Shown one piece after another: positions 1-64,000 of a stretch of 64,000 nucleotides of DNA. This DNA comes from a phage. How positions within the stretch are numbered: the first letter of the stretch is position 1; the number at the start of each line of letters is the position of its first letter. A program made the position numbers and the translations under genes. A model generated the notes under the pieces. It was not told where the DNA came from and ran no database searches. It saw only the letters and a list, made by a program, of their open reading frames with translations. Location of the stretch: the sequence record PZ357121.2; one strand, written 5' to 3'.

Positions 1-74
1 TGGATATCAATAGGATTCCCACCTACCGACATGATGTTTTGATAACGAACACGATTTAATTTAAATGATTTCAT
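1..74 (-). CDS. 46: recombination nuclease subunit gp46, N-terminal 24 codons only (gene continues past window start)
   Basis: ATG at 72-74 on minus strand translates MKSFKLNRVRYQNIMSVGGNPIDI and stays open to position 1; start overlaps stop of upstream ORF (ATGA); lies downstream of gene 47 as in T4-like phages. Confidence 0.55.
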   Translation of the reverse strand, partial: MKSFKLNRVRYQNIMSVGGNPIDI

Positions 75-313
75 ATGTATTCTCTTCGAATGAAGTCCTC
101 TACATATTTTAACATGTCATCCCTATCAGCAAAATATTCATCTAGTTCTGCATACATAACAACACCTGGTGCGTACTCACAGGTAACATACATTGTTCCG
201 AAGAAACGAGGAGATGATTCCTCGTAATTCTCAGTCCATTCAACGATACCAATATAACCGTCACCAATACTAAATTCATGACGATGGATTTCATAGTCAG
301 TCTTCGTAGTCAT
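71..313 (-). CDS. hypothetical small acidic protein (between 47 and 46)
   Basis: ORF track 71..322; start moved to ATG at 311-313, which has GAGGA about 9 nt upstream. Confidence 0.45.
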   Translation of the reverse strand: MTTKTDYEIHRHEFSIGDGYIGIVEWTENYEESSPRFFGTMYVTCEYAPGVVMYAELDEYFADRDDMLKYVEDFIRREYI

Positions 314-557
314 TATAAGCATCCTCGATGCAGGCTTCAGCCATTTTCAGAAGAGAACCAGGAGTATCACCGTCCATTACATTGAAACTGAATTCCACAG
401 CCCAGTCTGTACAGACACGAACTGCTTTAACTTCACCGTCTTCAACTCGTAATGGTTCAATCCAGTATTTCACTGTGTTCTCGAATCCGTCGTCGTCAAT
501 AACGTCTATTTCAACTTCAAGCCCGAGCCCAGCATTGTTAAATTCATCTAAAGTCAT
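297..557 (-). CDS. hypothetical small acidic protein (between 47 and 46)
   Basis: ORF track 86 aa; ATG overlaps gene 47 stop (ATGA coupling). Confidence 0.5.
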   Translation of the reverse strand: MTLDEFNNAGLGLEVEIDVIDDDGFENTVKYWIEPLRVEDGEVKAVRVCTDWAVEFSFNVMDGDTPGSLLKMAEACIEDAYNDYED

Positions 558-1573
558 TGTGTTGCCTCAATATAAAGTTCGTTGGAATATTTGACCAGCG
601 CTTCTCTGTCTTCGTCTGAGATATCTGGAATCGCGTCAATATATTCTTTAATGATATCTTGAAGTGATTTAATCTCGATTTCCTGGTCGTCATCAGATTC
701 AACACTGTTATCAACTTTAGAAACCATACGAAGAGAGTGAACTACTTTTTCAAGTTCAGATTCAAACTTAGTCAAATCTGAATCAATTTCTGATACTATA
801 ACACGTACGGCTAGATTAGTATAATCAGAATAATTGATTTTGCCTTTAAACGGATAAGTGATTCGTCGATGCCATGTTGTTTCATTAGGAATAAATTCCA
901 TACGTTCGACATCAGTGTCAAATACCCAGAATCCGCGCGGGTCGTTCTCATCACCTGCAGTAAGAGTCCATGGTGTCCCAATATATTTGACGTTAGCAGC
1001 TTCAGAGATTGTGTGGAAGTGGCCGGACCAGACTTGTTTATAGGTCTTTAAGAAATCAGGTTCAAGCCCATGAGACTTCATTCCTTTATAGAAATAAAAG
1101 CCGTTCAGTTCCCAGTGACCAACACAATATGCAGCAGAAGAAGTCTTGATGTGCTCTAAGATTTCACCTGTATTTTCTTCACACATCCATGGAACGATAT
1201 CAATCAGGCATCCGTCAAAATCTACAGTAGTTGGATGTTCGTAAATAGTAAAGTTTTCAAATTGAGTTAACAATTCAGAAACAGTGTTAGGTGTTATTGT
1301 ATTCTTAAACGCCATGTCATGGTTTCCTATCGTGACATGAACGTGAATGCCTGCTTTAGAAATCATATCAACGATTTCACGATTGAATTCCATTGTACGA
1401 TGTGTTATTGCTTTACGGACGTCAAACCAATCACCGTACTGAATCCAAGTTTTAATCCCGTGTTTCTTAGAGTATTCAATTGCTTGTCGAATACCATCAC
1501 GTTGAATATCTTGAACCCATGGGTCGTCTTGTTTGACTCCGATATGGAAGTCGCCTAAGTGCAAAATTTTCAT
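554..1573 (-). CDS. 47: recombination endonuclease subunit gp47 (Mre11/SbcD-like phosphoesterase)
   Basis: 339 aa; calcineurin-like phosphoesterase motifs LHLGDFH, GDWFD, GNHD, GHWE; GAGGAAA Shine-Dalgarno before ATG at 1573; same length as T4 gp47. Confidence 0.9.
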   Translation of the reverse strand: MKILHLGDFHIGVKQDDPWVQDIQRDGIRQAIEYSKKHGIKTWIQYGDWFDVRKAITHRTMEFNREIVDMISKAGIHVHVTIGNHDMAFKNTITPNTVSELLTQFENFTIYEHPTTVDFDGCLIDIVPWMCEENTGEILEHIKTSSAAYCVGHWELNGFYFYKGMKSHGLEPDFLKTYKQVWSGHFHTISEAANVKYIGTPWTLTAGDENDPRGFWVFDTDVERMEFIPNETTWHRRITYPFKGKINYSDYTNLAVRVIVSEIDSDLTKFESELEKVVHSLRMVSKVDNSVESDDDQEIEIKSLQDIIKEYIDAIPDISDEDREALVKYSNELYIEATQ

Positions 1574-1596
1574 ATTATTTCCTCATTAGTTAATTC

Positions 1597-1624
1597 ATTC
1601 TATCATCCGTTTATAAAGCAAAAA
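1597..1624 (-). promoter_or_regulatory. T4-type middle promoter (MotA box TTTTGCTTTA plus -10 TAGAAT) upstream of gene 47
   Basis: minus strand reads TTTTTTGCTTTATAAACGGATGATAGAATGAATTAACTAATGAGGAAATAATATG; MotA box consensus (a/t)3TGCTT(t/c)A with TAnnnT 11 nt downstream. Confidence 0.55.
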
Positions 1625-1643
1625 AGGAACTCCGAAGAGTTCC
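1619..1643 (-). terminator. rho-independent terminator hairpin (GGAACTC-TTCG-GAGTTCC then T-run) for minus-strand transcription
   Basis: plus strand aaaaaggaactccgaagagttcc; on minus strand a 7-bp stem with tetraloop followed by TTTTTT; overlaps stop of upstream small ORF. Confidence 0.6.
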
Positions 1644-1816
1644 TATCCACATAGTACACCGTACAGAGGCTCATTTGAACTTTTAAATCGAATGGGCTTG
1701 TACGTAATAGTTCCTTCGGCTTTAGCTTTATCATAAGACTCTTTAAAACGTCTCATTCTTTCTGCTTTGCCTTTACGGATTTTATCAAAATTTTCAGAAG
1801 TCGGGATGTTCGTCAT
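1643..1816 (-). CDS. hypothetical 57-aa basic protein (below ORF-track size cutoff)
   Basis: hand translation MTNIPTSENFDKIRKGKAERMRRF...; ATG at 1814-1816 with GAGAGGTG upstream. Confidence 0.35.
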   Translation of the reverse strand: MTNIPTSENFDKIRKGKAERMRRFKESYDKAKAEGTITYKPIRFKSSNEPLYGVLCG

Positions 1817-1855
1817 GCATAAGCACCTCTCAGAAAATGCCTAAATCGATTTCTC

Positions 1856-2062
1856 TCATCGTTTCCACCATTTCTTAACTTGAAATGAATCAACCCACAC
1901 GAGTTGTTTTGGATCTGCCTTTACAATAGGCGGACAAATTTCTGTAATAGAACCGTCGTGATATTCCTTTTCGGAAATTTTAACACAAAGAGGACCACCC
2001 AATTTAACGGTGAACCCTGCGTTCAGCTTCAGACGTTTAAACTTTGTTTGAACTAGCGCCAT
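1856..2062 (-). CDS. hypothetical protein
   Basis: ORF track 1856..2077 begins at TTG; first ATG at 2060-2062 gives 68 aa. Confidence 0.4.
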   Translation of the reverse strand: MALVQTKFKRLKLNAGFTVKLGGPLCVKISEKEYHDGSITEICPPIVKADPKQLVWVDSFQVKKWWKR

Positions 2063-2360
2063 TAATGATGTCCTCAATAGCCTGACGAGTAGTAACCCAC
2101 TGGATTTTAATTAACTTGTCATTATACGGTTGTCGTAGAATATCCCGAGATTTCTTAATAGCATATTCGTAAGCTTCGAAGTTGTTTTGAATTGCTGCTT
2201 CTTGAGCATGTGCATAAAGACGGTTTAGTTCAAAACGATTCTTTTTAAGAATCTTTTCGGATTTTTTACGTGCTTCAGCTTCATTTTTCTTTTGGATTTC
2301 TTGTAGCATTTTAGCTACTGCATCTTCTGCTTCTTTATTTTCAATAATCTCGGTAGTCAT
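2037..2360 (-). CDS. hypothetical coiled-coil protein
   Basis: ORF track 107 aa, charged helical composition. Confidence 0.5.
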   Translation of the reverse strand: MTTEIIENKEAEDAVAKMLQEIQKKNEAEARKKSEKILKKNRFELNRLYAHAQEAAIQNNFEAYEYAIKKSRDILRQPYNDKLIKIQWVTTRQAIEDIINGASSNKV

Positions 2361-2361
2361 A

Positions 2362-2571
2362 TTATCTCATTAAATTAAAATAAAAACGTCCATCCTCTTC
2401 AATACAGAACTCATACTCAACTGGAGTCCCATTTATTGAAAATGACACGTCATGTGGGTTCAAAGGGTCGATGTCAAAATTAATTTTAAATTCACGACCC
2501 AACAGTTTTACCAAATAAGGGATTGCTTCGTCAAAAGGTTCTTCTAAGTAGTTAGAGATGTCAATTGTCAT
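2362..2571 (-). CDS. hypothetical protein
   Basis: ORF track 2362..2655 overlaps gene 55 by ~95 nt; internal ATG at 2569-2571 with GAGGA upstream gives 69 aa. Confidence 0.4.
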
Positions 2572-3118
2572 CCTCATATAAAAAATCCAAACTAGGCGAA
2601 TCGCTAACAACTTCCTTCTTTTCAGCCCCAGGAGCTTTATAAGCGGATTCTTCATAATGCGTCATTTTATCGTAGATGTCTTGAATAAACGTTTCATCTA
2701 CCAACGCTACCATATCATCGTCATGACTGTCGTAGACATTATGAACGAAGTAACTATATTTCTTTGCAACTTCCTTACGTTCTTTTTTGATACGTTGGAC
2801 AAAAGCATTAAAACAAGCTCGAGTTATGTATGCATGTGGGTTATTGTACTTAGTTTCGTCGAAATTATGAAGTCCCTTAATAGAGGCTTCAATCCCATCT
2901 GCAATCATCTCCTGCTTCCAAGACTGGGTATATCCTGAAAAGTTGAAACGTTTGGACAGGCCTTCGGCGATAAGCATAATTGCTAAACCGATGGTATCAT
3001 TCTGACGAATAATTTTGTTTGGGTCTTTATTATTTAAGAGCTCCTTTTTCCACTCGATTATAGCGGCGAGAAGCTCTTTATTATTCACATAGTTATTTTT
3101 AGGTTTTTGTTCAGTCAT
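2561..3118 (-). CDS. 55: late-transcription sigma factor gp55
   Basis: 185 aa from ATG at 3116-3118 (ORF track starts at upstream TTG); strong similarity to my recollection of T4 gp55 (NYVNNKELL...[47 protein letters not shown]). Confidence 0.9.
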
Positions 3119-3139
3119 AAGTACCTCTTGGCTCAATTC

Positions 3140-3183
3140 ATAGGTCTATTATATCATAATATTTAGAGACCTATCTTAAAGCA
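3140..3183 (-). promoter_or_regulatory. promoter region upstream of gene 55: MotA-like box, TATAAT, 8-bp inverted repeat ATAGGTCT/AGACCTAT
   Basis: minus strand GCTTTAAGATAGGTCTCTAAATATTATGATATAATAGACCTATG. Confidence 0.45.
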
Positions 3184-3190
3184 CGAGATA

Positions 3191-3460
3191 CTATCGGAGC
3201 AAACAATAAGCCTGAAACACTTTTTCCATTAAACGTTTGAACTCATGGATATCGATATAAAGCTCAGTAAGACCGGCATTATAAAGAAAATCTAAAAAGT
3301 TCTCATGTGTTTCGTTATAGTCGCCTTCGTTTAATTGAGATACATGAGTTTCCCAAAAACCAACACCTTTAACAAATGGAAAATACGTAACTTTCATAAA
3401 GTTGTCGACGTAAAATTCACCCAGCTTTTCTTCAGTTATACTGATTCGAGTTAATTTCAT
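3191..3460 (-). CDS. hypothetical protein
   Basis: ORF track 89 aa. Confidence 0.5.
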   Translation of the reverse strand: MKLTRISITEEKLGEFYVDNFMKVTYFPFVKGVGFWETHVSQLNEGDYNETHENFLDFLYNAGLTELYIDIHEFKRLMEKVFQAYCLLR

Positions 3461-3684
3461 TCTAGTTCCTTTGCTGCTTCAAGAGCAACATCCAGCGAAT
3501 CAAATTGGTCTACGAAATCAATATTCAACGCATCATCAACCGTAGCATATAACCACCATTGTTTGAATTCGTATTCTAGAATAAATCCAGGACCTTCAAT
3601 CTGAGGAAGACCTAGGCTATTTGTACCAACTTCGTAACCAGCTAGACGCAGGTCATTAATCAAAGTTTCTGTTAATACGCTCAT
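3457..3684 (-). CDS. hypothetical acidic protein
   Basis: ORF track 75 aa; overlaps neighbours by 4 nt. Confidence 0.5.
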   Translation of the reverse strand: MSVLTETLINDLRLAGYEVGTNSLGLPQIEGPGFILEYEFKQWWLYATVDDALNIDFVDQFDSLDVALEAAKELE

Positions 3685-4013
3685 TTTGCCGCCTTAACAA
3701 TTTTCAGGTCAACGAATTTTTTCTTACGTTGATTTTTCATACGACGGATAGTCTTTTCAGAGATTTCATGTTTCTGATAAGCTTTAGATTCAACACCAAA
3801 TGCAGCAACGTCAAATTCAGAAAGAATATATTGTACTAGAATTTCACGAATAGAATTACGTCCAATTTTCTGGTCGTGTTTTTGCATGATTTCATAAAGA
3901 CGGAATTCCCACGCATCAAGAACTTGAGGAGTAACAATATTGCCAGATTCCAGAAGAGCAACAACTTTATCGAAAGCGAAAGAATTAACTACGTTTTTGA
4001 TTTTAGTAGACAT
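3681..4013 (-). CDS. hypothetical protein
   Basis: ORF track 3681..4061; start moved to ATG at 4013 (MSTKIKN) because upstream codons overlap the promoter hairpin; GAGGAAA upstream. Confidence 0.5.
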   Translation of the reverse strand: MSTKIKNVVNSFAFDKVVALLESGNIVTPQVLDAWEFRLYEIMQKHDQKIGRNSIREILVQYILSEFDVAAFGVESKAYQKHEISEKTIRRMKNQRKKKFVDLKIVKAAK

Positions 4014-4040
4014 ATTATTTTCCTCGGTTATTTTATTATC

Positions 4041-4080
4041 CAACGAGAGAATTATACTCATCTCTCAAGAGTTTGTATAC
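4041..4080 (-). promoter_or_regulatory. early-type promoter with -10 TATAAT between inverted arms GAGAGA/TCTCTC (copy 1 of a ~50-bp repeat)
   Basis: minus strand GTATACAAACTCTTGAGAGATGAGTATAATTCTCTCGTTGGATAATAAAA; second copy at 35440-35486. Confidence 0.55.
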
Positions 4081-4319
4081 TATTTTTTAAGCATGAAAAG
4101 TAAGTAATTTGTATCACGTGGAGTAATATCAACACCCATATCAAAGATGCCTTTATAGATTGGGTATTTGTTTTCGGTTGTATCGAAGCTGAAACTATTT
4201 CCATCACAACTAACAGTAATAGCATCTGTTAAAATGTCATACTCAATCCTAACAATTGAATCCCCAATTTTAACGTCGAGGTGTTTTTTGAATTTGATAA
4301 AATCTAATTCTTGGGCCAT
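4080..4319 (-). CDS. hypothetical protein
   Basis: ORF track 79 aa. Confidence 0.5.
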   Translation of the reverse strand: MAQELDFIKFKKHLDVKIGDSIVRIEYDILTDAITVSCDGNSFSFDTTENKYPIYKGIFDMGVDITPRDTNYLLFMLKK

Positions 4320-4340
4320 GATATTTTCCTCATTTTAAGA

Positions 4341-4380
4341 CGATAGGAAGATAATAACATGTCTTCCTATCGTTGTACAT
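4341..4380 (-). promoter_or_regulatory. early-type promoter embedded in 11-bp inverted repeat CGATAGGAAGA/TCTTCCTATCG
   Basis: minus strand ATGTACAACGATAGGAAGACATGTTATTATCTTCCTATCG. Confidence 0.5.
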
Positions 4381-4382
4381 TA

Positions 4383-4583
4383 TTAACCGAACTTTTTAGC
4401 GCCTTTCCAGCCTTCGTACATAACTGCACAAGTCAGTAGTACAGCGTGCTGGCATTCTTTGTATTTGTAAATCCAGAACCAGCGTAAGAAGTCTTCATCC
4501 TCAACGCCGTTGAGTTTCATATTGGCAAAGAATTCGGCACGTTCTTCACGAAGCTTTTGCGATAACATAGATTCAGGATTCAT
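4383..4583 (-). CDS. hypothetical protein
   Basis: ORF track 66 aa. Confidence 0.45.
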   Translation of the reverse strand: MNPESMLSQKLREERAEFFANMKLNGVEDEDFLRWFWIYKYKECQHAVLLTCAVMYEGWKGAKKFG

Positions 4584-4714
4584 TTTGTGTTCCAGGCCCC
4601 ATTTTCATCGATGAACTTAATCCAGTCATTTACAGACCATTTAGTTGTATCACCCTTTGGATTAACATTTAAAGTATATAATCCCTGCTTAAAAAGCATT
4701 CGTTTGATATTCAT
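4580..4714 (-). CDS. hypothetical small protein
   Basis: ORF track 4580..4807; start moved to ATG at 4714 (GAGGAAA upstream), 44 aa. Confidence 0.3.
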   Translation of the reverse strand: MNIKRMLFKQGLYTLNVNPKGDTTKWSVNDWIKFIDENGAWNTK

Positions 4715-4721
4715 AATTTCC

Positions 4722-5015
4722 TCAACTGTAACGATAACATTCGTTAGCTTTACGTTTGGCTTCAGTATGAGAAGTATTATAATCATACTCTTCTTTACTG
4801 TAAACATCTTTTTTCAACTTACGAACTTCTTTGCGGAGTTGTCGATTCATTTCATTCTTGACTTCAGAATCAACGCCTTTCATACGCTTCCATTTATCAG
4901 AGCGGAATATGTTTTCAACCATGTCTTTGTGGCTAACACCGTCAGGAGCTTTACGCTTACCAAAATAGTCGTAATCGCGAACTTTCAAATCTTTACGACG
5001 ATATGTTTTACCCAT
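4722..5015 (-). CDS. hypothetical basic protein
   Basis: ORF track 4722..5042 (TTG); ATG at 5013-5015 with GAGGT upstream gives 97 aa. Confidence 0.5.
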   Translation of the reverse strand: MGKTYRRKDLKVRDYDYFGKRKAPDGVSHKDMVENIFRSDKWKRMKGVDSEVKNEMNRQLRKEVRKLKKDVYSKEEYDYNTSHTEAKRKANECYRYS

Positions 5016-5022
5016 AAGTACC

Positions 5023-5271
5023 TCAGAGGTTGATTGATACAACGCGTTTGATAAAATTCACTTCACTTACTGAAAGGTCTTTAAGACCGATTGATTCTAA
5101 ACGCTGAGTAAGCGTCAACATCGGGATATAATCCCAATGAGTTTTATTTGCTTGATAAGTACGAACGCCATTAGCAATTTCAACGTTCAAATCAGAAATG
5201 GTAATGAATATCGGACGTTCGTCATTAACTTTAAGGGTTAGAACAACTTTCTTTGAATCTAAACTAATCAT
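5023..5271 (-). CDS. hypothetical protein
   Basis: ORF track 82 aa. Confidence 0.5.
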   Translation of the reverse strand: MISLDSKKVVLTLKVNDERPIFITISDLNVEIANGVRTYQANKTHWDYIPMLTLTQRLESIGLKDLSVSEVNFIKRVVSINL

Positions 5272-5450
5272 GACTTAATTTCCTTCGCAATTGAACAGAA
5301 GATACCACGGTCACAAAGCATTTCACCAATTTCTGGATATTTGATTGAACGGTACCAAACATCCAGGTTTGAAACTTTGGTTATCTGTACTGCATTACCG
5401 TTGACAGAATAGTACTGGTCAACCTTAATTTCTTTATCTTCAATTGTCAT
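5268..5450 (-). CDS. hypothetical protein
   Basis: ORF track 5268..5612; start moved to ATG at 5450 (MTIEDKEIK), GAGGAAAA upstream, 60 aa. Confidence 0.4.
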   Translation of the reverse strand: MTIEDKEIKVDQYYSVNGNAVQITKVSNLDVWYRSIKYPEIGEMLCDRGIFCSIAKEIKS

Positions 5451-5469
5451 TTTATTTTCCTCTATAGTA

Positions 5470-5507
5470 GATGGTTTAATCTTAACACATTTATTGAGGA
5501 TGTAAAC
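5470..5507 (-). promoter_or_regulatory. canonical T4-type early promoter (GTTTAC -35, TAAGAT -10), no hairpin
   Basis: minus strand GTTTACATCCTCAATAAATGTGTTAAGATTAAACC. Confidence 0.5.
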
Positions 5508-5616
5508 TGTTTTATGAAAATATTTTTTGATTTGAGAGGGGCACAAGGAGATAGTGAAGTGAAGATTCCAATGGATTATATTAGAAATGAGATAAAGAAG
5601 ACCAGGCGGCACCTGG

Positions 5617-5940
5617 TCAATCTTCTATGATATCAGAGTCATATCCTAATGAAATCAAGGACTTTTTAAACTCTGCAATATTCTTTTGTTTCTTATCATT
5701 TAAAAATATGACAGGATAACGAATATTAAGTGAAGTGAATCCTGCACGTTTAGCAAGAGATACGATTAAAGGACGGTCATATTCAATCTTACCATTATTA
5801 GTGAGGACTTTATAAAATGTATAAGGAGCATTGAGCTCCTTTAAAAGTTTTGTAACAGTATAACATCCTGGACAACGTCCAACTTCTTCAGGGATGCCAT
5901 AAATTTCAATCTTGTTCTTTAAGTTCGAGTTTTGTTCCAC
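5617..5940 (-). CDS. nrdH: glutaredoxin-like protein NrdH
   Basis: CPGC redox motif (GRCPGCYTVTKLL); ORF track 150 aa has an implausible hydrophobic N-terminal extension; GTG at 5938-5940 with AAGGA upstream gives 107 aa; start uncertain. Confidence 0.6.
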   Translation of the reverse strand: MEQNSNLKNKIEIYGIPEEVGRCPGCYTVTKLLKELNAPYTFYKVLTNNGKIEYDRPLIVSLAKRAGFTSLNIRYPVIFLNDKKQKNIAEFKKSLISLGYDSDIIED

Positions 5941-6223
5941 GAGAAATAATTCCTTGGTAAGCCCAATAAGGAGGATTAACAGAATCCTCGCCAGAGTTTT
6001 CTTCAGGAAAATAAACCTGGATAACGAAGCCGGATTCATCAAAGGTAAAATAAACCGTAGGCAGTTCACCTAACAAATCGGCACGAGCGTTGATTTCTTC
6101 GAGGTCTTGTTCACGTCCAGCCCAGAAGCTTGGGTTCAGACTACATTCATAGAAATAATAGTCATTACCGAACATATCAAAACCATTCCAACTCTCTACT
6201 ACATACCGCTCAAAACTAATCAT
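5906..6223 (-). CDS. hypothetical acidic protein
   Basis: ORF track 105 aa. Confidence 0.5.
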   Translation of the reverse strand: MISFERYVVESWNGFDMFGNDYYFYECSLNPSFWAGREQDLEEINARADLLGELPTVYFTFDESGFVIQVYFPEENSGEDSVNPPYWAYQGIISRGTKLELKEQD

Positions 6224-6225
6224 AA

Positions 6226-6441
6226 TTAAGCCTTTTTATCAAGAACAGAGTTCAGTTTATTAGTAATTTTGTCCAAACGTTCATTGAATTCGCTGGAGGA
6301 TAAACCCTTTTCTGGAGAAATTAAACTAATCACGAAAAATACACCAGTAAAAGGAATAAGAAAAATAGCTCCAACTGCCATAAACAAAAAGAACGTTACA
6401 GTTGTAAGAAAATCAGCTAAACCTTTACGAAATTTGTACAT
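6226..6441 (-). CDS. hypothetical small membrane protein
   Basis: ORF track 71 aa; hydrophobic stretch FFLFMAVGAIFLIPFTGVFFVISLI. Confidence 0.5.
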   Translation of the reverse strand: MYKFRKGLADFLTTVTFFLFMAVGAIFLIPFTGVFFVISLISPEKGLSSSEFNERLDKITNKLNSVLDKKA

Positions 6442-6551
6442 ATTTACCCTTAATTAACTAAGCATTGATAATCATTAAACTATATTGCGAATAAAATTCT
6501 GGACCAAAACGAAAAATCATATCATTTATAGTATCCATAATGTAATTCAAT

Positions 6552-7022
6552 TTAATCATGTTTCCACACCCCATCGGTATTTGACCAAAGTCGCTGATTA
6601 TCTGATCCTCGCCACAGCTTTTTAGTCGGAAGATTTTTCTCATACTTCCCATCAATAATAACATCAACATATTTAAGCATTTCTAGTTGTTTAATATCTT
6701 CAAACTTATATCCTGTCCACAACCAAATGCTTTTATTGGGATAAAGATTTTTTACTGTTTGAGCAATGCAATGAATAACATCTCGGTTATCAGGATAGAG
6801 AGGGTCACCTCCGGTTATAGTTAATCCTTCTATATAATCATTATTCAAACATTCAATTAATTGTTCTAGTGTTTCACCAGTGAATGGAACACCATTTCTA
6901 GCATTCCATGTTGATTTATTATAACACCCTTCGCATTTATGCAAACAACCTGTAACGAAAAGAACGACCCTGCATCCAGGACCATTCACAAAATCGCAAG
7001 GATAAAATCTATCATAATTCAT
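6552..7022 (-). CDS. nrdG: anaerobic ribonucleotide reductase activating protein NrdG (radical SAM)
   Basis: 156 aa; CxxxCxxC motif GCLHKCEGC; lies directly downstream of nrdD. Confidence 0.9.
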   Translation of the reverse strand: MNYDRFYPCDFVNGPGCRVVLFVTGCLHKCEGCYNKSTWNARNGVPFTGETLEQLIECLNNDYIEGLTITGGDPLYPDNRDVIHCIAQTVKNLYPNKSIWLWTGYKFEDIKQLEMLKYVDVIIDGKYEKNLPTKKLWRGSDNQRLWSNTDGVWKHD

Positions 7023-8310
7023 TGGTGTTTAACCCTATGCATGATTTCTTTATTTTTACCGAGATTAAATCCGCGTTCGTTCGGATTTCCCAAATAACCA
7101 CATGTTCTTCTTATTGTGTTCATCTTTTTAGGATCAGTTTCTCCACAAACTGAACAAACAAATCCGTTTTCAGTAGGAGTCATTTCATGGGTACTTCCGC
7201 ATGTAAAACATTTATCTACTGGCATATTAACACCAAAATAATCTAAATGTTGTGCAGCATAATCCCATACGGCCTCAAGACCTTTTAGGTTATTTTTCAT
7301 ATCAGGAAGTTCAACATAAGAAATGTGACCGCCGGTCGCTATGAAATGATATGGCGCTTCACGAGAAATCTTTTCAAACGGAGTAATATTTTCTTCTACT
7401 GAAACGTGGAAACTGTTAGTGTACCAGCCTTTATCGGTAACATCCTTTACACTTCCATATTTTTCTGTATCGAGTTTACAGAAGCGATAACAAAGGTTTT
7501 CAGCAGGAGTCGAATATAAACTAAAAGCAAAACCGGTTCTTTCAGTCCACTGCTTAAGATGAGCATTCATTTTAGTTAAAATTTCTTGTCCAATATCACG
7601 ACCGACAAGAATATTCAATTCGTGAATACCAATGTATCCTAAGGACACTGAACTTCTACCGTTTTTAAATAACTCAATTATATCGTCATCAGGTTTAAGA
7701 CGAACCCCGAATGCACCTTCTTGGTAAAGAATAGGAGCAACAGTCGCTTTAACACCCTTTAAAGAACTAATTCTACACATCAAGGCTTCAAAACACAGAT
7801 CCATTCGTTCATTAAACAACTCGATAAATTTCTGTTCATTGAACTGTGTTCCAATATAAGAATCTAATGCGATGCGAGGAAGATTCAGCGTTACAACACC
7901 GAGATTATTACGTCCATCAAGAATTTCATTACCAGTCGAATCTTTCCATACGCTCAAGAAACTACGGCAACCCATTGGAGAAACTGGAACTGAAGAACCG
8001 GTAATAGCTTTATTATTCTTAACCGAAATAATGTCAGGATACATTCTTTTGCTTGCGCATTCTAACGCAAGTTGTTTAATATCATAGTTCGGATCATCTT
8101 TATAAAGATTAACACCTTCTTCAACAAACATAACAAGTTTAGGAAAAATAGGAGTTATTCCATCACGACCAAGACCTTTAATGCGGTTTTTAAGAATTGC
8201 CTTCTGAATAATTCGTTCAGTCCAGTCAATTCCCGTACCAAATGTAATTGTCACAAAAGGCGTTTGTCCATTAGAGCTGAAAAGTGTATTTACTTCATCA
8301 TTATATTCAG
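7019..8310 (-). CDS. nrdD: anaerobic ribonucleotide reductase NrdD, exon 2
   Basis: glycyl radical motif RRTCGYLGNP and zinc ribbon CFTCGS...CSVCGE at C-terminus; exon boundary inferred at about 8310. Confidence 0.85.
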
Positions 8311-9343
8311 CATGAGTCGCAAATTCATGCCCGTTTATATGAAACAACAAAATTTGGATAGTCCATAGATATGCAACGTTCTTTTATAGTGCTAGGATGA
8401 AAATTTAGCGCTTTAGCTGCTTCTATATAAGACGTATACTTAATACCGTCAACAACCACATATTCAGGAACTTTATGAATAGTAGTCTTAATACTCAAAA
8501 CAAGAGGATGAGTTTCGACTTCACTTTCAGTGCAATTTAAATATTCCGCTGCTTTTTTAAAACTTCTAAAAGTTTTATTTTTAAGCTTTATCGATACTTG
8601 TTTTTTACTTTTTCGACTATTGATATTATTTTGCACATGTTCCTTAGATCTTCCGTTTTTAGCATAATATTCAGCTACAGAAGATTTTATATTGTTTTTA
8701 TGAGATTCGGATAACACTTTACCCTTATGAGCATCTCTTAATTTTTGAATATGTTCTTCAGTATCCGGATGCTTATAAAACTTTTTACCGCCTATGGATT
8801 TATTTAAACATTTTTTGCTATAAAAATATTTACGTATGACCTCTTCTTCATGTTTTAATGCATCTTTATAACTATCAAATGTTTTTAAAATTATCCATTT
8901 AGTAGGTGTATCAGTTTTTAAGCGTTCATTTATATACTTAGATGACGTTGTGTAAGTTTTCCAGTTTGTGGGCTTGTTTTTAATTGTTCTAAATTTTTTA
9001 TAACCGATATAAATGTCACCATTAGAAAACTTAACTAAGTATGTAAATGCGTCTTTATCTTTTATTTTAGTACAACGTCTTTTTATCCATTTCATTGTTT
9101 CACCTCGTATTCATAAGATAATCTTATTTATACAAGATGACTGCTGCATGTCGCCATGCAGATTAGACTATATCTTCATCTTTCGATGCCGGCCGTTTCG
9201 AATAGCATTAGCTTCTATTCTACACCGCTACATTCATCACGGTTAGTCGTTAGGCATTTAGTTCAAAAGAACATTTAGCACGGGATTGTCTACTAGAGAG
9301 GTTCCCCGTTTAGACCGGTTTTACATGAGCCTGAATTAAATTA
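8311..9343 (-). mobile_element. group I self-splicing intron in nrdD (sunY-type), about 1033 nt, carrying a homing endonuclease ORF
   Basis: nrdD reading frame is interrupted; exon 1 ends ...TATGAGT followed by TAATTTAATTCAGG; conserved group I core GGTCTAAACGGGGAACCTCTCTAGTAGACAATCCCGTGCTAAAT at about 9255-9300; ORF sits 3' of the core; boundaries +/- a few nt. Confidence 0.8.
8325..9095 (-). CDS. I-TevII: intron-encoded GIY-YIG homing endonuclease, I-TevII-like
   Basis: 256 aa; N-terminal FTYLVKFSNGDIYIGYKK; NUMOD3-like repeats; C-terminal helix-turn-helix-like tail; GAGGTG before ATG at 9095. Confidence 0.75.
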   Translation of the reverse strand: MKWIKRRCTKIKDKDAFTYLVKFSNGDIYIGYKKFRTIKNKPTNWKTYTTSSKYINERLKTDTPTKWIILKTFDSYKDALKHEEEVIRKYFYSKKCLNKSIGGKKFYKHPDTEEHIQKLRDAHKGKVLSESHKNNIKSSVAEYYAKNGRSKEHVQNNINSRKSKKQVSIKLKNKTFRSFKKAAEYLNCTESEVETHPLVLSIKTTIHKVPEYVVVDGIKYTSYIEAAKALNFHPSTIKERCISMDYPNFVVSYKRA

Positions 9344-9881
9344 ACTCATACGCCTGGAATGCATCGTATACGTCTTTTTCTGTTTTAGATTGGGCATAAT
9401 TCAACGCATCAGCGATTTGCCATTTTTCTGCATCCTCAATATGTTTTGCATAGGTGCGTTTAACATAAGGAGAAAGAACTTTATCGACATTCGCAAATGT
9501 AGTTCCACCATACTGATGCGAAGCAACTTGTGCAGTAATTTGTGCCATAATTGCAGTAGCAACACCAATAGATTTAGGCGTTTCAATTTGAGCATTGCCG
9601 AGCTTAAATCCGTTTTCAAGCATTCCTTTTAAATCTACTAAACAGCAATTAGTAAAAGGCAATGATATACTGTAATCTAAATCATGAAAATGAATTAATC
9701 CAACATTATGGGCATTTACAATATGACTTGGAAGAATACGACAAGCGATATGTTTAGAAACAATACCGGCCATTAAATCTCTTTTTGTTGGAAAGACGCG
9801 AGAATCTTTGTTGGCGTTTTCTGTATTTAATTCTTTATCTTTATTTGAAATAAAATTTAAAACATCTTTTTCTAAAGACAT
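9344..9881 (-). CDS. nrdD: anaerobic ribonucleotide reductase NrdD, exon 1
   Basis: N-terminal 179 codons of NrdD (…NENANKDSRVFPTKRDLMAGIVSKH…FTNCCLVDLKGMLENGFKLGNAQIETPKSIGVATAIMAQ…); frame runs into intron stop at 9336. Confidence 0.85.
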
Positions 9882-10693
9882 AATTCTAATTTATCCTTTT
9901 GAAATTCTTCGTCTAAATATGGGTTCCAACCCATTTTAAACCTTTTGATGAAATTATCAATTCTAAATTTCGGTAAGTTTAAATCCGCAAAAATAGATGA
10001 TTTACTTTTAAAATCTGGACTTAAATAATCATATAAAATTTCTGCGTATTTTAACCATAATATACAAGTACCAGATTTAATTGCTCTCGGAGTTTTCCAA
10101 GGTTTTACACCATACATCGGATTTCCACTTCCTTTATGCCTGATAGAAGATGAAATTCCAATTTTAATTTTAGCTTCCTTTGTATGCGAAAATCCACGAT
10201 GTGGATTTTCTTTCCAGTATTTTTTAGAAGCTTCTGATATTTTCTTTCTGGCTAAATTAGTATGATGCTTTCCATAAAATCCATGATTTTTGCCTTTATT
10301 ACGATTTCTTTTAATCATGGTTATTGATTGCTTTTCTCTAGTTTCTTTAGAAGGAGAAATACCATATGTCGTAAATTGGCCATCAGCATATGCTAAATTA
10401 AAATACTCTTTATTCCATACATCTTTTTCTATATTCTTTTGAAATTCAGCTTCAATGCTAGTTATTTGTTCATCTCCGACTAATTGAAAATATAATATCT
10501 CAACTTTCGGCGTTTCTTTCAATAAGGCTTTTTGAAATTCGGAAGATGACGAAGACGAATAATAAAATTTACCATTTTTATCAATAATATTCGTTCCGTC
10601 AAAAGTGCAATTGGTTTTACTTCCAATGTAATAATATGGCGGGGTTTTAGCATTAATTCTACTAATAAACGATAGTTTATATACTACATTCAT
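9872..10693 (-). CDS. free-standing GIY-YIG family homing endonuclease-like protein (Seg-like)
   Basis: 273 aa; N-terminal VVYKLSF...PPYYYIGSKT; NUMOD3-like repeats (KETREKQSITMIKRNRNKGKNHGFYGK, HTKEAKIKIGISSSIRHKGSGNPMYG). Confidence 0.6.
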   Translation of the reverse strand: MNVVYKLSFISRINAKTPPYYYIGSKTNCTFDGTNIIDKNGKFYYSSSSSSEFQKALLKETPKVEILYFQLVGDEQITSIEAEFQKNIEKDVWNKEYFNLAYADGQFTTYGISPSKETREKQSITMIKRNRNKGKNHGFYGKHHTNLARKKISEASKKYWKENPHRGFSHTKEAKIKIGISSSIRHKGSGNPMYGVKPWKTPRAIKSGTCILWLKYAEILYDYLSPDFKSKSSIFADLNLPKFRIDNFIKRFKMGWNPYLDEEFQKDKLELCL

Positions 10694-11163
10694 TTTAAAC
10701 TCTTTCTAAGCTGCTTTTTGAATGAAGCTATTAATTGTGTTTTAGTATCAGATTCATTATATTCAAATCCTCTTTGAAGCATCTCGGCCATCATTTCCTC
10801 TTTACCTAGTCTCGAGAACTCTTTAGTTTTGTCTGGAACAAAATTAGGATGGATATTATTATCAGAATAATCTTGTTTCAAATAAGCAAGAAGAGCTTCA
10901 AGCCATTCGAGGTAGTTGACATCACGGCCTTTAAGACCGGAACGGTTGAACTTATGCTTCATTTGACCTTCTGCTGCGTTGCACAGATTACAGAGTAACC
11001 CACGAACTCTACCGGCTTTTGGCCCGTTTAATTCGTGGTCGTGGTCAAGATGGTTACCTTGAACATCAGGGTCTAATTCACGGTGGCAAATAGGACACTT
11101 ACCGTTCTGTGCATCATAAAATTTTTGTTTTTCTTCTTTATATTTTGCGCCTGATAATAACAT
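10690..11163 (-). CDS. 49: recombination endonuclease VII gp49
   Basis: 157 aa; zinc-binding CPICH and CNLCNAAEG motifs; strong similarity to my recollection of T4 gp49. Confidence 0.9.
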   Translation of the reverse strand: MLLSGAKYKEEKQKFYDAQNGKCPICHRELDPDVQGNHLDHDHELNGPKAGRVRGLLCNLCNAAEGQMKHKFNRSGLKGRDVNYLEWLEALLAYLKQDYSDNNIHPNFVPDKTKEFSRLGKEEMMAEMLQRGFEYNESDTKTQLIASFKKQLRKSLK

Positions 11164-11198
11164 GATAAACCCTTACCTTAAATAGATAAGGGTATTTA

Positions 11199-11624
11199 TT
11201 AACTTAAACGTCTTTCTAAATATTCAATGTATTCTGCGGCTGCTTGCATCAGGTTACCTTCATAGCCGTCGTTATTTTCTTGTCCAGCTAATTTAGCTAA
11301 TGCATAAGAAATTCGTTCACCTTCGAATTCACCAAGTTTACTACCTAGCACATCCGCAATATCAGCCGAATCAATTTCTTCGAGTTCATCTATTGAATGT
11401 GATTCCCAGAAGCACCAAAGAGAAGTATCACGGTCATAGATGCAAAGTTTCTCACCAGTGTTCAACATCACTTCAATAATGCCATGGTCGCCATAACCAT
11501 CTTCGGTCGTAGTACCAATTACCTTGATGATTGTTCCTTTCTTTAATTCAGGAAACTTGACTTGTAGTTCTTCATCTTCTTTAACAATCTTGAACCATTT
11601 ACCACGTGTGTCAGAAATATTCAT
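11199..11624 (-). CDS. hypothetical protein at the position of T4 pin (identity to Pin not established)
   Basis: ORF track 187 aa; ATG at 11622-11624 (MNISDTRGKWF) with GAGGA 8 nt upstream gives 141 aa. Confidence 0.45.
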   Translation of the reverse strand: MNISDTRGKWFKIVKEDEELQVKFPELKKGTIIKVIGTTTEDGYGDHGIIEVMLNTGEKLCIYDRDTSLWCFWESHSIDELEEIDSADIADVLGSKLGEFEGERISYALAKLAGQENNDGYEGNLMQAAAEYIEYLERRLS

Positions 11625-11625
11625 A

Positions 11626-11796
11626 TCAATATCCTCTATAAAAGTTACGATGAGAACGTTTAGCTTTGCGAAGCTGACGTTTAGTAGGACGAACTGTAAA
11701 TGGTTGTCCAGAGAAAAAATTCGGATCTGTTTTAATAAGCAAATACCAATCATGCTTGCCATTTTTTAATAAACGGTACAATAATTTAACTTGCAT
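11626..11796 (-). CDS. hypothetical small basic protein
   Basis: ORF track 11626..11823 (TTG); ATG at 11794-11796 gives 56 aa. Confidence 0.3.
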   Translation of the reverse strand: MQVKLLYRLLKNGKHDWYLLIKTDPNFFSGQPFTVRPTKRQLRKAKRSHRNFYRGY

Positions 11797-11924
11797 AATA
11801 ATCTCTTCCCATTTCCATATCAATCATATCGTTTACTGTAGGTTCATCATAACACGTTTCTTCGTCGTTGTAAACTGTTTCGACGTCTGGCTCGACAGTT
11901 TCCCATCGAGCCGAATACCATGGC

Positions 11925-12281
11925 TTAACCCCGGAGTTTATTGAGCTCTTCATAATCAATCCAGGATTCTAGCCCTGACGGCAGGTCACATTCAATGTTC
12001 CACAGAAGCTCTTCAATGGCTTGCAGGCGATTATATTCTTCAACGGTAATGGTAACCATTGGTGTAACCGGTTCTGCCTTTTTAACCATCATGTCGTTCA
12101 TCAGGACGTAAAGGTCATCACGAACGACAGTGTCGTTCCAACCCCATGATTTGGCTTCGTAAGCTAATGATGAAGGGAGCACATTTAAAACTTCAATAAT
12201 AGTTGGAGCATCAGGACCAAGTTCATTGGCACAAACTTCGTATACATCTTGGAAATCTTTAAGATTTAATGAATATGTCAT
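11925..12281 (-). CDS. hypothetical acidic protein
   Basis: ORF track 118 aa. Confidence 0.5.
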   Translation of the reverse strand: MTYSLNLKDFQDVYEVCANELGPDAPTIIEVLNVLPSSLAYEAKSWGWNDTVVRDDLYVLMNDMMVKKAEPVTPMVTITVEEYNRLQAIEELLWNIECDLPSGLESWIDYEELNKLRG

Positions 12282-12300
12282 TTAAAATATTCTCGCAGTT
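12278..12300. repeat. 23-bp direct repeat, copy A (tcatttaaaatattctcgcagtt)
   Basis: identical to 12593-12615; spans stop of ORF 12300..12596 and start of ORF 11925..12281. Confidence 0.9.
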
Positions 12301-12596
12301 TATTGTTCTACACATGCACAGGAAACTTCGAAATCAGGACCGTCGTACTTCCAGTGATATTCACCAACAGGAATCCAGTCACCATGCTCGTTTTCTTCAT
12401 AGTCCTCAGGCTCAAGGCCAACGAATCGCCATTGGACACCGATGATTCTATTACCCATCATTACTCGAAATTCGCCCCATGGATTATCAATAGCATACTG
12501 AATATCGTTCTTAGCACGAGAACACATTTCTTGATATAACAAAGTTTCTAATTCGTCCTGGTCATAAGGGCCTGGGAAAGTTAAATCGATATTCAT
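12300..12596 (-). CDS. hypothetical protein, flanked by 23-bp direct repeats
   Basis: ORF track 98 aa. Confidence 0.5.
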   Translation of the reverse strand: MNIDLTFPGPYDQDELETLLYQEMCSRAKNDIQYAIDNPWGEFRVMMGNRIIGVQWRFVGLEPEDYEENEHGDWIPVGEYHWKYDGPDFEVSCACVEQ

Positions 12597-12615
12597 TTAA
12601 AATATTCTCGCAGTT
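12593..12615. repeat. 23-bp direct repeat, copy B (tcatttaaaatattctcgcagtt)
   Basis: encodes the last codons of nrdC (QLREYFK*) and overlaps the start of the next ORF. Confidence 0.9.
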
Positions 12616-12856
12616 GGTCAAATCCACCAATGTGACTTCCGTCAGGAGCAAACACTTGAGGCATCGTCAATCCAACATGTGTTTCACGTCCAAGCTTAGC
12701 CAGAAGCTCAGCAATTTTTTCTTCATCGAATACACCTTTTTCTGGCATAACATTAATGAATTCGAACGGCTGTTTCTTAACAGTCAGCAATCGTTTCGCA
12801 TTATCACAATAAATGCATTTATGAATAGTAGAGTCATACCCGTACACTTTAAACAT
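12593..12856 (-). CDS. nrdC: thioredoxin NrdC
   Basis: 87 aa from ATG at 12856 (MFKVYGYD); redox CIYC motif; ORF track start is 6 codons upstream. Confidence 0.85.
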   Translation of the reverse strand: MFKVYGYDSTIHKCIYCDNAKRLLTVKKQPFEFINVMPEKGVFDEEKIAELLAKLGRETHVGLTMPQVFAPDGSHIGGFDQLREYFK

Positions 12857-13262
12857 TATTTTTCCTTTCATCAATTAAATATGCAATGCCAAATACAATA
12901 CATGTAATAAAACCTGTGATACAGATAGAAACCAACAACACTGTACCAAAGAACCAAATCAAGTTATCTTTAGTAGTTTGTTTGATATCCATCTCACGAA
13001 TTTCTATAGCTATCGTATCACCTTTATTCAGAAGCGTATAAAACGATGGCGATACACGCCTGTCAAAAACTCGTCCTTGCTCATCTTTATAGACTGCAAT
13101 AAATTCTAATTTAGAATATTTTCCTGTAGATTGACCTGAGATTAGCTCTACTACCTCCACAGGAATTACTTTAGTTTCCATGTAAGTATTCTGGCTGTTC
13201 CAAATGAATGGAATGATGGCAAAAACTAAAGCTGCAATAAAGCAACGAAGGCTATATCTCAT
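12849..13262 (-). CDS. hypothetical membrane protein
   Basis: 137 aa; hydrophobic N- and C-terminal segments. Confidence 0.5.
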   Translation of the reverse strand: MRYSLRCFIAALVFAIIPFIWNSQNTYMETKVIPVEVVELISGQSTGKYSKLEFIAVYKDEQGRVFDRRVSPSFYTLLNKGDTIAIEIREMDIKQTTKDNLIWFFGTVLLVSICITGFITCIVFGIAYLIDERKNNV

Positions 13263-13567
13263 TATAATGTTCTCTCAAATTTGTGGAAGCATTTACGGCA
13301 TTTCAATTTCAAGTTATCAGTGGTCCAGTTAACCAGTTGGACTTGGATAGTTCCACATTCCGGACATGGATGTTTTGCTGCCGATTTGGCAGCATTTTCA
13401 CGTCGTTCAACCATTTTCATGATTTCGTTCCATGCCGGAGGAACGAACTCTTCTTCACTGTGGATTTTATCTCGCTGAACAAATTCAATCTTTGAACTAT
13501 CGTCAATAAACTTAACCAAGCCGTGATTAGTGCTCATATCAATATCCTCTAAAAGACGTAGTTTCAT
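13262..13567 (-). CDS. hypothetical zinc-ribbon protein
   Basis: 101 aa; CPEC...CRKC. Confidence 0.5.
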   Translation of the reverse strand: MKLRLLEDIDMSTNHGLVKFIDDSSKIEFVQRDKIHSEEEFVPPAWNEIMKMVERRENAAKSAAKHPCPECGTIQVQLVNWTTDNLKLKCRKCFHKFERTL

Positions 13568-14517
13568 TATAAAACCTCAATGGCATTTCGTAAACCGTCC
13601 GCTTTCGCATTCAGAGCTTTTAACGATTTAGTTTGTTCTGCAATCTGGGCTTCGACTTCTTTCAGACGAGATTTGAGATATTCGCGTTCTTCTCTTAAGT
13701 TATCAACTTTTTCTGCTTTAGGCTCTTTAATAGGCTTAGGCTTATACTCGTTAGGGTTCTTCAGCTTAATTTGAATACGAGAACTGAATAACATTGAACC
13801 GTTATCTTCGGTTTCATCATACATTTCTACCACGTCCATGATTCTTAACATCATGCGAAGTTTATAAGACAGCGAACGAATGGTTTTGTTGCGCTTATTA
13901 ATTTCTTCGGCTTTCATGGTACCGAGATTACGTGAGTAGTAATAAGGAACCTGGATATCAATTGTCAATGATGCGTTACCATTACCGGTTGGTTTGAATA
14001 CTGCAGTAACCCAATCTTTAACATGAACTTTATTTGTACGACCATCGCCGCCTGTGAATAATTTACGTGAATGTTTAAAAAGCATATTCACTTGGTTATT
14101 GAATTCACAAGCAAATTTATCGGCAAATTTAGTTTCAGGAATGGTAGATAACCAATCAGCCAAATGAGTCTTTTTAACATCGTTAATAATAGTAAATTCA
14201 ACTAAATCAGTTTTAGGTGTCACAGATTTAATAAAGCTCGGCTTCATAAAGTTTTTAATGTTATCACGAGCTACAGTAGAAGATAATAAACGAGAACGTT
14301 TGAACCATTGAAGCAGTGTCCCTAATGAATGAGAATACGCATTCTGAGTATCTTTACAGATATGATTTTCTTGGCCTGTGTATGTACCAAAATCGCGAAG
14401 AATACCACTTACTACAACTCGGTGTGGAACATCAAATCCTAATGAACCAGAAGCACGTTGGGCATGAACGTTAGCGATAAGACCTGCAAAATAATCAATG
14501 TAATGTGAACGTGTCAT
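13567..14517 (-). CDS. hypothetical 316-aa protein with C-terminal coiled coil
   Basis: ORF track; C-terminal heptad-like LREEREYLKSRLKEVEAQIAEQTKSLKALNAKADGLRNAIEVL; own promoter upstream. Confidence 0.55.
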   Translation of the reverse strand: MTRSHYIDYFAGLIANVHAQRASGSLGFDVPHRVVVSGILRDFGTYTGQENHICKDTQNAYSHSLGTLLQWFKRSRLLSSTVARDNIKNFMKPSFIKSVTPKTDLVEFTIINDVKKTHLADWLSTIPETKFADKFACEFNNQVNMLFKHSRKLFTGGDGRTNKVHVKDWVTAVFKPTGNGNASLTIDIQVPYYYSRNLGTMKAEEINKRNKTIRSLSYKLRMMLRIMDVVEMYDETEDNGSMLFSSRIQIKLKNPNEYKPKPIKEPKAEKVDNLREEREYLKSRLKEVEAQIAEQTKSLKALNAKADGLRNAIEVL

Positions 14518-14545
14518 AATATTTTCCTCTCGTTAAGATAGAAAG

Positions 14546-14575
14546 ATTATACTCCAACCGTCCTTGGTTGTAAAC
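14546..14575 (-). promoter_or_regulatory. early-type promoter with spacer hairpin (GTTTACAACCAAGGACGGTTGGAGTATAAT)
   Basis: near-identical core at 15539-15568 and 16599-16622. Confidence 0.55.
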
Positions 14576-14579
14576 TGAT

Positions 14580-15512
14580 TTATGATTTTAATGCATTCAT
14601 TGCGTTAAAAAGTTTAGAGTACTGCAACTGGAGCTTGGTAACTACTTGTTGAGCATCACGAAGCTTAGCTTGTGCTTTGTCAAGTTCAACAGACAGTTGG
14701 TCCACAGTGGCTTTGATTTGATTATAATAGTAATCTTCTGCAGGAAGAAGACCGTTAGAGATTTCCAGTTTAGACGACGGTGTGCCGTTAAACATAACAG
14801 GTTGTGCTGAAGCTGAATTAATCTTACCGATAGTCGGGGCGACAATAATTGACGCTTCGAACGTTGCATTTTCCTTTTTAAGATTTTTATAATATTCAGA
14901 GTCTTTGTGCCACCATGGCGCAGGAACCTTTTTACCAATAGATACACGAGCCTGGATAGCGATATGGCCCTTATTCTTGATAACGTCGATAATATTAAGC
15001 TCACGAGAATAAATTGCTTTAATCTGGTGAATATTATCACCTAACACTTCCAACGCTTGGTGGAATACACGAGCAACGTTATCATTCTTAGGTTTATACG
15101 TAAGAGTGAACTCGTTCTCACTGATAACCATGATTTCCAACTTATCGTAAGTATATTTCAAATGTTTCATGTTAATTGCTTGAGGACGAATACGAGAAGC
15201 AATGGCCATCAGATTGTTAAGGTTATTCCGGAACTGCTTAGCGAAATATTGTCCTTCACCACCAATACAAAAATTACGAAGTTTCTGTTTGGCTAATAAA
15301 CGGCTGAACTCACCATTTTTAATGAACTCTTTAACGGGGGTGTTAGTAACGCATTCAAATTGAGTAAACTTACGAGAAGTAATTCCATAATACGAACAGA
15401 TTTCCTCAATCTCTTCAGGAGTCTTTACAGGCATACGGATAGGATTAGGACCTGGGGTATATGCGTTCGAGGTAAATTCTTTGATAAGTTCTCTACGTGT
15501 AATAAAAGCCAT
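14580..15512 (-). CDS. hypothetical 310-aa protein with C-terminal coiled coil
   Basis: ORF track; C-terminal VDQLSVELDKAQAKLRDAQQVVTKLQLQYSKLFNAMNALKS. Confidence 0.55.
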   Translation of the reverse strand: MAFITRRELIKEFTSNAYTPGPNPIRMPVKTPEEIEEICSYYGITSRKFTQFECVTNTPVKEFIKNGEFSRLLAKQKLRNFCIGGEGQYFAKQFRNNLNNLMAIASRIRPQAINMKHLKYTYDKLEIMVISENEFTLTYKPKNDNVARVFHQALEVLGDNIHQIKAIYSRELNIIDVIKNKGHIAIQARVSIGKKVPAPWWHKDSEYYKNLKKENATFEASIIVAPTIGKINSASAQPVMFNGTPSSKLEISNGLLPAEDYYYNQIKATVDQLSVELDKAQAKLRDAQQVVTKLQLQYSKLFNAMNALKS

Positions 15513-15538
15513 TTTATATTCCTCATGTTGAAAAATTT

Positions 15539-15568
15539 ATTATACTCCAACCATCCTTGGTTGTACAT
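15539..15568 (-). promoter_or_regulatory. early-type promoter with spacer hairpin (TGTACAACCAAGGATGGTTGGAGTATAAT)
   Basis: paralogous to the element at 14546-14575. Confidence 0.55.
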
Positions 15569-16563
15569 CATTCCTTAAGAAGTTTTACTACCTGAATAAG
15601 ATTAGCTCGTTCTGTTTTATTTTTACCGTTTAAGCCTGCTAATCGTGAGATTTCATCGTCAGTCTGTTGAATAGTTACATTAAGTTCGTTAATCAAAGCT
15701 TCAAAGTATTTGATTTGCTCAGCATGTTTTGATTCAAATTTCTGAACTGGAATAACGTCTTGGTTTAGTTCATCAATAAGGTCTTTAAGAGCATCTTCTT
15801 GGTTGATATCATATTCAACTTCTTTTATTTCTTCAATGAGCTCGTCTTTATATCTAACGTCTTTTAGTCCTGGTGCTGGTCCTGAAATCTCTTCTTTAGG
15901 AGTACAAACATATCCAATACGGTATCCAATGCCGTCTCGCTTGATATCAACTTCGTCAATAAATCCACAATGTTTAAGACCAGAGCCGATTAGGTCAAAA
16001 TATCCTTGACGTCGTCCTTCAAACGTTACACGAACTACTAAGACAGTTTTACCTGCAACCTTTTGAAGCTCACATTTATAAAAGTCTGTTGAACCTGAAT
16101 AACGTGGATGAGTTTTAAAGTTCATCTGACGATCTAGGCCCATTTGTAAGCGTGCTGATACGGCCATAAAACGTGTTTGGTTCTCGTTAAGATGAGCAAC
16201 AATCCATTTCAAAGGCATTTTACACTGTTCACGACCGAACAAATCAGTATATCCTAGATTACGCAGAATGTTGTTAGAGTTAATCATCGACAGAACGTTA
16301 AGTTTATTCAGCGCGCTGAAGATTCCATCGGCCATTGATTTTCCGTAACCTTTACACGCTTTAATAAGCGCTCGCGGTAGATTAGTATAGATTTCAGACG
16401 GCATATGAAAATCAAATTTACTAGTCAGTAATTGATGAACTTGGATAGCAATTTGCTCATAATTAAGCGCTCTGCGATCATTATGGTCTTTAAACCACAC
16501 TTTAATCTGTGAAGCACATAAACCGTTAATTTCATGTTTTACCGCATCAGATGTAATGCTCAT
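15568..16563 (-). CDS. hypothetical 331-aa protein with C-terminal coiled coil
   Basis: ORF track; C-terminal QIKYFEALINELNVTIQQTDDEISRLAGLNGKNKTERANLIQVVKLLKE. Confidence 0.55.
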   Translation of the reverse strand: MSITSDAVKHEINGLCASQIKVWFKDHNDRRALNYEQIAIQVHQLLTSKFDFHMPSEIYTNLPRALIKACKGYGKSMADGIFSALNKLNVLSMINSNNILRNLGYTDLFGREQCKMPLKWIVAHLNENQTRFMAVSARLQMGLDRQMNFKTHPRYSGSTDFYKCELQKVAGKTVLVVRVTFEGRRQGYFDLIGSGLKHCGFIDEVDIKRDGIGYRIGYVCTPKEEISGPAPGLKDVRYKDELIEEIKEVEYDINQEDALKDLIDELNQDVIPVQKFESKHAEQIKYFEALINELNVTIQQTDDEISRLAGLNGKNKTERANLIQVVKLLKE

Positions 16564-16598
16564 AACTATTTCCTCAGATTGAATTGGAACTCAAAACC

Positions 16599-16622
16599 AT
16601 TATAACCCGTCCTTGGGTAAAG
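16599..16622 (-). promoter_or_regulatory. early-type promoter containing CCAAGGACGGGTTATAAT core
   Basis: third member of the CCAAGGA(C/T)GG promoter family. Confidence 0.45.
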
Positions 16623-16625
16623 CGT

Positions 16626-17153
16626 TTATGCGTGAACCGTCTTTAAACGTTCTTCAAATTTCCGAAGAGTACTAATACGTTCTGCTTTCTGTTTTGTATA
16701 GTTTGCAATACGTTCTGAAGTGAGAGCGTATCGTTCGTTTACTGTTTCTTTCATGAAGTCAGGGATTTCACGAGAAGCTTTAATTTCATCAAACTTATCG
16801 AGTACTGCCTGGTCTTCAGCGATTAAATTTTCGTACATCTCGATATCTTTCTTGATAAACTCGATATCTTCCTGGGTTACTTTGGATAAACGAGATGCTT
16901 TATCCTTTTTGTACTGCTCGTTAGTTTCACGAGACCAGAATAATGTACGTTTTTTGTTAGTGTTTTTGTAGACTTCCACAATTCCAACTGAATCGATGAT
17001 AGCAATCCAATTCCAGCGAGATTTGAAAATCTGACCTCCGTCCACGGTAATCTCGTTACCATAAGCAACGTCATTAAAGAACTTGCTTTGTGCTTCAGAT
17101 TTAAATTTACCGTCGTTATAATTTACCAGGTTGAAAATATCTTTAGCGTTCAT
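16626..17153 (-). CDS. hypothetical protein
   Basis: ORF track 175 aa; GGAGGT before ATG. Confidence 0.55.
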   Translation of the reverse strand: MNAKDIFNLVNYNDGKFKSEAQSKFFNDVAYGNEITVDGGQIFKSRWNWIAIIDSVGIVEVYKNTNKKRTLFWSRETNEQYKKDKASRLSKVTQEDIEFIKKDIEMYENLIAEDQAVLDKFDEIKASREIPDFMKETVNERYALTSERIANYTKQKAERISTLRKFEERLKTVHA

Positions 17154-17172
17154 GTTTTACCTCCAGTAGTTG

Positions 17173-17209
17173 ATAGGTCTATAATAACATAACCATAGAC
17201 CTTGTAAAC
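17173..17209 (-). promoter_or_regulatory. early-type promoter with -10 inside hairpin (arms AGGTCTAT/ATAGACCT)
   Basis: minus strand GTTTACAAGGTCTATGGTTATGTTATTATAGACCTATC. Confidence 0.5.
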
Positions 17210-17211
17210 AA

Positions 17212-17499
17212 CTAAAAGAAACTTTTTTCGGTATTTTTTCCACTGAACCAAACCGATTTCGGAATTTTCTGTAATTTTTCAGATTTAAGTTTCTCTTCCT
17301 GTTCTTTCTTATATGCATCCTTGTCGTACCGGAACAACTCTAGGGCATTCTTTTGTAGACGGTCTAAGGTAATTAAGGCTTTAGTTTTTCCTTTCAAGGA
17401 AGAGTCCTGGCGAACCTCCTCGCTATATTGCATCGTAGAACTAACCATACGATGAGCATAGAGTTCGACTGCGGCTTTAATTTTTTGCATAAAATCCAT
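17212..17499 (-). CDS. hypothetical protein
   Basis: ORF track 95 aa. Confidence 0.45.
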   Translation of the reverse strand: MDFMQKIKAAVELYAHRMVSSTMQYSEEVRQDSSLKGKTKALITLDRLQKNALELFRYDKDAYKKEQEEKLKSEKLQKIPKSVWFSGKNTEKSFF

Positions 17500-17637
17500 A
17501 ACATATCCTCTTTGATTTGTACATCATTATTTTTAAATATTTCTATGCCCTCAGTAGGTTCCTGGTGTCCTTATTTGAGGTAAGCCATATGATTATTCAT
17601 CTTTATGGCTTTTGTTACCTCAGAACTTCCTATAAGC

Positions 17638-18639
17638 TTATTTCAGTAAAGTTACTTCAGAGATTTCCTCCCAACCATCTTTGTCAGTTGAAATAAAATC
17701 TGCTACGTAAAGAGCCGTACGTAATGATACATTGCGAAGACGAGATACGTTAGCCTTCATCCAGGACAAGGCTTTATACGTTTCTGCATCTGTCAGACCA
17801 CGTTTCTGCATCATGTCAGTAGATAATATTACATCTTCAACTCGAACCATAATCTCTTCATTAGAGTGTACTCCAAGGTCGAGATACACTGAACGAGATA
17901 CTAAAGCTTGAAGGTGTGGGGCAAGTTTCGAACCGCGTTCTAACTCTTTATCGATATCAACGTTTGTAATGAAAACGATAGTACCTTCAAACTCAAATTC
18001 TTTATCAATACCCTTATCATCGAGATAAGATGACGCAGTGCTCCAGCAAACTTTGCGTTTATCTCCAGTATCTAATGCTGCTTTAAGAAGGTTCAAGATG
18101 TCCATATCTGAGAATACGTCAACGTCGTCGATTAAGAGAACGCTGTCTGCATCACGGTTGAGCCAAAGTTGTTCGTAAAGGCCGATACCAGAGATTTTAC
18201 CATTAATGCTTTTGTATTTGATGAAACCGTTATCATTAGCATTATTAAGTGCTTTATCCAGAGAATACGTCTTACCAATACCAGCTGCACCTGAAATAAT
18301 GAGTGAACGAATTTTACCATCGATAATGCCATTCGTCATCATGTTCATTACTTTAAAGCGTTTGTTGATACGAGTTTTCATATCTTCAGTGCTTTCAACA
18401 ACTGCAACTGGTGATGTCTCAACTCCTTCCATTACGATGTCTGATTTGAAGACCCATACTCCACGTTCAGAACCATCAATCATAACGAAAATTTTACCAT
18501 CACCTAAGTGGGAACATTCAGGATTAAGCTTTGCCGGGAACCAGGTCTTTGTGGCAACATAAGAACCAGAGATTTCGTTATTACGATAGATACCTTTTTT
18601 GATTTGAACGTTGAACATTTTATTCTCCAATTTACTCAT
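17638..18639 (-). CDS. P-loop ATPase (AAA-like)
   Basis: 333 aa; Walker A GAAGIGKT, Walker B VLLIDDVD, sensor-like FITNVD. Confidence 0.65.
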   Translation of the reverse strand: MSKLENKMFNVQIKKGIYRNNEISGSYVATKTWFPAKLNPECSHLGDGKIFVMIDGSERGVWVFKSDIVMEGVETSPVAVVESTEDMKTRINKRFKVMNMMTNGIIDGKIRSLIISGAAGIGKTYSLDKALNNANDNGFIKYKSINGKISGIGLYEQLWLNRDADSVLLIDDVDVFSDMDILNLLKAALDTGDKRKVCWSTASSYLDDKGIDKEFEFEGTIVFITNVDIDKELERGSKLAPHLQALVSRSVYLDLGVHSNEEIMVRVEDVILSTDMMQKRGLTDAETYKALSWMKANVSRLRNVSLRTALYVADFISTDKDGWEEISEVTLLK

Positions 18640-18647
18640 TTCGTTTC

Positions 18648-18684
18648 GATAGGTCTATAGTATCATATCCTAAAAGCATGTACA
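18648..18684 (-). promoter_or_regulatory. early-type promoter (TGTACA...TACTATAGACCTATC)
   Basis: shares the -10/right-arm sequence TATAGACCTATC with the element at 17173-17209. Confidence 0.4.
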
Positions 18685-18714
18685 CTACTTTTTTAAAATA
18701 TTTTAACCCCCTAA

Positions 18715-18735
18715 AGGGACCCGAAGGTCCCCACA
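18715..18735 (-). terminator. terminator-like hairpin GGGACC-TTCG-GGTCCC
   Basis: plus strand gggacccgaaggtcccc immediately 3' of ORF 18737..19018; weak T-run. Confidence 0.4.
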
Positions 18736-18736
18736 T

Positions 18737-19018
18737 TTACTTATCGCACTTAGCAACATAATTAGGCATATCACAGAATACGGAGCGAGTAACTACTCGG
18801 CCCTTTGACCATGCTTCAGTTGCTTGTCCGGCCGTGCTATTAATATAGCTTGATCTAATGTTCTCAATACCCTGAGAATGTGATGCATTTACCGAACCAT
18901 TAGAAGACCCAGAAGACTGGTTACCACCAGCTCCTGCACTACCGCCAGCAGCACCCGTGGTAGCACCAACAGAGAATGCCATCATTACTGCGAATAAACC
19001 AATTACTAATTTTTTCAT
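18737..19018 (-). CDS. hypothetical secreted protein (signal peptide, Gly/Ser-rich linker, 2 Cys)
   Basis: 93 aa; N-terminal MKKLVIGLFAVMMAFSVGA. Confidence 0.5.
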   Translation of the reverse strand: MKKLVIGLFAVMMAFSVGATTGAAGGSAGAGGNQSSGSSNGSVNASHSQGIENIRSSYINSTAGQATEAWSKGRVVTRSVFCDMPNYVAKCDK

Positions 19019-19049
19019 ATTTACCTCAAGTTAATGGTTATTTATCTAC

Positions 19050-20039
19050 TTATTTATAGTAAGAATTATGATTTTCGAGATAGACTTGTTCAAGGAAGTC
19101 ATCCCAGAAACTCATATCTACTTTTTGTTGCATGCCGTTCTTGGCAGCTTGTTCTGATGCTTGTTCAACTTGGTCAACGATATCTTCTAGGAATTCTTGT
19201 ACAGTTTTAAATGTATGTTTACCAAGCTTAACATCGAGAATAAATGGAGCATCCTGAAGTGGGTAAACCAGATCGCCTGTTTTGTAAATTTCCAATAATT
19301 GAAGTCCACCACGACATGCATGACTCAATGCTTTCCAGTCAATACCTTCGTTAGCTTCTGCCTTACGAGCACGTTCACCATAGTTCTCTTCCAGTTTAAC
19401 CAGGATGGCATTGAACTCTTTATTGGTTAATGTGTCTTGGAATTTACGGTCTAACAGATTATAGAATGTTTGCTTACCTGTTTTCTCGTTTTCAGTTTCA
19501 ACCCACGAAGCAAATTCACCTACAGGCAGAACATTCTTCATATGTGATAAACGAATTACTGCACCATTATCAAAGTATTGTCCCCATTCATTAGAACGTT
19601 TAAGGGCTTGACGAAGAACAGCCAGTCGAGAACCCTTGACACCGTATTTAGAAGCTTGCTTACGGACGTACCCTAAATAAGATTTCATGTTAGTGGTATA
19701 GAAACGAGACCTGTTGTCTTGAATATACTTCCATACATCAGGCAAATCAGATTTAACTACTAAACTTGGTGGAGTGTGAAGCATATCTAATGCGACGGTT
19801 TCACCATCTGCAGCTAGTTTAAAGAAATATTTGAGACTATACAACTCATGGTCCACGTCGTCTTTTGTGTTCTTAGAAGATGTGTTATTCGTGTTCTTGC
19901 TCACGTGTTCTTTAACGTTACCGGTCAAGATATCACGAGCATGAGGGACATAAATTTCTTTAAAATCGACGTCGGATTCAGGAGTAGACGTTCCATAAAG
20001 GTGGCTACCAAAGTAGCCTTTCATAATTGTTTTCATCAT
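19050..20039 (-). CDS. predicted nucleotidyltransferase (Pol-beta superfamily fold motif)
   Basis: 329 aa; N-terminal GSHLYGTSTPESDVDF fits the GS-x(9-13)-DxD NTase signature, with a further acidic residue in ETVALD; start overlaps stop of upstream membrane protein (ATGA). Confidence 0.55.
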   Translation of the reverse strand: MMKTIMKGYFGSHLYGTSTPESDVDFKEIYVPHARDILTGNVKEHVSKNTNNTSSKNTKDDVDHELYSLKYFFKLAADGETVALDMLHTPPSLVVKSDLPDVWKYIQDNRSRFYTTNMKSYLGYVRKQASKYGVKGSRLAVLRQALKRSNEWGQYFDNGAVIRLSHMKNVLPVGEFASWVETENEKTGKQTFYNLLDRKFQDTLTNKEFNAILVKLEENYGERARKAEANEGIDWKALSHACRGGLQLLEIYKTGDLVYPLQDAPFILDVKLGKHTFKTVQEFLEDIVDQVEQASEQAAKNGMQQKVDMSFWDDFLEQVYLENHNSYYK

Positions 20040-20509
20040 TTAGCCTTATATTCAAGAGTAGGACAAACTTTTTCTTTACGAGCTTTAAGGTATTCGCCTA
20101 TTAATGATTTCTTACGTTCAATAGGCTCAAGTCCATTTTTAATTCGTTCTTGGTTTTGCGCAATGAGCTCAATTTCTTTATAATATTTTCTGTCGTTATA
20201 TTTGTCTAACAACCAAGACGGACCAATTACCAATCCAGTAGCAATAAAAGCCATGACTGCTACCATTAAAATGCCTACGCCAATTGAGGCCGGAACTAAT
20301 GTCCATAGACTGCTAAAAACAAAGAATCTAGTTAAAATTTCCTGGCCAATGATTGTGACTGCTGCTAAAATCGCAAATCCAATAATTGAAACAGACAATA
20401 CCGGGATTAACGTTTTCCAAAAATAAGCACACAACGTTTTCGGACGATTCCATGTACTATTGAACGCGGCATAAATTTTAAAGTGCCAAGAGTTTTCATT
20501 GATAATCAT
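20036..20509 (-). CDS. hypothetical integral membrane protein (several predicted TM segments)
   Basis: 157 aa; hydrophobic segments LIPVLSVSIIGFAILAAVTIIG and LVPASIGVGILMVAVMAFIATGLVIG. Confidence 0.55.
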   Translation of the reverse strand: MIINENSWHFKIYAAFNSTWNRPKTLCAYFWKTLIPVLSVSIIGFAILAAVTIIGQEILTRFFVFSSLWTLVPASIGVGILMVAVMAFIATGLVIGPSWLLDKYNDRKYYKEIELIAQNQERIKNGLEPIERKKSLIGEYLKARKEKVCPTLEYKAK

Positions 20510-20518
20510 AATAATTCC

Positions 20519-21049
20519 TTATTTCAAAGTTGGGATAATAGAATCGAGATAAGCTTTAAGAGCAACTGCTTCATCTTTGTCTAATGTAATGATATGTTGA
20601 CGAAGGTCATCAATTTGGCGAATAACTACGACATCACCGTCTTCATAAGAAGGATTAACGCCTAGGACTGTTGTATAGTCAGGGCGGTCCTGATTTGTAA
20701 TAAAAGCATTACGGCATTTAGCCCATTGAAGCTTGGCCTTTTTGGCAGTTTCAGATTCTATGAATTCTTTCACCTTAGTGACGAATGTTTTCCAATTATT
20801 GATAGAAAGGCATTCATCTTCTGTTTCGATATTAACCCCACTATAAAGACCGTGATAAAAACGAACTTGAAGGTCTTCATCAATGTTAATTACAGATGCA
20901 TGTCCCGGTGGATTGAGTTTCAAAATCTTGTCCAGTTCCATAGGAAGAATAGTAGCAGCATCATCTTCTTGTGTCAGAACATACACATAACCACGTTTTT
21001 CGATACATAAATCACCAAACAACTCGGTTGTTTCAATTACAGTTTTCAT
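20519..21049 (-). CDS. hypothetical protein
   Basis: ORF track 20519..21061; ATG at 21049 (MKTVIETT) gives 176 aa. Confidence 0.5.
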   Translation of the reverse strand: MKTVIETTELFGDLCIEKRGYVYVLTQEDDAATILPMELDKILKLNPPGHASVINIDEDLQVRFYHGLYSGVNIETEDECLSINNWKTFVTKVKEFIESETAKKAKLQWAKCRNAFITNQDRPDYTTVLGVNPSYEDGDVVVIRQIDDLRQHIITLDKDEAVALKAYLDSIIPTLK

Positions 21050-21056
21050 ATTATTC

Positions 21057-21230
21057 ACCAATTAAAGTTTCAACAAAATTCACCAAAGCATTCTGGCAAA
21101 CATCAACCTGATTTTCATAAAAGTCTTCGTTATCATTTACTGCATGATAAGCTACATCATTTAAATCTGAATCAGCTTCACGTAAGTCATGGATAAGGTC
21201 CATCAATTTATTAGCTTGTTCACGGGTCAT
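21057..21230 (-). CDS. hypothetical 57-aa acidic protein (below ORF-track cutoff)
   Basis: hand translation MTREQANKLMDLIHDLREADSDLNDVAYHAVNDNEDFYENQVDVCQNALVNFVETLIGE. Confidence 0.35.
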
Positions 21231-21337
21231 TTTACCATACTCGTTTCAATAAGATTCACTATGCCATTTACCATGTTATAAGTAAACATCGGATAATTGT
21301 ATTGTACTACAACATAAGAGATAAGCAAAAGTTTCAT
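21227..21337 (-). CDS. hypothetical 36-aa hydrophobic peptide, first ORF after promoter
   Basis: MKLLLISYVVVQYNYPMFTYNMVNGIVNLIETSMVK; GGAG Shine-Dalgarno; stop overlaps next start (ATGA). Confidence 0.25.
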   Translation of the reverse strand: MKLLLISYVVVQYNYPMFTYNMVNGIVNLIETSMVK

Positions 21338-21356
21338 TTTGTTCTCCGTTTGTTTT

Positions 21357-21395
21357 GATAGGACTACTATAACATAGTCCTATCAAGATGTAAAC
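21357..21395 (-). promoter_or_regulatory. hairpin-embedded early promoter, family A (GTTTAC, 10-bp arms GATAGGACTA/TAGTCCTATC flanking TGTTATAG)
   Basis: minus strand GTTTACATCTTGATAGGACTATGTTATAGTAGTCCTATC; same hairpin at 31346, 32641, 39733 (arms perfect in 3 of 4 copies). Confidence 0.6.
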
Positions 21396-21604
21396 TACCG
21401 ATTGTGTTTTAAATGTTGATAAAGTTCTTCAACTTGTTTAGGGTCCAAAACAATTAAGTCATTTTCTTGACGAAGATAAATCCATCCCTTATCCCCAGGG
21501 CCATTTTTACAAAACATCACCGTCGTCATATCGTCATCTTCAGCGCTTTCAGGTAAAAGTTCAAGTACACCGTCTTCAGATTTTCCAGTATAATCGTAAA
21601 GCAT
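21395..21604 (-). CDS. hypothetical acidic protein
   Basis: ORF track 21395..21631; ATG at 21604 with GAGGA upstream gives 69 aa. Confidence 0.45.
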   Translation of the reverse strand: MLYDYTGKSEDGVLELLPESAEDDDMTTVMFCKNGPGDKGWIYLRQENDLIVLDPKQVEELYQHLKHNR

Positions 21605-21611
21605 AATATCC

Positions 21612-21791
21612 TCACATAATCTCGTTAACATACATTTGCAATTCGGTGTGGGCTTCAGCCATCTTTTTCATAGCTCTGTTAATGTCGATGTCTCCATCTT
21701 CGCAACCATGAGCATTTTCCCAATCAGATACCGCATTAGCGTACTCTTCAATCAAAAACATTAACTTTGAAATCTTTTCTTTACGCGTCAT
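21612..21791 (-). CDS. hypothetical protein
   Basis: ORF track 21612..21860; ATG at 21791 (MTRKEKISK) sits downstream of promoter and GAGGAG, 59 aa. Confidence 0.45.
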   Translation of the reverse strand: MTRKEKISKLMFLIEEYANAVSDWENAHGCEDGDIDINRAMKKMAEAHTELQMYVNEIM

Positions 21792-21797
21792 AATGTT

Positions 21798-21847
21798 CTC
21801 CTCTAGTAAGTAAGGACTACTATAACACAACCTGAGGAGAAGTAAAC
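21798..21847 (-). promoter_or_regulatory. early-type promoter inside a long hairpin whose 3' arm is the Shine-Dalgarno (CTCCTC...GAGGAG)
   Basis: minus strand GTTTACTTCTCCTCAGGTTGTGTTATAGTAGTCCTTACTTACTAGAGGAGAACATTATG. Confidence 0.5.
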
Positions 21848-21860
21848 TGATAGATGCCAA

Positions 21861-21890
21861 AAAGCCCCAACCATAAGGAAGGGGCTAGTA
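21861..21890 (-). terminator. rho-independent terminator after rI (AGCCCC...GGGGCT hairpin then T5)
   Basis: plus strand aaaaagccccaaccataaggaaggggct; same hairpin type at 36606-36634. Confidence 0.6.
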
Positions 21891-21892
21891 AA

Positions 21893-22195
21893 TTAGATAG
21901 ATGTAGGCTCTAATTTTATTTTCATGAACTCAGCAAATTGTCTGGCAGTTTTTATGCCTTGTTCATGACATTCAAATGCATCATCACAGGGGCTATTTTT
22001 GTAATGCTTTGCCATATACTTATAGAATTTTTCAGAATTCTCGACATTTTGAATTTCAAACAAAGTATATACGTTTTTAATCCCTGATTCCATAAAGTTA
22101 TCAAAATATGGGTCGATATATGCAGTACCAACGATAGGAGTTGTTGCTGCAAAAAACCCCAGCATCGCCATGACAGCTATCGCTCTTAAGGCCAT
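21893..22195 (-). CDS. rI: lysis inhibition regulator rI (antiholin-like, signal-anchor N-terminus)
   Basis: 100 aa; similarity to my recollection of T4 RI (AMLG...DPYFDNFMESGIKNVY...PCDDAFEC...FMKIKLE). Confidence 0.8.
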   Translation of the reverse strand: MALRAIAVMAMLGFFAATTPIVGTAYIDPYFDNFMESGIKNVYTLFEIQNVENSEKFYKYMAKHYKNSPCDDAFECHEQGIKTARQFAEFMKIKLEPTSI

Positions 22196-22207
22196 ATAGG
22201 CCTCCTG

Positions 22208-22420
22208 TTAATTTTGGCCAGTATTTATTTTTCGCCTTTGGACGGCCTTAACATCTGTGAGGTATTTTTCCAGCTTGCGCTTGCGTGTATAATCAGCTTT
22301 AGAACCAGTTTGACGGATATCCTCGTTTAAATGAGAAATAGAATGACCTAATTCTCTTCGGATTTCATCCAATTGGGTTACAGTAAGATTACGAAGTTGT
22401 CTTTCGTTTAATTGCTGCAT
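22208..22420 (-). CDS. hypothetical protein (rI.1 position)
   Basis: ORF track 70 aa. Confidence 0.5.
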
Positions 22421-22447
22421 ATATACCTCTTGGTTAGATATTAGTAT

Positions 22448-23029
22448 TTATAACAACCCTGTCAAATCGTTCCAATGCTTCCGGCATAATGACACATATC
22501 TATCGGTATCACCAATTTCAATTTGACTGCCATCTGTAATTGGAAGTCCGTCTTCCGTGACTCTAGCTACCATTGTGGCCTTTTTACCACAATGACAGAC
22601 ACCTTTAAGTTCAACAAGCTTATCGGCAATAGCCATTAATGCTTGAGAACCTTCAAATAGATTACCTTTAAAATCTGTTCGTAGTCCATATGCCATTACC
22701 GGCACATTGTATACGTCAACAATACGACTAAGTTGATACACCTTTTCAGTAGTTAAGAACTGAGCTTCATCAACAAATACACAGTGAATATCCTTTTGTG
22801 CTGCAGCCCATTTATAGAATTCAAAGATATCCATGTCTTTTGTAATTATATTGGCATCCTGACGAATACCAATACGAGAGACTATTTCACCTTTTGAATC
22901 ACGAGTATCAATAGCCGGTTTAAGAACTAATACACCCATGCCACGTTCTTTATAGTTATGTGCGGCAGTAAGTAATGAAGCAGACTTACCAGCGTTCATA
23001 GCGGCATATGTAAAAATTAAACTAGCCAT
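22448..23029 (-). CDS. tk: thymidine kinase
   Basis: 193 aa; P-loop AAMNAGKSASLL; zinc-binding C-terminal CHCGKKA...SLCRKH. Confidence 0.9.
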   Translation of the reverse strand: MASLIFTYAAMNAGKSASLLTAAHNYKERGMGVLVLKPAIDTRDSKGEIVSRIGIRQDANIITKDMDIFEFYKWAAAQKDIHCVFVDEAQFLTTEKVYQLSRIVDVYNVPVMAYGLRTDFKGNLFEGSQALMAIADKLVELKGVCHCGKKATMVARVTEDGLPITDGSQIEIGDTDRYVSLCRKHWNDLTGLL

Positions 23030-23037
23030 AAGAGTCC

Positions 23038-23223
23038 TTATTCGGTAATTCGTTCTAAATAATCATCCAATGCTTTTTGAGCATCTTCCAATTCTTGTGT
23101 TGCAAGTTGTTTTGCCAGTTTAGACGAGAAATACGATGAATGTTCCCATTCATAAGCTTGTTCTGCTAACCGTATTTCATTAGACAAATAAATTATTTCT
23201 TCTTTCTGTTGGCGAGTAATCAT
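23038..23223 (-). CDS. hypothetical protein
   Basis: ORF track 61 aa. Confidence 0.45.
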   Translation of the reverse strand: MITRQQKEEIIYLSNEIRLAEQAYEWEHSSYFSSKLAKQLATQELEDAQKALDDYLERITE

Positions 23224-23402
23224 AACGAATTCACATAGTTAATGAGTTCTTGCTCTTTCCTGTCAAATGATTCCATCAATGCTTGATATTCTTCGTCTGA
23301 TAACGGGGCGTATTCGTCGTATGTGGCTGTACCCGCCTGCTCATCCAAAAGGTCGTGAATGAGTTCAAATAATTTAGCTTTTTCTTCTTTAGTCAATTTC
23401 AT
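23220..23402 (-). CDS. hypothetical acidic protein
   Basis: ORF track 60 aa. Confidence 0.45.
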   Translation of the reverse strand: MKLTKEEKAKLFELIHDLLDEQAGTATYDEYAPLSDEEYQALMESFDRKEQELINYVNSL

Positions 23403-23605
23403 TTAGGTTCGCCTTCTTTAACGAAATCTGGATAAGGGCAAAATCCTGAGTAAAACCCTTCACCTTTATGATTGTTACAACCCTTGTTCGAGCAATAGCA
23501 CCAATAATCAAAATCACAAGCCATTTCGTCATTGCATAGAGCAAATACTACAGGCCATTCGCACTTTTCGCATTTAGCGCCTAGAAGAATTTTTGTTTGA
23601 CTCAT
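23399..23605 (-). CDS. hypothetical Cys-rich small protein
   Basis: ORF track 23399..23626; ATG at 23605 gives 68 aa; 12 Cys. Confidence 0.45.
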   Translation of the reverse strand: MSQTKILLGAKCEKCEWPVVFALCNDEMACDFDYWCYCSNKGCNNHKGEGFYSGFCPYPDFVKEGEPK

Positions 23606-23814
23606 AACCACGTCACCTGCATGCAATATTCTTCGACATGCTTTTTACGACCTTTCTTATCGATAAAGGTGTATTCCATAAAGCGGCCATGATAACGACG
23701 TTCAACATCATGTGGGGTATTAATAGGACACTTAGTCTGGCGAATTTCTTCCCATTCACGAATAATGACTGCTTTATTCTTCGGGTCATACGGGTGAGGA
23801 TAATGTACATTCAT
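23602..23814 (-). CDS. hypothetical protein
   Basis: ORF track 23602..23829; ATG at 23814 gives 70 aa. Confidence 0.45.
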   Translation of the reverse strand: MNVHYPHPYDPKNKAVIIREWEEIRQTKCPINTPHDVERRYHGRFMEYTFIDKKGRKKHVEEYCMQVTWL

Positions 23815-24308
23815 AACAATGGTTCCCAATCAACAATCACAATTTCTAGTTTAGTGGAATACGTATCAAGAATTTCTTCAATGATATCCCAGTTTCCACC
23901 ACCTATACCTGCACCAATTCTCGGCATATAAATCACAGGCTTTGTTATTTTATTCTTTCCGAATTCATTTAATTCTATTATACAATTCATTAAAGCATAG
24001 TACTCGAAATTAGGTCCCGGCTCAAACTGTGTATAAAGATTAAAGCAATAAGCTTTATGGGTCTTAAAATATTTTTCATAAACCGAATAAGTCCCGAGTT
24101 TAGTCTCATCACCGAATTCGGTTTGAAGTTTATCTGCTTCTAAAATTTTTGGATAAGCCTTTGCTAATTGTCCTGCTACACCGGAACCCATTGTATGAAA
24201 ACAATTACACCCATGAGCAATATTATTACCTTTAGAAAACAGGGCGACAATATCGCCCTTGATATAGTTTTTAATCACTTGCTGCAAGTCCTCTATTATA
24301 AGAGTCAA
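23811..24308 (-). CDS. macro-domain-like protein (putative ADP-ribose binding/processing)
   Basis: 165 aa; NIAHGCNCFHTMGSGVAGQL resembles the macro NAAN...GGGV motif and PVIYMPRIGAGIGGG the second glycine-rich loop; motif-level only. Confidence 0.45.
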   Translation of the reverse strand: MTLIIEDLQQVIKNYIKGDIVALFSKGNNIAHGCNCFHTMGSGVAGQLAKAYPKILEADKLQTEFGDETKLGTYSVYEKYFKTHKAYCFNLYTQFEPGPNFEYYALMNCIIELNEFGKNKITKPVIYMPRIGAGIGGGNWDIIEEILDTYSTKLEIVIVDWEPLL

Positions 24309-24618
24309 CTAGACGGTCCACCATAGAATTGCATGCTGCCTTATCTTTAGGTTCCGCCACCGAGCATTCTAATATTTGCCATTTTTTATAGTATCTTTTA
24401 ATTAAGGTAGACGCCTTGAACCTACTAGACGCCCCATCTTTTTCTCCGTCTTTATACGCATATAACAATTTTTGTGAAAAATCTACTTTACACTCTTGAC
24501 TTTTACCACAATAATCAGACGCCGTTCTGTTTGTATACTCCGTTACATCAGTATATGTAGTATTAGCAAGAGCGCTAAATGAAACCAAGCCAACTATTAA
24601 AGCCAACATTTTGGTCAT
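24271..24618 (-). CDS. hypothetical secreted protein (signal peptide, 4 Cys)
   Basis: 115 aa; N-terminal MTKMLALIVGLVSFSALA. Confidence 0.5.
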   Translation of the reverse strand: MTKMLALIVGLVSFSALANTTYTDVTEYTNRTASDYCGKSQECKVDFSQKLLYAYKDGEKDGASSRFKASTLIKRYYKKWQILECSVAEPKDKAACNSMVDRLVDSYNRGLAASD

Positions 24619-25157
24619 TCTTTTATTTCCAGTAGTTTATTTGATTTAAGGTAATTAGCCTTTTCTAGGACTTCAGAAGCATATTTACTTCCAGCACTTG
24701 TCTTCCATCCCGCATTATATGAGGATATAGCTTTTCTTATATCCCCATTATGTATATTTAACCAATAAGAAAATTCGATATAAGCCCATCTGGCTGAATT
24801 AGACCGCTTAGATAGCATTTTCTTAATTTGGGCATCAGTCATATTATAACCAAGTTGGTTAATTCTTGCCCTCATTGTTGGTAGATAATTTTGGAACATT
24901 CCATACGCATGGTGACCTTTCTTATCTTTAAGATTAATACCGGCAGATGATTCCTGCCATAGTATTGCGGCCATTATGTATCCAAGTCCTTTCTTATGCA
25001 TATTTTCATGCGTTTTAAATTTTCCGTCCTTAGAAAACTGTTCCCCAAACTGATAAGCATAATTCAAGTTATCGAGTTGGACATTACTAAAAGTATGCTC
25101 GGAGCTATGTGCTGATAATGAAAGAGCAAATAGACCAGCGAGTAGTGCTTTTCTCAT
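24615..25157 (-). CDS. secreted lytic transglycosylase-like protein (SLT domain)
   Basis: 180 aa; signal peptide MRKALLAGLFALSLSAHS; AILWQESS...AYGMFQ resembles the SLT catalytic Glu-Ser and GLMQ motifs. Confidence 0.5.
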   Translation of the reverse strand: MRKALLAGLFALSLSAHSSEHTFSNVQLDNLNYAYQFGEQFSKDGKFKTHENMHKKGLGYIMAAILWQESSAGINLKDKKGHHAYGMFQNYLPTMRARINQLGYNMTDAQIKKMLSKRSNSARWAYIEFSYWLNIHNGDIRKAISSYNAGWKTSAGSKYASEVLEKANYLKSNKLLEIKE

Positions 25158-25165
25158 GTTTACCT

Positions 25166-25624
25166 CTAGATTTTAATCACTGCTTTAGAAGCTTTTCCTG
25201 GTAGTCGTTTACTGTTAATAATAGCCATTCTGCATTGAAGAGTCTTCATTTTGAATGCTGGATTTTCGCGACAAACTGTAAGTCCTAACCAAAGATTTCC
25301 ATCAGTTATTTCTAAACGGCCTGGGCGATATTCGACACCTTCGACAAAATCTTCATCAACATCTGGACGTGCCGGCATTGATAAAAATTCTGCAACTTCT
25401 TTAACATGATTTTTTACTTTACGAAATAATTCAAAAACGTAATTCTCATCTATTTCTCTCTGGATGGCACGATCTAAGAGATGTTGAGAATACTTGATAT
25501 GAAAGCCTGGTAGTCCAAGAGACTTTGCAGCATCTTTTATACTGGCATTTATTTTGCGGAACTCCGTTTCAAAGATTCGACGGAGTTTATTGCGGCGGAT
25601 AAAAACGTCTGAATTGATAGCCAT
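25166..25624 (-). CDS. regB: endoribonuclease RegB
   Basis: 152 aa; similarity to my recollection of T4 RegB (FIRRNKLRR...YSQHLLDRAIQREID...CRMAIINS.RLPGKASKAVIK). Confidence 0.8.
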   Translation of the reverse strand: MAINSDVFIRRNKLRRIFETEFRKINASIKDAAKSLGLPGFHIKYSQHLLDRAIQREIDENYVFELFRKVKNHVKEVAEFLSMPARPDVDEDFVEGVEYRPGRLEITDGNLWLGLTVCRENPAFKMKTLQCRMAIINSKRLPGKASKAVIKI

Positions 25625-25632
25625 TTTGATTT

Positions 25633-25681
25633 CTCCTCTAGTTGACAGGTCTATAGTAACACAACTAGAGGAGAAGTAAAC
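25633..25681 (-). promoter_or_regulatory. early-type promoter inside 12-bp inverted repeat CTCCTCTAGTTG/CAACTAGAGGAG; 3' arm is the regB Shine-Dalgarno
   Basis: minus strand GTTTACTTCTCCTCTAGTTGTGTTACTATAGACCTGTCAACTAGAGGAGAAATCAAAATG. Confidence 0.55.
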
Positions 25682-25980
25682 TACTCTTTGAAAGGAATTA
25701 ACTTTTTAACTGCTTTAGATACTTCGTCACGAACCTGGTGGAAGTTCTTGAGCTGTTCAAGGCGTTGTTCGTAATACGCAATCTCATCTTCTTCAAGACA
25801 ATCGTCAGCGTCTTCTTTCAGATATGCCTTGTACTCATTAAAGAGGGCCCATAGGCGGTTCTCAAAGTCATCAAGGCTTTGAATTTTCTTGTGCTTCGGA
25901 ACAAGGCCAAAAGGATTGCTTTCAGTTATGCGTCTAGATGCTTCATAATGAGTTCCAAAGCCTGATAGGATTTGAGCCAT
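25681..25980 (-). CDS. hypothetical acidic protein
   Basis: ORF track 99 aa. Confidence 0.5.
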
Positions 25981-26246
25981 TAGTATTTTTCCTCAGGTCG
26001 AAATACTGCACGACAGGCCCACATGCTGGCTTCTTTTAGATGTTGCTTAGCATACTTAAGAGCCTGTACTGCATCCATATCTTCTTTGGTTTGTTGCTCT
26101 GTTTCATTTTCTTTCAAGATATATGCTTCTTCAATCAGAGCATCAAACAACAATCCAAGACGGACTTCTGCATCTTTAATAGCGTTCACTTTACCGATTT
26201 TATCATCGGTATGCGGCTTGTAGCCTTTGATGTCTTCAATCGACAT
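25980..26246 (-). CDS. hypothetical protein
   Basis: ORF track 25980..26414; ATG at 26246 (MSIEDIKG) with GAGGAAA upstream gives 88 aa. Confidence 0.45.
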
Positions 26247-26460
26247 AAGGAATTTCCTCATCGGTGGCAAGGTCATATTCGACCAATTGGATAGGCTCAT
26301 TAATACCATATCCACGTACAGTGATATCAGTTGTCGGATAGTTTCCAGTAATATCACCCATTCTAAATGATTCAATGAATGATTGCTCGCCTGAGCAACT
26401 AAACCAGGCGGCAAAACATTTTAAAACATCTTCAGACCCTTCTATAATCAATTTAGCCAT
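26236..26460 (-). CDS. hypothetical acidic protein
   Basis: ORF track 74 aa. Confidence 0.45.
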   Translation of the reverse strand: MAKLIIEGSEDVLKCFAAWFSCSGEQSFIESFRMGDITGNYPTTDITVRGYGINEPIQLVEYDLATDEEIPYVD

Positions 26461-26822
26461 TATAGACTCTCAGTAAAGGTGCGAGCGATAACGTCACGCT
26501 GCTGTTCCGGAGTCAGAGAGTTAAAGCGAACTGCATAACCGGATACACGGATGGTCAGCTGCGGATATTTTTCCGGATGCTTAACTGCATCTTCCAGAGT
26601 TTCACGACGCAGAACGTTAACGTTCAGATGTTGACCACCTTCAATTTTAACTTTAGGTTGATGTTCAATTTCAATTTCACGGGCATTCAAACCGTAGAAA
26701 ATTTCTGGGTCTACAATAGCGTCTTCTTTAAAAGTCTTAGAGACAATAATCCGGGCTTGAGTACCGTCTTCAAAATAAATAGTGCCTTTGTGTGTGCCTT
26801 CAAGAATTTGATATGCTTTCAT
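26460..26822 (-). CDS. autonomous glycyl radical cofactor (GrcA/YfiD-like)
   Basis: 120 aa; C-terminal half [61 protein letters not shown] matches the glycyl-radical domain (RVSGY) of E. coli GrcA as I recall it. Confidence 0.85.
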
Positions 26823-26828
26823 ATAACC

Positions 26829-27137
26829 TCAATTAGAAAATAAATTTATCCAAGTTTTTTCTTTAATCAAAAATGGGTTGGAATTAAACACCATTAAACT
26901 TTGAGTGATTAATCCCTTAAATGGCCCATCAATAAATTCCATTTTGAAATGTGGAATACTAGTCATCAACCGTGCATTAGGAGCAGTACAAAGAACCTGC
27001 TGACCTGCGAACGGACCTTTAGTCAAACGATATCGTTTAGGTTTAAAATGGTAAATCTCATAATTTTCTACAAGAGCCCTTTTATTGCATACCGGGCTAT
27101 TATAACAATATTCAAAAACTTCAATAGTGGTCATCAT
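26829..27137 (-). CDS. hypothetical protein
   Basis: ORF track 26829..27200; likely start at internal Met about 27137. Confidence 0.4.
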   Translation of the reverse strand: MMTTIEVFEYCYNSPVCNKRALVENYEIYHFKPKRYRLTKGPFAGQQVLCTAPNARLMTSIPHFKMEFIDGPFKGLITQSLMVFNSNPFLIKEKTWINLFSN

Positions 27138-27673
27138 TGCATTCCAATCACAAAAAATTGAGGACGAGCAATACCGCCGTTGCAATATTTGCTTTTGCAA
27201 CAGTGTTGGACTGTTTTAATATGTACATTGTAAATCTTATCCATATCAGGAGCTTTAATAGGCTCGTCAATTATATACAGAATACGAGAAAGCGTTAATC
27301 CACGGAATTTAGAACCTTCATTGCCAATAAAACTACGAACAGAATCAGTAAATAAACGGAATCGAATATCGTCGCTAGAATAACGAGAAAATTCTTTTTC
27401 AATGTTGCCAGCAGAAATTTTAGCATAAGCTGAAGTATTAGAAAGAACAATAACCGTTCCACCATCATACAGCCAATTAGCAGCAAAGTTAGTCACAGCA
27501 ATTGATTTACCTGATTGTCGGCCACCGTCTAAACGAAGTGTACAGTACTGCTTGAGTACGTCTTCAAACGGTGGGACATAACCGTTCTTACAAATTTCTT
27601 CTACTCTAGCATCAGAATGGTGTGTAAAAGCATTCATCAGGGATAGATAAGGTCCAGTTAAAAATGTTCTCAT
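27134..27673 (-). CDS. hypothetical P-loop NTPase
   Basis: ORF track 27134..27709; ATG at 27673 gives 179 aa; Walker A DGGRQSGKS, Walker B ILYIIDEP. Confidence 0.5.
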   Translation of the reverse strand: MRTFLTGPYLSLMNAFTHHSDARVEEICKNGYVPPFEDVLKQYCTLRLDGGRQSGKSIAVTNFAANWLYDGGTVIVLSNTSAYAKISAGNIEKEFSRYSSDDIRFRLFTDSVRSFIGNEGSKFRGLTLSRILYIIDEPIKAPDMDKIYNVHIKTVQHCCKSKYCNGGIARPQFFVIGMQ

Positions 27674-27849
27674 ATTATTTCTCTTAAGGTTTGGGCCATT
27701 CCGTGGCACATGTTAGGTCCTTCGACTCGCTATGTAAACCCATTACCGCATTGCGCTCGACCTTATTACAGGTTGGAAAAGGTACATCACTCAGAGGACT
27801 CGACGTTCATGAGGAGAGGTTGCGTTCCCCTTTATTAGACAGGAATTAT

Positions 27850-28110
27850 TTAAGCTTTACCACCAGAAACAATTCCAAAGTTATCAAAATCGTATTCAAT
27901 ATCATCAGCATCCACTTTAGGTCCCGCTACGATGTATGCGATTTCGCGGCGCTTTGCATAGGTATTGATTTCTTTACCGTCACCACCTAAGAAAGAATAT
28001 CCATTACGTTTTAATGAGCCAAAGTCTTCAGCATCACCTGCGAATGCTTTAACTTTAAATTTAGGGCCTTTAACGACTGCTTCTGTGATAAATTCTTGAT
28101 ACGTTTTCAT
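27850..28110 (-). CDS. internal head protein (IP) paralog with N-terminal capsid-targeting sequence MKTYQEFITEA
   Basis: 86 aa from ATG at 28110; N-terminus matches the conserved T4 IPI/IPII/IPIII leader. Confidence 0.6.
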   Translation of the reverse strand: MKTYQEFITEAVVKGPKFKVKAFAGDAEDFGSLKRNGYSFLGGDGKEINTYAKRREIAYIVAGPKVDADDIEYDFDNFGIVSGGKA

Positions 28111-28125
28111 TTTTATGTCCATTAG

Positions 28126-28539
28126 TTAGTAAATTGATTTGCCATAATATTTGTACCAAGACGGCCGTTGAGCAATTTTTTCATCTAAGCGTGCTTGACT
28201 TATCGCAATGGACGCTTCGGACGGGTCATAATTATTACGAAATTCGGCAGGGATGTCGGAAATATCCTGGACTGTCGTGTCCTTGATTTTGAAACCACGT
28301 TTCAAGCATTCAGCGATTAGCTCGATTTGACGTAAACGTAAAAATTCGAGTTTGTCGTAAAAGAATGTTACGTGACCTGTGCCTAAGATAAATGTTGGAG
28401 AGATTTTAAAATCCTTTACACGTTTACCGTTTTGAACATGTTTACGGACTGCACCAAATACGCGTGGTAATTCACGATACTCAGCCATAAGATGTTGGTC
28501 GGCCAGTTCAGAAACAAGTGTTAAATTGATACGGGTCAT
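28126..28539 (-). CDS. denV: endonuclease V (pyrimidine dimer DNA glycosylase) DenV
   Basis: 137 aa from ATG at 28539; very high similarity to T4 endonuclease V ([35 protein letters not shown]...). Confidence 0.9.
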
Positions 28540-28542
28540 AAT

Positions 28543-28596
28543 TTCCTCCAAGTAGTTGATGAATGTATAGTATCAAAGTCCTTGGAGGAAGTAAAC
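28543..28596 (-). promoter_or_regulatory. early-type promoter inside 10-bp inverted repeat TTCCTCCAAG/CTTGGAGGAA; 3' arm is the denV Shine-Dalgarno
   Basis: minus strand GTTTACTTCCTCCAAGGACTTTGATACTATACATTCATCAACTACTTGGAGGAAATTATG. Confidence 0.55.
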
Positions 28597-28597
28597 A

Positions 28598-28879
28598 CTA
28601 TTTTTCTGAAGCGCCTGAAATATATTTTTCAAGACGTTGTTTCATTAGCGAGCCGTTCTTAGCGATTTCTTCCGGTTTATCGCACATACGTAACAAGGCT
28701 TCAAGCTTAGCGATATCGCTGGTACGTTCAAATTTGCGAGTATCTATCTTACTAGCAAGTTCAGAAATACGTGCTAATAGACTTTCAGCTTCAACCAAAG
28801 CTGCACCTAGCTTAGTTGCAAATGTGTCAGTAGCTTCGTTAAGAATAGATTCTGATAAAAATTCACTATATGTTTTCAT
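28598..28879 (-). CDS. internal head protein (IP) paralog with leader [11 protein letters not shown]
   Basis: 93 aa from ATG at 28879. Confidence 0.55.
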
Positions 28880-29364
28880 ATATACGCTTTCCAAGTTCCT
28901 GTTTTAAATGTTGAGATTACGCGTTTCGCGCGATTAGGTGTCTGACGATACCATTTAGATTGGGCTAGATTTACTGCCGCTTCATCCCAACGTTTCTGTT
29001 GAAGCATACGAAGAGAATTAGTAAAACCGGCGACTCCTGCTACACCCATTTGGAAGACCATATTGACCAATGCACACCGACGAACTGCATCTAAAGAATC
29101 ATATACCGGTTTAAGTTTAGCATTACCCAAGATTCCGCGGACGGCTTTATCAACGTCTTCATTAAATAGCTTTTCAGCCTCATCAAGGGTAATTGTACCG
29201 TTGCATTTACGTCCGATCATTCTGTCAAGTTCAGCTTTAGCTACGGCTAAAGACGGATTCTTTGTTACTAAATGACCTATGCCAATCGTCCAAAAGCCTT
29301 CAGTGTCTTTGTATAAAGTCAGTCTAAGACCTTCGTCATTACGAAGCATTTCAAATATATTCAT
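28876..29364 (-). CDS. e: lysozyme (endolysin) e
   Basis: 162 aa from ATG at 29364 (MNIFEMLR); catalytic E11, D20, T26 conserved; roughly 80% identical to T4 lysozyme from memory. Confidence 0.9.
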
Positions 29365-29365
29365 A

Positions 29366-29400
29366 ATACCTCCCACGTTTATAGGAGGTATTTATTACTT
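29366..29400 (-). promoter_or_regulatory. lysozyme regulatory hairpin TACCTCC/GGAGGTA with late-promoter-like AATAAATA and TATAAACG; 3' arm is the Shine-Dalgarno
   Basis: minus strand AAGTAATAAATACCTCCTATAAACGTGGGAGGTATTATG; same architecture as the T4 gene e translational control. Confidence 0.55.
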
Positions 29401-29854
29401 ATAGGAGGGTAGTGAGCACCTTATATAATGATTTGCCCATTACATATTCCCATTGAGAAGGTTTAATTAAAGCGAATGCATCAAATTCAGGAATCTGTCG
29501 TCCGTCTGGGAACGTATGATAGGAATTACAAACACTGTTTCTGAATTGCTCGTGCTCTACAGGGATGGTATATAAGAACAGATGAATATTCTTATTGTCT
29601 GAGTAACGATGTTCACCTAGGTCTTTCAGGAAGGCAGGGTCATATTGTGTAAACCCAGTTTCTTCTTCGCATTCACGAATAGCGGCTTCGATAGGAGATT
29701 CACCGGGCTCGACACGGCCTTTAGGAATATCCCACCGATGAGCTAAAGAACCTTTAGGACGAGAACCAGTTACACGGCCCATGAATAACTCTTTATCTTT
29801 TGTCATGAAGATAATACCAGCTGATAGCTCTTTCACTTTATTTTTCTTACTCAT
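29399..29854 (-). CDS. nudE: Nudix hydrolase NudE
   Basis: 151 aa from ATG at 29854; Nudix box GRVEPGESPIEAAIRECEEETG. Confidence 0.8.
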   Translation of the reverse strand: MSKKNKVKELSAGIIFMTKDKELFMGRVTGSRPKGSLAHRWDIPKGRVEPGESPIEAAIRECEEETGFTQYDPAFLKDLGEHRYSDNKNIHLFLYTIPVEHEQFRNSVCNSYHTFPDGRQIPEFDAFALIKPSQWEYVMGKSLYKVLTTLL

Positions 29855-30333
29855 CATCTCAAATTCCTGCATTCGGTAATAAAATGTTCAACTTCATTAT
29901 TCTTGGCCTTTATCTTGTCTTTATGATCTTGTAAACTACTTTTAATAAGATTAATAATGATGGCGGCGGTACCGCCGCCAATGATGCCACCAACAACACT
30001 TATGATACTAGATGCTAATAAGATAGCAATAATATCAACAAAACCGAAAGAACTCACCTTAGTACTGAAAAACCATATAGACGGTACAAATATAATCCAT
30101 CCTGTTATCCATTGGCACTTATTGAAAAACCTTTCAAGCTCAGCTTGAGTTGTTCGTATTACTTCATCGATAGGTTGATATCCATTAATGTATCTGTTCA
30201 CGATAATACCTGCTGGCTGGTCGATTTTAAATTCTTGACAAATATGTTTCACTAAGTAGGATGGACAGGATGTCCAATCTACTGAATAGTATGAAATACC
30301 TTCATTGCCATCGTCTATATTATTGTTAATCAT
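29854..30333 (-). CDS. hypothetical membrane protein with C-terminal HFITECR motif
   Basis: 159 aa; TM segments; C-terminal motif shared with 31021, 33475, 34177 ORFs. Confidence 0.5.
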   Translation of the reverse strand: MINNNIDDGNEGISYYSVDWTSCPSYLVKHICQEFKIDQPAGIIVNRYINGYQPIDEVIRTTQAELERFFNKCQWITGWIIFVPSIWFFSTKVSSFGFVDIIAILLASSIISVVGGIIGGGTAAIIINLIKSSLQDHKDKIKAKNNEVEHFITECRNLR

Positions 30334-31019
30334 TACCAGCCTTCCATAGGGAATTCCAGATAAACTTGAGCATTGACACGAATTTCATTGGTAATCTTTT
30401 TAACTCGGTCTGTATTACGAGATACACGTCCGAACCAACGCCATCCATTACTAATTGCACGAGAACCAGTGTGCCATGTTTGCCAATCAAACTGAAGAAG
30501 AGTACGATCTGGAGCTTCCCATTTCTCTAGTTCACCTTTTTCGATTTTTTCGAGGACTTCTTTGTGCCACTGGCGATAGATAAGTTCGCCATCAGGAATC
30601 TGACCGAACTCTGCAGTTCCTGTTGCAAAATGAGTAGGACACACATCAGCGTTAACAAGACCAAGAATATGTTCAGAATGGTAACGAGGGTTGTCATAAT
30701 CAGGTTGTCCTGCAGTAATAAAGTGTTGACCGGCTGGAATATCAGGGCGTGGTACGTCATCATGGTGATATCCAGGAATAGCAGGATACCAACCAGGCAT
30801 CAACATGTGAACTCGTGAATCAAATACTACATCCGAGTCTTTCCAATCGCCAGGAAGATTTTGGATAAAGCTACGAGTAATTGGACCGCCATTATCAAAA
30901 GCAAAATTCAAATCGCAGTTAAAGAACATAGGCTCGTTTTTAATCTGGTCGTTTTTAATCGCGTGAGCAAAACCACCTACTGCACGAGCTTGGCTATTAA
31001 ACACTTTAGAACTATTCAT
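30333..31019 (-). CDS. hypothetical protein with His-rich HxD...H motifs (possible metal-dependent enzyme)
   Basis: 228 aa; GYHHDDVPR...AGQHF. Confidence 0.45.
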   Translation of the reverse strand: MNSSKVFNSQARAVGGFAHAIKNDQIKNEPMFFNCDLNFAFDNGGPITRSFIQNLPGDWKDSDVVFDSRVHMLMPGWYPAIPGYHHDDVPRPDIPAGQHFITAGQPDYDNPRYHSEHILGLVNADVCPTHFATGTAEFGQIPDGELIYRQWHKEVLEKIEKGELEKWEAPDRTLLQFDWQTWHTGSRAISNGWRWFGRVSRNTDRVKKITNEIRVNAQVYLEFPMEGW

Positions 31020-31020
31020 A

Positions 31021-31326
31021 TTATTTTCCTCGACATTCTTTAATGAAATTTTCTAGATTGGTAGATTCAATAGCTTTTTTACGAGCTTCTGCGTGTTCTT
31101 CTTCAGACAATTTACATTTATAATTGACCCAGACATTATGGTCGAAACTAGTCGTGGCATATAATAACAATGCTCCAACGAATAGCAAAAACGGCGATAA
31201 GAATACAAAACCAGGAACACCATCCATATCGTAAGCCTTTTGTAATACTGCAACAGAAAGAGCTGCGTAAAAAGGTGATGCAAATATTGTTAAAAGACCA
31301 ATTCGGTTGGTTTCGCCTAATTTCAT
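31021..31326 (-). CDS. hypothetical membrane protein with C-terminal NFIKECR motif
   Basis: 101 aa; GAGGAG before ATG. Confidence 0.5.
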   Translation of the reverse strand: MKLGETNRIGLLTIFASPFYAALSVAVLQKAYDMDGVPGFVFLSPFLLFVGALLLYATTSFDHNVWVNYKCKLSEEEHAEARKKAIESTNLENFIKECRGK

Positions 31327-31345
31327 AATATTCTCCTCATGTTTT

Positions 31346-31384
31346 AATAGGACTACTATAACATAGTCCTATCATGTTGTAAAC
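31346..31384 (-). promoter_or_regulatory. hairpin-embedded early promoter, family A copy
   Basis: plus strand aataggactactataacatagtcctatcatgttgtaaac. Confidence 0.6.
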
Positions 31385-31396
31385 AGTTTTGCGAAA

Positions 31397-32353
31397 CTAT
31401 TTGAAAGGTTTTACCATATGGAAATTTTGTTTGAAACGTTTGACGTAATCATCATGTCCTAAGCTTTGATACATACTTACTACTTTGCTGTAGTTTTCCC
31501 AGGCATACTCACGGAACCAGCCGGAGGTTATGCTTGTGCAGACTTTTTCTAATGCTATCATAAAACTGGCTTCAGGGTTAATTTTAAAGTCATTAGGAAT
31601 CTGAGAACGTTCTAATGCTAGTACACATGATTCTTCGTATACGCCGGCCAATTTGACCATTTCTGGCAATGATTCAAACTTCTCGCGTGAGGTCATGACT
31701 TCAGAACCGTCTTTCATATAAAATGTATACGCTGGACGGTCTGTTAGTGCAATGGCTTCATGAATAGTATCATGGTCGTATGTATAGATGTCATCTTTAA
31801 AGAACGCACTTTTAGAAGTGTCAAGAACTGGGTGAGCATAGTTCAAGGTTTCTTTCTGGCGTTTCAGCATAATTTCAGTAAGTTCATCGTTCAGTGTAAC
31901 ACCTTTACCACGAAGATACTGAATATGGTTCATAGTCTTTAAAAAGAACGGATTATTTTTCTTGAAACGATGAGACATCTTAATTGCAAGACATATCTCA
32001 GGAGTTGCCCAGTAAAACCCATTCAAACGGTCTTTAGACAAATGTTTCTTGGCGTATTTTAAAAGGTCATAAGAAGACGTGAAATCTTCAGGAGTGAGTT
32101 CACCGACTAATTCACGGACATTAGTGATTGCCGGAACAATATACGCTTCAAAATGAGTTTCGCGTCCGTTATGGAAGCATTTGAAAACTTGGACATCAGG
32201 GTTATCTTGATGAACATATACACCCATCATTTGATTTTTGAATGTATTCCAAGAACCTTGGTCTGCAATAAAGTCCCAGTCACTATTTTTGATAGCGTTA
32301 GAATCAATAAGACCATGATAGTGAAGTGCACGAGAACCAATAACTAACATCAT
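31397..32353 (-). CDS. hypothetical 318-aa protein (N-terminal IGSRALHYHGL...SDWDF, weak NTase-like signature)
   Basis: ORF track. Confidence 0.45.
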   Translation of the reverse strand: MMLVIGSRALHYHGLIDSNAIKNSDWDFIADQGSWNTFKNQMMGVYVHQDNPDVQVFKCFHNGRETHFEAYIVPAITNVRELVGELTPEDFTSSYDLLKYAKKHLSKDRLNGFYWATPEICLAIKMSHRFKKNNPFFLKTMNHIQYLRGKGVTLNDELTEIMLKRQKETLNYAHPVLDTSKSAFFKDDIYTYDHDTIHEAIALTDRPAYTFYMKDGSEVMTSREKFESLPEMVKLAGVYEESCVLALERSQIPNDFKINPEASFMIALEKVCTSITSGWFREYAWENYSKVVSMYQSLGHDDYVKRFKQNFHMVKPFK

Positions 32354-32381
32354 AATATTTTCCTCGGATTAATTCATTAAC

Positions 32382-32621
32382 TTAAATTTCACGACATGCG
32401 ATATCATATTCATCCCAGAGGTCATCGTGTGAAGCCTCTACCAATGGAACGATTGTACCATTTATGTCTTCATTATAAGGGCAAATTGTACAGTGCGCAT
32501 CTTCGAATCGAATGCCTTTGTGTTCAGATTTTTTATAACGCATATCGAATATCTTTGCAAACTTTTCACGAGTAATGGTTTTAGCAACCACTTCGGTTCC
32601 AACACTTTCGTAATAAATCAT
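32382..32621 (-). CDS. hypothetical protein
   Basis: ORF track 79 aa; GGAG before ATG. Confidence 0.5.
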   Translation of the reverse strand: MIYYESVGTEVVAKTITREKFAKIFDMRYKKSEHKGIRFEDAHCTICPYNEDINGTIVPLVEASHDDLWDEYDIACREI

Positions 32622-32640
32622 TGTGGACTCCGTTTAATTT

Positions 32641-32679
32641 GATAGGACTACTATAACATAGCCCTATCTTGTTGTAAAC
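32641..32679 (-). promoter_or_regulatory. hairpin-embedded early promoter, family A copy (one arm mismatch)
   Basis: plus strand gataggactactataacatagccctatcttgttgtaaac. Confidence 0.55.
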
Positions 32680-32683
32680 TGTT

Positions 32684-32881
32684 TTAGCAAGAATAACTAG
32701 ATGATACCCAGCCTTGAACAGTAATACTATTATTTGATACCGAGATCGCGTTCTGGAGATTCAGGCCTGCGTTATCTTCAATCCACAATGTAACTTCTTC
32801 GCGTTCTTCTGTTGCAATTTGGAACAGGTTTTCTAGGGCAGCTACTGCCGTACGTACAGCACAATCTAATTCACGAGACAT
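32684..32881 (-). CDS. hypothetical small protein ending GWVSSSYSC (paralog family)
   Basis: ORF track 65 aa. Confidence 0.45.
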   Translation of the reverse strand: MSRELDCAVRTAVAALENLFQIATEEREEVTLWIEDNAGLNLQNAISVSNNSITVQGWVSSSYSC

Positions 32882-32890
32882 ATGGTTTCC

Positions 32891-33163
32891 TTAACAAGTG
32901 TGAGAAGATGCGATCCAACCACCAGTTTCGAGGCTCAGGTTGTAGTCGTATTGGTAAACATCAGCCCATTCAGCATAGCCGTTTTTTGTACAACGTTCAA
33001 GATCGGCTTTAAGTTGTCCGGGTGAATGATAGGTTCCACCCATACCATAAGCTGGACACAAGTCGAATGTTGTGTTTTGTTTATCAGCAATTTCTTTGGC
33101 AGCCTCAATAGCTGCATAGATTTTTGCTACGGCTTCAGCCAGTTCGGTTTGTTCTTTAGACAT
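32891..33163 (-). CDS. hypothetical small protein ending GGWIASSHTC (paralog family)
   Basis: ORF track 90 aa. Confidence 0.5.
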   Translation of the reverse strand: MSKEQTELAEAVAKIYAAIEAAKEIADKQNTTFDLCPAYGMGGTYHSPGQLKADLERCTKNGYAEWADVYQYDYNLSLETGGWIASSHTC

Positions 33164-33172
33164 AATGATTCC

Positions 33173-33478
33173 TTAGCACAACGCAGAAGACGAAACCCAA
33201 GCACCTTCAGTAATAACGTAACCATTACCTTCACGCTTAACATCGCCACCATTATTTTCAATTTCATCTTTCATCCACTGGGATACGATTTCACCCTTAG
33301 GATAATAAGTACGACCGCTACCATAATCACCTACAGAAAATGATACGGCGTATTGGTCTGCGATCTTTGTTGCTTCTTCTTCGATACGTTCAGCTTGATT
33401 CAGAAGTTTATAAATTGCATCTGAAGCGGATTTGGCATCATTAAACTCTGGTACTTTAATTTCAATAATCTTACTCAT
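33173..33478 (-). CDS. hypothetical small protein ending GAWVSSSALC (paralog family)
   Basis: ORF track 101 aa. Confidence 0.5.
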   Translation of the reverse strand: MSKIIEIKVPEFNDAKSASDAIYKLLNQAERIEEEATKIADQYAVSFSVGDYGSGRTYYPKGEIVSQWMKDEIENNGGDVKREGNGYVITEGAWVSSSALC

Positions 33479-33834
33479 TTTCTACATTCCTTAATAAAGT
33501 TTTCTATTGTTTCATTTTCACGTCTAGCTAGGAGTTCATTATAACTAATCATTTGAGAAGCGTAAACCTTTTTATTTTTCTTGTTATGGTTTATAAAATC
33601 GTAGTAAAAATAGACTACAGTACAAAATGATGCGATGGATGCAAAGGCTTGGGTATACCGTAAGTCCTGCCATTGGTCTGTGAATCCACCAGTGTTCCCT
33701 ATAAATCCTAACACAACGCCGTCAATAAGAAATCCAACTAATCCAAAGGCAAATCCCATGCCAATACTCATAATAAAAATTAGAATGTTCTCACCAAGAG
33801 AAGGCCATACGGTTAAGAGTTGAGGCTTTTGCAT
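33475..33834 (-). CDS. hypothetical membrane protein with C-terminal NFIKECRK motif
   Basis: ORF track 119 aa. Confidence 0.5.
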   Translation of the reverse strand: MQKPQLLTVWPSLGENILIFIMSIGMGFAFGLVGFLIDGVVLGFIGNTGGFTDQWQDLRYTQAFASIASFCTVVYFYYDFINHNKKNKKVYASQMISYNELLARRENETIENFIKECRK

Positions 33835-34238
33835 CTTATTTCCTTAACGAATTCCATAGCTTCTTCATATTCATACTTTTTAACAGCTTCGTCATACTGA
33901 GCTTGGGCTTTTGCGCACTGAACTTTCCATTCTCTTAATCGGGCTCTGTGATGACGTCCTTGGTGCCAATATCCTGCCCAATTAATAGGCATTAATAAAA
34001 ATGGTACAATAAACGACCCGGCTATAATAAGTAAAAACACTGCATCAGACGATATAACTTCACTAGAATCTAAAATAGCTCCTATAATCATAAAGATTAA
34101 AAATGCTAAAGCTAAAATAGGGCCAAATAGTACTTCATTTGGGATTAATTTACGCTTGTATTCATACGCCCAGGGCTTACTTGGCATGTATAGGGTTGGC
34201 TTTGACATATTCTCTACATTCCATAATAAATTGCTCAA
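33813..34238 (-). CDS. hypothetical membrane protein (start uncertain)
   Basis: ORF track 141 aa; two TM segments; possible start at internal Met near 34190. Confidence 0.45.
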   Translation of the reverse strand: MSNLLWNVENMSKPTLYMPSKPWAYEYKRKLIPNEVLFGPILALAFLIFMIIGAILDSSEVISSDAVFLLIIAGSFIVPFLLMPINWAGYWHQGRHHRARLREWKVQCAKAQAQYDEAVKKYEYEEAMEFVKEIRCKSLNS

Positions 34239-34794
34239 GGATTAAATTGTTAGTGAAATTAGGACTAACAACCATGGTTTCATAAAGCGCATCAATAGCA
34301 CTTAAAGCATCAACTCTTTTAAGCAAAGGCTTGCCTTCATACATAGTTTCAGAATCGACGATTAACGTAAAGTAATATTTTTTATTATCGACTAGAACTT
34401 CAGTATCGATATAAAACATGTTAGACCTTAAGAGCTTATCTCTAAAACCATAATAATCTTCAGAGCGTTCGCTGATATAGTCCCGTTCAGTGTTTAAACA
34501 ACAAACAGACCATGTAGGAGCAACAAAATCAGTGAATCTAATATCATGGTCTGCAACTAGTTTAGCAATAGCTCCGATATCATGAATCATAATACCTGGG
34601 GCTAATAAAGATTTTCGGCGATTTGCATATTCAGTTGTCTCATAAGAAGACGACCAGTACCATTTACGTCCAGTTGCAACATATCGTAATGAATCAACTA
34701 AAGAAGTAGGTGGATTTACCTTATTTCGGAACTCTTCGAACATTGAGTCAATATCATTATTTTGGTTTCGCATGTTAACTCCTTTATTATCCAA
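34177..34794 (-). CDS. hypothetical protein with near-C-terminal QFIMECR motif
   Basis: ORF track 205 aa. Confidence 0.5.
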   Translation of the reverse strand: MDNKGVNMRNQNNDIDSMFEEFRNKVNPPTSLVDSLRYVATGRKWYWSSSYETTEYANRRKSLLAPGIMIHDIGAIAKLVADHDIRFTDFVAPTWSVCCLNTERDYISERSEDYYGFRDKLLRSNMFYIDTEVLVDNKKYYFTLIVDSETMYEGKPLLKRVDALSAIDALYETMVVSPNFTNNLILEQFIMECREYVKANPIHAK

Positions 34795-34821
34795 AGGAGG
34801 ACCGGAGTCCTCCGTATTATT

Positions 34822-35415
34822 TTATTTCAAAGAGTTAATATATTCTTGTACATCAGCAGAAGTGGTTTCGACACCAGCTGGAGCGCCATTGAACGTTTCA
34901 ACACGAGTCAGAGTGTCTTCGATATCAACCTTAGTCAGTGCAGCGATTTCAATTACATCGTCAGCCGTAGAGATACCAAGGGCATTAGCTGCTCGAGTTT
35001 CACGAATGTATTCGAGTTTGATTGCCAGATTCTGACGAGCATCGTCAAGTTCAACAACCTTACGAGCAATTTCAATTCGCATAGCGGCATACCCGTCAGC
35101 TTTTGTATTAAGTTGTTCAGCCGTTCGACGATACAGAAGACCAAGCTTAGCATGCATGGTAACATCTTGACCTTCAGCCAGGAGCTTACGAATTTCACGT
35201 TCCTTAGAAGCGGCTTGCTTATTCTTTTCATTAACAAGTTCGCGAATACGTTTTTCTTCATTAATAGATTTAACAGAAGCCGTTTTTAGTTCTTTGATTT
35301 GGGTAATCAACTTATCTGCAGCTGCGTTATACTGTTCTTCGACAGTCAGATTTTTAGCCATAGCAGTACCCAGTTTAGTGCGGATGAATTCAACAAGTTT
35401 CTTCAGTGTGTTCAT
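34822..35415 (-). CDS. hypothetical coiled-coil protein
   Basis: ORF track 34822..35430; ATG at 35415 gives 197 aa. Confidence 0.5.
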
Positions 35416-35439
35416 ATTATTACCTTTCAATTGGTGGTT

Positions 35440-35486
35440 TATTATCCAATGAGAGCATTATACTCTGCTCTCAAGAGTTTGTAAAT
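35440..35486 (-). promoter_or_regulatory. early-type promoter with -10 between inverted arms GAGAGC/GCTCTC (copy 2 of ~50-bp repeat; compensatory change versus copy at 4041-4080)
   Basis: minus strand ATTTACAAACTCTTGAGAGCAGAGTATAATGCTCTCATTGGATAATAAA. Confidence 0.55.
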
Positions 35487-35713
35487 TATTTTTTAATCAA
35501 ATTGACATAAAACTCGGCGTCTTCCGGGTGCATGCCTTCGCAGTATTCTTCAACCATGAACTTCTTAACAGCTTCATAAGGACCACTCAGATTAAGCTCA
35601 GTTGTCCAGAACTTGGAATCTTGGACTGAATCGATACGAACTTCAGGGTGGCGGTTGCGAATAACTTCTTCGGTGTATTCATAATCAACGACATCAATAC
35701 TAACTGTAGCCAT
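35486..35713 (-). CDS. hypothetical acidic protein
   Basis: ORF track 75 aa. Confidence 0.5.
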   Translation of the reverse strand: MATVSIDVVDYEYTEEVIRNRHPEVRIDSVQDSKFWTTELNLSGPYEAVKKFMVEEYCEGMHPEDAEFYVNLIKK

Positions 35714-35742
35714 TTTGTTTCTCCTCTGTAGTTGATAAGTCT

Positions 35743-35772
35743 ATAGTATCACCATCTTTGGTGCTTGTACAT
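35743..35772 (-). promoter_or_regulatory. early-type promoter with small spacer hairpin (CACC...GGTG)
   Basis: minus strand ATGTACAAGCACCAAAGATGGTGATACTATAG. Confidence 0.4.
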
Positions 35773-35780
35773 CATTATTT

Positions 35781-36086
35781 TTAATTTTTCCAACTTAACA
35801 ACTTGTAGTGTCCTTCATTCATACGTGGTTTATCCCAAGAAATACTAATATATGATTCGCTGTCAATAGAAGTCGCCGGGTTTTTCTCTACCGTAAGACC
35901 TTCACTTTCCAGCCATTCAATAGTATTTGCGCATAAATCGGAAGAACACCTCATTGGAAACCGGCAAGATTTTTCACCTTTAGCTGCAGTGTTATACATC
36001 TTTTCTAAAATACGCTTTTGCACGTTTTTAAAAATAGTTTCAGCAGATTCTTCAGATTTTTTATTCAGTTCAGTATAAAGATTCAT
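35781..36086 (-). CDS. hypothetical protein
   Basis: ORF track 35781..36113; ATG at 36086 with GAGGAG upstream gives 101 aa. Confidence 0.45.
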   Translation of the reverse strand: MNLYTELNKKSEESAETIFKNVQKRILEKMYNTAAKGEKSCRFPMRCSSDLCANTIEWLESEGLTVEKNPATSIDSESYISISWDKPRMNEGHYKLLSWKN

Positions 36087-36103
36087 AATATTCTCCTCAT
36101 TAA

Positions 36104-36141
36104 TAGGGCTCATAATATCTCAATCATAAGCCCGTGTAAAC
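36104..36141 (-). promoter_or_regulatory. early-type promoter with -10 inside imperfect hairpin (GGGCTTATGA...TATGAGCCC)
   Basis: minus strand GTTTACACGGGCTTATGATTGAGATATTATGAGCCCTATTAATGAGGAG. Confidence 0.45.
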
Positions 36142-36143
36142 AA

Positions 36144-36419
36144 TTATTTCATATTATTGAAATAATCTTCCGCATCAAAATCGTTATCATGGTAAACTTT
36201 GGTAGACGATTTGGCGTAACCTTCAGCTGAGAACATATTAATCACAACTTTAATTGTATACCACTGTCCGTCTTCATTACCCATTACTGCATAGGTTTCA
36301 TACACTGGGTGTTCAGGTCCAATAACTTTAATATCATTCACCGTACGTCCGAAATCTTCTGGAACGCATTTCATAAAGAAGTTGAACAGTTCACCGTAAT
36401 TATCCATTTCATTCTCCAA
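36144..36419 (-). CDS. hypothetical acidic protein
   Basis: ORF track 91 aa. Confidence 0.5.
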   Translation of the reverse strand: MENEMDNYGELFNFFMKCVPEDFGRTVNDIKVIGPEHPVYETYAVMGNEDGQWYTIKVVINMFSAEGYAKSSTKVYHDNDFDAEDYFNNMK

Positions 36420-36605
36420 GTTTTTTCTGTATTGGTAGTTGATAGTTGTATAGTACCACGGAAGAACAGGGATGTAAACAGTTTTGTGAAAAAAAGTTTT
36501 TGTGGAATTCTAGGGCAGGGAGAGGAAATTAAAAAGTAGGATAATATATTATAAAGGGTATAAACTAAATGATGTGCCTAGAGAGGTCCAGAAAGGCCTA
36601 GATAC

Positions 36606-36634
36606 CAAAAAGCCCCAACCTTTCGGAAGGGGCT
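36606..36634 (-). terminator. rho-independent terminator (AGCCCC...GGGGCT hairpin then T5)
   Basis: plus strand aaaaagccccaacctttcggaaggggct; downstream of the tRNA/stable-RNA region. Confidence 0.6.
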
Positions 36635-36673
36635 ATACCTTGTCGGGGTTCCACCTGCAAGGCAAGTGTTTGT

Positions 36674-36765
36674 ACGAAACGCCGGGATTCGAACCCGGTT
36701 ATTAAGCAGTTGACGCTACTCAATATTTTTAAAAGGCCATATCTCGACCATATCCGAACGTTCCG
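36674..36765 (-). ncRNA. tRNA-like small RNA candidate (canonical T-arm and acceptor-like stem, no full cloverleaf)
   Basis: minus strand has CCGGG-TTCGAAT-CCCGG T-arm followed by CGTTTCG that can pair with CGGAACG 92 nt upstream; D and anticodon arms could not be folded by hand; in an ORF-free 290-nt gap. Confidence 0.3.
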
Positions 36766-36933
36766 TCAAAAACGCTACTCGGCTTACGGCAAAGATATTT
36801 CCTCGAATCGATAATTCTGTGCGCTGTTTCTGCTGTGATGTAAGGGGATATTAACGAATCATAAAGATTTATTAAGACCAGTCCTTACGCAGGGAACATC
36901 AGTCCGACGACTTACCGGTAGCGACCCGGCTTC

Positions 36934-37278
36934 TTATTTTGGCATATCATCAATTTGCTCTCGACGCCGACGCCATAGATTAATCGCTTCATAAACACAT
37001 TCTGCGTTTGGTATATGACGGCAATAATATAATGATTCGCGTTTCTGGAACCGATGTTGCAACGGGATTTCGTTTAAAAGGTCTTTACGGTCAAAGTATT
37101 CAAAACTAGTTAACCCAGAACGATTTTTAATGAACTTCCAATGCCCAAATTCATTTTGAACATAGATGTAATCGGCATGCTGATACAGCGAATTAATCAA
37201 TCGATGAGAAATAACTGTATCATATTCGTTAAAATAAAACGTTAAATCATGAACTACCAGATAAATATTGCCTTTCAT
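36934..37278 (-). CDS. hypothetical protein
   Basis: ORF track 36934..37329; ATG at 37278 with GAGGAAA upstream gives 114 aa, immediately 3' of tRNA-Arg. Confidence 0.45.
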   Translation of the reverse strand: MKGNIYLVVHDLTFYFNEYDTVISHRLINSLYQHADYIYVQNEFGHWKFIKNRSGLTSFEYFDRKDLLNEIPLQHRFQKRESLYYCRHIPNAECVYEAINLWRRRREQIDDMPK

Positions 37279-37296
37279 ATTTTCCTCACTTAAAGT

Positions 37297-37372
37297 TGGT
37301 GCCTCTAGAAAGATTTGAACTCTCACCATTAACCTTAGAACGATTATATGCTATCCATTACACTATAGAGGC
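37297..37372 (-). tRNA. tRNA-Arg (anticodon UCU), CCA encoded
   Basis: hand-folded cloverleaf: acceptor GCCTCTA/TAGAGGC, D-arm GTGT-AATGGATA-GCAT, anticodon stem TAATC/GGTTA with loop GTTCTAA, T-arm GAGAG-TTCAAAT-CTTTC, then ACCA. Confidence 0.8.
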
Positions 37373-38023
37373 AATTAAATTATTTACAATATCTTCTTTA
37401 TAAACTTCAGCATAATGAAGTTCATATATTTCCCATCCTAATGATTTTATAATATCATGGCGTTCTTTATAATAAGGGGCCAAAATCTTTTTCTTAGGAT
37501 TGGAGTAATGTTGGTTTCCATTAACTTCAATAATAATCTTTTTATCTATTAAAGCAATATCCGTGCAATACGCTCGGTTTTTAACCGGTTGGTATTCTTC
37601 AATAAATGAAATTCCGTTTTCTATTAATTTAGATTTCAAAAATTCACAAGGCACAGATTTAAATTTTGTATTTTTCTTCCAAGGATGTTTATCAGGGTTT
37701 TCATTCAACCATTTTTTCCGAGCATTAGATATTTTTATTCTAGATTCCTCAGAGTGTTCTCTACCTAATGAAGCGGCTGACAATTTTTGTCTAGTCTCTT
37801 CCGAAATTACTACAGGGACACCAGTCTTTTTAGATACAACATACTGGTTTAAATTACCTGAAGCTATACGTGCTTTATTCATTGCTGCAATGGCTGATTT
37901 AGAACTTTCTTTATACAATTCCAATTTAGGGTTGGATTTACACCATCTAGTGTGGTTAGCCATCCATCCTTTAGGTTTATTAGAAATATCAAATTCCATA
38001 TTACAATGTTTACAAATGCTCAT
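37358..38023 (-). CDS. putative free-standing endonuclease: N-terminal zinc finger, NUMOD3-like linker, C-terminal Vsr/DUF559-like (PD-(D/E)xK) domain
   Basis: 221 aa from ATG at 38023 (AGGAGA upstream); CKHCN...HTRWC; SEETRQKLSAASLGREHSEESRIKISNARKKW; IEVNGNQHY...ERHDIIKSLGWEIYELHY; last 5 codons overlap the 5' end of tRNA-Arg. Confidence 0.5.
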   Translation of the reverse strand: MSICKHCNMEFDISNKPKGWMANHTRWCKSNPKLELYKESSKSAIAAMNKARIASGNLNQYVVSKKTGVPVVISEETRQKLSAASLGREHSEESRIKISNARKKWLNENPDKHPWKKNTKFKSVPCEFLKSKLIENGISFIEEYQPVKNRAYCTDIALIDKKIIIEVNGNQHYSNPKKKILAPYYKERHDIIKSLGWEIYELHYAEVYKEDIVNNLIASIV

Positions 38024-38097
38024 TACCAATTATCTCCTATAAAATATAGGAGTATTTATTATTTGGATAGAGCACTTAATTTACTTCGTTTAAATTA

Positions 38098-38169
38098 CTG
38101 GCGCACTTGGACTCGAACCAAGATAAAGGAGTTAACAGCTCCCCGTAATAACCTTTATACGATGCACCA
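38098..38169 (-). tRNA. tRNA-Asn (anticodon GUU), CCA not encoded
   Basis: hand-folded: acceptor TGGTGCA/TGCGCCA (one G-U), D-loop with GG, anticodon stem GGGAG/CTCCT with loop CTGTTAA, T-arm CTTGG-TTCGAGT-CCAAG; D-stem has one mismatch. Confidence 0.6.
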
Positions 38170-38175
38170 TTTGTT

Positions 38176-38250
38176 TGGTGACCCTGGCTGGTTTCGATCC
38201 AGCTACCTATCAGTTATGAGCTGACAGCTCTCCCATTGAGCTACAGGGCC
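38176..38250 (-). tRNA. tRNA with CAU anticodon (Met, or Ile if lysidine-modified), CCA encoded
   Basis: hand-folded: acceptor GGCCCTG/CAGGGTC, D-arm GCTC-AATGGGA-GAGC, anticodon stem GTCAG/CTGAT with loop CTCATAA, T-stem GCTGG/CCAGC with atypical loop ATCGAAA, then ACCA. Confidence 0.7.
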
Positions 38251-38329
38251 TAAATAACTTTCTATTATGAAAGGCACTTTAGAGCACCTTTGGTAATAGA
38301 GGGTATGAATTAATAATAACACATAATTC

Positions 38330-38845
38330 TTAAAGCAAATCAATCATTTTAACAGTCGGCAAAACAATTTCTTCTTCAATATAAGCGAATTCAACACGTT
38401 CAACTACACGCAAGAAATCATAGTCGTAGTATTCAGAAGCATAGCCAAGAATATCAATAAGGCCTTGGGATATCTCATCGCCTTTCACAAAGAACAGGTC
38501 GAATACACGCGATTCGTCTTCTTCAGATTTATTACCAAGGTCGACTTCAATATCAAAGACCTTTTTAATGAATTCTGGATAAAGCTGGTCTGAGAACAGT
38601 CCTTCAACCAAGTATTCATAGATTAAAAGCGAGCAATCACTGAATGGTGTATTACCACAGTAACGTTCAACTTTAGTGCTAGAATGACGACTCTTAAATT
38701 TCTTCAAGAGATATTTAAACTGTTGGAGCTCATGCTCTTCTACACCAAATAATGTTTTGGTTTTATAGTTGTCGCCGTCATTTTCCCAAGTAGTGACATC
38801 AATTACGTAACCTTTAGGAATTGTACTGCCTAAACAAATATTCAT
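38330..38845 (-). CDS. hypothetical acidic protein
   Basis: ORF track 171 aa. Confidence 0.5.
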   Translation of the reverse strand: MNICLGSTIPKGYVIDVTTWENDGDNYKTKTLFGVEEHELQQFKYLLKKFKSRHSSTKVERYCGNTPFSDCSLLIYEYLVEGLFSDQLYPEFIKKVFDIEVDLGNKSEEDESRVFDLFFVKGDEISQGLIDILGYASEYYDYDFLRVVERVEFAYIEEEIVLPTVKMIDLL

Positions 38846-38849
38846 TTAC

Positions 38850-39140
38850 TCACCGTACCATATTAATGTAATTATATTCAATGCAACATAATTTCAAAGG
38901 ATTCTTGAAAATATCATATTCAAGAGGACCTTTTTCTGTTTCAATAAAGAAATCAAAGTTCACACTATTAAATTTGCGGTCTTCCCAAAGTAATTTAACC
39001 TGTGAAGATGAACGGTCGACGTAAACCTTTTCAACTTCAAAACATGTTAAAATGCCATAATCATCAATCAAGGCTTTAGCTGCTTCTTGATCATATTTAT
39101 ATCCATTTTCAATGGATGATACTTTCGCATAAAGAATCAT
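38850..39140 (-). CDS. hypothetical protein
   Basis: ORF track 96 aa. Confidence 0.5.
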   Translation of the reverse strand: MILYAKVSSIENGYKYDQEAAKALIDDYGILTCFEVEKVYVDRSSSQVKLLWEDRKFNSVNFDFFIETEKGPLEYDIFKNPLKLCCIEYNYINMVR

Positions 39141-39142
39141 TA

Positions 39143-39526
39143 TTAACCTTTATCAACAATAGTATGTGTATGGGCATTTACGATTTGCCACCAGTCAAAA
39201 CTATCGCCAAATCGTTTTGATTTATTGTCTTCAATAATTTGGCGTAATTCATCTTCAGTAGCGGCTTTCGCGATTAAATCAGCATATCCACCACGAGGAT
39301 AATAATTATCACCTGCAAAAAGTAAAAAGTTTGGTTTAATATTATTAAACTCTTCAAGAGTAATAACTTTTCCTGTCGGTTGAACAATCTCTACATATTT
39401 ATATCCTAATTTTTGAGCAGCATCTACTGCTTCAAGCAAAGTATCATGAGCCCATCCAATTTGACAACCTGGCTTTTCAGATGGATTAGCCTGATAATCC
39501 GCGTACACTTTATACATTCTATTCAC
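39143..39526 (-). CDS. hypothetical protein
   Basis: ORF track 127 aa. Confidence 0.5.
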   Translation of the reverse strand: MNRMYKVYADYQANPSEKPGCQIGWAHDTLLEAVDAAQKLGYKYVEIVQPTGKVITLEEFNNIKPNFLLFAGDNYYPRGGYADLIAKAATEDELRQIIEDNKSKRFGDSFDWWQIVNAHTHTIVDKG

Positions 39527-39725
39527 CTTTAGAAATTTTATCCATAACGATAGCGATTAAGCCGATTAGAAATGCTACTACCAATGAGATAGAATTTTCG
39601 GTTGTTGTCAGTAGTCCGCAAATGAATCCTACAAACATCGAAAAACTAAAAGCCATTGAAGCAATTACTACAGCAACATTACGAATCAGTTCAGCGCGTT
39701 TCATTTTATTTCTCCATTTACTCAT
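39519..39725 (-). CDS. hypothetical small membrane protein
   Basis: ORF track 68 aa; two hydrophobic segments. Confidence 0.5.
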   Translation of the reverse strand: MSKWRNKMKRAELIRNVAVVIASMAFSFSMFVGFICGLLTTTENSISLVVAFLIGLIAIVMDKISKGE

Positions 39726-39732
39726 TTGTTTT

Positions 39733-39771
39733 GATAGGACTACTATAACATAGTCCTATCATCATGTAAAC
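39733..39771 (-). promoter_or_regulatory. hairpin-embedded early promoter, family A copy
   Basis: plus strand gataggactactataacatagtcctatcatcatgtaaac. Confidence 0.6.
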
Positions 39772-39773
39772 TA

Positions 39774-40037
39774 TTAAATACCAGCTTCGCGTTTAACATA
39801 ATCGACGTAAGCTTGGATAGCTTTCTTGCTGGTAATTTTTACCTGACCACGACCATTGCCTTCTTTAGAGTTTTTCTTAACAACTACATTACCATCTTTA
39901 ACACCCCATACATGGACGTAAGTACCGATGTTTCGGTCGTAGAACATTGCATGGTCGTTGTTGTAAGAGAATGATTCGTAGTTCTCTGTCAGAGTAGAAG
40001 ATTGAGATTCGGCGATAAATTCTTTATAGGTTTTCAT
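39774..40037 (-). CDS. internal head protein (IPI-like) with leader MKTYKEFIAES
   Basis: 87 aa; capsid-targeting leader; located next to 57B as ipI is in T4. Confidence 0.6.
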   Translation of the reverse strand: MKTYKEFIAESQSSTLTENYESFSYNNDHAMFYDRNIGTYVHVWGVKDGNVVVKKNSKEGNGRGQVKITSKKAIQAYVDYVKREAGI

Positions 40038-40062
40038 TTTATTTCCTTGAGGCTGTTTATTT

Positions 40063-40101
40063 GATAGGATGATAGTAACACACCATCATCCTTATGTAAA
40101 C
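40063..40101 (-). promoter_or_regulatory. hairpin-embedded early promoter, family A architecture with different arms (GGATGAT/ATCATCC)
   Basis: plus strand gataggatgatagtaacacaccatcatccttatgtaaac. Confidence 0.5.
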
Positions 40102-40114
40102 TGTTTTGTGAAAA

Positions 40115-40800
<686 letters not shown>

Positions 40801-40804
40801 TTTA

Positions 40805-41539
40805 TTACCTTAAGATTGTTTCAATTTTAGAATAAAGCTCTTCTAAAGAGCCGTCGTTTGTAATAACTAAATCGCCTTCTTCAATAGGCAACCCAGCTTC
40901 TGTAATATGTTTATCAGTGGATTCCGTACCAGAGCGAACCACATGAATAACTGTAGCACCCATCGCTCTAGCGGTTTCCATTTCATGGACTTGGCGTGTA
41001 TCGGTTACAACATAGTAATCGAAATCACTTCCAATATAATCCATATAGTTTAATGCAAAAAGTTTAACCCAATACATACGGTCAAATAAATTAACGACAA
41101 CATCCGTACCGAGGGCTTGCATAAGACGGCGGATTGACCATGTGTCGTTGATATTATTTATAGCTTCACGCAGGGCTTCATATGGTTTAATATCTAGATA
41201 TGAATACCCACCTTCTAATGATGATAATACTTTAACATTATTAATTGGTAAATATTGACTTTGTAAATAAATTAGCGCTTCTTCCAATAATTCAATAACA
41301 TCCAACTTATTGAGATTTAATGGTGTTTCACGGTCGTATCCAACACCTTCGAAGTATTCATATTTCAACTCAGTGAATACATCAGGATTTTCAGCATGCC
41401 TACGTCCCCAGGCTATTGCTAGAGCGTCTTTAATCGGATATGCCAATTGGTATTTTACGGATTTAAAGTTTGAATTGATGTAATCGGCAGTAGTGTCTTT
41501 ACCACTACGTTTGATGCCGCTTAAAAAGATTAGCTCCAT
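40805..41539 (-). CDS. 1: deoxynucleoside monophosphate kinase gp1
   Basis: 244 aa; P-loop GIKRSGKDT; T4-like gene order 57A-1-3-2-4. Confidence 0.85.
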   Translation of the reverse strand: MELIFLSGIKRSGKDTTADYINSNFKSVKYQLAYPIKDALAIAWGRRHAENPDVFTELKYEYFEGVGYDRETPLNLNKLDVIELLEEALIYLQSQYLPINNVKVLSSLEGGYSYLDIKPYEALREAINNINDTWSIRRLMQALGTDVVVNLFDRMYWVKLFALNYMDYIGSDFDYYVVTDTRQVHEMETARAMGATVIHVVRSGTESTDKHITEAGLPIEEGDLVITNDGSLEELYSKIETILR

Positions 41540-41592
41540 AGGTTTTCCTCATATAATTTATGAATGATTATAACATACGGAGCTAGAAGCGA

Positions 41593-42177
41593 TTAACGCA
41601 AGGAAGGGTGTCTAGAAATGGATTTAGATTCGACCGCTTGACGTGGCTGTTGAGATACAATGACTTCGCCATCCTTTTCTATCGTCATATACGCGTAGTG
41701 AATAGTTGCTACGCACGTAACGGCAGGGTCAGAGTCTTCGGTGTAACTAAATTCAATTTCACTCAAATCAGAAATCCATGGTTTATAGAAATTTGCCGTC
41801 AAAACTACTTCGGTCTTATTGTTGTTTAAAATGTGCAAAGTAACAAACTCAGGACCATCTGAGTGGGCCGTATTATGTCCGGTTATATAGTTATTAGTGC
41901 TGAGCATCCATTTATACATGTTCATCCAGGACGTCATGTCTTCATCAACTATAAATCGTACAACAAAAGGGTCATATTCAAATGTGGTGCCTGCACGCAT
42001 TGCACGTCCTAACCCCATTGTGCCTGTCACAGTTTCAACAACAGGAATTCTCACACCTGGTAATGGAGCCGTTTGGGCATTGAGCACAAAACCTGAAGTT
42101 CGTGTACTATCTGGGATATCCACAACAAAGTTTGTTATATTTGTTTGGTTAAAAATCTGTCTCGCTGGACGAGTCAT
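41593..42177 (-). CDS. 3: tail completion and sheath stabilizer protein gp3
   Basis: ORF track 41593..42183 (GTG); ATG at 42177 with GAGGTG upstream gives 194 aa; called by position between 1 and 2. Confidence 0.65.
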   Translation of the reverse strand: MTRPARQIFNQTNITNFVVDIPDSTRTSGFVLNAQTAPLPGVRIPVVETVTGTMGLGRAMRAGTTFEYDPFVVRFIVDEDMTSWMNMYKWMLSTNNYITGHNTAHSDGPEFVTLHILNNNKTEVVLTANFYKPWISDLSEIEFSYTEDSDPAVTCVATIHYAYMTIEKDGEVIVSQQPRQAVESKSISRHPSLR

Positions 42178-42279
42178 AAGCACCTCAAAAACGCTTTAAT
42201 AAAAATGCAGTATAATGGTTTTAGGTCTCTTCCATTAATCCGGTTCAACAGAATATCAGAAGAACGGAAGAGAATAGAA

Positions 42280-43101
42280 TTAAGATTTCCAAACAGTATT
42301 CGCAGAGAAACGTTTTCCTTTTGACATAAACTGCTGAGTAGGTAACATGATTATGTTAGCCCAGTCTTTAGGAGCTATTTCTGTTATTGTTCCTCTAATG
42401 TGGCCTGGCAGGTATGCTTTAATCATTTTGTCAGCACCTTGAAATCCTTTCACCTTGCTCCAGTCTATCTTAAACTTTGTGTTATTAGTAATAGTAGTTG
42501 TGCTAGCATATTGCTTCAGCAATTCTTCAAGAAACTGTTGTCGTGCTTTAGGTGGGATATAGTGCAAGTTTAACCCATACATCAAATTATGTTTACCTAA
42601 TCCTAAATAAATAATCAAAGGATATCGGTCCCAGTATGGCAAAGTATCTTTATGTTTAGCATCATACACGTAAGTATAAATTTTGCCTGGCGTAGGCTTG
42701 ACTACTTTATGACCTTTTACACTTTTCTTAATTGTTTCAACAAACCACTTAGATGATTTGTTGTTTACTGCTGCGCCTTCATTTCTAATCTTTTCTCGTA
42801 TTGAACTGCGAAACGAGTTTATCATCAGAAGTTGACGTTCTTGCTTATTGAGTTTATTTTTAGGTTTAGATTCAAGCGTTTCAATTTTCTGTGCAGTCTT
42901 AATAGATGATGCATATCTAGACATTGCAGATGTAAACGACGAGTATTTTATTCCTTTTGATTCTGCAAATGCTTTTGCAGTGATTCCTTTCTCTTTAGCT
43001 TTCTTGTATTCTAATCCTATCTCAATCCATTTTCTTTCATTCATAGACTGAGCAATCTTAGTGGCTTGTACGCCTTCAGATATAATTTGGAATATGCTCA
43101 T
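42280..43101 (-). CDS. 2: DNA end protector protein gp2
   Basis: 273 aa; position and length match T4 gp2; start overlaps stop of upstream endonuclease gene (ATGA). Confidence 0.75.
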
Positions 43102-43748
43102 TCAACTTTCCTCATTTTACAATTATCACCATGCCAACGTTTATAAGGCGCAGGTTTACATTCTATACCGCAGTATTGGCATATCTTATTATGAGTATTT
43201 AAGTATCCTAATCTCATGTTTTCCTTTTCTTCAGGAGTTCTATTTCGTCCTGTAAGAGTATTTTTTATTTTGTCTCTAATCTCTTTGGGCATTATCCTGC
43301 CTCGGCCTGCTTTACCTATTTTAGCTTTATGCTCTTCGGATAATTTCTTACCCTTCTTAGCTAAACTCATTTTCTTTTTAGATTCTTCGGAAATAGGACC
43401 TAATTTTCTACCTCTGGATGAATCGCCTATTCTTTTTCGCACATCAATAGAACGGCCTCGTCCTCCCTTTCCTCCTAGGTCTATATTATATGTATCTTCT
43501 CTATCCACAAAAGATTGATCAACTAATTCTGCTTCCTTTTGGAAAGCCATTTCTTCATTTAGTAATTCGTCACCGGTATCATACACATATAATACTTCTT
43601 TTACAAAATTATCTAATCCGTATTTAGCATGGGCTTTTAAGATAATTTTACCTGTTCCTTTATAAGAATCATCCGGATTATTAGTTTTATGAACACCTAT
43701 ATAAATTTTATTATTTACGATGTTAGTTATTTTATATACAGTATACAT
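43098..43748 (-). CDS. free-standing GIY-YIG homing endonuclease (Seg-like) between genes 4 and 2
   Basis: 216 aa; canonical GIY-YIG N-terminus [21 protein letters not shown]; NUMOD3 repeats; C-terminal zinc finger CQYCGIECK...HGDNCK. Confidence 0.75.
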
Positions 43749-43749
43749 A

Positions 43750-44199
43750 TCATCCCTTATATCCTAAACGACGTAAACCGTCTTCTGTGAGAATTCTGAA
43801 TTTTATATTTCTCTTTTCTGCGACAGCAGAAGCAGCTTTCCATTTATCACAGTTCACAGACCACACGTAGATCTCGTTCATATAACGTTTCTTTGCTGCG
43901 GTCGTAAGATTTGCAGGCTTAATAGGTGGCTGAGTTTCTTTCTTTGGTTTTATTTCTACAAAGAACTCTTGACCTGATGCATCTTTCATCCATATGTCCA
44001 TATAGTATCGACGTTTCTTACCTTCGGCATTACAAAAATATGGAATTACTGCTGTTTCACTACCCCATGCAATAATTTCTGGATTTTTATCTAACCATTC
44101 GAAAAAGAATTTTTCCCAGTTTGAACGATACGTTATTTTGGTATGGTCTCCACGGTATTTTTTTAAATTTTTTGGGACCCATTTACCAGAGTAGGCCAT
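43750..44199 (-). CDS. 4: head completion protein gp4
   Basis: ORF track 43750..44343; ATG at 44197-44199 (MAYSGKWVPKNLKKYRGD) with GGAGGA upstream gives 149 aa, matching T4 gp4 length and N-terminus. Confidence 0.8.
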   Translation of the reverse strand: MAYSGKWVPKNLKKYRGDHTKITYRSNWEKFFFEWLDKNPEIIAWGSETAVIPYFCNAEGKKRRYYMDIWMKDASGQEFFVEIKPKKETQPPIKPANLTTAAKKRYMNEIYVWSVNCDKWKAASAVAEKRNIKFRILTEDGLRRLGYKG

Positions 44200-44210
44200 G
44201 TTGTCCTCCT

Positions 44211-44218
44211 TATAAATA
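44211..44218 (+). promoter_or_regulatory. T4 late promoter TATAAATA upstream of gene 53
   Basis: exact TATAAATA about 43 nt before the gene 53 start, in the divergent 4/53 intergenic region. Confidence 0.6.
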
Positions 44219-44260
44219 GTATTATTATTTATACCAATTTCATATTGGAAGGAGACTATC

Positions 44261-44836
44261 TTGTTATTTACATTCTTCGACCCAATAGGATACAGTGCTA
44301 AAACAGTTAATAAGAATGCACCTACTATTCCTATGACAGACATATTTCGTAACTATAAAGAGTACTTTAAGCGTGTTGCTGCCAATTATAGATTACGTTC
44401 TTATTATATTAAAGGCTCTCCGCGTCCTGAAGAACTAGCAAACATAATTTATGGCAACCCTCAATTATACTGGGTCCTTTTGATGTGTAATGACAACTAT
44501 GATCCGTATTATGGTTGGATTACATCTCAGGAAGCAGCGTATCAAGCTTCTATTCAGAAATATGCTAATGCCGGCGGCGACCAAGTTCTTTATCATATTA
44601 ATGAAAATCATGAGAAATTTTACAATTTGGTTTCATATCCAGACGAGCCTTTAGTGTGGTACGATAAAGGTGATGAAGCTCGTAAGTATCCGCAATATAA
44701 AGGACCTTTAGCTGCAGTAGATACTTATGAAGCTGCAGTATTAGATAATGAAAAACTTCGTAAAATAAAAATTGTTGCAAAAGAAGATATAAACTCGTTT
44801 ATCACAGATTTGATTCGTGAGATGGAGATTGCATAA
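44261..44836 (+). CDS. 53: baseplate wedge protein gp53
   Basis: 191 aa; TTG start with GGAG upstream; position between 4 and 5. Confidence 0.75.
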   Translation: MLFTFFDPIGYSAKTVNKNAPTIPMTDIFRNYKEYFKRVAANYRLRSYYIKGSPRPEELANIIYGNPQLYWVLLMCNDNYDPYYGWITSQEAAYQASIQKYANAGGDQVLYHINENHEKFYNLVSYPDEPLVWYDKGDEARKYPQYKGPLAAVDTYEAAVLDNEKLRKIKIVAKEDINSFITDLIREMEIA

Positions 44837-46572
44837 TGGAAATGATTAGCAGTAGCCTTAATTGGTTCGTGGGTGTTGTCGAGGACAGAATGGACCCGTT
44901 AAAACAAGGGCGAGTTCGAGTTCGAGTCGTTGGTCTTCATCCGGCGCAGAGAACACAAGGTGATGTACAAGGTATTCCTACAGAAAAACTTCCATGGATG
45001 ACTGTTATTCAACCTATTACGTCTGCATCAATGTCAGGTATTGGTGGTTCTGTTACAGGTCCTGTTGAAGGAACTCGAGTATATGGTCATTTCTTAGACA
45101 AATGGAAAACAAACGGGATTGTACTTGGTACATATGGCGGAATAGTACGTGAAAAGCCTAATAGACTTGAAGGTTTTTCAGACCCGACAGGTCAGTATCC
45201 GCGACGTTTAGGTAATGATACGAACGTATTAAACCAAGGTGGTGAAGCTGGTTATTATTCGAACTCTAACGTAATTCAAGATAACAACTTGGATTACGGT
45301 ATAAACCCAGATGATACAGATTTAGCAAATATTCCAGAAGATGACGACCCTAATTTTACAATAACAGAAATGTTACGTCGTGATGAAGGTCTTCGTGATA
45401 AAGTGTATTGGGACCATCTCGGGTATCCTACAGTAGGTATTGGACACCTTATCGTAATGGAAAAGACCCGAGATATGTCTCGAATTAATAAATTGTTATC
45501 TGATCAAGTAGGGCGTGAAGTAACAGGAAATCCGGGAACTATTACATTAGAAGAAGCAACAGCGTTATTTGAGAAGGACCTTTCTAAGATGCAGAAAGAC
45601 ATTCGTTCTAATTCTAAAGTAGGTCCTGTTTATGCTAAAATGAACAGATCTCGCCAAATGGCATTAGAAAACATGTGCTTCCAAATGGGCGTTGGTGGTG
45701 TAGCAAAATTCAATACTATGCTTAAAGCAATGGCCACAGGTGATTGGAAAACCGCATACAAATCTGGACGCGATTCGTTATGGTTCCAACAGACTAAAGG
45801 GCGTGCTTCACGTGTAACAACAATTATTTTAACTGGTAACATGGAATCATATGGCGTTCCTGTTAAAACACCACCTTCACCAGGAGTTGGTGCTGATTTA
45901 GTTACTAGAAATACCGATCCAGAAGACCCAGCTGGTCCTCCTGTTCCGTTAGATTCGCGTATCCTTTTTAAAGAACCGGAATCAAGTTATCGTGGTGAGT
46001 ATCCATACGTTCATGCTATGGAAACAGAAAGTGGTCATATCCAAGAATTTGACGATACTCCAGGTAATGAACGTTATCGCTTAGTTCATCCAACAGGGTC
46101 ATATGAGGAAGTTTCTCCGTCTGGGCGTCGTACTCGTAAAACTGTAGAAGACCTTTTTGACATCACTAATGGCGATGGGAACTTCTTGATTTCTGGTGAT
46201 AAACTTGTTAACGTTGGTGCTAACGAAATATATTATAACATGGCAGACCGCCTCCATCAAATAGATGGCAATGACACAATCTTTATTCGTGGTAACCAAT
46301 CTAAAACTGTTGAAGGCGATGGAACTCTTTACGTTAAGGGTAATATCAAAATAGTTGTTGACGGAAATGCAGATATTCTTGTTAAAGGTGATGCTAAAAC
46401 TCAGGTCGAAGGGAATCATGATTACACCGTCAATGGAAACGTTAAATGGACTGTTAACGGTAATGTTGATATGACTGTTGCCGGGGATTGGGCAGAAACA
46501 ATGTCTACAATGAGCTCAGTAGCTTCAGGACAATACACAATTGATGGTAGCCGTGTGGATGTCGGGTTATAA
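44836..46572 (+). CDS. 5: baseplate central spike / cell-puncturing lysozyme gp5
   Basis: 578 aa; N-terminal OB-fold region, internal lysozyme domain (…LRRDEGLRDKVYWDHLGYPTVGIGHL…), C-terminal beta-helix VxGxxxxxx repeats. Confidence 0.9.
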   Translation: MEMISSSLNWFVGVVEDRMDPLKQGRVRVRVVGLHPAQRTQGDVQGIPTEKLPWMTVIQPITSASMSGIGGSVTGPVEGTRVYGHFLDKWKTNGIVLGTYGGIVREKPNRLEGFSDPTGQYPRRLGNDTNVLNQGGEAGYYSNSNVIQDNNLDYGINPDDTDLANIPEDDDPNFTITEMLRRDEGLRDKVYWDHLGYPTVGIGHLIVMEKTRDMSRINKLLSDQVGREVTGNPGTITLEEATALFEKDLSKMQKDIRSNSKVGPVYAKMNRSRQMALENMCFQMGVGGVAKFNTMLKAMATGDWKTAYKSGRDSLWFQQTKGRASRVTTIILTGNMESYGVPVKTPPSPGVGADLVTRNTDPEDPAGPPVPLDSRILFKEPESSYRGEYPYVHAMETESGHIQEFDDTPGNERYRLVHPTGSYEEVSPSGRRTRKTVEDLFDITNGDGNFLISGDKLVNVGANEIYYNMADRLHQIDGNDTIFIRGNQSKTVEGDGTLYVKGNIKIVVDGNADILVKGDAKTQVEGNHDYTVNGNVKWTVNGNVDMTVAGDWAETMSTMSSVASGQYTIDGSRVDVGL

Positions 46573-46575
46573 ATA
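46568..46575 (+). promoter_or_regulatory. T4 late promoter TATAAATA overlapping gene 5 stop, upstream of the segC-like gene
   Basis: exact TATAAATA 17 nt before the start at 46592. Confidence 0.5.
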
Positions 46576-46591
46576 ATTCCAGAGGTAAATT

Positions 46592-47455
46592 ATGAAGAAA
46601 TCCAAAACCATACAATTCCGTTACATTTATAAATCAACAGTAACCAACCCAAAGGGGTTGGTTCGAATATATATAGGAAAGCATGAATCCAGATATTTTA
46701 ATCTAGAGGATGATAATTACGTAGGAAGCGGGGATTATATACAAAAGATTAAAAACAAACCAGGCTATGCTATAGATTTCGAAATTATCGAATTCGTTTC
46801 AACACTCGATGTTTTAAATGAAAGAGAAAAATTTTGGATATCTGAATATAGAAAAACAGGCCAGTGTGTTAATATAAAAGACGGTGGAGATGGATTTTCT
46901 TCAAACGATTTAAAACGAATGTGGTCTAATCCTGAGTATCGAGAAACTCAACTTAAAGCTTTGGCAAAAGGAAAATCTACAAAAGAATTTTCAGAAAAAA
47001 TTTCAAAAATTAATAAACTTAGATGTTCGGAATCGGAATATCGAAAGAAAATGAGTAATGCGATGAAAACTGCTTTTGAAAATGATCCCACATTAAAAAT
47101 TCGTATTTCTAATACTGTCAAATCTTTATGGAAATCCGATGAATATAGAAACAAATTAATTAATCATCCAGGAAAAATAGAAGGAACGAAAAAATCCTGG
47201 AATAATCCTTTAATAAGAAAATCAAGATTAGATACTAGAAATAAAAAACTAAGATCAGTTGAACCTTGGATTAGTATTGAAAAAGTCAAAAAACTTTGGG
47301 AGGATTTGGGAAAACCTCATCCGCAGAAATATAAATGGTTTAGAGAAAAAGCAATTGAACATAATCTACCGGATGTAAGTTATAACGCAATTTTAAAAGC
47401 ATTGAAAAAATGTGATTATAAATTTACACCATTGGAGAATTCAGTAATTGGCTAA
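46592..47455 (+). CDS. free-standing GIY-YIG homing endonuclease, SegC-like (between 5 and 5.1)
   Basis: 287 aa; FRYIYKSTVTNPKGLVRIYIGKHE, YVGSGDY, KFWISEY; repeated W-x-N/S-x-EYR motifs. Confidence 0.7.
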   Translation: MKKSKTIQFRYIYKSTVTNPKGLVRIYIGKHESRYFNLEDDNYVGSGDYIQKIKNKPGYAIDFEIIEFVSTLDVLNEREKFWISEYRKTGQCVNIKDGGDGFSSNDLKRMWSNPEYRETQLKALAKGKSTKEFSEKISKINKLRCSESEYRKKMSNAMKTAFENDPTLKIRISNTVKSLWKSDEYRNKLINHPGKIEGTKKSWNNPLIRKSRLDTRNKKLRSVEPWISIEKVKKLWEDLGKPHPQKYKWFREKAIEHNLPDVSYNAILKALKKCDYKFTPLENSVIG

Positions 47456-47963
47456 TATACTTCCTTTAAATACCGACTTAGGAGAAGACATGGAAGGGGC
47501 GTCTATTGACGTCCTTTTTACTCCACAGTTAGAAACAACCGAAACTTTAGTGTCAATAAATATAACAGATTATGAACCGACACAAGGCATTACGGTAGAT
47601 GGTAATCGTTTATATGGAACATATGAAAGTGTGTTTAGTTTTTCTTCGGATGCATTGAAATACCGATTAAATGATGATTTTGAAACTGCATCTTCATGGG
47701 ATGATTTACCAAAAGATGAATCCACACAGTTATATTTGTGGAGAGCTCCTCAGAATCTTCGTAAAGTGTTTAGTTATACGGTTGAAATGATTTATAACTA
47801 CCAAGAAGAAAGTTCATCAGGCGATTCTAGAAGTGCCTCTGGTACAGAACCTCCACCGGCTCCAGTACAAAAAACTCTTACTAAGGTTTATACAAAAACT
47901 ATAGTAGGAAATTGGAGCAAATGGGCTCAACAATTACGAAACTATGTTTATGTGAGGCCGTGA
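47448..47963 (+). CDS. 5.1: gp5.1-like protein
   Basis: 171 aa; position between gene 5 and the PAAR protein. Confidence 0.55.
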
Positions 47964-47965
47964 AA

Positions 47966-48259
47966 ATGTCTGGTTTAAGTTACGACAAGTGCGTTACAAC
48001 AGGTCATGAAGCATGGCCTCCTACTGTAATAAATGCTTCCCAATCTAAAGTATTCACCGGCGGTATTCCTGTTCTTGTGGCAGGAGACCAAATAACACCT
48101 CATACAGAAATTAAAAAACCATACGAGACTCATGGAGGTGTTACTGAACCTCGTACATCTAAAGTATACGTCACCGGTAAAAAGGCCGTTCAAATGGCTG
48201 ACCCAATTTCATGCGGGGATACTGTTTCTCAGGCCTCGTCAAAAGTCTTTATAAAATAG
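47966..48259 (+). CDS. 5.4: PAAR-repeat spike tip protein gp5.4
   Basis: 97 aa from ATG at 47966 ([33 protein letters not shown]...); GAGG Shine-Dalgarno; ORF track start is 18 codons upstream. Confidence 0.85.
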
Positions 48260-48267
48260 GAATTAAA

Positions 48268-50241
48268 ATGGCAAACACTCCTGTAAATTATCAATTAGCC
48301 CGAACAGCGAATGCTATTCCCGAGATTTTTATCGGGGGCACATTTGCCGAAATCAAACAGAATATTATCGAATGGCTTAATGGGCAGAATGAATTTCTTG
48401 ATTATGATTTTGAAGGTTCGCGTTTAAACGTATTGTGTGACCTTTTAGCATATAACACTCTTTACATCCAACAGTTCAGTAATAGTGCAGTGTATGAAAG
48501 TTTTATGCGTACTGCAAACTTGCGTAGTTCTGTTGTACAAGCGGCTCAAGATAACGGATATCTGCCTTCATCTAAATCAGCAGCACAAACAGAAATTATG
48601 CTCACATGTACGGATGCATTAAATAGAAACTATATCACCATTCCACGCGGCACTCGTTTCTTAGCATACGCTAAAGATACTTCTGTTAACCCGTATAACT
48701 TTGTTTCTACTGAAGATGTCATTGTAGTTAAAGACAAAAATAACCAATATTTTCCACGTCTTCGATTAGCTCAAGGACGTATTGTTCGCACTGAATTAAC
48801 ATTTGATAAATTAAAACCTATCATTATTCGTGATAAGAATATTGACCGTAATTTGGTTAAGTTGTATGTTGACGGAGCAGAATGGATTAACTGGACTCGT
48901 AAGTCGATGGTTCACGCTGGTTCTACGTCAACAATCTATTATATGCGTGAAACAGTTGATGGGAACACCGAATTTTATTTTGGTGAAGGCGAAATCTCTA
49001 TTAACACATCAGAAGGTGCGTTAACATCTAACTATATTGGTGGCCTTAAACCTGTTCAGGGTTCTAAAATCGTAATTGAGTATATTTCTACTAATGGTGC
49101 AGATGCTAACGGAGCTGTAGGATTTTCTTATGCTGATACATTAGCTAATATCACGGTAATCGATATTAACGAGAACCCTAGCAATAACCCAGACTTTGTT
49201 GGGGCAGACGGTGGTGGTGACCCTGAAGATATTGAACGTATCCGCGAATTAGGCACAATTAAACGCGAAACTCAACAACGTTGTGTAACCGCTTCCGACT
49301 ATGACACATTCGTCTCTGAGCGGTTTGGTTCTATTATTCAAGCGGTTCAAACATTCACAGATTCATCTAAACCAGGGTACGCATATATTGCTGCTAAGCC
49401 TAAATCTGGATTGTATTTGACTTCTGTCCAACGTGATGATATCAAAAACTATTTGAATGATTATAACTTAGGGACTATTACACCTGTTGTTATTTCGCCT
49501 GATTATTTGTTTATCAAAATGAATATCAAAGTTACATACGCGTTGAATAAACTCCAAGAATCAGAACAATATCTTGAAGGGCAAATTATTAATAAAATTG
49601 ACCGATATTATATTGAAGATGTAGAAATTTTTAACTCATCGTTTGCAAAATCTAAAATGCTAACTTATGTCGATGATGCAGATATTTCTATTATTGGTTC
49701 TTCTGCTACTATTCAAATGGTTCGCGAAGTACAAAACTTCTATAAAACGCCTGAGGCCGGTATTAAATACAATAATCAGATTAAAGATAGATCGATGGAA
49801 TCTAATATATTCTCGTTTGATTCGCACAGACCTAATCCAGAAAATGCAAACGAAACTATTAAATACGGTGTTCGCATAGTATCTTCTGACCGTAATGACC
49901 GTGGCATAGGTCAAGTTATTATTGGTCCATTTGCAGAAGGTGATGTTGTTGAAAACGAAAATATACAACCTTATACAGGTAATGATTTTAATAAACTTAC
50001 TGTTACTGACGGACGAAACAAATACTATTCAATTGGTGAAGTGAATTATCCTGCCGATTCGATTTATTGGAACATTGCTAAAATTGACCTCACTTCAGAC
50101 CGTTTTGAAGTTCAAACAATTGAACTTTATTCCGACCCTGCAGATGATATTATTTTTACAAAGGATGGTTCTTTAATCGTATTCGAAAATGACTTACGTC
50201 CTCAGTACTTAACTATAGATTTGGAGCCTATTTCACAATGA
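48268..50241 (+). CDS. 6: baseplate wedge protein gp6
   Basis: 657 aa from ATG at 48268 (MANTPVNYQLARTANAIPEIFIGGTF). Confidence 0.9.
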   Translation: MANTPVNYQLARTANAIPEIFIGGTFAEIKQNIIEWLNGQNEFLDYDFEGSRLNVLCDLLAYNTLYIQQFSNSAVYESFMRTANLRSSVVQAAQDNGYLPSSKSAAQTEIMLTCTDALNRNYITIPRGTRFLAYAKDTSVNPYNFVSTEDVIVVKDKNNQYFPRLRLAQGRIVRTELTFDKLKPIIIRDKNIDRNLVKLYVDGAEWINWTRKSMVHAGSTSTIYYMRETVDGNTEFYFGEGEISINTSEGALTSNYIGGLKPVQGSKIVIEYISTNGADANGAVGFSYADTLANITVIDINENPSNNPDFVGADGGGDPEDIERIRELGTIKRETQQRCVTASDYDTFVSERFGSIIQAVQTFTDSSKPGYAYIAAKPKSGLYLTSVQRDDIKNYLNDYNLGTITPVVISPDYLFIKMNIKVTYALNKLQESEQYLEGQIINKIDRYYIEDVEIFNSSFAKSKMLTYVDDADISIIGSSATIQMVREVQNFYKTPEAGIKYNNQIKDRSMESNIFSFDSHRPNPENANETIKYGVRIVSSDRNDRGIGQVIIGPFAEGDVVENENIQPYTGNDFNKLTVTDGRNKYYSIGEVNYPADSIYWNIAKIDLTSDRFEVQTIELYSDPADDIIFTKDGSLIVFENDLRPQYLTIDLEPISQ

Positions 50242-53200
50242 CAGTAAAAGCGCCAGCAGTCACAAGTCTCAGAATATCCAAGTTGTCCGCTAACCAAGTT
50301 CAAATACGCTGGGATGACGTTGGTGCTAATTTCTACTATTTCGTAGAAATCGCTGAGACTAAAACAGCGGACGGTGGAATAATTCCCCCTGCCAGCTACA
50401 GATGGATAAATTTAGGATATACTCCTAATAGCAACTGGTTCGAAAATAGCTTAGACCCATTAACTTCTTATATTATTCGTGTATCAACTGCCGCTGAAGG
50501 CTTTGAGAGATCTGATTGGGTATATACCGAAATATTTGAATCATTTCAGACTAACGCGTATACATTTCAACATATGATTGAAATGCAATTGGCTAACACT
50601 TTTATTAGAGAAAAATTTACAAATAACAACATGGCTTATGTCGATTTTAATAACGACACTATAATGGCAGCTCTAATGAATGAATCGTTCCAATTTAGCC
50701 CTGCTTATGCGGATATTTCATCTATTAAAAATTTCATTATTGGCGAAAATGAGTATCATGAAATTCAAGGTTCGATTCAACAGGTGTGTCATGATATAAA
50801 CCGTGTTTATTTGATGGAATCCGAAGGAATTCTTTATTTGTTTGAACGGTATCAGCCTGTGGTTAAAGTCTCTAATGATAAGGGACAAACCTGGAAATCG
50901 GTTAAATTGTTTAATGACCGTGTAGGGTACCCTGTATCAAGAACAGTGTATTACCAGACAGATTACACCACGTATGTTCTTGGGTATGATAAATTATTTT
51001 ACGGCCGTAAATCAACTGACGTTCGTTGGTCTGCTGATGATGTGAGATTTAGTTCTCAAGATATAACATTTGCTAAAATTGGTGACCAGTTAAATTTAGG
51101 ATATGATGTAGAAATATTTGGTAACTATGCATCATTACCTGCTAACGTATCACGTATTGCAGAAGCTATCGTTTGCAATGACGATTATGTATACGTTGCT
51201 GCTCGAGATAAAGTTCGTTTTATTAAAACTAGTAATGCCCCTATTGATTCAGACCCGTTATCTCCGACGTATTCCGAACGTTTGTTTGAACAAGAAACAT
51301 TTAACATCACAGGTAACCCTAAGGCAGTTTGCTATAAAATGGATTCTGTCGGTGGTAAAATATTTGCACTGATTATCGGTGAAGTTGTTAATCTTAATGA
51401 CGACCCGAGGACCACTCCTATTGTCGATTCTGCTGATAAGGGTGTTTATGTTCTAGACCATGATGCTGGCACATTTAAACGTGTGTTTGGTAATACTGAA
51501 GAAGAACGCCGTCGTATTGAACCAGGGTACACCAGTATGTCTACTGATGGTGTTGAGTTATCTATTTCATCTAGTAATTTTAAATTTTTAGAATCGGATA
51601 TTGTTGATGACCCAAAAACACAAATCAAGTACGGTTTAATCGGTGCTGTTAAATATGAGTATCCTCGCGAATGGTTGGCTGATAAACATTATCATATGAT
51701 GGCATTTACTTCAACTGAAGACTCTCAATGGGAATCGTTCACTCCACAACCGATGGAATACTATGCCGAGCCATTCTTTAGTTATTCTAGAAAGTCTGGT
51801 ACTCGTTGTTGGATTAATAACTCAGACAAGGCTGTTGTAATTTATTCTGATTTACTTTACACTAAGGTTATTGAGAATCATCCACTTAGTTCTTCAGACC
51901 GTGAAGTTCATGAATATTGGAAGGACGGTGACTGTACAATAGTGATGCCTAACGTAGATTTCACCGGATTTAAAAAATATGCATCTGGCATGATTTTCTA
52001 TAAAGCATCAGGTGAGATTATTTCTTATTATGACTTTAGTTACCGTGTTAGAGATAATGTTTCTATAATTTGGAAGCCTACTAATATATTCTTAACAGCA
52101 TCGTTACAAAACCAAGAAAAAGATACCACATGGACTCCTGTAGAAGAGACTGGTATCGCGGACCCAGATTTACGACCATTGCTCACTACAATGATGCCAG
52201 AGTCTTATCTTTTAGATAATACAAACTTCGAAGCATTCTGCGAGGCTTATATTCAGTATCTTTCTGACGGTTATGGGACACATTATAACAACCTTTTAAA
52301 TCTTATTAAAAATCAATATCCACGCGAAGAACATGCGTGGGAATATTTATGGTCTGAGATTTATAAACGAAACATTTACTTAAACGCTGAAAAACGCGAT
52401 TTAGTGTCTCGTTTCTTTGAATCAAGAAGTTATGACTTCTATTCAACTAAAGGAACTGAAGCATCATATAAATTCTTGTTTAAAGTGCTTTATAACGAAG
52501 ATGTTGAAATTGAAATTGAATCTAGTTCCGGGACCGAATATGATATCATCATTGAATCTGATTCGTTGACAGAAGATTTGGTCGGACAAACCATATACAC
52601 CGCTACAGGACGTTGTAATGTGACGTATATCGAGAGAAGTTACTCTAAAGGTAAATTACAATGGACCGTAACAATTCACAACCTCTTAGGTCGTTTAATC
52701 CAAGGACAGGAAGTTAAAGCTGAAAGACTCCCTGGTTTTGAAGGTGAAATTGTTCGCGGTATTAAAGGTAAAGAGCTTTCTCAGAACAACATCGATTACA
52801 TAAATCGTGGTAGAGCATACTACGTAATGAAGATTAAATCTAAACTTCCGTCATCTCGTTGGAAATCAGACGTATTACGTTTTGTTCATCCGGTTGGATT
52901 TGGATTTATCGCAATTACCCTTCTCACAATGTTTATTAACACCGGATTAACACTTAAACATGTTGAAACCATTATTAATAAATATAAAAACTATAAGTGG
53001 GATTCTGGATTACCGACTAAATATGCAGACCGAGTGGCTAAATTAGACCCACAAGGAAATGTTGAGTTTGACCCTATTACAGGTAAAGCGATATATGAAA
53101 TAGGCCCTATGGCTGGTCAAGATTATCCATTGCCTGAAGATTATAACGCTGAAAACAATAACTCTGTATTTCAAGGTCAACTTCCATCGGAACGTCGTAA

Positions 53201-53336
53201 ACTGATGAGCCCATTATTTGATGCGTCCGGAACAACATTCTCTAGATTTAGAGATTTGGTTGAACAACGGTTAATCGATAATGTAGGAAATCCAAGAGAC
53301 CCCGTGAATCCACCACAGGTTAAATTAGATGAATGA
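50238..53336 (+). CDS. 7: baseplate wedge protein gp7
   Basis: 1032 aa, identical length to T4 gp7; 4-nt overlap with gene 6. Confidence 0.9.
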   Translation: MTVKAPAVTSLRISKLSANQVQIRWDDVGANFYYFVEIAETKTADGGIIPPASYRWINLGYTPNSNWFENSLDPLTSYIIRVSTAAEGFERSDWVYTEIFESFQTNAYTFQHMIEMQLANTFIREKFTNNNMAYVDFNNDTIMAALMNESFQFSPAYADISSIKNFIIGENEYHEIQGSIQQVCHDINRVYLMESEGILYLFERYQPVVKVSNDKGQTWKSVKLFNDRVGYPVSRTVYYQTDYTTYVLGYDKLFYGRKSTDVRWSADDVRFSSQDITFAKIGDQLNLGYDVEIFGNYASLPANVSRIAEAIVCNDDYVYVAARDKVRFIKTSNAPIDSDPLSPTYSERLFEQETFNITGNPKAVCYKMDSVGGKIFALIIGEVVNLNDDPRTTPIVDSADKGVYVLDHDAGTFKRVFGNTEEERRRIEPGYTSMSTDGVELSISSSNFKFLESDIVDDPKTQIKYGLIGAVKYEYPREWLADKHYHMMAFTSTEDSQWESFTPQPMEYYAEPFFSYSRKSGTRCWINNSDKAVVIYSDLLYTKVIENHPLSSSDREVHEYWKDGDCTIVMPNVDFTGFKKYASGMIFYKASGEIISYYDFSYRVRDNVSIIWKPTNIFLTASLQNQEKDTTWTPVEETGIADPDLRPLLTTMMPESYLLDNTNFEAFCEAYIQYLSDGYGTHYNNLLNLIKNQYPREEHAWEYLWSEIYKRNIYLNAEKRDLVSRFFESRSYDFYSTKGTEASYKFLFKVLYNEDVEIEIESSSGTEYDIIIESDSLTEDLVGQTIYTATGRCNVTYIERSYSKGKLQWTVTIHNLLGRLIQGQEVKAERLPGFEGEIVRGIKGKELSQNNIDYINRGRAYYVMKIKSKLPSSRWKSDVLRFVHPVGFGFIAITLLTMFINTGLTLKHVETIINKYKNYKWDSGLPTKYADRVAKLDPQGNVEFDPITGKAIYEIGPMAGQDYPLPEDYNAENNNSVFQGQLPSERRKLMSPLFDASGTTFSRFRDLVEQRLIDNVGNPRDPVNPPQVKLDE

Positions 53337-54333
53337 TTCAAGTGTTATCTATCGTGCAATAGTTACATCAAAATTTAGAACAGAGAAAATGCTGAATTTT
53401 TATAATTCAGTTGGGGATGGAGATGATAAGAACTCCATTTATATTACGTTTGGACGTTCAGAGCCTTGGGCGTCAAATGAAAATGAGGTGGGCTTCGCCC
53501 CACCTTATCCTACAGATTCTGTTCTTGGTGTTACTGATATGTGGACCCACATGATGGGTACCGTTAAAGTTTTACCTTCAATGTTAGATTCTGTTATTCC
53601 TAGACGTGATTGGGGAGATGTGCGATATCCAGACCCTTACACGTTTAGAATTAACGATATAGTCGCATGTAATACTGCTCCGTACAACGCGACAGAAGTT
53701 GGAGCTGGTTGGTTAATTTACCGTTGTTTAGATGTCCCTGACGTAGGGCTCTGTTCAATAGAATCTTTAGATAATAAAGATGAATGTCTTAAATTAGGTG
53801 GTAAATGGACCCCGTCTGTTCGTTCTATGTCTCCTCCTGAAGGCAGAGGCGATGCTAATGGGGTTATAGAAACCGGTGATGGATATATTTGGGAATATCT
53901 TTATGAGATTCCTGCCGATGTGTCAATTAACCGTTGCACTAACGAATATCTTGTAGTTCCATGGCCGGAAGAAATTAAAGAAGACCCCACCCGTTGGGGA
54001 TATGAAAATAACTTAACTTGGCAACAAGATGACTACGGCTTGATTTATCGTGTTAAAGCTAATACAATGCGGTTTAAAGCATATTTTGATTCTGTTTATT
54101 TCCCTGAGGCAGCTTTGCCTGGTAATAAGGGTTTTAGACAGATATCAATTATCGCAAACCCGTTAGAAGCTAAGAAAAATCCAAACGACCCTAATGTTAA
54201 AGCAGAAAAGGATTATTACGACCCTAGAGACCTGCAACGTCATTCTGGTGAAATGATTTATATGGAAAACCGCCCACCTGTTATTATGGCAATGGACCAA
54301 ACAGAAGAAATTAACATTTTGTTTATGTTTTAA
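53329..54333 (+). CDS. 8: baseplate wedge protein gp8
   Basis: 334 aa, same length as T4 gp8. Confidence 0.9.
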   Translation: MNDSSVIYRAIVTSKFRTEKMLNFYNSVGDGDDKNSIYITFGRSEPWASNENEVGFAPPYPTDSVLGVTDMWTHMMGTVKVLPSMLDSVIPRRDWGDVRYPDPYTFRINDIVACNTAPYNATEVGAGWLIYRCLDVPDVGLCSIESLDNKDECLKLGGKWTPSVRSMSPPEGRGDANGVIETGDGYIWEYLYEIPADVSINRCTNEYLVVPWPEEIKEDPTRWGYENNLTWQQDDYGLIYRVKANTMRFKAYFDSVYFPEAALPGNKGFRQISIIANPLEAKKNPNDPNVKAEKDYYDPRDLQRHSGEMIYMENRPPVIMAMDQTEEINILFMF

Positions 54334-54340
54334 TTAGGGA

Positions 54341-54362
54341 GCCTTCGGGCTCCCATTTTTGT
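54341..54362 (+). terminator. rho-independent terminator after gene 8 (GGGAGCC-TTCG-GGCTCCC then ATTTTTG)
   Basis: 7-bp GC-rich stem with tetraloop followed by T-run. Confidence 0.65.
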
Positions 54363-54365
54363 ATC

Positions 54366-54373
54366 TATAAATA
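54366..54373 (+). promoter_or_regulatory. T4 late promoter TATAAATA upstream of gene 9
   Basis: exact TATAAATA 33 nt before the gene 9 ATG. Confidence 0.6.
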
Positions 54374-54405
54374 GAATATAATATCGGACAACAAAAGGCA
54401 GAATT

Positions 54406-55278
54406 ATGGCATTTTTTAAGCAAACTCCTAAACAATTAATTGATACCGGCGAAATTGGTAATGCCTCAACAGGTGATATCTTATTCGATGGTGGTAATAA
54501 AATAAATGACGATATCAACGCTATTTACAATGCATTTGGCGATCAACGTAAAATGGCCGTAGCAGATGGAACCGGGCCTACAGGTCAAACTATTCATGCC
54601 ACAGGTTATTATCAAAAAGGAAAGGCTGTCGATTATCAAACTCCTATTAAACCAGGCACTATGCATGATATTGATGCTTCTGATGGTGGTGTGATTGTTA
54701 TTATTGACCGTCCTGAATTAGGTGACTCTGTAGAATTCATAAACTCTAATGGGTCTATTTCTGTTAACAATCCTTTAAGTATCCAAGTAACTGATGGTTC
54801 AATTAAAGGTGTTCTTAATAATCTTGTTATTTCCACCCCTTATACCCATGTTGTTCTTCGTTGTGTTGAAATTAATGGGCCTACTTCAGTATGGAATTAT
54901 TCTACTGATAGCATGTTTGGGCAGAAAGAATCTCCTGTCGATGGGACTTGGAGTCTTACAGGAAACACAGTTTCTATTCCTCTGTTTTATCGCACAGATT
55001 ATAACATGGCTAAATTGCTTGTTACATGCCAATCCGCAGACGGTAGAAAAATAAAAACATGCGAAATAAATATTCTAATAGATACAATTAACTCAGAAGT
55101 TCTTTCTACTGAATTTGCAGTAATGCGAGTTGGTAATGTAGATGAAACCGACGAGATTGCTAATATTAGCTTTAGTATTATTAACAACTTTGCTACTATG
55201 ACGATTACATCCGATATTATTGGATTACGTTCAGCAGTTAAAATTATCTCAACACAGAAAATTGGGGTCGCTCAATAA
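54406..55278 (+). CDS. 9: baseplate wedge / long tail fiber socket protein gp9
   Basis: 290 aa; similarity to my recollection of T4 gp9 (LIDTGEIGNASTGDILFDGGNKIN...KIGVAQ). Confidence 0.85.
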   Translation: MAFFKQTPKQLIDTGEIGNASTGDILFDGGNKINDDINAIYNAFGDQRKMAVADGTGPTGQTIHATGYYQKGKAVDYQTPIKPGTMHDIDASDGGVIVIIDRPELGDSVEFINSNGSISVNNPLSIQVTDGSIKGVLNNLVISTPYTHVVLRCVEINGPTSVWNYSTDSMFGQKESPVDGTWSLTGNTVSIPLFYRTDYNMAKLLVTCQSADGRKIKTCEINILIDTINSEVLSTEFAVMRVGNVDETDEIANISFSIINNFATMTITSDIIGLRSAVKIISTQKIGVAQ

Positions 55279-57083
55279 TGAAACAAAATATTAAAATTGG
55301 TAACGTCGTTGATGACGGACAAGGCGATTACCTTCGTCGAGGTGGTGAAAAAATAAATGAGAACTTTGACGAAATCTATTATGAATTAGGTGATGGTGAA
55401 GTTCCTTATGCCGCTGGCGCATGGAAGACTTATGATGCGGCTGATGGTCTTAATCTTAAGGCCGCTTGGGGTAAATCTTATGCAATTAATACTACTTCTG
55501 GGCGAGTTTCGGTAAATCTTCCTAAAGGGACAATTGCAGACTATAATAAAGTTATTCGTGCTCGTGACGTATTTGCAACTTGGAACATTAACCCTGTTAC
55601 TTTAATTCCGGCAAATGGAGACACGATTAAAGGTTCTTCATCTCCGGTAGAAATTAACGTTCAGTTCTCTGATTTAGAATTAGTTTATTGTGCTCCTGGA
55701 CGTTGGGAATACATCAAGAACAAACAAATTGATAAAATAGTTAGCTCTGACATTAGTAACGTTGCTCGTAGAGAATATCTGGTTGAAACCCAAGGTCAGA
55801 CCGATTTCATGGATGTTTTTAACGGGACCTCTTATAACGTTAACAACATTCGCGTAAAACATCGTGGCAACGAATTGTACTATGGTGATGTATTCAGTGA
55901 TAACAGTGATTTTGGTTCTCCAGGCGCTAATCCTGGTGAACTGGTTGCACTTGATGGATTTAATATTAGATTACGCCAACCATGTAATGTTGGCGACACT
56001 GTACAAATTGAGACATTCTTAGATGGTGTTTCTCAGTGGCGTAGTTCATATACTCGTCGCCAAGTTCGCATTTTAGATAGTAAATTGACTGCTAAAAAAT
56101 CTATTGACGGAAGTATTTACGTCACTGATTTGAGTACGTTCCGGTCTATTCCATTTACAGCATTTGGTATTAATCCTACGGAACCACCTAACCCTAATTC
56201 GTTAGAAGTTCGCTTCAATGGTATTCTCCAAGAATTAGCTGGTACTGTTGGAACTCCTATTTTCCGTTGTGAAGGTGTGGATGCTGATTCTGAAGAGTCA
56301 TGCGCTAATCTCGGTGGGACGTGGACTCAATCGTATACAGATTATGCGATTGAATATACTGATAATATCCCTAGCGCAATTCTGTTTGACCGTCAATTTG
56401 AAGACCAAGACATTATTACCATCACATGGTTTAATAACGATTTAGGAACTCTTCTTGAAATGGAAGAAATCCTTGATGCCACTGACGAGAAATATGTTTC
56501 TCAAGGGTCTAACATTGAAATTACTGGTGACGTTGCATTAACCGATTTCGATAAAATTGGATGGCCTAATGTAGAACCTGTTCCTAAGTATGAACGTGAA
56601 TTCTCGACTATCTCAGCAATATTTGATACAATTTATCCTGTCGGGACTATTTACGAAAATGCGGTTAACCCTAATAATCCGGCAACTTATTTAGGTTTTG
56701 GTTTGTGGAAAATTTGGGGACAAGGCAAAGTATTAGCAGGTTGGAATGACGACGCATCCGATCCTAATTTTGCATTAAATAATAATGACCTTGACGTCAA
56801 TGGTAACCCTACTCATACCGCAGGTGGTACCGTTGGTGTAACAACCATCACATTAGAAAATGCTGATTTACCAGCTACACAAACCGATGAAAAGGTTCTT
56901 ATTTCTGATGATAATGGTACAGTAATTATAGGCGGTTGCCAATATGACCCGGATGAAGAAGGTCCTATTTACACTAAATATCGTGAAGACCATGCAAAGA
57001 CTAATGGATCTCATGTTCCAGCGCGTTCTATAACTAATATTCAGCCATCTATAACTGTATACCGTTGGGTAAGGATTGCATAA
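55278..57083 (+). CDS. 10: baseplate wedge protein gp10
   Basis: 601 aa; stop overlaps gene 11 start (TAATG). Confidence 0.85.
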
Positions 57084-57742
57084 TGACTGTACTTAATACA
57101 AAGGCGGGAGTTATTTCCCGTCATGCTGATTTTTTGAATTACAGAAAAAATCCAGCTCAAATTGATGTTTTAAACAACCAAGCTGTAGGTTCCGTGACTA
57201 TTTCTCAGTTAGCTCGCGGTTTTTATGATGCTAACGTAGAATCTGCAATAAATGATGTCCATAATATGGCACGAGCTGATATTGGTACTGTTGTCACAAA
57301 CACTTCAGGCGTATCGCCTGAAGGTACAGCACAAGTTGATTATTGGACTTTTTCTGGTGATGTTCTCGACGATACTTTGACCACTGGAACGCCAGTCGTT
57401 ATTAACGTATTTGGACTTGCTGTTAAAGCAACAATCGGTATGACTGATAACGAATTAACGGCACAAGTTCGTATAGCTTTACAAGAAGCCATTGCTAATC
57501 AAATCGCTATTTCTTCTTATAAAGACCATCCGTCTGAAGGTAATAAACTTCAGGTGACATATTTAGATAACCAACGTCATGTGTTGCCAACATATGCTTC
57601 GTTTGGTGTAACAATTTCGCAAGAAATTTTGTCTGAAGCAAAATCCGGATACGGAACATGGAATTTATTGGGTGCCCAAACGGTTACTCTTGATAACCAT
57701 GATACTCCTACCGTTTTCTACCACTTTGTGAGAGCCTCATGA
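57083..57742 (+). CDS. 11: baseplate wedge protein gp11 (short tail fiber attachment)
   Basis: 219 aa from ATG at 57083 ([17 protein letters not shown]); ORF track start is 6 codons upstream. Confidence 0.85.
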
Positions 57743-59322
57743 GTAATAACAATACATACCAACACGTTTCAAACGAATCCATTTACGTTGAATTCGACCC
57801 AGTAGGGTCGAATTTTCCAGATACAGTCACTAATGTCCAAGCCGCATTAGCTGCTATTTCTCCTTCAGGTGTTAATGGCGTACCGGAAGCAACAACTACT
57901 ACACCTGGAATTATTCAAATAGCCACTCCACAAGAAGTTATTGATGGATTAGATAATAATAAAGCTGTTACTCCGGCATCACTGAATGCTCGTCTACAAT
58001 ATCCTAATGCAACCGAAACTCAATATGGTTTAACTCGTTATGCTACTGAAGATGAAGCAGTAGCCGGAGCTATTGACGATGCATCAATTACTCCGCTTAA
58101 ATTGAATCAAAAAATAGACAATGTATTCCAGACAAAAGTATCAACAGAAGCAACAAATGGTGTAATTAAAATTTCAACTTCTGCTGCGGCATTAGCTGGT
58201 TCTGACGATACAACGGCAATGACTCCGTTAAAAACGCAACAATTAGCAATTAAACTTATTTCGCAAATTGCTCCAAATAATAGTGACGCCACCGAATCTA
58301 TTACAGGTGTTGTTCGTTTAGCTACAGTTGCACAAGCACAACAAGGCACCCTGCGTGAAGGCTATGCAATTTCACCTTATACCTTTATGAATTCAGTAGC
58401 ATCAGAAACTAATAAAGGTGTCGTTAAACTAGGGACACAGACTGAAGTAAATAGTAACAACTCTTCAGTTGTAGTGACCGGCGCAACATTAAACGGGCGT
58501 GGGGCTACAACTTCTTTACGTGGAGTTGTTCGTTTAACTACACAAGCGGGTAGCCAATCAGGTGGTGATGGTTCTTCTGCCCTTGCTTGGAATGCTGATG
58601 TTATCCACCAACGAGGCGGTCAAACTATTAATGGCACTCTTCGCATTAATAATACGTTGACGGTTGGTTCTGGTGGTGCTAATATAACGGGTAATGTCAA
58701 TATGACCGGTGGTTATATTCAAGGCAATCGTATTGTGACTCAAAATGAATTAGACCGAATTCTTCCAGTTGGCGCTATTACAATGTGGGCTGCAGATAGT
58801 TTGCCGAGTTCGGACTGGCGTTTCTGTCACGGTGGGACCGTTTCTGCTTCAGAATGTCCGGTATATGCTTCCAGAATTGGGACACGATATGGTGGTAGTT
58901 CTTCTAACCCAGGCTTGCCCGATATGCGTGGATTATTTGTTCGCGGCTCAGGTCGTGGTAACCATTTAACTAACCCTAATGTTAATGGTAATGACCAATT
59001 CGGTAAGCCTCGTCTGGCGGTAGGTTGTACCGGTGGATATGTTGGTGAGGTGCAAAAACAACAGATGTCATATCATAAGCATGCTGGCGGTTTTGGTGAA
59101 CATGACGATGCAGGAGCATTCGGTAATACTCGTCGTTCAAACTTTGTTGGTACTCGTAAAGGACTTGACTGGGATAACCGTTCGTATTTTACTAACGATG
59201 GATATGAAATTGATCCAGCGTCTCAGCGTAACTCTAAATATACCCTGAATCGTCCAGAATTAATTGGAAATGAAACTCGCCCATGGAATATTTCTTTAAA
59301 CTATATCATTAAGGTAAAATAA
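57739..59322 (+). CDS. 12: short tail fiber protein gp12
   Basis: 527 aa, identical length to T4 gp12; conserved C-terminal receptor-binding region. Confidence 0.9.
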
Positions 59323-60770
59323 TGACTGATATAACTCTGGTAGATTTACCATATGTTGACGGCCCACCAGACGCGGGTCAGAGTCGTATTGAATGGATTA
59401 AAAACGATGAAGAAATAACAGGTGCTGACACAAAATACGGTTCTGAAGGTGTAATGAACCGTCCTATTGTTGAAGTTCAACGTAACGTAGAAGCGTTAGA
59501 TGTTAATATTAAAACTATAGCATCTTCTTTGAATACGGCCAATGAAGATATCAAAGCTATTCAAGGTATTTTAGATGTTTCTGGGGATGTTGATGCTCTT
59601 GCACAGATAGGCCAGAACACCCAAGATATTGATGTCATTAAAGTCACAATTCAAACCCATGCTAGTGAATTGAATGATTTGAATGAACATATTGATGCGA
59701 ATACTGATGATATTGGTGTTTATAATCAGGAAACAGATTCAGTTTATAGAACTGTTCGTAACGACCTGCTTTGGATTAAAAATGAATTAGGACAATACAC
59801 TGGTCAAGATATTAATGGGGTTCCTACTCCAGGAAATGATAGCACTGGTATGAAACGCCGTATTATGACTAATAGCTCCGTAATTGTTGACCACGGTGTT
59901 CGTTTATCCGATTTAGAAACTAAATTTGCTGATTCTGACGTCGGCTCTTTAACTATTGAAGTCGAACACTTGCGCGAAGAAATGGGACCTCGCACTTCTT
60001 TCACTACTCCAGTGTTTAGTCGTCTTTCCAGTATTGATTTAACTTTGTCACGTCAAAATGCTGACTTGGATGGCATTAAACAGTCTATTGGGTATCCTAA
60101 TACGACTTCTATTATTACTACAACTAATGCGAATAGTTCAGCAATAAACGACATTAATCTTGAGCTCAATCAATCTGGTGGTATTAAACCTCGTTTGACT
60201 ACAGTAGAAACTGCCATTGGCGCCGATGATTTGCCTACTACAATCCAAGGACGTATTAAACTCAATACTGATGCTATCGGAGCATTGAATACTGTTGTCG
60301 GCTCTGATTCTTCGTCAGGATTGCGTTTTAATGTGTCATGGTTAAATAACGTAGTTGGTGTTGACGCTTCAGGTGGGAAACCGGAACCAGACGGCTCTTT
60401 GCTTTATCGTACTCGAGAGCTTGAAGGAACTATCGGTGGGCTGAGTAATGACATTCAGAACATTCAAACTGATGTTGGGACTAATTCCACAGGAATTAAG
60501 GGTTCTGTAAACACATTAAATACTCTTATAAATGGCACCAACCCAAATGGTTCGACTGTTGAAGAACGCGGTATATTGCCTACAGTTAAAAGTCATGATA
60601 CGACAATTAATGGTTTAACTTCTAGAATTGCTACTCTTGAAACTGATTTGGCCGCTGCAGAAGCTGAAATCCAAACTCTTAAGGACGCTGGATATATTGA
60701 AGATGCTCCTTCAGACGGTAAATTCTATGTTCGCAAAGATGGCGCATGGGTTGAACTTCCTACAGCTTAA
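59322..60770 (+). CDS. wac: fibritin (whisker antigen control) wac
   Basis: 482 aa; coiled-coil segments and C-terminal foldon-like GYIEDAPSDGKFYVRKDGAWVELPTA. Confidence 0.85.
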   Translation: MTDITLVDLPYVDGPPDAGQSRIEWIKNDEEITGADTKYGSEGVMNRPIVEVQRNVEALDVNIKTIASSLNTANEDIKAIQGILDVSGDVDALAQIGQNTQDIDVIKVTIQTHASELNDLNEHIDANTDDIGVYNQETDSVYRTVRNDLLWIKNELGQYTGQDINGVPTPGNDSTGMKRRIMTNSSVIVDHGVRLSDLETKFADSDVGSLTIEVEHLREEMGPRTSFTTPVFSRLSSIDLTLSRQNADLDGIKQSIGYPNTTSIITTTNANSSAINDINLELNQSGGIKPRLTTVETAIGADDLPTTIQGRIKLNTDAIGALNTVVGSDSSSGLRFNVSWLNNVVGVDASGGKPEPDGSLLYRTRELEGTIGGLSNDIQNIQTDVGTNSTGIKGSVNTLNTLINGTNPNGSTVEERGILPTVKSHDTTINGLTSRIATLETDLAAAEAEIQTLKDAGYIEDAPSDGKFYVRKDGAWVELPTA

Positions 60771-60775
60771 TGAAA

Positions 60776-60793
60776 AGGGCCTTCGGGCCCTAA
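60776..60793 (+). terminator. terminator-like hairpin after wac (GGGCC-TTCG-GGCCC)
   Basis: plus strand aaagggccttcgggcccta; weak T-run. Confidence 0.45.
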
Positions 60794-60802
60794 AGGATTT
60801 AT

Positions 60803-61729
60803 ATGTCAGGTTATAATGCACAAAACCCTAAAGAATTAAAGGACGTAATATTACGTCGTTTAGGCGCTCCTATTGTAAATGTTGAATTAACTACAGACCA
60901 AATTTATGATTGTATTTCACGAGCGTTAGAACTTTATGGCGAATACCATTTTGACGGGTTGAATAAAGGTTTCCACGTATTTTTTGTTGATGACGAAGAA
61001 AAATACCGTCATGGTGTATTTGATATGCGTGGTTCTAATGTATTTGCTGTAACAAGAATTATAAGAACAAATGTTGGCTCTATTACTTCAATGGATGGTA
61101 ATGCAACTTATCCATGGTTCACTGATTTCCTTTTAGGAATGGCAGGTGTTTCAGGTGGTATGGGTAGTAATTGTGGTAAATTCTACGGCCCGAACGCTTT
61201 TGGCGCTGACCTCGGGTATTATTCTCAATTAGTATCTTATATGGGTATGCTTCAAGATATGATTGCTCCTCTTCCAGATTTTTGGTTTAACTCTGCAAAC
61301 GAGCAATTAAAAGTAATGGGTAACTTTAGACAGAAAGATGTCATTATCGTTGAATCGTATGTTCGCTCTTATATCGAGACCCATAAGATGGTAGGAAATA
61401 CAGTAGGGTACGGTCAGGTCGGTCCTCGTGATTCATGGTCTATTTCTGAACGTTATGATAATCCAGACCATAATTTGGTCGGACGTCGAGTTGGTGAAGA
61501 TCCTGCAACTAAACAAGGCGCATATAACAACCGCTGGGTTAAAGATTATGCAACTGCATTAGCTAAAGAGCTTAATGGACAAATTCTTGCTAAACATCAA
61601 GGTATGATGTTACCTGGTGGCGTCACTGTTGATGGTGTTCGATTAATTGAAGAAGCTCGTTTAGAGAAAGAAGCTTTACGAGAAGAGTTATATTTACTGG
61701 ACCCTCCTGCAGGTATTTTGGTAGGTTAA
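60803..61729 (+). CDS. 13: neck protein gp13
   Basis: 308 aa; position after wac. Confidence 0.85.
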
Positions 61730-61730
61730 T

Positions 61731-62366
61731 ATGGCAACATACTACAGATTGTATATTACAACATTTGAAACATCCACCGGTATAAAGATTTATGGTGGTA
61801 AACACAAATCAGTTTACGAAGACCCTTCAAAAGACCCTTATACTGGGTCTGGCACCTTTATACGAAGGGCCAAAAGAAAATACGGTCCGTCTTGTATAAA
61901 AGAAATTATATGGTCTAAGCCATTTGAATCTAAAGCTCTAATGGATGAAGCTGAAGAGTTACTGGTAGATGAATTATCCATTTTAGAAAATTGCGCAAAT
62001 CTTGTTAAAGGTGGTGCAGGCGGAAGGTCGTATATTAACCCAGAAGATAATCCATCTATAGGACAAAAACGTTCAGCCCAATCTAAAAAGAAAATGTCTG
62101 ACGCCGCAAAATCAAGAAAATGGACTGAAGAAGGGTTAAGAAAACGTAAAGAATCTACAGCAAGAATGTGGAAAGATTTCAAACATAGACATCCTGATTT
62201 TTCTGGTTCAAAAAATCCAGCAGCTCGAAAAGTTAGTGTAAATGGTAAAATATTTAACACCTGCAAAGAATGTGGTGAAGAATTTAATATCACATCAAGC
62301 GCGGTTATAGGCCGATGCAAAAACAACAAACCTAAATGGGCAGGATGGAATTATGTCGACGTATAA
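61731..62366 (+). CDS. free-standing GIY-YIG-like homing endonuclease between neck genes 13 and 14
   Basis: 211 aa; [24 protein letters not shown]; NUMOD3-like repeats; C-terminal CKECGEE...GRCKNN; starts 1 nt after gene 13 stop and overlaps gene 14 start by 14 nt. Confidence 0.6.
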
Positions 62367-63117
62367 TTCAAATTTATTTGCAAAGTTAGAAAACCGAGAA
62401 GGCTATTCTAAAACTAATGAAACAGAGATTTTAAACAAATACGTGAACTTCAACAAATACGAAAATAGCCAGACATTAGCCGATGTTCTAGTGGCAGAAA
62501 GCATACAGATGCGCGGTATTGAATGTTTTTATGTTCCACGTGAATATGTTGCCGTGGACCTTATCTTTGGTGAGGACCTTAAAAATAAATTTACTAAAGC
62601 ATGGAAATTTGCTGCATATCTGAACTCTTTTGAAGGTTATGAAGGAGCGAAATCGTTCTTCAGCAACTTCGGAATGCAAGTTCAAGACGAAGTTACATTA
62701 TCTATTAACCCGGGTCTTTTCAAACACCAGGTCAACAATCAGGAGCCCAAGGAAGGTGATTTAATATACTTCCCAATGGACAACAGTTTGTTTGAGATTA
62801 ACTGGGTTGAACCATATGACCCATTCTATCAAGTAGGTAAAAATGCGATTCGTAAAATTACTGCAGGCAAGTTTATTTACTCTGGCGAAGAAATCAATCC
62901 GGTGCTTCAGAAAAATGAAGGTATCAATATACCTGAATTTAGTGACTTGGAACTTAACCCTGTTAGAAATCTTGACGGTATCCATGACATTAATATCGAT
63001 GAGTATTCTGAAGTTGAGCAAATCAATTCAGAGGCAAGTGAATACGTTGAGCCGTATGTAGTAGTTAACAACCGTGGTAGACAAAATTCACCATTTGACG
63101 ATGGGTTTATGAATTAA
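62353..63117 (+). CDS. 14: neck protein gp14
   Basis: 254 aa. Confidence 0.85.
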
Positions 63118-63166
63118 TAAATAGATAAGATAAAGCAAACACCGGTCGAAAGGCCGGTTAGGAGAA

Positions 63167-63991
63167 ATGATGTTTGGTTATTTTTACAACTCGTCGTTCA
63201 GGCGATATATCACAATGATGGGCGATTTGTTTTCAAATATCCAAGTTAACCGTCAATTGTCTACAGGCAATAAATTAATTAGAGTTCCTATTACGTATGC
63301 ATCTAAAGAGCACTTTATGATGAAACTTAATAAATGGACCTCTATAAACTCACAAGAAGATGTGGCTAAAGTCGAAACTATTCTACCACGTATAAATCTC
63401 CAAATGGTAGATTTCGTTTATAACCCGACGTTTAAAACGAATATATTGAATAACTCTCTTTTGAGTAAATCGACTAAGGATATTGTAGACCAATACAACC
63501 CATCACCAATTAAAATGATTTTTGAACTGAGCATCTTTACTCGTTATGAAGATGATATGTTCCAAATCGTTGAGCAAATTATTCCATATTTTCAGCCGCA
63601 TTTTAATACGACTATGATTGAGCAATATGGGCAGGATATTCCATTTGAAAGGGATATTAAAGTCGTATGGATGGCAGCAGCAATGGATGAACAAATAGAC
63701 GGTGATAATTTATCCCGTCGACGTTTAGAGTGGTCATTAACATTTGAAGTAAATGGATGGATGTATCCTCCGGTAGGCGCAGCTGAAGGCCTTATTAAAA
63801 CGACTTATCTTGATTTTCATGCTAATGAGCGAGACCTTCAAACAGCCGCCAGTGTTTTTGAATCAGTTGATACAGAAATTAAACCGAGAGACGTTGAAGC
63901 ACAAGATTGGAATGGTGAAGTTGAACAAACTTATACTCATGATATTCCAATCCCGACTCCACCAACCCCTCCTGGTCCTAGAAAACAATAA
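63167..63991 (+). CDS. 15: tail sheath stabilizer / tail terminator gp15
   Basis: 274 aa (second ATG at 63170 has better AGGAGA spacing); hairpin ACCGG-TCGAAAGG-CCGGT just upstream. Confidence 0.85.
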   Translation: MMFGYFYNSSFRRYITMMGDLFSNIQVNRQLSTGNKLIRVPITYASKEHFMMKLNKWTSINSQEDVAKVETILPRINLQMVDFVYNPTFKTNILNNSLLSKSTKDIVDQYNPSPIKMIFELSIFTRYEDDMFQIVEQIIPYFQPHFNTTMIEQYGQDIPFERDIKVVWMAAAMDEQIDGDNLSRRRLEWSLTFEVNGWMYPPVGAAEGLIKTTYLDFHANERDLQTAASVFESVDTEIKPRDVEAQDWNGEVEQTYTHDIPIPTPPTPPGPRKQ

Positions 63992-64000
63992 GAGGTAAAT

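Follow-up and report, generated by a model that had tools for sequence, protein, structure and literature searches.

Gene order and identity of the locus

The window analysed here, a 64,000-nt stretch of phage DNA (sequence record PZ357121.2), contains three overlapping open reading frames at 23811..24308, 24271..24618 and 24615..25157, all on the minus strand and all with the peptides quoted for them in a first-pass annotation that had been made from the letters alone. Coordinates and peptides are confirmed, and profile matches and homologues rule out chance reading frames. The genes, which that annotation had left unnamed, are tk.4/adfM, vs and vs.1 of phage T4. Nucleotide identity of the region to sequenced E. 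coli phages is 97%, and by this sequence evidence the source is a T4-like phage (Mosigvirus). Identity to the T4 orthologues is 85% for Tk.4, 67% for Vs, 82% for Vs.1 and 75% for RegB, and the gene order is syntenic with T4 as well. The features discussed below are the following.

25166..25624, minus strand: regB endoribonuclease, the co-directional upstream neighbour, given for context (Pfam REGB_T4, E 3e-69)
24615..25157, minus strand: vs.1, 180-aa exported GH23/SLT-type lytic transglycosylase-like protein (PHROG 600, E 4e-67; 82% identical to T4 Vs.1)
25104..25157, minus strand: predicted Sec signal peptide of Vs.1, residues 1-18 MRKALLAGLFALSLSAHS, cleavage before Ser19 (heuristic; 67/70 distinct homologues)
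24951..24953, minus strand: Glu69 codon of Vs.1, presumed single catalytic acid in the E-S motif (invariant; coordinates verified)
24271..24618, minus strand: vs, 115 aa, annotated valyl-tRNA synthetase modifier; predicted exported four-helix bundle with Cys C37, C43, C85 and C96 (PHROG 1256, E 1e-35; 67% identical to T4 Vs)
24565..24618, minus strand: predicted Sec signal peptide of Vs, residues 1-18 MTKMLALIVGLVSFSALA, cleavage before Asn19 (heuristic; 55/57 distinct homologues)
23811..24278, minus strand: tk.4/adfM, free-standing macrodomain protein, 155 aa, probable GTG start (85% identical to T4 Tk.4; Pfam Macro)
24204..24206, minus strand: Asn25 codon of Tk.4 (equivalent to DarG Asn22 and PhiKZ AdfM Asn23)
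24027..24029, minus strand: Gln84 codon of Tk.4 (column of DarG Lys80, TARG1 Lys84 and, transitively, SCO6735 Gln85; coordinates verified)

In the direction of transcription the order is regB, vs.1 (180 aa), vs (115 aa), tk.4 (the macro gene), tk.3 and on to tk. Genes of the block overlap by 4-8 nt: vs.1/vs and tk.4/tk.3 share an ATGA each, and tk.4, with its GTG, begins 8 nt before vs ends. Among the 81 loci compared, regB is found upstream of vs.1 in 52. A promoter and terminator scan of positions 22300-27300 yielded fewer promoter-like sites than shuffled sequence (11 versus 17.7) and did not define a transcription unit. Computed in this analysis were the assignments of orthologues, domains and folds, the conservation of residues and of gene order, and the export signals.

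The macrodomain protein Tk.4/AdfM

Translation of the macro gene probably starts at GTG 24278, which gives 155 aa, rather than at TTG 24308. This GTG occupies the position of the T4 tk.4 ATG, and the starts annotated in KP869101 and T4 are identical in position. The ten-residue extension that a start at TTG 24308 would add is conserved only in the closest relatives, and this candidate was rejected. Hence the stop and frame of the originally proposed ORF 23811..24308 stand, while its start is an upstream extension of the conserved one.

Pfam Macro (PF01661) matches residues 32-146 of the long ORF with 28.9 bits (cut-off 22) over profile positions 2-117 of 118, and a macro homologue is present in 2796 phage records. 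The DarG macrodomain is the sole match both in NCBIfam and in PADLOC; on the DarG model NF048014 Tk.4 scores 29.7 bits against a cut-off of 250, over model positions 4-146 of 338. Sequence matches in the PDB are BT1257, Poa1p (E 2e-8), SCO6735 (6e-5), DarG (5e-4) and TARG1. With a Pfam score above threshold, DarG as the only NCBIfam and PADLOC match and these PDB relatives, the macro fold read from glycine-rich motifs in the first-pass annotation is supported. An AF2 model of T4 AdfM was reported to match M. tuberculosis DarG with a probability of 99.7% (10.1101/2025.11.20.689424). The ADP-ribose-binding loops are recognizable as G31-S-G33 after strand 2 and the diphosphate loop P119-R-I-G122-A-G124-I-G-G-G-N-W130; the 22 homologues aligned and TARG1 all have G33, P119, G122, G124 and W130. 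T4 Tk.4 shares with the window protein 85% identity, length, place between vs and tk.3 and the conserved residues, and differs by its ATG start in place of GTG and by 23 substitutions.

A 2025 preprint named T4 Tk.4 AdfM (anti-DarT factor, macrodomain) and found that a tk.4 knockout renders T4 sensitive to DarTG2, the single match of that screen; of ADP-ribose removal by the T4 protein it says only that 'it seems likely' (10.1101/2025.11.20.689424). Enzymology has been demonstrated only for the AdfM of PhiKZ, which bears the same name and is of the Lys type (PMC13309987). The idea that the window protein reverses DarT-type ADP-ribosylation of DNA, raised from the sequence before any search, fits the published knockout phenotype of the 85%-identical orthologue; it was right but not new, since the T4 result had been published earlier. 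On this evidence Tk.4 of the window phage most likely reverses thymidine ADP-ribosylation by DarT2. The protein would be a free-standing cytoplasmic macrodomain of the ALC1-like class (TARG1/DarG/SCO6735) that binds the ADP-ribose put by the host toxin DarT2 on thymidine in single-stranded phage DNA. Hydrolysis of the ribose-base bond would then restore replication and neutralise the DarTG2 defence.

How the reaction might proceed is suggested by a single column of the alignment. Tk.4 is without the catalytic Lys equivalent to DarG K80 and has Gln84 instead: in two alignments Thr83-Gln84 falls in the DarG K80/TARG1 K84 column, and it is invariant or nearly so in the Tk.4 family, where Asn25 is nearly invariant too. 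Gly126 stands in the column of TARG1 D125, and the Lys/Asp dyad of TARG1 is absent. A Gln at the DarG K80 position together with a missing dyad is the SCO6735 pattern, and the C-terminal loop of Tk.4, GAGIGGGNW, matches GCGLAGGTW of SCO6735. The equivalence of Tk.4 Q84 and SCO6735 Q85 is transitive, via TARG1 and DarG, as the direct match displayed covers the C-terminal part only. The TARG1 sequence was checked against PDB 2lgr, and DarG was represented by one Mycobacterium protein (392 bits on the NCBIfam DarG model) from a tblastn search of plasmids with Tk.4. That search returned for the most part orphan macro proteins.

SCO6735 strips thymidine-linked ADP-ribose from DNA in a Gln85-dependent manner, the Q85A mutant being dead (PMC9411070). 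The Tk.4 family resembles this enzyme in having a Gln throughout where DarG and TARG1 have the catalytic Lys, and since that Lys is replaced by an invariant Gln (Q84) we infer that Tk.4 catalysis follows the SCO6735 route. Gln84 would position the distal ribose for attack by an activated water, and no lysine Schiff base would be formed. SCO6735 (Streptomyces coelicolor, PDB 5e3b, ALC1-like) has in common with Tk.4 the Gln and the loop G-x-G-[IL]-[AG]-G-G-x-W, but its sequence is distant, and it serves a bacterium in housekeeping or stress rather than a phage in counter-defence. The DarG macrodomain (T. aquaticus 5m31/5m3e, M. tuberculosis 5m3i) and PhiKZ AdfM (gp104) agree with Tk.4 in fold class and substrate logic. 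They also share the conserved Asn (DarG N22, PhiKZ N23, Tk.4 N25), mutation of which to Ala lowered the activity of PhiKZ AdfM (N23A; PMC13309987). They part from Tk.4 in having a Lys (Lys80 in DarG, Lys78 in PhiKZ AdfM) where Tk.4 has Gln84, and DarG has in addition a C-terminal DarT-binding domain that Tk.4 lacks. Neither such a domain nor an adjacent darT gene was found for Tk.4 (155 aa; neighbours vs and tk.3). By the alignments, the Gln-for-Lys exchange in the whole Tk.4 family is what the present analysis adds to the known AdfM story. With an SCO6735-type Gln in T4-type AdfM and a Lys in DarG and PhiKZ AdfM, phages appear to have turned macrodomains of two different mechanisms against one and the same defence.

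Other activities have to be weighed for a protein of this fold. PHROG 335 and the T4 RefSeq record label Tk.4 a 'phosphatase', in line with the older 'A1pp phosphatase' annotation, by which it would be an ADP-ribose-1''-phosphate phosphatase that disposes of a side product from RNA repair or tRNA splicing and does not act on DNA. Poa1p, the yeast enzyme with this activity, is indeed closer to Tk.4 than DarG is (E 2e-8 versus 5e-4) and has the H-x-C-N-C motif in common with it. However, the label is a domain transfer only, both activities are often seen in vitro for macrodomains of this class, and the phenotype of the T4 orthologue, sole match of its screen, is DarTG2-specific. To our knowledge, RNA repair in T4 (PseT/RnlA) generates no Appr-1''-p, and we consider the phosphatase function very improbable. 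That Tk.4 instead erases ADP-ribose from proteins or RNA, tuning Alt/ModA/ModB marks or countering other ADP-ribosylating defences, or blocks DarT2 by binding and not by catalysis, seems to us improbable. SCO6735 and TARG1 do de-ADP-ribosylate proteins as well, and SCO6735, DarG and TARG1 can inhibit DarT through interaction even after loss of catalysis (PMC9411070). Against this, DarTG2 sensitivity is the only phenotype reported for tk.4 insertions across the screened conditions, and N25, Q84 and the diphosphate loop stay invariant even in distant homologues, as expected of an active site under selection.

Vs.1 and Vs, two proteins with predicted signal peptides

The N-termini of Vs.1 and Vs both have a basic n-region, a hydrophobic core of 12-13 residues and an A-x-A/S site after residue 18. 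In Vs.1 the signal reads MRK + ALLAGLFALSLS + AHS|S (best 10-residue hydropathy 2.42) and in Vs MTK + MLALIVGLVSFS + ALA|N (2.77), both values from heuristics on composition, hydropathy and cleavage site and not from SignalP. The signal peptide is kept despite sequence drift in 67 of the 70 distinct Vs.1 homologues and in 55 of the 57 distinct Vs homologues. The signal peptides originally assigned to the 115- and 180-aa ORFs thus find support in composition and conservation, on heuristic grounds.

For Vs.1 we found 128 homologues. Its motifs are E69-S70-S71, G86-M-F-Q89 and S146-Y-N-A-G150; among 37 homologues no change is seen in WQESS, GMFQ and SYNAG, residues E69, S71, G86, Q89, Y147, N148 and G150 included. 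Pfam SLT (PF01464) gives Vs.1 18.8 bits (E 1.3e-3), below its gathering cut-off of 21.3; several homologues carry a precomputed PF01464 match. The fold search returned the lysozyme-like GH23 fold (with a weak Foldseek E of 0.016), so that motifs and fold agree on the SLT reading proposed earlier for this ORF. The same proposal had called a periplasmic transglycosylase of this kind unusual, which does not hold within this phage family: T4-like phages have Vs.1 as a conserved protein, and its similarity to SLT has long been in the literature. In the literature searched we found no report of peptidoglycan cleavage by Vs.1, and a role in entry or lysis control is pure speculation.

Vs.1 would leave the cytoplasm via the Sec pathway, shed its 18-residue signal peptide and, once in the periplasm, act as a minimal lytic transglycosylase of family 1 (GH23). 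Glu69, as the single catalytic acid, would cut MurNAc-GlcNAc bonds to leave 1,6-anhydro-MurNAc ends. T4 Vs.1, EtgA, MltE/EmtA and the catalytic domain of Slt70 have in common with it the single-domain SLT fold, the E-S, GxxQ and YNAG motifs and a signal peptide. Compared with the small GH23 enzymes (EtgA, MltE/EmtA, Slt70), Vs.1 is longer at the N-terminus by about 40 residues (helix 25-38 and a loop), which are conserved only in the phage family; it has no lipobox and is encoded outside any secretion-system or lysis cassette. It is unlikely, in our view, that Vs.1 is a catalytically silent peptidoglycan binder or a hydrolytic g-type lysozyme and not a lytic transglycosylase. Its Pfam SLT score is under the cut-off, and in the fold search g-type lysozymes and a GH23 chitinase scored as strongly as lytic transglycosylases, but the invariant Glu-Ser, G-x-F/Y-Q and Y-N-A-G motifs argue for an active site. 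Within GH23, g-type lysozymes use a second conserved acidic residue. Vs.1 has none after Glu69 (D77 varies), which favours lytic transglycosylase chemistry.

Described at first merely as a secreted Cys-containing protein, the 115-aa ORF is the annotated valyl-tRNA synthetase (ValRS) modifier Vs, whose homologues carry PF26829 (ValRS_modifier). It shares with T4 Vs (PF26829) 67% identity, length, position and the overlaps with vs.1 and tk.4, and we noticed no difference between the two. Its AF2 model (pLDDT 85) has helices at 16-37, 41-64, 69-85 and 90-114, with the signal segment as the disordered, low-pLDDT part. Vs would be a four-helix bundle with two disulfide staples, produced by translational coupling directly after Vs.1 and exported. 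The whole family, T4 Vs included, has a signal peptide or lipobox and two predicted disulfides, at odds with the annotated cytoplasmic role. The signal peptide, the lipobox variants and the four conserved Cys argue for export of Vs. Together with a vs gene that abuts vs.1 in 57 of 81 loci, they fit a periplasmic protein and not a cytoplasmic synthetase binder. Predicted export contradicts the textbook cytoplasmic function and is, judged from these signals, the one real oddity of the region. In our literature searches no paper turned up that places Vs in the periplasm or mentions a signal peptide in it.

It is possible, if tentative, that Vs and Vs.1 form a functional pair in the periplasm, with Vs as an exported regulator, inhibitor or partner of Vs.1 or of another envelope target, and with the ValRS-modifier assignment secondary, indirect or due to a mis-assigned ORF. 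Beside the signal peptides (55 of 57 distinct homologues, some with a lipobox, MKKLFVLLVVFALSGC), exactly four Cys are present in the mature part of 49 of these 57, and in the wider family four Cys and two Gly are the only invariant residues. In the 57 abutting loci, that of Acinetobacter phage ZZ1 included, the distance between the stop of vs.1 and the start of vs is -8 to +7 nt, and in 8 further loci vs lies 0.5-1.2 kb downstream of vs.1, but Vs.1 occurs without a detectable Vs in the other 16 of the 81, and tight overlap is usual among all T4 early genes. In T4 transposon data from LB, insertions in vs and vs.1 are about 10-fold under-represented (mean reads 26.6 and 22.6, versus 178.6 for regB and 289.6 for tk.4) and fall further in minimal medium; this common phenotype could, however, arise if insertions in vs.1 have polar effects on vs. 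In the E. coli cytoplasm, His-tagged Vs of full length proved insoluble (PMC8076793). Mature Vs would be 11.0 kDa, and its fold and sequence relatives give no hint of an inhibitor function. In work by Neidhardt, Marchin and co-workers, vs mutants reportedly neither modify ValRS nor rescue temperature-sensitive ValRS hosts in vivo, which implies cytoplasmic action and speaks against the pair. We therefore propose only with reserve that the Vs family consists of exported, disulfide-stapled periplasmic proteins (lipoproteins in some lineages) working with or on co-translated Vs.1, that the minimal-medium defect of vs mutants reflects an envelope function, and that the ValRS assignment needs re-examination.

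A conserved prereplicative block and its significance

Taken as a whole, the region is very likely the conserved prereplicative block regB-vs.1-vs-tk.4 of a T4-like Mosigvirus, in which Tk.4 is an anti-DarT2 macrodomain, Vs.1 an exported lytic transglycosylase and Vs the annotated ValRS modifier, predicted to be exported. Two phenotypes come from the literature, the DarTG2 sensitivity of T4 tk.4 mutants and the recent fitness effect by which T4 vs matters in minimal medium; the catalytic mechanisms, actual export and any link between Vs and Vs.1 are what we infer. As ordinary, previously described genes of T4-like phages, tk.4/adfM, vs and vs.1 are already known, and the finding adds little since it re-discovers three named T4 genes. 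The macro ORF serves as a confirmation case, in which an anti-DarT macrodomain was correctly predicted from the sequence alone; its experimental validation, in T4, dates from 2025. The difference between T4-type and PhiKZ AdfM could matter to specialists, and so could Vs, whose signs of export and tight genetic tie to a predicted periplasmic peptidoglycan enzyme put the textbook annotation in question.

Gene order and start codons of the locus

The window comes from a T4-like phage: over 23400-25700 its identity is 97.3% with Escherichia phage LH01 and 95.7% with O157 typing phage 3, a classified Mosigvirus. All ORFs of the finding lie on the minus strand, and comparison with the annotated T4 record gives the transcription order regB, vs.1, vs, tk.4, tk.3, tk.2, tk.1, tk.

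Genes of the locus (window coordinates; identities are to the T4 proteins)
25166-25624, minus strand: regB, 75% identity to RegB
24615-25157, minus strand: vs.1, 180 aa, 82% identity to Vs.1
24271-24618, minus strand: vs, 115 aa, 67% identity to Vs
23811-24278, minus strand: tk.4, 155 aa, 85% identity to Tk.4
23602-23814, minus strand: tk.3, 70 aa from an ATG overlapping the tk.4 stop; Cys/His-rich, Pfam DUF7202 (E 4e-37)
22448-23029, minus strand: tk, by gene order in the annotated T4 record

Stop and start codons overlap as ATGA at vs.1/vs and at tk.4/tk.3, and the GTG start of tk.4 falls within vs, 8 nt from its end. While the ORFs proposed in the first-pass annotation exist, their strand had to be corrected, as did the start of the macro ORF: the first in-frame TTG (24308) was rejected, since the conserved protein begins at GTG 24278, which occupies the position of the ATG of T4 tk.4 and is the start in GenBank records of close relatives. 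Just past this GTG, ~20 nt inside the 5' end of tk.4, there is an 8-bp GC-rich hairpin (24241-24259, minus strand; AGGGCGATATTGTCGCCCT, then GTTTTCT), which may be a chance occurrence or a translational or RNA-stability element. Terminator-like sites in the region number 6 versus 3.0 in shuffles, a modest excess.

Two other neighbours deserve mention. The 120-aa ORF at 26460-26822 (minus strand) is T4 vs.6, an autonomous glycyl-radical cofactor (GrcA-like), and is so annotated in T4 and KP869101. The 100-aa ORF at 21893-22195 (minus strand) has a hydrophobic N-terminal segment (MALRAIAVMAMLGFFAATTPIVG); by its position relative to tk it should be rI, the lysis-inhibition antiholin, and its sequence points to another exported or membrane protein of the neighbourhood.

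Tk.4 and its active site

Tk.4 matches Pfam Macro with 28.9 bits, above the threshold of 22 bits, and the only family that it matches in NCBIfam (E 3.7e-7) and PADLOC (E 1.8e-8) is the N-terminal macrodomain of DarG, the antitoxin of the DNA-ADP-ribosylating defence DarTG2. Its solved relatives by sequence (BT1257, yeast Poa1p, SCO6735, human TARG1 and the DarG macrodomains of T. aquaticus and M. tuberculosis) place it among the ALC1-like macrodomains. The older label 'phosphatase' was discarded as a domain-name transfer. An anti-DarT function had been guessed at first pass, and the guess is correct, since it is already published for the T4 orthologue: in a 2025 preprint, tk.4 was the single hit when T4 transposon mutants were screened for growth on a DarTG2 host, a result confirmed by a clean knockout, and the gene was named adfM and proposed to strip the ADP-ribose of the DarT2 toxin from DNA (10.1101/2025.11.20.689424). 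T4 without adfA and adfN is still DarTG2-resistant, and a further factor had been predicted (PMC11825919).

How such an enzyme might work was approached by aligning 22 members of the Tk.4 family with TARG1 (sequence checked against PDB 2lgr) and with a genuine DarG, which the NCBIfam DarG model scores at 392 bits. Where TARG1 has Lys84 and DarG has Lys80, the Tk.4 family has a nearly invariant Gln84, directly after an invariant Thr83; Gly takes the place of TARG1 Asp125, and the Asn is kept as N25. A DarG-type enzyme was rejected, as neither the catalytic Lys nor the DarT-binding domain was present when each was looked for. Streptomyces SCO6735 likewise lacks both catalytic residues and has Gln85 at the Lys position; it removes thymidine-linked ADP-ribose from DNA by a proposed water-mediated mechanism, and its Q85A variant is dead (PMC9411070). 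The diphosphate loop of Tk.4, GAGIGGGNW, is also closer to GCGLAGGTW of SCO6735 than to the loops of TARG1 or DarG. The PhiKZ protein that is also called AdfM and de-ADP-ribosylates DNA in vitro (PMC13309987) shares the Asn (Asn23) but retains Lys78 where Tk.4 has Gln84. On the strength of Gln84, the Gly at the Asp125 column, the loop and the retained N25, we file Tk.4 as the T4 AdfM orthologue, putatively working like SCO6735.

Vs.1, Vs and the question of export

The N-terminus of Vs.1 (MRKALLAGLFALSLSAHS/SEH) resembles a cleavable Sec signal peptide, and so does that of 67 among 70 distinct homologues, drawn from 81 viral loci, despite sequence drift of the segment. E69, S71, G86, Q89, Y147, N148 and G150 are among the residues that stay invariant in 37 homologues with identities as low as 40%; they make up the E-S, G-x-x-Q and Y-N-A-G motifs typical of family-1 lytic transglycosylases. 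The signal peptide and SLT-type motif noticed at first pass are borne out.

Fold-search matches of Vs.1 (score)
MltF: 12.2
P. aeruginosa Slt: 11.7
Ralstonia GH23 chitinase: 11.6
Salmon g-type lysozyme: 11.2
E. coli Slt70: 10.9
MltC: 10.8
EtgA: 10.2

Foldseek points the same way, at weak E-values. Vs.1 has no further conserved acidic residue after E69, which favours a predicted lytic transglycosylase rather than the chemistry of a hydrolytic lysozyme. Its similarity to SLT is not new, having been published in 2003 and repeated in 2006 (PMC1524935), nor is such a protein unusual within the family, as had been supposed, since vs.1 is conserved across T4-like phages from enterobacterial ones to those of Acinetobacter and Aeromonas. 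Several GenBank and UniRef entries call Vs.1 'endoribonuclease RegB' or 'site-specific RNA endonuclease' (e.g. KP869101, 4216-4758), and Vs is often labelled 'valyl-tRNA synthetase' instead of its modifier, or 'tail fibers protein' in one record; these are annotation-propagation errors.

The 115-aa protein, described at first pass as secreted and Cys-containing, does have a predicted signal peptide and cysteines; its identity as the T4 'valyl-tRNA synthetase modifier' Vs (PHROG 1256, E 1e-35) had been missed. In 55 of 57 distinct homologues the N-terminus combines a basic residue with a hydrophobic core and a cleavage site of small residues, and in 49 of the 57 the mature part contains exactly four Cys. 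One lineage carries a lipobox (…ALSGC/K; MKKLFVLLVVFALSGC), the mark of a lipoprotein.

Vs family members with signal peptide and four Cys (own coordinates for each locus)
Window, 24271-24618, minus strand
Acinetobacter phage ZZ1 (L004), 4025-4354
L036-L038 and L061, ~3549-3875

In the wider family four Cys and two Gly are the only invariant positions. The Vs model, with pLDDT >90 except in the signal peptide, is a bundle of four helices. Its first helical hairpin is flanked by C37 and C43 and its second by C85 and C96, the pattern expected of two stapling disulfides formed in the periplasm. Sequence and fold searches returned no Vs relatives of known function, and the literature searched gave no mention of signal peptide, Cys or lipobox in this family.

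Of the 81 loci with vs.1, 57 have a Vs homologue whose start is -8 to +7 nt from the stop of vs.1; in 8 others, from RB43/RB16-like genomes, the homologue is 0.5-1.2 kb downstream, and the remaining 16 lack one. In ZZ1 the pair overlaps by one base, and Vs has the signal peptide and four Cys once an upstream ATG is used; the product of the gene after vs (4351-4782) also has a signal peptide (MKIKAVLLSLLFLVSPGVFA). Aeromonas phage 31 (L005) has no detectable vs, and a predicted lipoprotein (4368-4808; MKKSIATLIAIGMYGC) follows vs.1 with one small ORF between. The slot downstream of vs.1 seems to collect putative exported proteins.

T4 transposon data show vs.1 to be non-essential, with insertions ~10-fold rarer than in flanking genes after LB growth; the fitness cost is common to vs and vs.1 and absent from regB upstream and tk.4 downstream (10.1101/2025.11.20.689424). 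This joint cost could reflect polarity of vs.1 insertions on vs. The vs gene is itself the most depleted T4 gene in M9-glucose, as a knockout confirmed (Data S8, log2FC -2.19), and vs.1 insertions, on whose phenotype the preprint does not comment, are depleted on E. coli CFE299 (log2FC -1.20, adjusted p 0.015; Data S8/S9) (10.1101/2025.11.20.689424). When full-length Vs is produced in the cytoplasm of E. coli with a tag at its N-terminus, it is insoluble (PMC8076793).

The signal peptide, Cys, linkage, transposon and insolubility data fit an exported Vs that may work with Vs.1, and fit poorly with a binder of cytoplasmic ValRS; the conserved signal peptides, four Cys and lipobox, as read from sequence, would contradict a cytoplasmic function. 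Classical genetics (rescue of temperature-sensitive ValRS, vs mutants) reportedly argues for a cytoplasmic effect. That the periplasm is the site of the primary function of Vs is, in our estimate, a somewhat doubtful proposition.

The finding is real and its first interpretation largely right, and the three ORFs are named, widely sequenced and already known genes of T4-like phages. What remains of value is the Gln-for-Lys active site of the T4-type AdfM and the export paradox of Vs.

Follow-up and report, generated by a model that had tools for sequence, protein, structure and literature searches.

Why does the DNA in front of the phage gene regB carry an inverted repeat that encloses the -10 hexamer of a promoter and ends in the Shine-Dalgarno sequence (SD) of the gene? 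The region is part of a 64-kb stretch of phage DNA (hereafter the window), for which the initial annotation had described similar hairpins upstream of denV and of ORF 21612-21791. It had proposed that RNA read through from upstream would sequester the ribosome binding site, while RNA started at the internal promoter would leave it free, as known for T4 lysozyme.

Early-promoter cassettes upstream of regB, denV and ORF 21612-21791

The window originates from an RB69-type T-even phage (Mosigvirus); its stretch from 21 to 30 kb shares 96-97% identity with T-even phages of this type, e.g. mobillu and ATK47. By tblastn against T4, regB was placed at 25166-25624 and denV at 28126-28539, both on the minus strand, and vs.3 was identified as the neighbour upstream of regB. 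The same comparison gave a weak match of ORF 21612-21791 to mobD.2a and provided the names of the 55.6, 55.2 and e.6 homologs. All elements of the regB, denV and ORF 21612-21791 cassettes are located on the minus strand.

The three sites follow a common plan. A T4-type early promoter (GTTTAC, N17-18, TAnnnT) is found upstream of the gene, and the promoter spacer opens with 8-14 nt that are complementary, in inverted orientation, to the SD region just before the ATG. The spacer encodes the 5' arm of the inverted repeat, the SD is the 3' arm and the -10 is situated in the loop. Reading of the minus strand confirmed the promoter-enclosing hairpins with the SD as 3' arm at all three sites. The repeats themselves are present, but the range of 6 to 12 bp given for them earlier was too small, as the perfect cores measure 8, 10 and 14 bp.

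The regB cassette extends over 25622..25681 (minus strand) and was characterised by sequence, folding, shuffling and covariation. The -35 GTTTAC (25681-25676) is followed by the 5' arm TTCTCCTCTAGTTG (25675-25662), which lies within the 17-nt spacer. The -10 TACTAT is found at 25658-25653, the 3' arm with the SD, CAACTAGAGGAGAA, at 25644-25631 and the ATG at 25624-25622. Together the arms make up a 14-bp perfect inverted repeat, which ranks third among the short-range inverted repeats listed for the 64-kb window. The denV cassette (28537..28596, minus strand; same lines of evidence) consists of the -35 (28596-28591), the 5' arm TTCCTCCAAG (28590-28581), the -10 (28572-28567), the 3' arm with the SD, CTTGGAGGAA (28552-28543), and the ATG (28539-28537), and its perfect repeat core is 10 bp long. 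A weaker case is the cassette of the mobD.2a-like ORF 21612-21791 (21789..21847, minus strand). Here the -35 (21847-21842), the 5' arm TTCTCCTC (21841-21834), the -10 (21824-21819) and the 3' arm with the SD, GAGGAGAA (21803-21796), were recognised, and the repeat comprises 8 bp only. The regB and ORF 21791 cassettes resemble diverged copies of each other.

The loops of the regB and denV helices measure 20-24 nt. No U-tract is present 3' of the two stems, which are followed by AAAUCAAAAUG and AUUAUG. The features of intrinsic terminators, a short loop and a U-run, were absent at regB and denV and were found only in the terminator after rI (AGCCCC...GGGGCT and a T-run; 21859..21886, minus strand; from sequence and fold). 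An SD on the antisense strand was rejected, as the plus strand has no start codon after GAGGAGAAG, and so was an operator for a common repressor, as the arm sequences differ between genes and lineages. Translational coupling by the terminating ribosome of the upstream ORF was also discarded: the stop codon is placed 6-8 nt before the 5' arm, and we estimated from the sequence that such a ribosome would open only the bottom few of the 10-14 pairs.

Hairpin stability and predicted accessibility of the SD

The regB hairpin RNA folded with -21.6 kcal/mol (z -4.93) and the denV hairpin RNA with -17.8 kcal/mol (z -5.20); in both cases 0 of 200 shuffles folded as well. The hairpin of the lysozyme gene (e) is the known T4-type case, described for T4 relatives in PMC3014915. 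It had been reported to be visible in the window and was indeed found, at 29365..29392 on the minus strand, with late-promoter-like motifs in and around its 5' arm. It reached -16.3 kcal/mol (z -3.96; 0/200 shuffles), and by folding the regB and denV hairpins are at least as stable as this e hairpin of the same window. The ORF 21791 hairpin RNA gave -13.2 kcal/mol with a z of -1.06, and 30 of 200 shuffles folded as well.

We also kept both promoter hexamers fixed, shuffled the spacer and the discriminator and scored the duplex energy between arm and SD. The observed pairing energy was attained by 0 of 2000 shuffles for regB and for denV (p <=0.0005 each), and the arm-SD pairing of each of these genes ranked first among all non-cognate partners. 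For ORF 21791 the shuffles gave a p of 0.048, and its own pairing ranked only third, because the spacers of regB and denV pair equally well with the ORF 21791 SD. We concluded that the regB and denV hairpins are far beyond chance and that the hairpin of ORF 21612-21791 is indistinguishable from it. A search with Rfam 15 yielded no match at E<=1 between 21500 and 29600, and three tRNAs were the only matches in the whole window.

For every GTTTAC promoter with a downstream SD and ATG, we calculated how probable an unpaired SD core is in two RNA forms. The read-through RNA contained 60 nt of upstream context, and the promoter-initiated RNA began at the predicted start, 7 nt after the -10. This probability rose from 0.00 in the read-through RNA to 0.57 in the promoter-initiated RNA for denV, from 0.00 to 0.41 for regB, from 0.02 to 0.67 for ORF 21791 and from 0.03 to 0.67 for the 55.6 homolog (-35 at 5507). 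Such a switch was predicted at 4 of about 17-18 promoters in the window, and the same folding comparison gave none at the other fourteen GTTTAC promoters. The folding of the two 5' UTR forms, which had been recommended as a check, thereby returned a hidden SD on read-through RNA (0.00-0.03) and an exposed one on promoter-initiated RNA (0.41-0.67); the minimum-energy folds likewise paired the SD on read-through RNA. The proposal that read-through hides the SD and an internal start frees it stood up to the computational tests for regB and denV; the pairing of ORF 21612-21791 could not be told from chance.

The predicted +1 is located downstream of the 5' arm at the switching cassettes, and the 24-nt promoter-initiated leaders had no predicted structure (0 kcal/mol). 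A 5' arm that overlaps the -10/discriminator reaches -2 to +1, and there even a slight displacement of the start site would matter. Upstream stop codons abut the -35 at the cassettes, and a terminator scan from the denV promoter to regB found only weak terminator-like sites, none of them intergenic; read-through into the cassettes is therefore plausible. At ORF 21791 the rI terminator lies directly upstream of the 21847 promoter and is conserved in relatives with changes in its loop. The hairpin would be less needed there, which lowers our confidence in this case. In the minimum-energy fold of a longer context the ORF 21791 SD pairs with a different partner.

The cassette before the 55.6 homolog, which had been missed initially, was detected by the folding switch as a fourth SD-occluding candidate (5448..5507, minus strand). 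It contains the -35 at 5507-5502, the 5' arm TCCTCAATA at 5500-5492, the 3' arm TATAGAGGA at 5466-5458 and the ATG at 5450. Taken alone it is weak, with a z of -1.09 and a spacer-shuffle p of 0.084.

In T4, 35 genes have an early-type promoter at most 70 nt upstream. A strict criterion for the switch selected seven of them, modB, nrdC.10, 30.8, nrdC.8, alc, denV and motB.2; T4 regB, alt.-3 and motA were slightly below it on the promoter-initiated side. The early-promoter cassettes of the window and T4 amount to 48, and the switch was found in 12 of these, compared to 5.8 +/- 1.7 expected (maximum 10) from 40 shuffles of spacer and discriminator. We concluded that the SD-switch device is enriched about two-fold, that it is present in a subset of promoters and that it varies by lineage.

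One could read the pairing as chance, or as a neutral by-product of C/T-rich spacers facing purine-rich SDs. The sites most concerned are ORF 21612-21791 and the 55.6 homolog, with their weak z values, borderline p values and, for the former, third rank, and the shuffled spacers still produced about 5.8 switches per 48 cassettes. As a general account chance is hardly credible, its weight being substantial for ORF 21791. It is ruled out for regB and denV by the shuffles, the cognate pairing, the fold z values and the covariation described below, and the 55.6 homologs of another lineage keep the SD pairing with different arms (TCTCCTCACGTG/CACATGAGGAGA).

Compensatory changes in T4 relatives

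Loci encoding RegB and DenV relatives were gathered from IMG/VR and their upstream regions were compared. The regB arms of the window lineage, given above, are replaced by TTTTCCTCTTGACTG/CAGTTAAGAGGAGAA in the T4 type, where full pairing needs two G.U pairs (as the T4 record confirmed), by TTTCTCCTCTTTATG/CATAAAGAGGAGAAA in a third lineage and by TCTCCTGTAAG/CTTACAGGAGA in a fourth. The SD pairing is lost in the regB lineage L013/L014, which has instead a hairpin straddling the -10 without the SD. For denV at least 8 different arm pairs were found among the lineages. The 5' arm lies in the spacer in several of them, including T4 (TCTCCTGTAG/CTACAGGAGA), and on the -10/discriminator in others, as in GATGTCTTCC/GGAGGACATC with a U.G pair, where it ends at about +1.

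Cognate arm and SD paired more strongly than non-cognate ones, with duplex energies of -19.3 versus -13.6 kcal/mol for regB and -15.6 versus -9.8 kcal/mol for denV (permutation p about 5e-5 in each case, from a test that ignores phylogeny, the independent events being roughly 4 for regB and 8-10 for denV). Helices were registered on GGAG, since the arms shift by 1-2 nt between the regB lineages. In this register double-sided compensatory changes were seen at 6/8 stem positions outside the SD core for regB, and at all five positions 5' of the SD for the spacer-arm class of denV.

The best SD-covering helix was then sought with no positional constraint. The SD was the 3' arm in all 25 distinct strong helices, and in 24 of the 25 the partner arm did not extend past +2, counted from the predicted +1. 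The GGAG/GAGG core was inside the 3' arm in every strong helix. Nothing forces an SD into such a helix, because other cassettes have their 3' arm upstream of the SD. Internal mismatches in the SD helices, counted to tell RNA-level from DNA-level selection, amounted to 4 G.T and 2 A.C, which favours neither. The comparison of these sequences indicates that the SD pairing of regB and denV is maintained in evolution by compensatory changes, T4 included. Individual cassettes vary between lineages: T4 55.6 does not have the architecture, and the nrdC.8 homolog of the window has no hairpin of the kind seen in T4 nrdC.8. For ORF 21791 only near-identical relatives were found, which are uninformative for covariation.

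The initial annotation had also described a near-identical pair of elements of about 50 bp with a compensatory change in the stem. The pair was borne out, with two matches in the window and 0 expected by chance, and both copies are on the minus strand. The first, before the 55.2 homolog (ACAAACTCTT; 4045..4076), contains the stem half GAGAGA (4066-4061), the -10 TATAAT (4056-4051) and the stem half TCTCTC (4050-4045). The second, before the e.6 homolog (35451..35482), contains GAGAGC (35472-35467), TATAAT (35462-35457) and GCTCTC (35456-35451). Both are copies of a promoter cassette with a 6-7-bp stem around TATAAT. The second copy folded with -13.2 kcal/mol (z -3.62), and the first had a weak fold when taken alone (z -0.95).

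The repeat cassette occurs at three loci in RB69-type genomes, and the family includes the T4 motB promoter, whose stem is GGGACC/GGTCCC. When viral contigs were scanned with the stem left free, 10 distinct stems were obtained, each with 6/6 pairs, and double-sided compensatory changes were present at 4/6 positions. The single compensatory pair first seen (GAGAGA/TCTCTC versus GAGAGC/GCTCTC) was thus correct and extends to ten stem variants, all fully paired, which shows that it reflects real selection on pairing. The non-Watson-Crick pairs in these stems were 6 G.T and 0 A.C, a wobble bias that suggests pairing in the coding-strand RNA. The hairpin of the 50-bp repeat is a class apart from those of regB and denV, and the SD is not involved in it.

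Seven other promoters of the window carry similar hairpins across the -10, with arms like GATAGGACTA/TAGTCCTATC, and one of these folded with -18.1 kcal/mol (z -4.84). These hairpins are confined to the read-through RNA and leave the SD free.

The inverted repeat overlaps the promoter, and the shut-off mechanism of early promoters has been described as incompletely understood (PMC3014915). It could accordingly be asked whether the repeat works at the DNA level, as a cruciform or as a palindromic site for a shut-off factor. We regard this as very unlikely: the arms differ among genes and lineages and share no common recognition sequence, and their separation of 17-24 bp is unfavourable to cruciform extrusion. 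The wobble bias of the motB-type family and the two G.U pairs needed by T4 regB also fit coding-strand RNA and not DNA.

Relation to known systems and a possible translational insulator

Promoter cassettes with stem-loops (PeSL) have been described in T4-type phages by Arbiol et al. 2010 (PMC2839356) and Comeau et al. 2014 (PMC4122927), and their stem-loops were interpreted as terminators or attenuators and as substrates of recombination (PMC2839356, PMC4122927). The words 'translation', 'sequest' and 'ribosome binding' do not occur in the text of PMC2839356. The regB and denV elements resemble the PeSL cassettes in having a strong intergenic early promoter followed by SD and ATG, and they match the consensus TTTACW-N17-TAYWAT of the T4/PST pair, which likewise combines an early promoter, a stem-loop and SD/ATG (PMC4122927). 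The stem-loop lies between the -35 and -10 or overlaps them, the spacer providing its 5' arm and the loop containing the -10, and cassettes recur within the window. The regB and denV elements differ from the PeSL description in that their 3' arm is the SD itself, that they have no U-tract and that the pairing is kept by compensatory changes.

On the published interpretation, the stem-loop would attenuate or terminate upstream transcription, the cassette would be a recombination site and the SD would be involved only incidentally. An RB49 stem-loop lowered the output of a reporter as a strong terminator does (PMC2839356). Of three indel junctions against ATK47, one coincides with a cassette -35 (31377-31381), and the likeness of the regB and ORF 21791 cassettes points the same way. 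The stem in the terminator experiment was, however, a G/C-rich one of a different type, whereas the long-looped regB and denV hairpins without U-tract do not qualify as intrinsic terminators, and the terminator scan did not flag them. The other two indel junctions are away from cassettes. Recombination requires identity between cassettes and not complementarity within them, and it leaves the compensatory changes in the SD pairing unexplained, as well as the position of the partner arm upstream of the start site. We therefore consider it unlikely that this interpretation accounts for the regB and denV hairpins.

In their working the two elements are closer to the T4 e type. It is established that an internal promoter relieves SD occlusion in T4 e, soc, 49 and I-TevI as well as in several homing-endonuclease genes; I-TevII, I-TevIII, segB and Aeh1 mobE are further cases (PMC3014915). 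The genes under this control 'are all late genes' (PMC2988022). As in these cases, the SD of regB and denV provides the 3' arm for a helix possible only on RNA started upstream, the transcript of the internal promoter does not contain the 5' arm, and the predicted stability is comparable (-17.8 kcal/mol for denV and -21.6 for regB versus -16.3 for e of the window). The described cases have a late promoter (TATAAATA) and late genes, whereas regB and denV have a sigma-70-type early promoter and are early genes; in the window only the e site at 29365-29392 has the late combination, which was not found at regB, denV or ORF 21791. Furthermore, the 5' arm of the regB/denV type is encoded by the promoter spacer or the -10/discriminator, and the loop is 20-24 nt long compared to 4-10 nt in the e type. 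The temporal logic would be reversed as well, with restriction to the immediate-early period in place of a delay to the late one, and the temporal gain for genes that are already early is less obvious than for lysozyme. The lysozyme logic proposed at the outset thus holds as an analogy, in that the SD is predicted to be hidden on upstream RNA and freed by the internal promoter, but not as membership of the class, since the promoter is early and not late.

Hairpins also mediate translational coupling in polycistronic RNAs, for example between coat and replicase of MS2. In both settings a segment further upstream on the same RNA masks the SD, but in coupling the helix is opened by ribosomes on the upstream cistron, while at regB and denV we propose that it is avoided by an alternative transcription start.

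In our judgement the regB and denV elements are PeSL cassettes in anatomy and resemble the e-type hairpins in their working, and they differ from the latter in promoter class and gene timing. Both PeSL cassettes and SD occlusion in late genes are known; the early-promoter version, with its predicted effect on translation, appears to be new. Among the papers covered by a literature search, no explicit earlier account of SD masking in early genes was found. The abstract of Valerie et al. 1986 reportedly mentions potential stem-loops before ipIII, ipII, denV and tk.2, so the denV structure as such may be an old observation whose logic was left unstated.

We favour a promoter-encoded translational insulator as the best explanation for the regB and denV hairpins, with a probability of about 0.6. 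A polymerase coming from an upstream promoter would transcribe the whole cassette, as part of extended early transcripts and of any middle transcripts; extension of early transcripts is an accepted pathway in T4 (PMC2988021). In the read-through RNA the segment encoded by the spacer, or in some lineages by the -10/discriminator, would pair with the SD located 20-30 nt downstream, and the resulting 10-15-bp helix would block 30S binding, so that regB and denV would not be translated from this RNA. RNA from the gene's own promoter would begin past the 5' arm and be translated, its leader being about 24 nt long and unstructured. Translation would in this way be tied to the gene's own immediate-early promoter and insulated from upstream transcription, and synthesis would be limited to the brief period in which the early promoter fires. 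In T4 the regB promoter becomes inactive at 2-3 min, and the production of RegB is described as being under tight control (PMC3014915). For the phage of the window we infer where transcription starts, that read-through RNA exists and in what amount, and that translation is blocked.

RegB itself cuts GGAG in the SDs of early mRNAs, its own among them, and is hindered by RNA secondary structure (PMC3014915). The hairpin could hence serve mainly to shield the intergenic GGAG from RegB or other RNases and so spare downstream cistrons, with the translation block as a side effect. Sixteen RegB-resistant T4 RNAs are able to form stable structures containing GGAG (PMC1702504), and the core is in the 3' arm of every strong helix described above. 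Shielding does not, however, explain why the promoter-initiated RNA is exposed, and the resistance of the T4 denV GGAG was ascribed to the 3' flanking sequence and not to structure (PMC1702504). From our reading of the sequence, the 3' context of regB in the window, GGAGAAAUCAA, fits the RegB/S1 consensus GGAGRAYARAA poorly (consensus from PMC1702504). Shielding is moreover compatible with the translational insulator and not an alternative to it. We regard it as improbable that protection of the RNA is the main function; as a secondary effect of the insulator, it is likely that RegB has no access to the paired GGAG on read-through RNA. When the RegB site of T4 denV transcripts was improved, they were cut efficiently in vivo (PMC1702504), which implies that much early denV RNA has an exposed GGAG. 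This fits a situation in which promoter-initiated RNA dominates, but it speaks against the insulator in so far as read-through RNA may be a minor species.

The insulator may be of wider use, although we hold this at somewhat less than even odds. T4-type early promoters would then carry a portable translational insulator, with the anti-SD in the spacer or the -10/discriminator, that is used by about a quarter of the cassettes, including T4 regB, denV, alc, modB and motB.2, and these genes would be silent and hidden from RegB on delayed-early and middle read-through RNA. T4 is the reference for the timing of phage gene expression, but its many closely spaced early promoters are only partly explained, and so is the way in which immediate-early synthesis is kept apart from expression of the extended transcripts. 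If the proposal holds, the promoters themselves would encode a separation of immediate-early from delayed-early protein synthesis. Protein output would be set only by the firing window of the gene's own promoter, which suits RegB, endonuclease V, Alc and ModB. The generalisation that limits SD-occlusion control in T4 to late genes would be contradicted, and part of the unexplained extra conservation of T4 early promoters (PMC2988021) would be accounted for. PeSL cassettes would gain a post-transcriptional function beyond their roles in termination and recombination. T4 regB and denV have the same architecture, so the idea can be tested in T4 itself.

Promoter hairpins that straddle the -10

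A second class of hairpin was found at seven promoters of the window, all on the minus strand (-35 starts at 40101, 39771, 36141, 32679, 31384, 21395 and 17209). In these class-B cassettes the arms are located in the spacer and the discriminator, with the -10 between them, and the Shine-Dalgarno (SD) is left free. Each hairpin lies within the ~45 nt following the -35 start, for example at 39732-39761 (minus strand). Four copies carry near-identical arms, GATAGGACTA..TAGTCCTATC, with G.T pairs in two of the four, and for one hairpin of the class the predicted fold was -18.1 kcal/mol (z -4.84). Such hairpins would be present on read-through RNA only; as candidate roles, they may attenuate transcription, stabilise the 3' end of the upstream cistron or serve as a processing signal. 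A search of the whole window against Rfam at the gathering threshold detected nothing besides three tRNA genes (37300-37372, 38098-38169 and 38179-38250, minus strand).

Cassettes in duplicate and at indel junctions

The close relative ATK47 (L098, 12114-12439) carries a 265-bp insertion relative to the window (junction at 31377-31381). One of the class-B cassettes, that at 31384, has its -35 precisely where this insertion begins. A paralog of this cassette was found at 21332-21385 with 87% identity. The insertion at the -35, together with the paralog elsewhere, is consistent with shuffling mediated by PeSLs, the promoter-early stem-loop cassettes of T4-type phages. No cassette was found at either of the remaining two indel junctions between the window and ATK47 (27849/28080 and 29854-29860).

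The T4 motB early promoter (L118, 7186-7211) and the 50-bp repeat of the window (4051-4076 and 35457-35482) are members of one cassette family; they share flanks and loop, but the stem differs, being GGGACC/GGTCCC in T4. The gene downstream of motB-type cassettes varies from phage to phage. The 19-base cassette pattern was also matched exactly in an unrelated contig of giant-virus type (L128, IMGVR GVMAG-M-3300019093-11, 2946-2971), but stem complementarity was absent and the match was set aside as chance.

In T4 itself (NC_000866.4), alc (start 136275) and alt.-3 (start 123032) are preceded by an almost identical promoter cassette of ~50 nt, GTTTACAAGTCCCTCGTGTTGTGTTATAGTAGTCTTACT.ACATAACATGAGGA, whose spacer is complementary to the SD. 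Judged by sequence, this pair is an SD-occluding cassette in duplicate, with the copies 13 kb apart.

Terminator-like hairpins and the RegB site

In the ATK47 GenBank record the SD-occluding hairpin of lysozyme (L098 9909-9945, corresponding to ~29365-29400 of the window) is labelled "putative terminator determined with ARNold", which is probably a mis-annotation of a translational hairpin. In jumbo-phage relatives (L039-L041 and L045; contigs of ~350 kb) a G/C-rich hairpin with a T-run lies ~60 nt upstream of denV and overlaps the -35 TTGAC (GGTTGACTTCGGTCAGCCCTTTTTTG), the terminator-in-promoter layout described for RB49-type PeSLs. A comparable hairpin/promoter layout was found upstream of the 55.6 homolog in another compared locus (L115).

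At regB, the sequence that follows the GGAG in the window (25631-25640, minus strand; GGAGAAAUCAA) is a poor fit to the published RegB/S1 consensus GGAGRAYARAA, since positions 7, 8 and 9 are A, U and C, whereas the T4 regB SD (GGAGAAUAACA) fits it well. RegB self-cleavage may therefore differ between RB69-type phages and T4.

Follow-up and report, generated by a model that had tools for sequence, protein, structure and literature searches.

A T4-type internal-protein leader precedes three unrelated cargos at two classical internal-protein loci of a Mosigvirus phage

Three genes in a 64-kb stretch of phage DNA (hereafter the window) encode the N-terminal leader of the internal proteins (Ips) of phage T4, followed by cargos that are unrelated to each other. 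These genes are designated ipA, ipB and ipC. We infer that their products are probably tagged by a capsid-targeting sequence (CTS), packaged, processed and injected. ipC is a newly recognised internal-protein member and the only one of the three that had not been recognised before. The window is of the Mosigvirus type (RB69-like, T4-like coliphage); its identity is 99% to complete Mosigvirus genomes and 99.2% to JK45.

The leader/cargo idea of internal proteins is not new. Repoila is said to have described in 1994 a polymorphic Ip set with diverse cargos behind a conserved CTS, shuffled as cassettes. Cassette shuffling of diverse cargos behind the conserved sequence has also been published by others (Comeau 2007; Rao & Black 2010).

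Leaders, gene starts and loci

A six-frame regular-expression scan of the window identified exactly three ORFs that start with MKTY.EF[ILVM]; each lies on the minus strand. The start MKTY.EF[IL].E was common to ipA (27850-28110), ipB (28598-28879) and ipC (39774-40037). These are precisely the ORFs listed in the first-pass annotation, which did not give their strand. The looser pattern M[KR][TSN][FY].[EDQN][FY] retrieved no further ORF in the window. The number of leader ORFs expected by chance was ~1.1e-4 from the six-frame residue frequencies, and none was found in 200 shuffles. The ORF list also offers a longer ipA (MDIK-MKTY, from the ATG at 28122) and a longer ipB (MESVY-MKTY, from the TTG at 28894). 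The RefSeq annotation of JK45 uses the MKTY starts, and neither RB69 nor APCEc01 conserves the upstream ones.

The three genes lie at e-denV and 57B, the two classical sites of internal-protein genes, and their layout is as in RB69. As previously noted from the sequence, the first two ORFs flank denV and the third lies beside 57B. The lysozyme gene e is upstream of the denV group, and 57B, then 57A and gene 1, are upstream of ipC. Similar to the window genes, those for T4 IPI, IPII and IPIII are small and are found in the same two loci (e-denV and 57B-tRNA). The order in T4 is e-ipIII-ipII-denV, whereas that in the window is e-ipB-denV-ipA. Gene 21, which encodes the prohead protease gp21, and gene 22 (scaffolding core) are located outside the 64-kb window; both belong to the core gene set that all T4-related phages share (PMC9026906).

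The proposed match to the T4 leader was borne out: IPII and IPIII start with MKTYQEFIAE and IPI with MKTFKEF...ITE. The T4 CTS with Tyr4/Phe7 and the [IL]-x-Glu site (Mullaney & Black 1996; Bair 2007; Silas 2025) is common to ipA, ipB and ipC. Alignment with T4 IPI, IPII and IPIII by BLASTP revealed similarity at residues 1-11/13(-20) only. The cargos of ipA, ipB and ipC had no BLASTP similarity to those of the T4 proteins, which counts against the reading of the three as injected Ips. The cargo regions also differ from each other, as claimed before: the best E value for any pair with a window ORF was 0.66 in a cargo-only BLASTP. However, the earlier term "paralogs" is too strong for these proteins, because BLASTP similarity is confined to the leader module, the only part that they have in common. 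A Pfam search found no match for ipA, ipB or ipC.

Gene families and cassette boundaries

ipA (27850-28110, minus strand; 86 aa) lies downstream of denV. Its product starts with MKTYQEFITEA, of which the leader MKTYQEFITE (codons 1-10) is encoded at 28081-28110. The predicted gp21 site is ITE/A (the slash marks the cut), and the predicted mature form has 76 aa, 8.2 kDa and a pI of 6.5. ipA matches PHROG phrog_2667 "internal head protein" over its full length (E 9e-22), and "internal head protein" is also the RefSeq annotation of its counterpart in JK45 and RB69. ipA is a member of the RB69 ORF125c family, which already carried this label. Among the 219 phage records with a family member are RB69 ORF125c, VR7, Salmonella S16/STML-198 and Morganella MP1. 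ipA is 83% identical to the RB69 copy and in the same place after denV. The window carries one of the rarer alleles, to which only 6 of the 219 records are identical at 95% or more, and it starts with MKTYQEF whereas RB69 ORF125c starts with MKMYQEF. In RB69 and APCEc01, ipA is followed by two further CTS genes, and precisely these are absent from the window. The conserved 140-nt spacer after ipA had neither an Rfam match nor excess folding energy.

ipB (28598-28879, minus strand; 93 aa) lies between e and denV. Its match to PHROG phrog_3499 "internal head protein" (E 2e-46), its 88% identity to "ip5" of VR25 and its full-length homology to RB51 Ip5 (51% identity over 84 residues, E 1e-26) assign it by sequence to the known Ip5 family. 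The RefSeq label for ipB is likewise "internal head protein". In addition, 258 phage records match ipB at <60% identity, including T2, T6, RB51 "Ip5" and PST "ipV". The GenBank note of RB51 already connects Ip5 with RB69 ORF127c. The 10-residue leader of ipB is followed by /SILNE/A, which gives two candidate gp21 sites, LSE/S (E10, 28850-28852) and LNE/A (E15, 28835-28837), and a predicted mature form of 78-83 aa. E15 belongs to an [LI]-x-E motif that is invariant across the Ip5 family and thus common to ipB and Ip5 of T2, T6, RB51, RB15, RB70 and Yersinia phage PST; position 10 is variable. Two more family-invariant [LI]-x-E motifs were found in ipB, LVE30 and ISE40. Different from Ip5 of Tequatrovirus, which occupies the 57B slot and is ~50% diverged from window ipB, the window and RB69 versions are located between e and denV and overlap the e stop codon.

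The ATG of ipB overlaps the stop codon of e (28876-29364, minus strand) in the sequence ATGA, and ipB is translationally coupled to e. The ribosome-binding site of e is under an 8-bp hairpin, and near-consensus late-promoter boxes lie just upstream; at the same place upstream of e, T4 has two exact TATAAATA boxes. The lysozyme gene e of T4 is translated late. The coupling, together with this late translation, counts in favor of ipB as a packaged Ip. An early-type promoter (28543-28596, minus strand; GTTTAC at 28596-28591 followed by TACTAT) lies directly after the ipB stop codon. It is accompanied by a 10-bp inverted repeat (28590-28581/28552-28543), whose 3' arm covers the Shine-Dalgarno site of denV. 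By its sequence, this promoter/inverted repeat may have a regulatory role.

ipC (39774-40037, minus strand; 87 aa) is in the 57B (ipI) slot and was labelled "hypothetical protein" in all 36 phage records. Its leader reads MKTYKEFIAE/SQSSTLTE/N, with E10 at 40008-40010 and E18 at 39984-39986, and the predicted mature form has 69-77 aa and a pI of 9.2-9.4. Its match to PHROG phrog_13302, a family of unknown function (E 6e-38), covers residues 16-87 only. Immediately upstream is 57B (40115-40570, minus strand), the anti-CBASS nuclease Acb1 (Pfam PF23474, E 1.3e-58, 197 bits versus a cut-off of 27). The location of ipC next to a known anti-defence gene counts in favor of an injected Ip.

The ipC gene is bounded on both sides by an early-type promoter with a stem-loop. 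The 5' boundary is marked by the element at 40061-40101 (minus strand), which contains GTTTAC-18 nt-TACTAT and stem arms at 40092-40085 and 40073-40066 and precedes the Shine-Dalgarno site of ipC. This element and the 57B-p156 junction of RB69 share 97.4% identity. The leader DNA is 88% identical to that of RB69, the sequence directly after the leader is unrelated, and the identity just past it is 30%. The 3' boundary is a second early-promoter/stem-loop (39731-39771, minus strand; GTTTAC at 39771-39766, arms at 39758-39751 and 39743-39736), which begins two bases past the ipC stop codon. It is 94.1% identical to the RB69 ipI 3' flank, and the identity just before the stop codon is 38%. The ipI slot of T4 has the same promoter/hairpin flanks, and its 5' side has the same layout as that of ipC. 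Similar to the PeSL cassettes and analogous IP-locus elements, in which early promoters with embedded stem-loops bound genes (Arbiol 2010; Comeau 2014), identity with RB69 breaks exactly at these elements of ipC. Different from PeSL, however, the 5' conserved block of ipC runs on through the coding leader. Thus, the CTS is part of the recombination module. Internal-protein genes would therefore be exchangeable cassettes, with a conserved 5' module (early promoter with hairpin, ribosome-binding site and leader) and a conserved 3' module (the next promoter-hairpin), at which homologous recombination could swap, add or remove cargos.

Predicted packaging and processing

In T4 IPIII, Tyr4 and Phe7 are the targeting determinants and [IL]8 and Glu10 serve gp21 processing (Mullaney & Black 1996, as summarised in PMC9026906). 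According to the same source, the first 10 residues of IPIII suffice for packaging foreign proteins and gp21 cuts after L/I-X-E. Tyr4, Phe7, [IL]8 and Glu10 are all present in ipA, ipB and ipC. In the proposed mechanism, each Ip would be made with an N-terminal CTS of ~10 residues, whose Tyr4 and Phe7 would attach it to the scaffolding core while the prohead is being assembled. gp21 would cut after the Glu of [L/I]-x-E, at ITE10/A in ipA, LNE15/A (perhaps also LSE10/S) in ipB and IAE10/S and/or LTE18/N in ipC. The mature proteins of 8-9 kDa would remain in the head with the DNA until infection begins, when they would be ejected into the next host.

Several observations count against packaging or are neutral. 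T4 Ips are basic, with pIs of 9.0-9.7, and mature ipC has a pI of 9.2-9.4. Different from the T4 Ips, mature ipA (6.5) and ipB (6.3 after cleavage at E10, 8.1 after cleavage at E15) are near-neutral, which counts against these two as packaged Ips. The motifs at residues 30 and 40 of ipB also count against it, as they could lead to degradation rather than retention. No exact late promoter TATAAATA adjoins ipA, ipB or ipC. This absence was rejected as evidence against packaging, because the proven ipI, ipII and ipIII genes of T4 also lack TATAAATA. Depletion of internal [LI]-x-E sites was considered as a sign of gp21 exposure and was uninformative for three short proteins (2 sites observed versus 2.4 expected); in a wider set the depletion was only suggestive (z = -1.9). 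No virion proteomics literature covering these families was found, and the three proteins are not resolved in the data for Morganella MP1 or Shigella SH7.

Possible targets and meaning of the cargos

The precedent cited in the first-pass annotation, that T4 internal proteins are anti-restriction effectors, is real and now extends to Ip1, Ip2 and Ip3, each of which blocks a different GmrSD type IV restriction enzyme (Silas 2025). Injected Ips would act ahead of any phage gene expression. Similar to Ip1-Ip3, their likeliest role would be that of narrow-specificity inhibitors of host nucleases that attack sugar-modified hydroxymethylcytosine DNA (GmrSD-type type IV). That ipA, ipB and ipC inhibit type IV restriction enzymes is a tentative proposal, possible but somewhat short of evenly balanced. 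As the DNA of RB69-type phages contains arabinosylated hmC, the nucleases targeted may not be those that T4 meets. The same strategy, in which host nucleases are disarmed before or as the DNA enters, is used by DarA/DarB of P1, Ocr of T7 and the SAM lyase of T3. The sequences and packaging route of these proteins, however, are unrelated to those of the window Ips, and injection is not the route of Ocr or of the T3 SAM lyase, which are expressed.

Likeness of a cargo to Ip1, Ip2 or Ip3 does not define inhibitor activity, because the three T4 inhibitors are mutually unrelated. AlphaFold2 on shallow alignments gave pLDDT values of 52.6 for ipC (3 sequences) and 56.0 for ipA (7 sequences), too low to be trusted. 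A Foldseek search of the PDB with these low-confidence models yielded only matches at E = 1 or above, IPI* was absent among the 50 matches listed, and phmmer of ipC against PDB sequences found no match. In a published screen, ip4-10 of T4-like phages showed no reproducible inhibition of 15 GmrSD groups; judging by its number, Ip5, the family of ipB, should have been included. This result excludes little, because GmrSD enzymes are extremely diverse and narrowly matched.

It is unlikely that the three proteins are packaged and injected to act on some other first-response defence or host function, such as nucleases, Abi/TA triggers or signalling. The cargos unrelated to Ip1, Ip2 and Ip3, the lack of a GmrSD target for ip4-10 and the anti-CBASS Acb1 gene beside ipC are in keeping with such a target. 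Moreover, marine T4-like contigs carry a CTS-like leader before a SAM-lyase domain and, in one contig, before a 2H-phosphoesterase, suggesting that the tag serves several counter-defences. The SAM-lyase assignment of this marine family comes from Pfam alone, and no link to solved SAM-lyase structures was found by sequence. However, every Ip with a known target (3 of 3) hits a GmrSD variant.

Very unlikely is a mainly structural role inside the head, in which the proteins would be core or DNA-condensation parts that aid assembly, packing and ejection and have no anti-defence role. In T4, the Ips are abundant basic proteins that associate with DNA and touch its phosphates through their lysines, and mature ipC is basic. 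This role could apply above all to ipB, as a helical, scaffold-like protein cut into peptides by gp21, since it is predicted to be largely helical and its invariant LVE30 and ISE40 resemble the sites of multiply cleaved core proteins. Nevertheless, ipA and ipB are not basic, and all three T4 Ips proved to be anti-restriction factors. Different from structural genes, the Ip loci are hyperplastic: from one close relative to the next, their genes are present, absent or replaced. Nor would a head component be expected to occur also as a leaderless early gene, as the ipC cargo does. Least likely of all is that one or more of the three are not packaged, the leader being a recombination relic and the protein early cytoplasmic only: early-type rather than late promoters flank the genes, ipC relatives function leaderless, leaders do drift (MKTYMNFYQN in an Ip5-like gene of RB69 and MKMYQEF in RB69 ORF125c) and IPIII is active when expressed in the host without its CTS, but each of the 3 window genes retains all four leader residues of mapped function, the leader DNA is 88% conserved with unrelated sequence right after it, the promoter arrangement of the proven T4 Ips is alike and ten CTS residues are enough to package foreign proteins.

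Packaging and injection of all three proteins thus remains the preferred reading, and the ipC cargo adds a comparison with its leaderless relatives. An exhaustive HMMER search of 1.84e9 representatives with the ipC cargo returned only three proteins and no link to any known family. Beyond the 36 phage records, the relatives found in protein sets of 5.8e9 and 1.84e9 were leaderless. The leaderless cargo is a separate gene with an early promoter in both Dhakavirus IME08 and a metagenome contig of T4-like type, and is therefore predicted to work in the cytoplasm early in infection. The existence of these leaderless early genes also indicates that the leader is a portable module, an add-on delivery tag. 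That the ipC cargo represents an unrecognised early-acting counter-defence family with two delivery modes, CTS-injected in Mosigvirus and early-transcribed without leader in Dhakavirus and an uncultured T4-like phage, is conceivable but doubtful.

The gain from this study is modest: the annotation of ipC is corrected and mature N-termini are predicted for all three proteins. In addition, ipC provides a clear case of one cargo both with and without leader. The cargos of ipA, ipB and ipC are orphan Ips and reasonable candidates for the screening strategy that solved Ip2 and Ip3. If the ipC cargo does have two delivery modes, cassette recombination would have captured the leader as a portable "injection tag". 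Genomes of T4-like phages could then be mined by means of MKT[YF]x[ED]F...E/ leaders for effectors that pre-empt host defence, for instance for the abundant marine T4-like phage proteins with such a leader before the SAM-lyase domain. Injected proteins help to decide whether a phage with modified DNA survives first-line nucleases, and hence which strains it can infect, which is relevant to the choice and engineering of T4-like therapeutic phages.

Leader-bearing ORFs at the two internal-protein loci

A six-frame scan of the whole window identified exactly three ORFs starting with MKTY.EF[ILVM], all on the minus strand: ipA (27850..28110; 86 aa, starting MKTYQEFITEA), ipB (28598..28879; 93 aa, with an MKTY.EF-type start) and ipC (39774..40037; 87 aa, starting MKTYKEFIAES). 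A looser leader pattern revealed no further ORF in the window. The chance expectation from six-frame residue frequencies was 1.1e-4, and 200 shuffles gave 0. Two of the three ORFs have longer, upstream starts in the mechanical ORF list. The MKTY starts, however, are those annotated in RefSeq for phage JK45 (99.2% identical), and the upstream start codons were not conserved in RB69 or APCEc01.

In BLASTP, the likeness among the three proteins and to T4 IPI, IPII and IPIII stopped after residues 11–13 (up to 20), and comparisons of the cargos, the sequences after the leader, gave a best E of 0.66 among pairs including a window ORF. The first-pass annotation had described three internal-protein paralogs with a common, T4-like leader and different cargos. 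The ORFs, the match of their leader to those of the T4 proteins and the divergence of their cargos were confirmed; the term paralogs overstates the relationship, because only the leader is common to the three.

The window belongs to Mosigvirus (RB69-like Tevenvirinae), and its e-denV and 57B segments were 99.4% identical to phages mobillu and NicPhage and 99.5% identical to phage ST0, respectively. The order in T4 is e-ipIII-ipII-denV and 57B-ipI, while that in the window, and identically in RB69, is e-ipB-denV-ipA and 57B-ipC. Thus, ipA, ipB and ipC occupy both classical internal-protein loci, flanking denV and next to 57B as first proposed.

ipA matched PHROG 2667, 'internal head protein' (E 9e-22), and relatives occur in 219 phage records; among them are RB69 ORF125c, VR7, Salmonella S16/STML-198 and a distant one in Morganella MP1. 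ipB matched PHROG 3499, 'internal head protein' (E 2e-46), with identities of 88% to 'ip5' of VR25, 51% (E 1e-26) to RB51 Ip5 and, similarly, about 48% to proteins of T2, T6 and Yersinia phage PST. Both are annotated as 'internal head protein' in RefSeq of JK45 and RB69, and a note in the RB51 GenBank record already treats Ip5 and RB69 ORF127c as equivalent. ipB is therefore a member of the named family Ip5, and ipA belongs to an already annotated family. The sole PHROG match of ipC was PHROG 13302 (unknown function), covering residues 16–87, and ipC is a 'hypothetical protein' in 36/36 phage records that contain it. No Pfam match was found for ipA, ipB or ipC. ipC is a new, previously unannotated internal-protein member.

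Predicted processing and route of the proteins

According to a review of Black's work (PMC9026906), residues 1–10 of IPIII are sufficient for incorporation into the head, leader positions 4 and 7 carry targeting and positions 8 and 10 processing, and the prohead protease gp21 cleaves after Glu in L/I-X-E. The gp21 gene lies outside the 64-kb window. Tyr4, Phe7, Ile or Leu8 and Glu10 were present in all three proteins. The predicted cut of ipA, ITE10|A, is its sole [LI]-x-E. Two cuts are predicted near the leader in ipC (IAE10|S and LTE18|N) and in ipB (LSE10|S and LNE15|A). Among Ip5 family members, the residue at position 10 can be E, N or V and that at position 8 is Ala in RB51, whereas Glu15 within [LI]-x-E is invariant. 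Judged from this conservation, E15 is the likelier mature boundary of ipB than E10. A separate caveat is that LVE30 and ISE40 of ipB are also family-invariant, which could mean that the protein is degraded instead of retained.

Between close relatives, leaders drift and cargos are nearly identical, as RB69 shows. The Ip5-like ORF127c (L124, the RB69 locus, 2423-2704, minus strand) starts with MKTYMNFYQNLSLNE|A and lacks Glu6 and Glu10, and ORF125c (1684-1944, minus strand) starts with MKMYQEFIIE. Both retain Tyr4 and Phe7, and ORF127c also retains the Glu15 site.

The best-supported route for the window proteins is the classical one. The capsid-targeting leader would dock them on the prohead core, gp21 would then remove it, and the mature proteins of 8–9 kDa would remain with the DNA, be ejected into the next host and block a first-line defence there. 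The mutually unrelated T4 proteins Ip1, Ip2 and Ip3 each inhibit one variant of the GmrSD type IV restriction system without cross-protection (Silas 2025), which bears out their description as anti-restriction effectors, and IPIII expressed without its capsid-targeting sequence is active as well. Counted against the classical reading, ip4-10 did not reproducibly inhibit any of 15 GmrSD groups, and ipA and ipB are not basic. Structure models had pLDDT values of 53 and 56, with no fold match below E = 1, and a literature search found no virion proteomics for the three families. That one conserved leader precedes many unrelated cargos, which are candidate host-specific anti-defence factors, is the published view.

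Cassette boundaries and expression signals

The segment comprising the end of 57B, an early promoter (GTTTAC-N18-TACTAT) with an embedded 8-bp stem and a ribosome-binding site was 97.4% identical to RB69. The identity was 87.9% for the 33-nt leader of ipC and 30% directly after it. A second promoter-hairpin starts two bases 3' of the ipC stop codon and was 94.1% identical to the RB69 ipI 3' flank, compared to 38% just before the stop. The T4 ipI cassette is built in the same way as that of ipC, and ipB, too, has an early promoter behind its stop codon. A 68-aa ORF (39519-39725, minus strand) with a long hydrophobic stretch, labelled 'putative membrane protein' in some relatives, starts immediately downstream of the second promoter-hairpin of the ipC cassette.

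Seven leader-bearing ORFs were found in the corresponding 16 kb of RB69 versus three in the 64-kb window. Exactly two further leader genes of RB69 and APCEc01, ORF124c (starting MKTYKEFIAESANQ...) and ORF123c (MKTYQEFIAAVTL...), both after ipA in those phages, are missing from the window, and the 3' flank of window ipA is that of RB69 ORF123c (window 27700-27852 versus L124 735-1700). The difference amounts to whole cassettes cleanly gained or lost. Plasticity of internal-protein loci like that between the window and RB69 was reportedly described by Repoila et al. in 1994. Such plasticity, promoter/stem-loop elements at both loci and 'more than 30 known variants' of internal proteins were also described (Arbiol 2010; Comeau 2014). 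Between ipA and the vs.8-like gene lies a non-coding spacer of 140 nt (27710-27849) with about 97% identity to RB69 and an early-type promoter (GTTTAC at 27739). It matched nothing in Rfam and was predicted to fold no better than shuffled sequences (z = +1.4).

T4 e, the lysozyme gene, is translated from late transcripts. In the window, an 8-bp hairpin, ATACCTCC/GGAGGTAT (within 29365-29405, minus strand), covers the e ribosome-binding site, near-consensus late-promoter boxes with one mismatch lie just upstream of it, and the ipB start codon overlaps the e stop codon (ATGA). Therefore, ipB may be made when proheads assemble. In addition, the spacer of the early promoter behind ipB and the denV Shine-Dalgarno site are paired through a 10-bp inverted repeat (within 28543-28596, minus strand). 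Together, these elements point to promoter-dependent control of the translation of e, ipB and denV. None of ipA, ipB and ipC is adjoined by an exact late promoter, and the same holds for the T4 ip genes.

The leader and its cargos in other phages

Scanning IMG/VR for the leader coding pattern identified at least 120 loci with at least 127 MKTY.EF ORFs, of which at least 111 carried the leader (MKTY.EF[ILVMF]) at the N-terminus, followed by at least 57 unrelated cargo clusters. Many were outside enterobacterial phages, and many leader-bearing loci among the matches listed were marine T4-like contigs. For one representative per cargo cluster among these matches, [LI]-x-E after residue 20 was mildly depleted (29 observed versus 39.0 ± 5.2 expected; z = -1.9), while control motifs were not.

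The largest cluster among the matches listed matched the Pfam S-adenosylmethionine (SAM) lyase PF23780 (E 1.6e-18; 67 bits, cut-off 28). This abundant marine family, with 2,225 homologues (including proteins P0010-P0129), sits in T4-like (cyanophage-like) contigs; it is encoded at L068 3967-4464 (plus strand), L045 675-1160 (minus strand) and at least about 25 other IMG/VR loci. Judged by eye, L045 presumably encodes proteins resembling gp46, gp47, gp55 and UvsW (by N-terminal sequence), and L068, from its translations, ones resembling PhoH and ThyX. In front of the highly conserved core, which begins at SS[ML][ST]R (...E|SSMSR...), stands a leader that varies in length and invariably ends in Glu, such as MKTYKEFMQE, MKTFRDFIDDIQE and MKTFQQFIDDIPELDE. 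This leader resembles a T4-type tag that can be cleaved off, here on a member of an anti-restriction enzyme family that may be an injected SAM lyase. Sequence searches found no PDB link for the family. Elsewhere, the leader is followed by DUF6267 (L082) and, at L008 3988-4524, by a 2H-phosphoesterase/LigT domain that weakly matched Acb1.

Only three clusters of the ipC cargo were found by a word search of 5.8e9 proteins and an exhaustive HMMER search of 1.84e9 representatives, in which ipC and the IME08-type and L126 homologues make up the whole family. The Mosigvirus form carries the leader, whereas the Dhakavirus form (IME08, IME341, AnYang) is a 73-aa protein consisting of MK plus cargo, without ipC residues 3–16. 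The IME08 copy (NC_014260; L003 2495-2716, plus strand; 66% identity), which lacks a gene annotation in RefSeq, lies between gene 52 and motA behind its own early promoter (GTTTAC-17-TATTAT). The third form, a leaderless 72-aa protein of the T4-like metagenome contig SRR22022328_33040 (L126 4001-4219, plus strand; 47% identity), lies among replication genes behind a TTGACT-type (sigma70-type) promoter. At the sequence level, the leader is thus a module separable from the ipC cargo.

ipC is directly downstream of 57B (40115-40570, minus strand), which matched the anti-CBASS nuclease Acb1 in Pfam (E 1.3e-58), so the slot is an anti-defence neighbourhood; many records label 57B 'RNA ligase' or 'hypothetical'. 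The same ipC cargo is delivered through early transcription or, where tagged, presumably by injection, an argument for its acting in the cytoplasm of the host right at the onset of infection.
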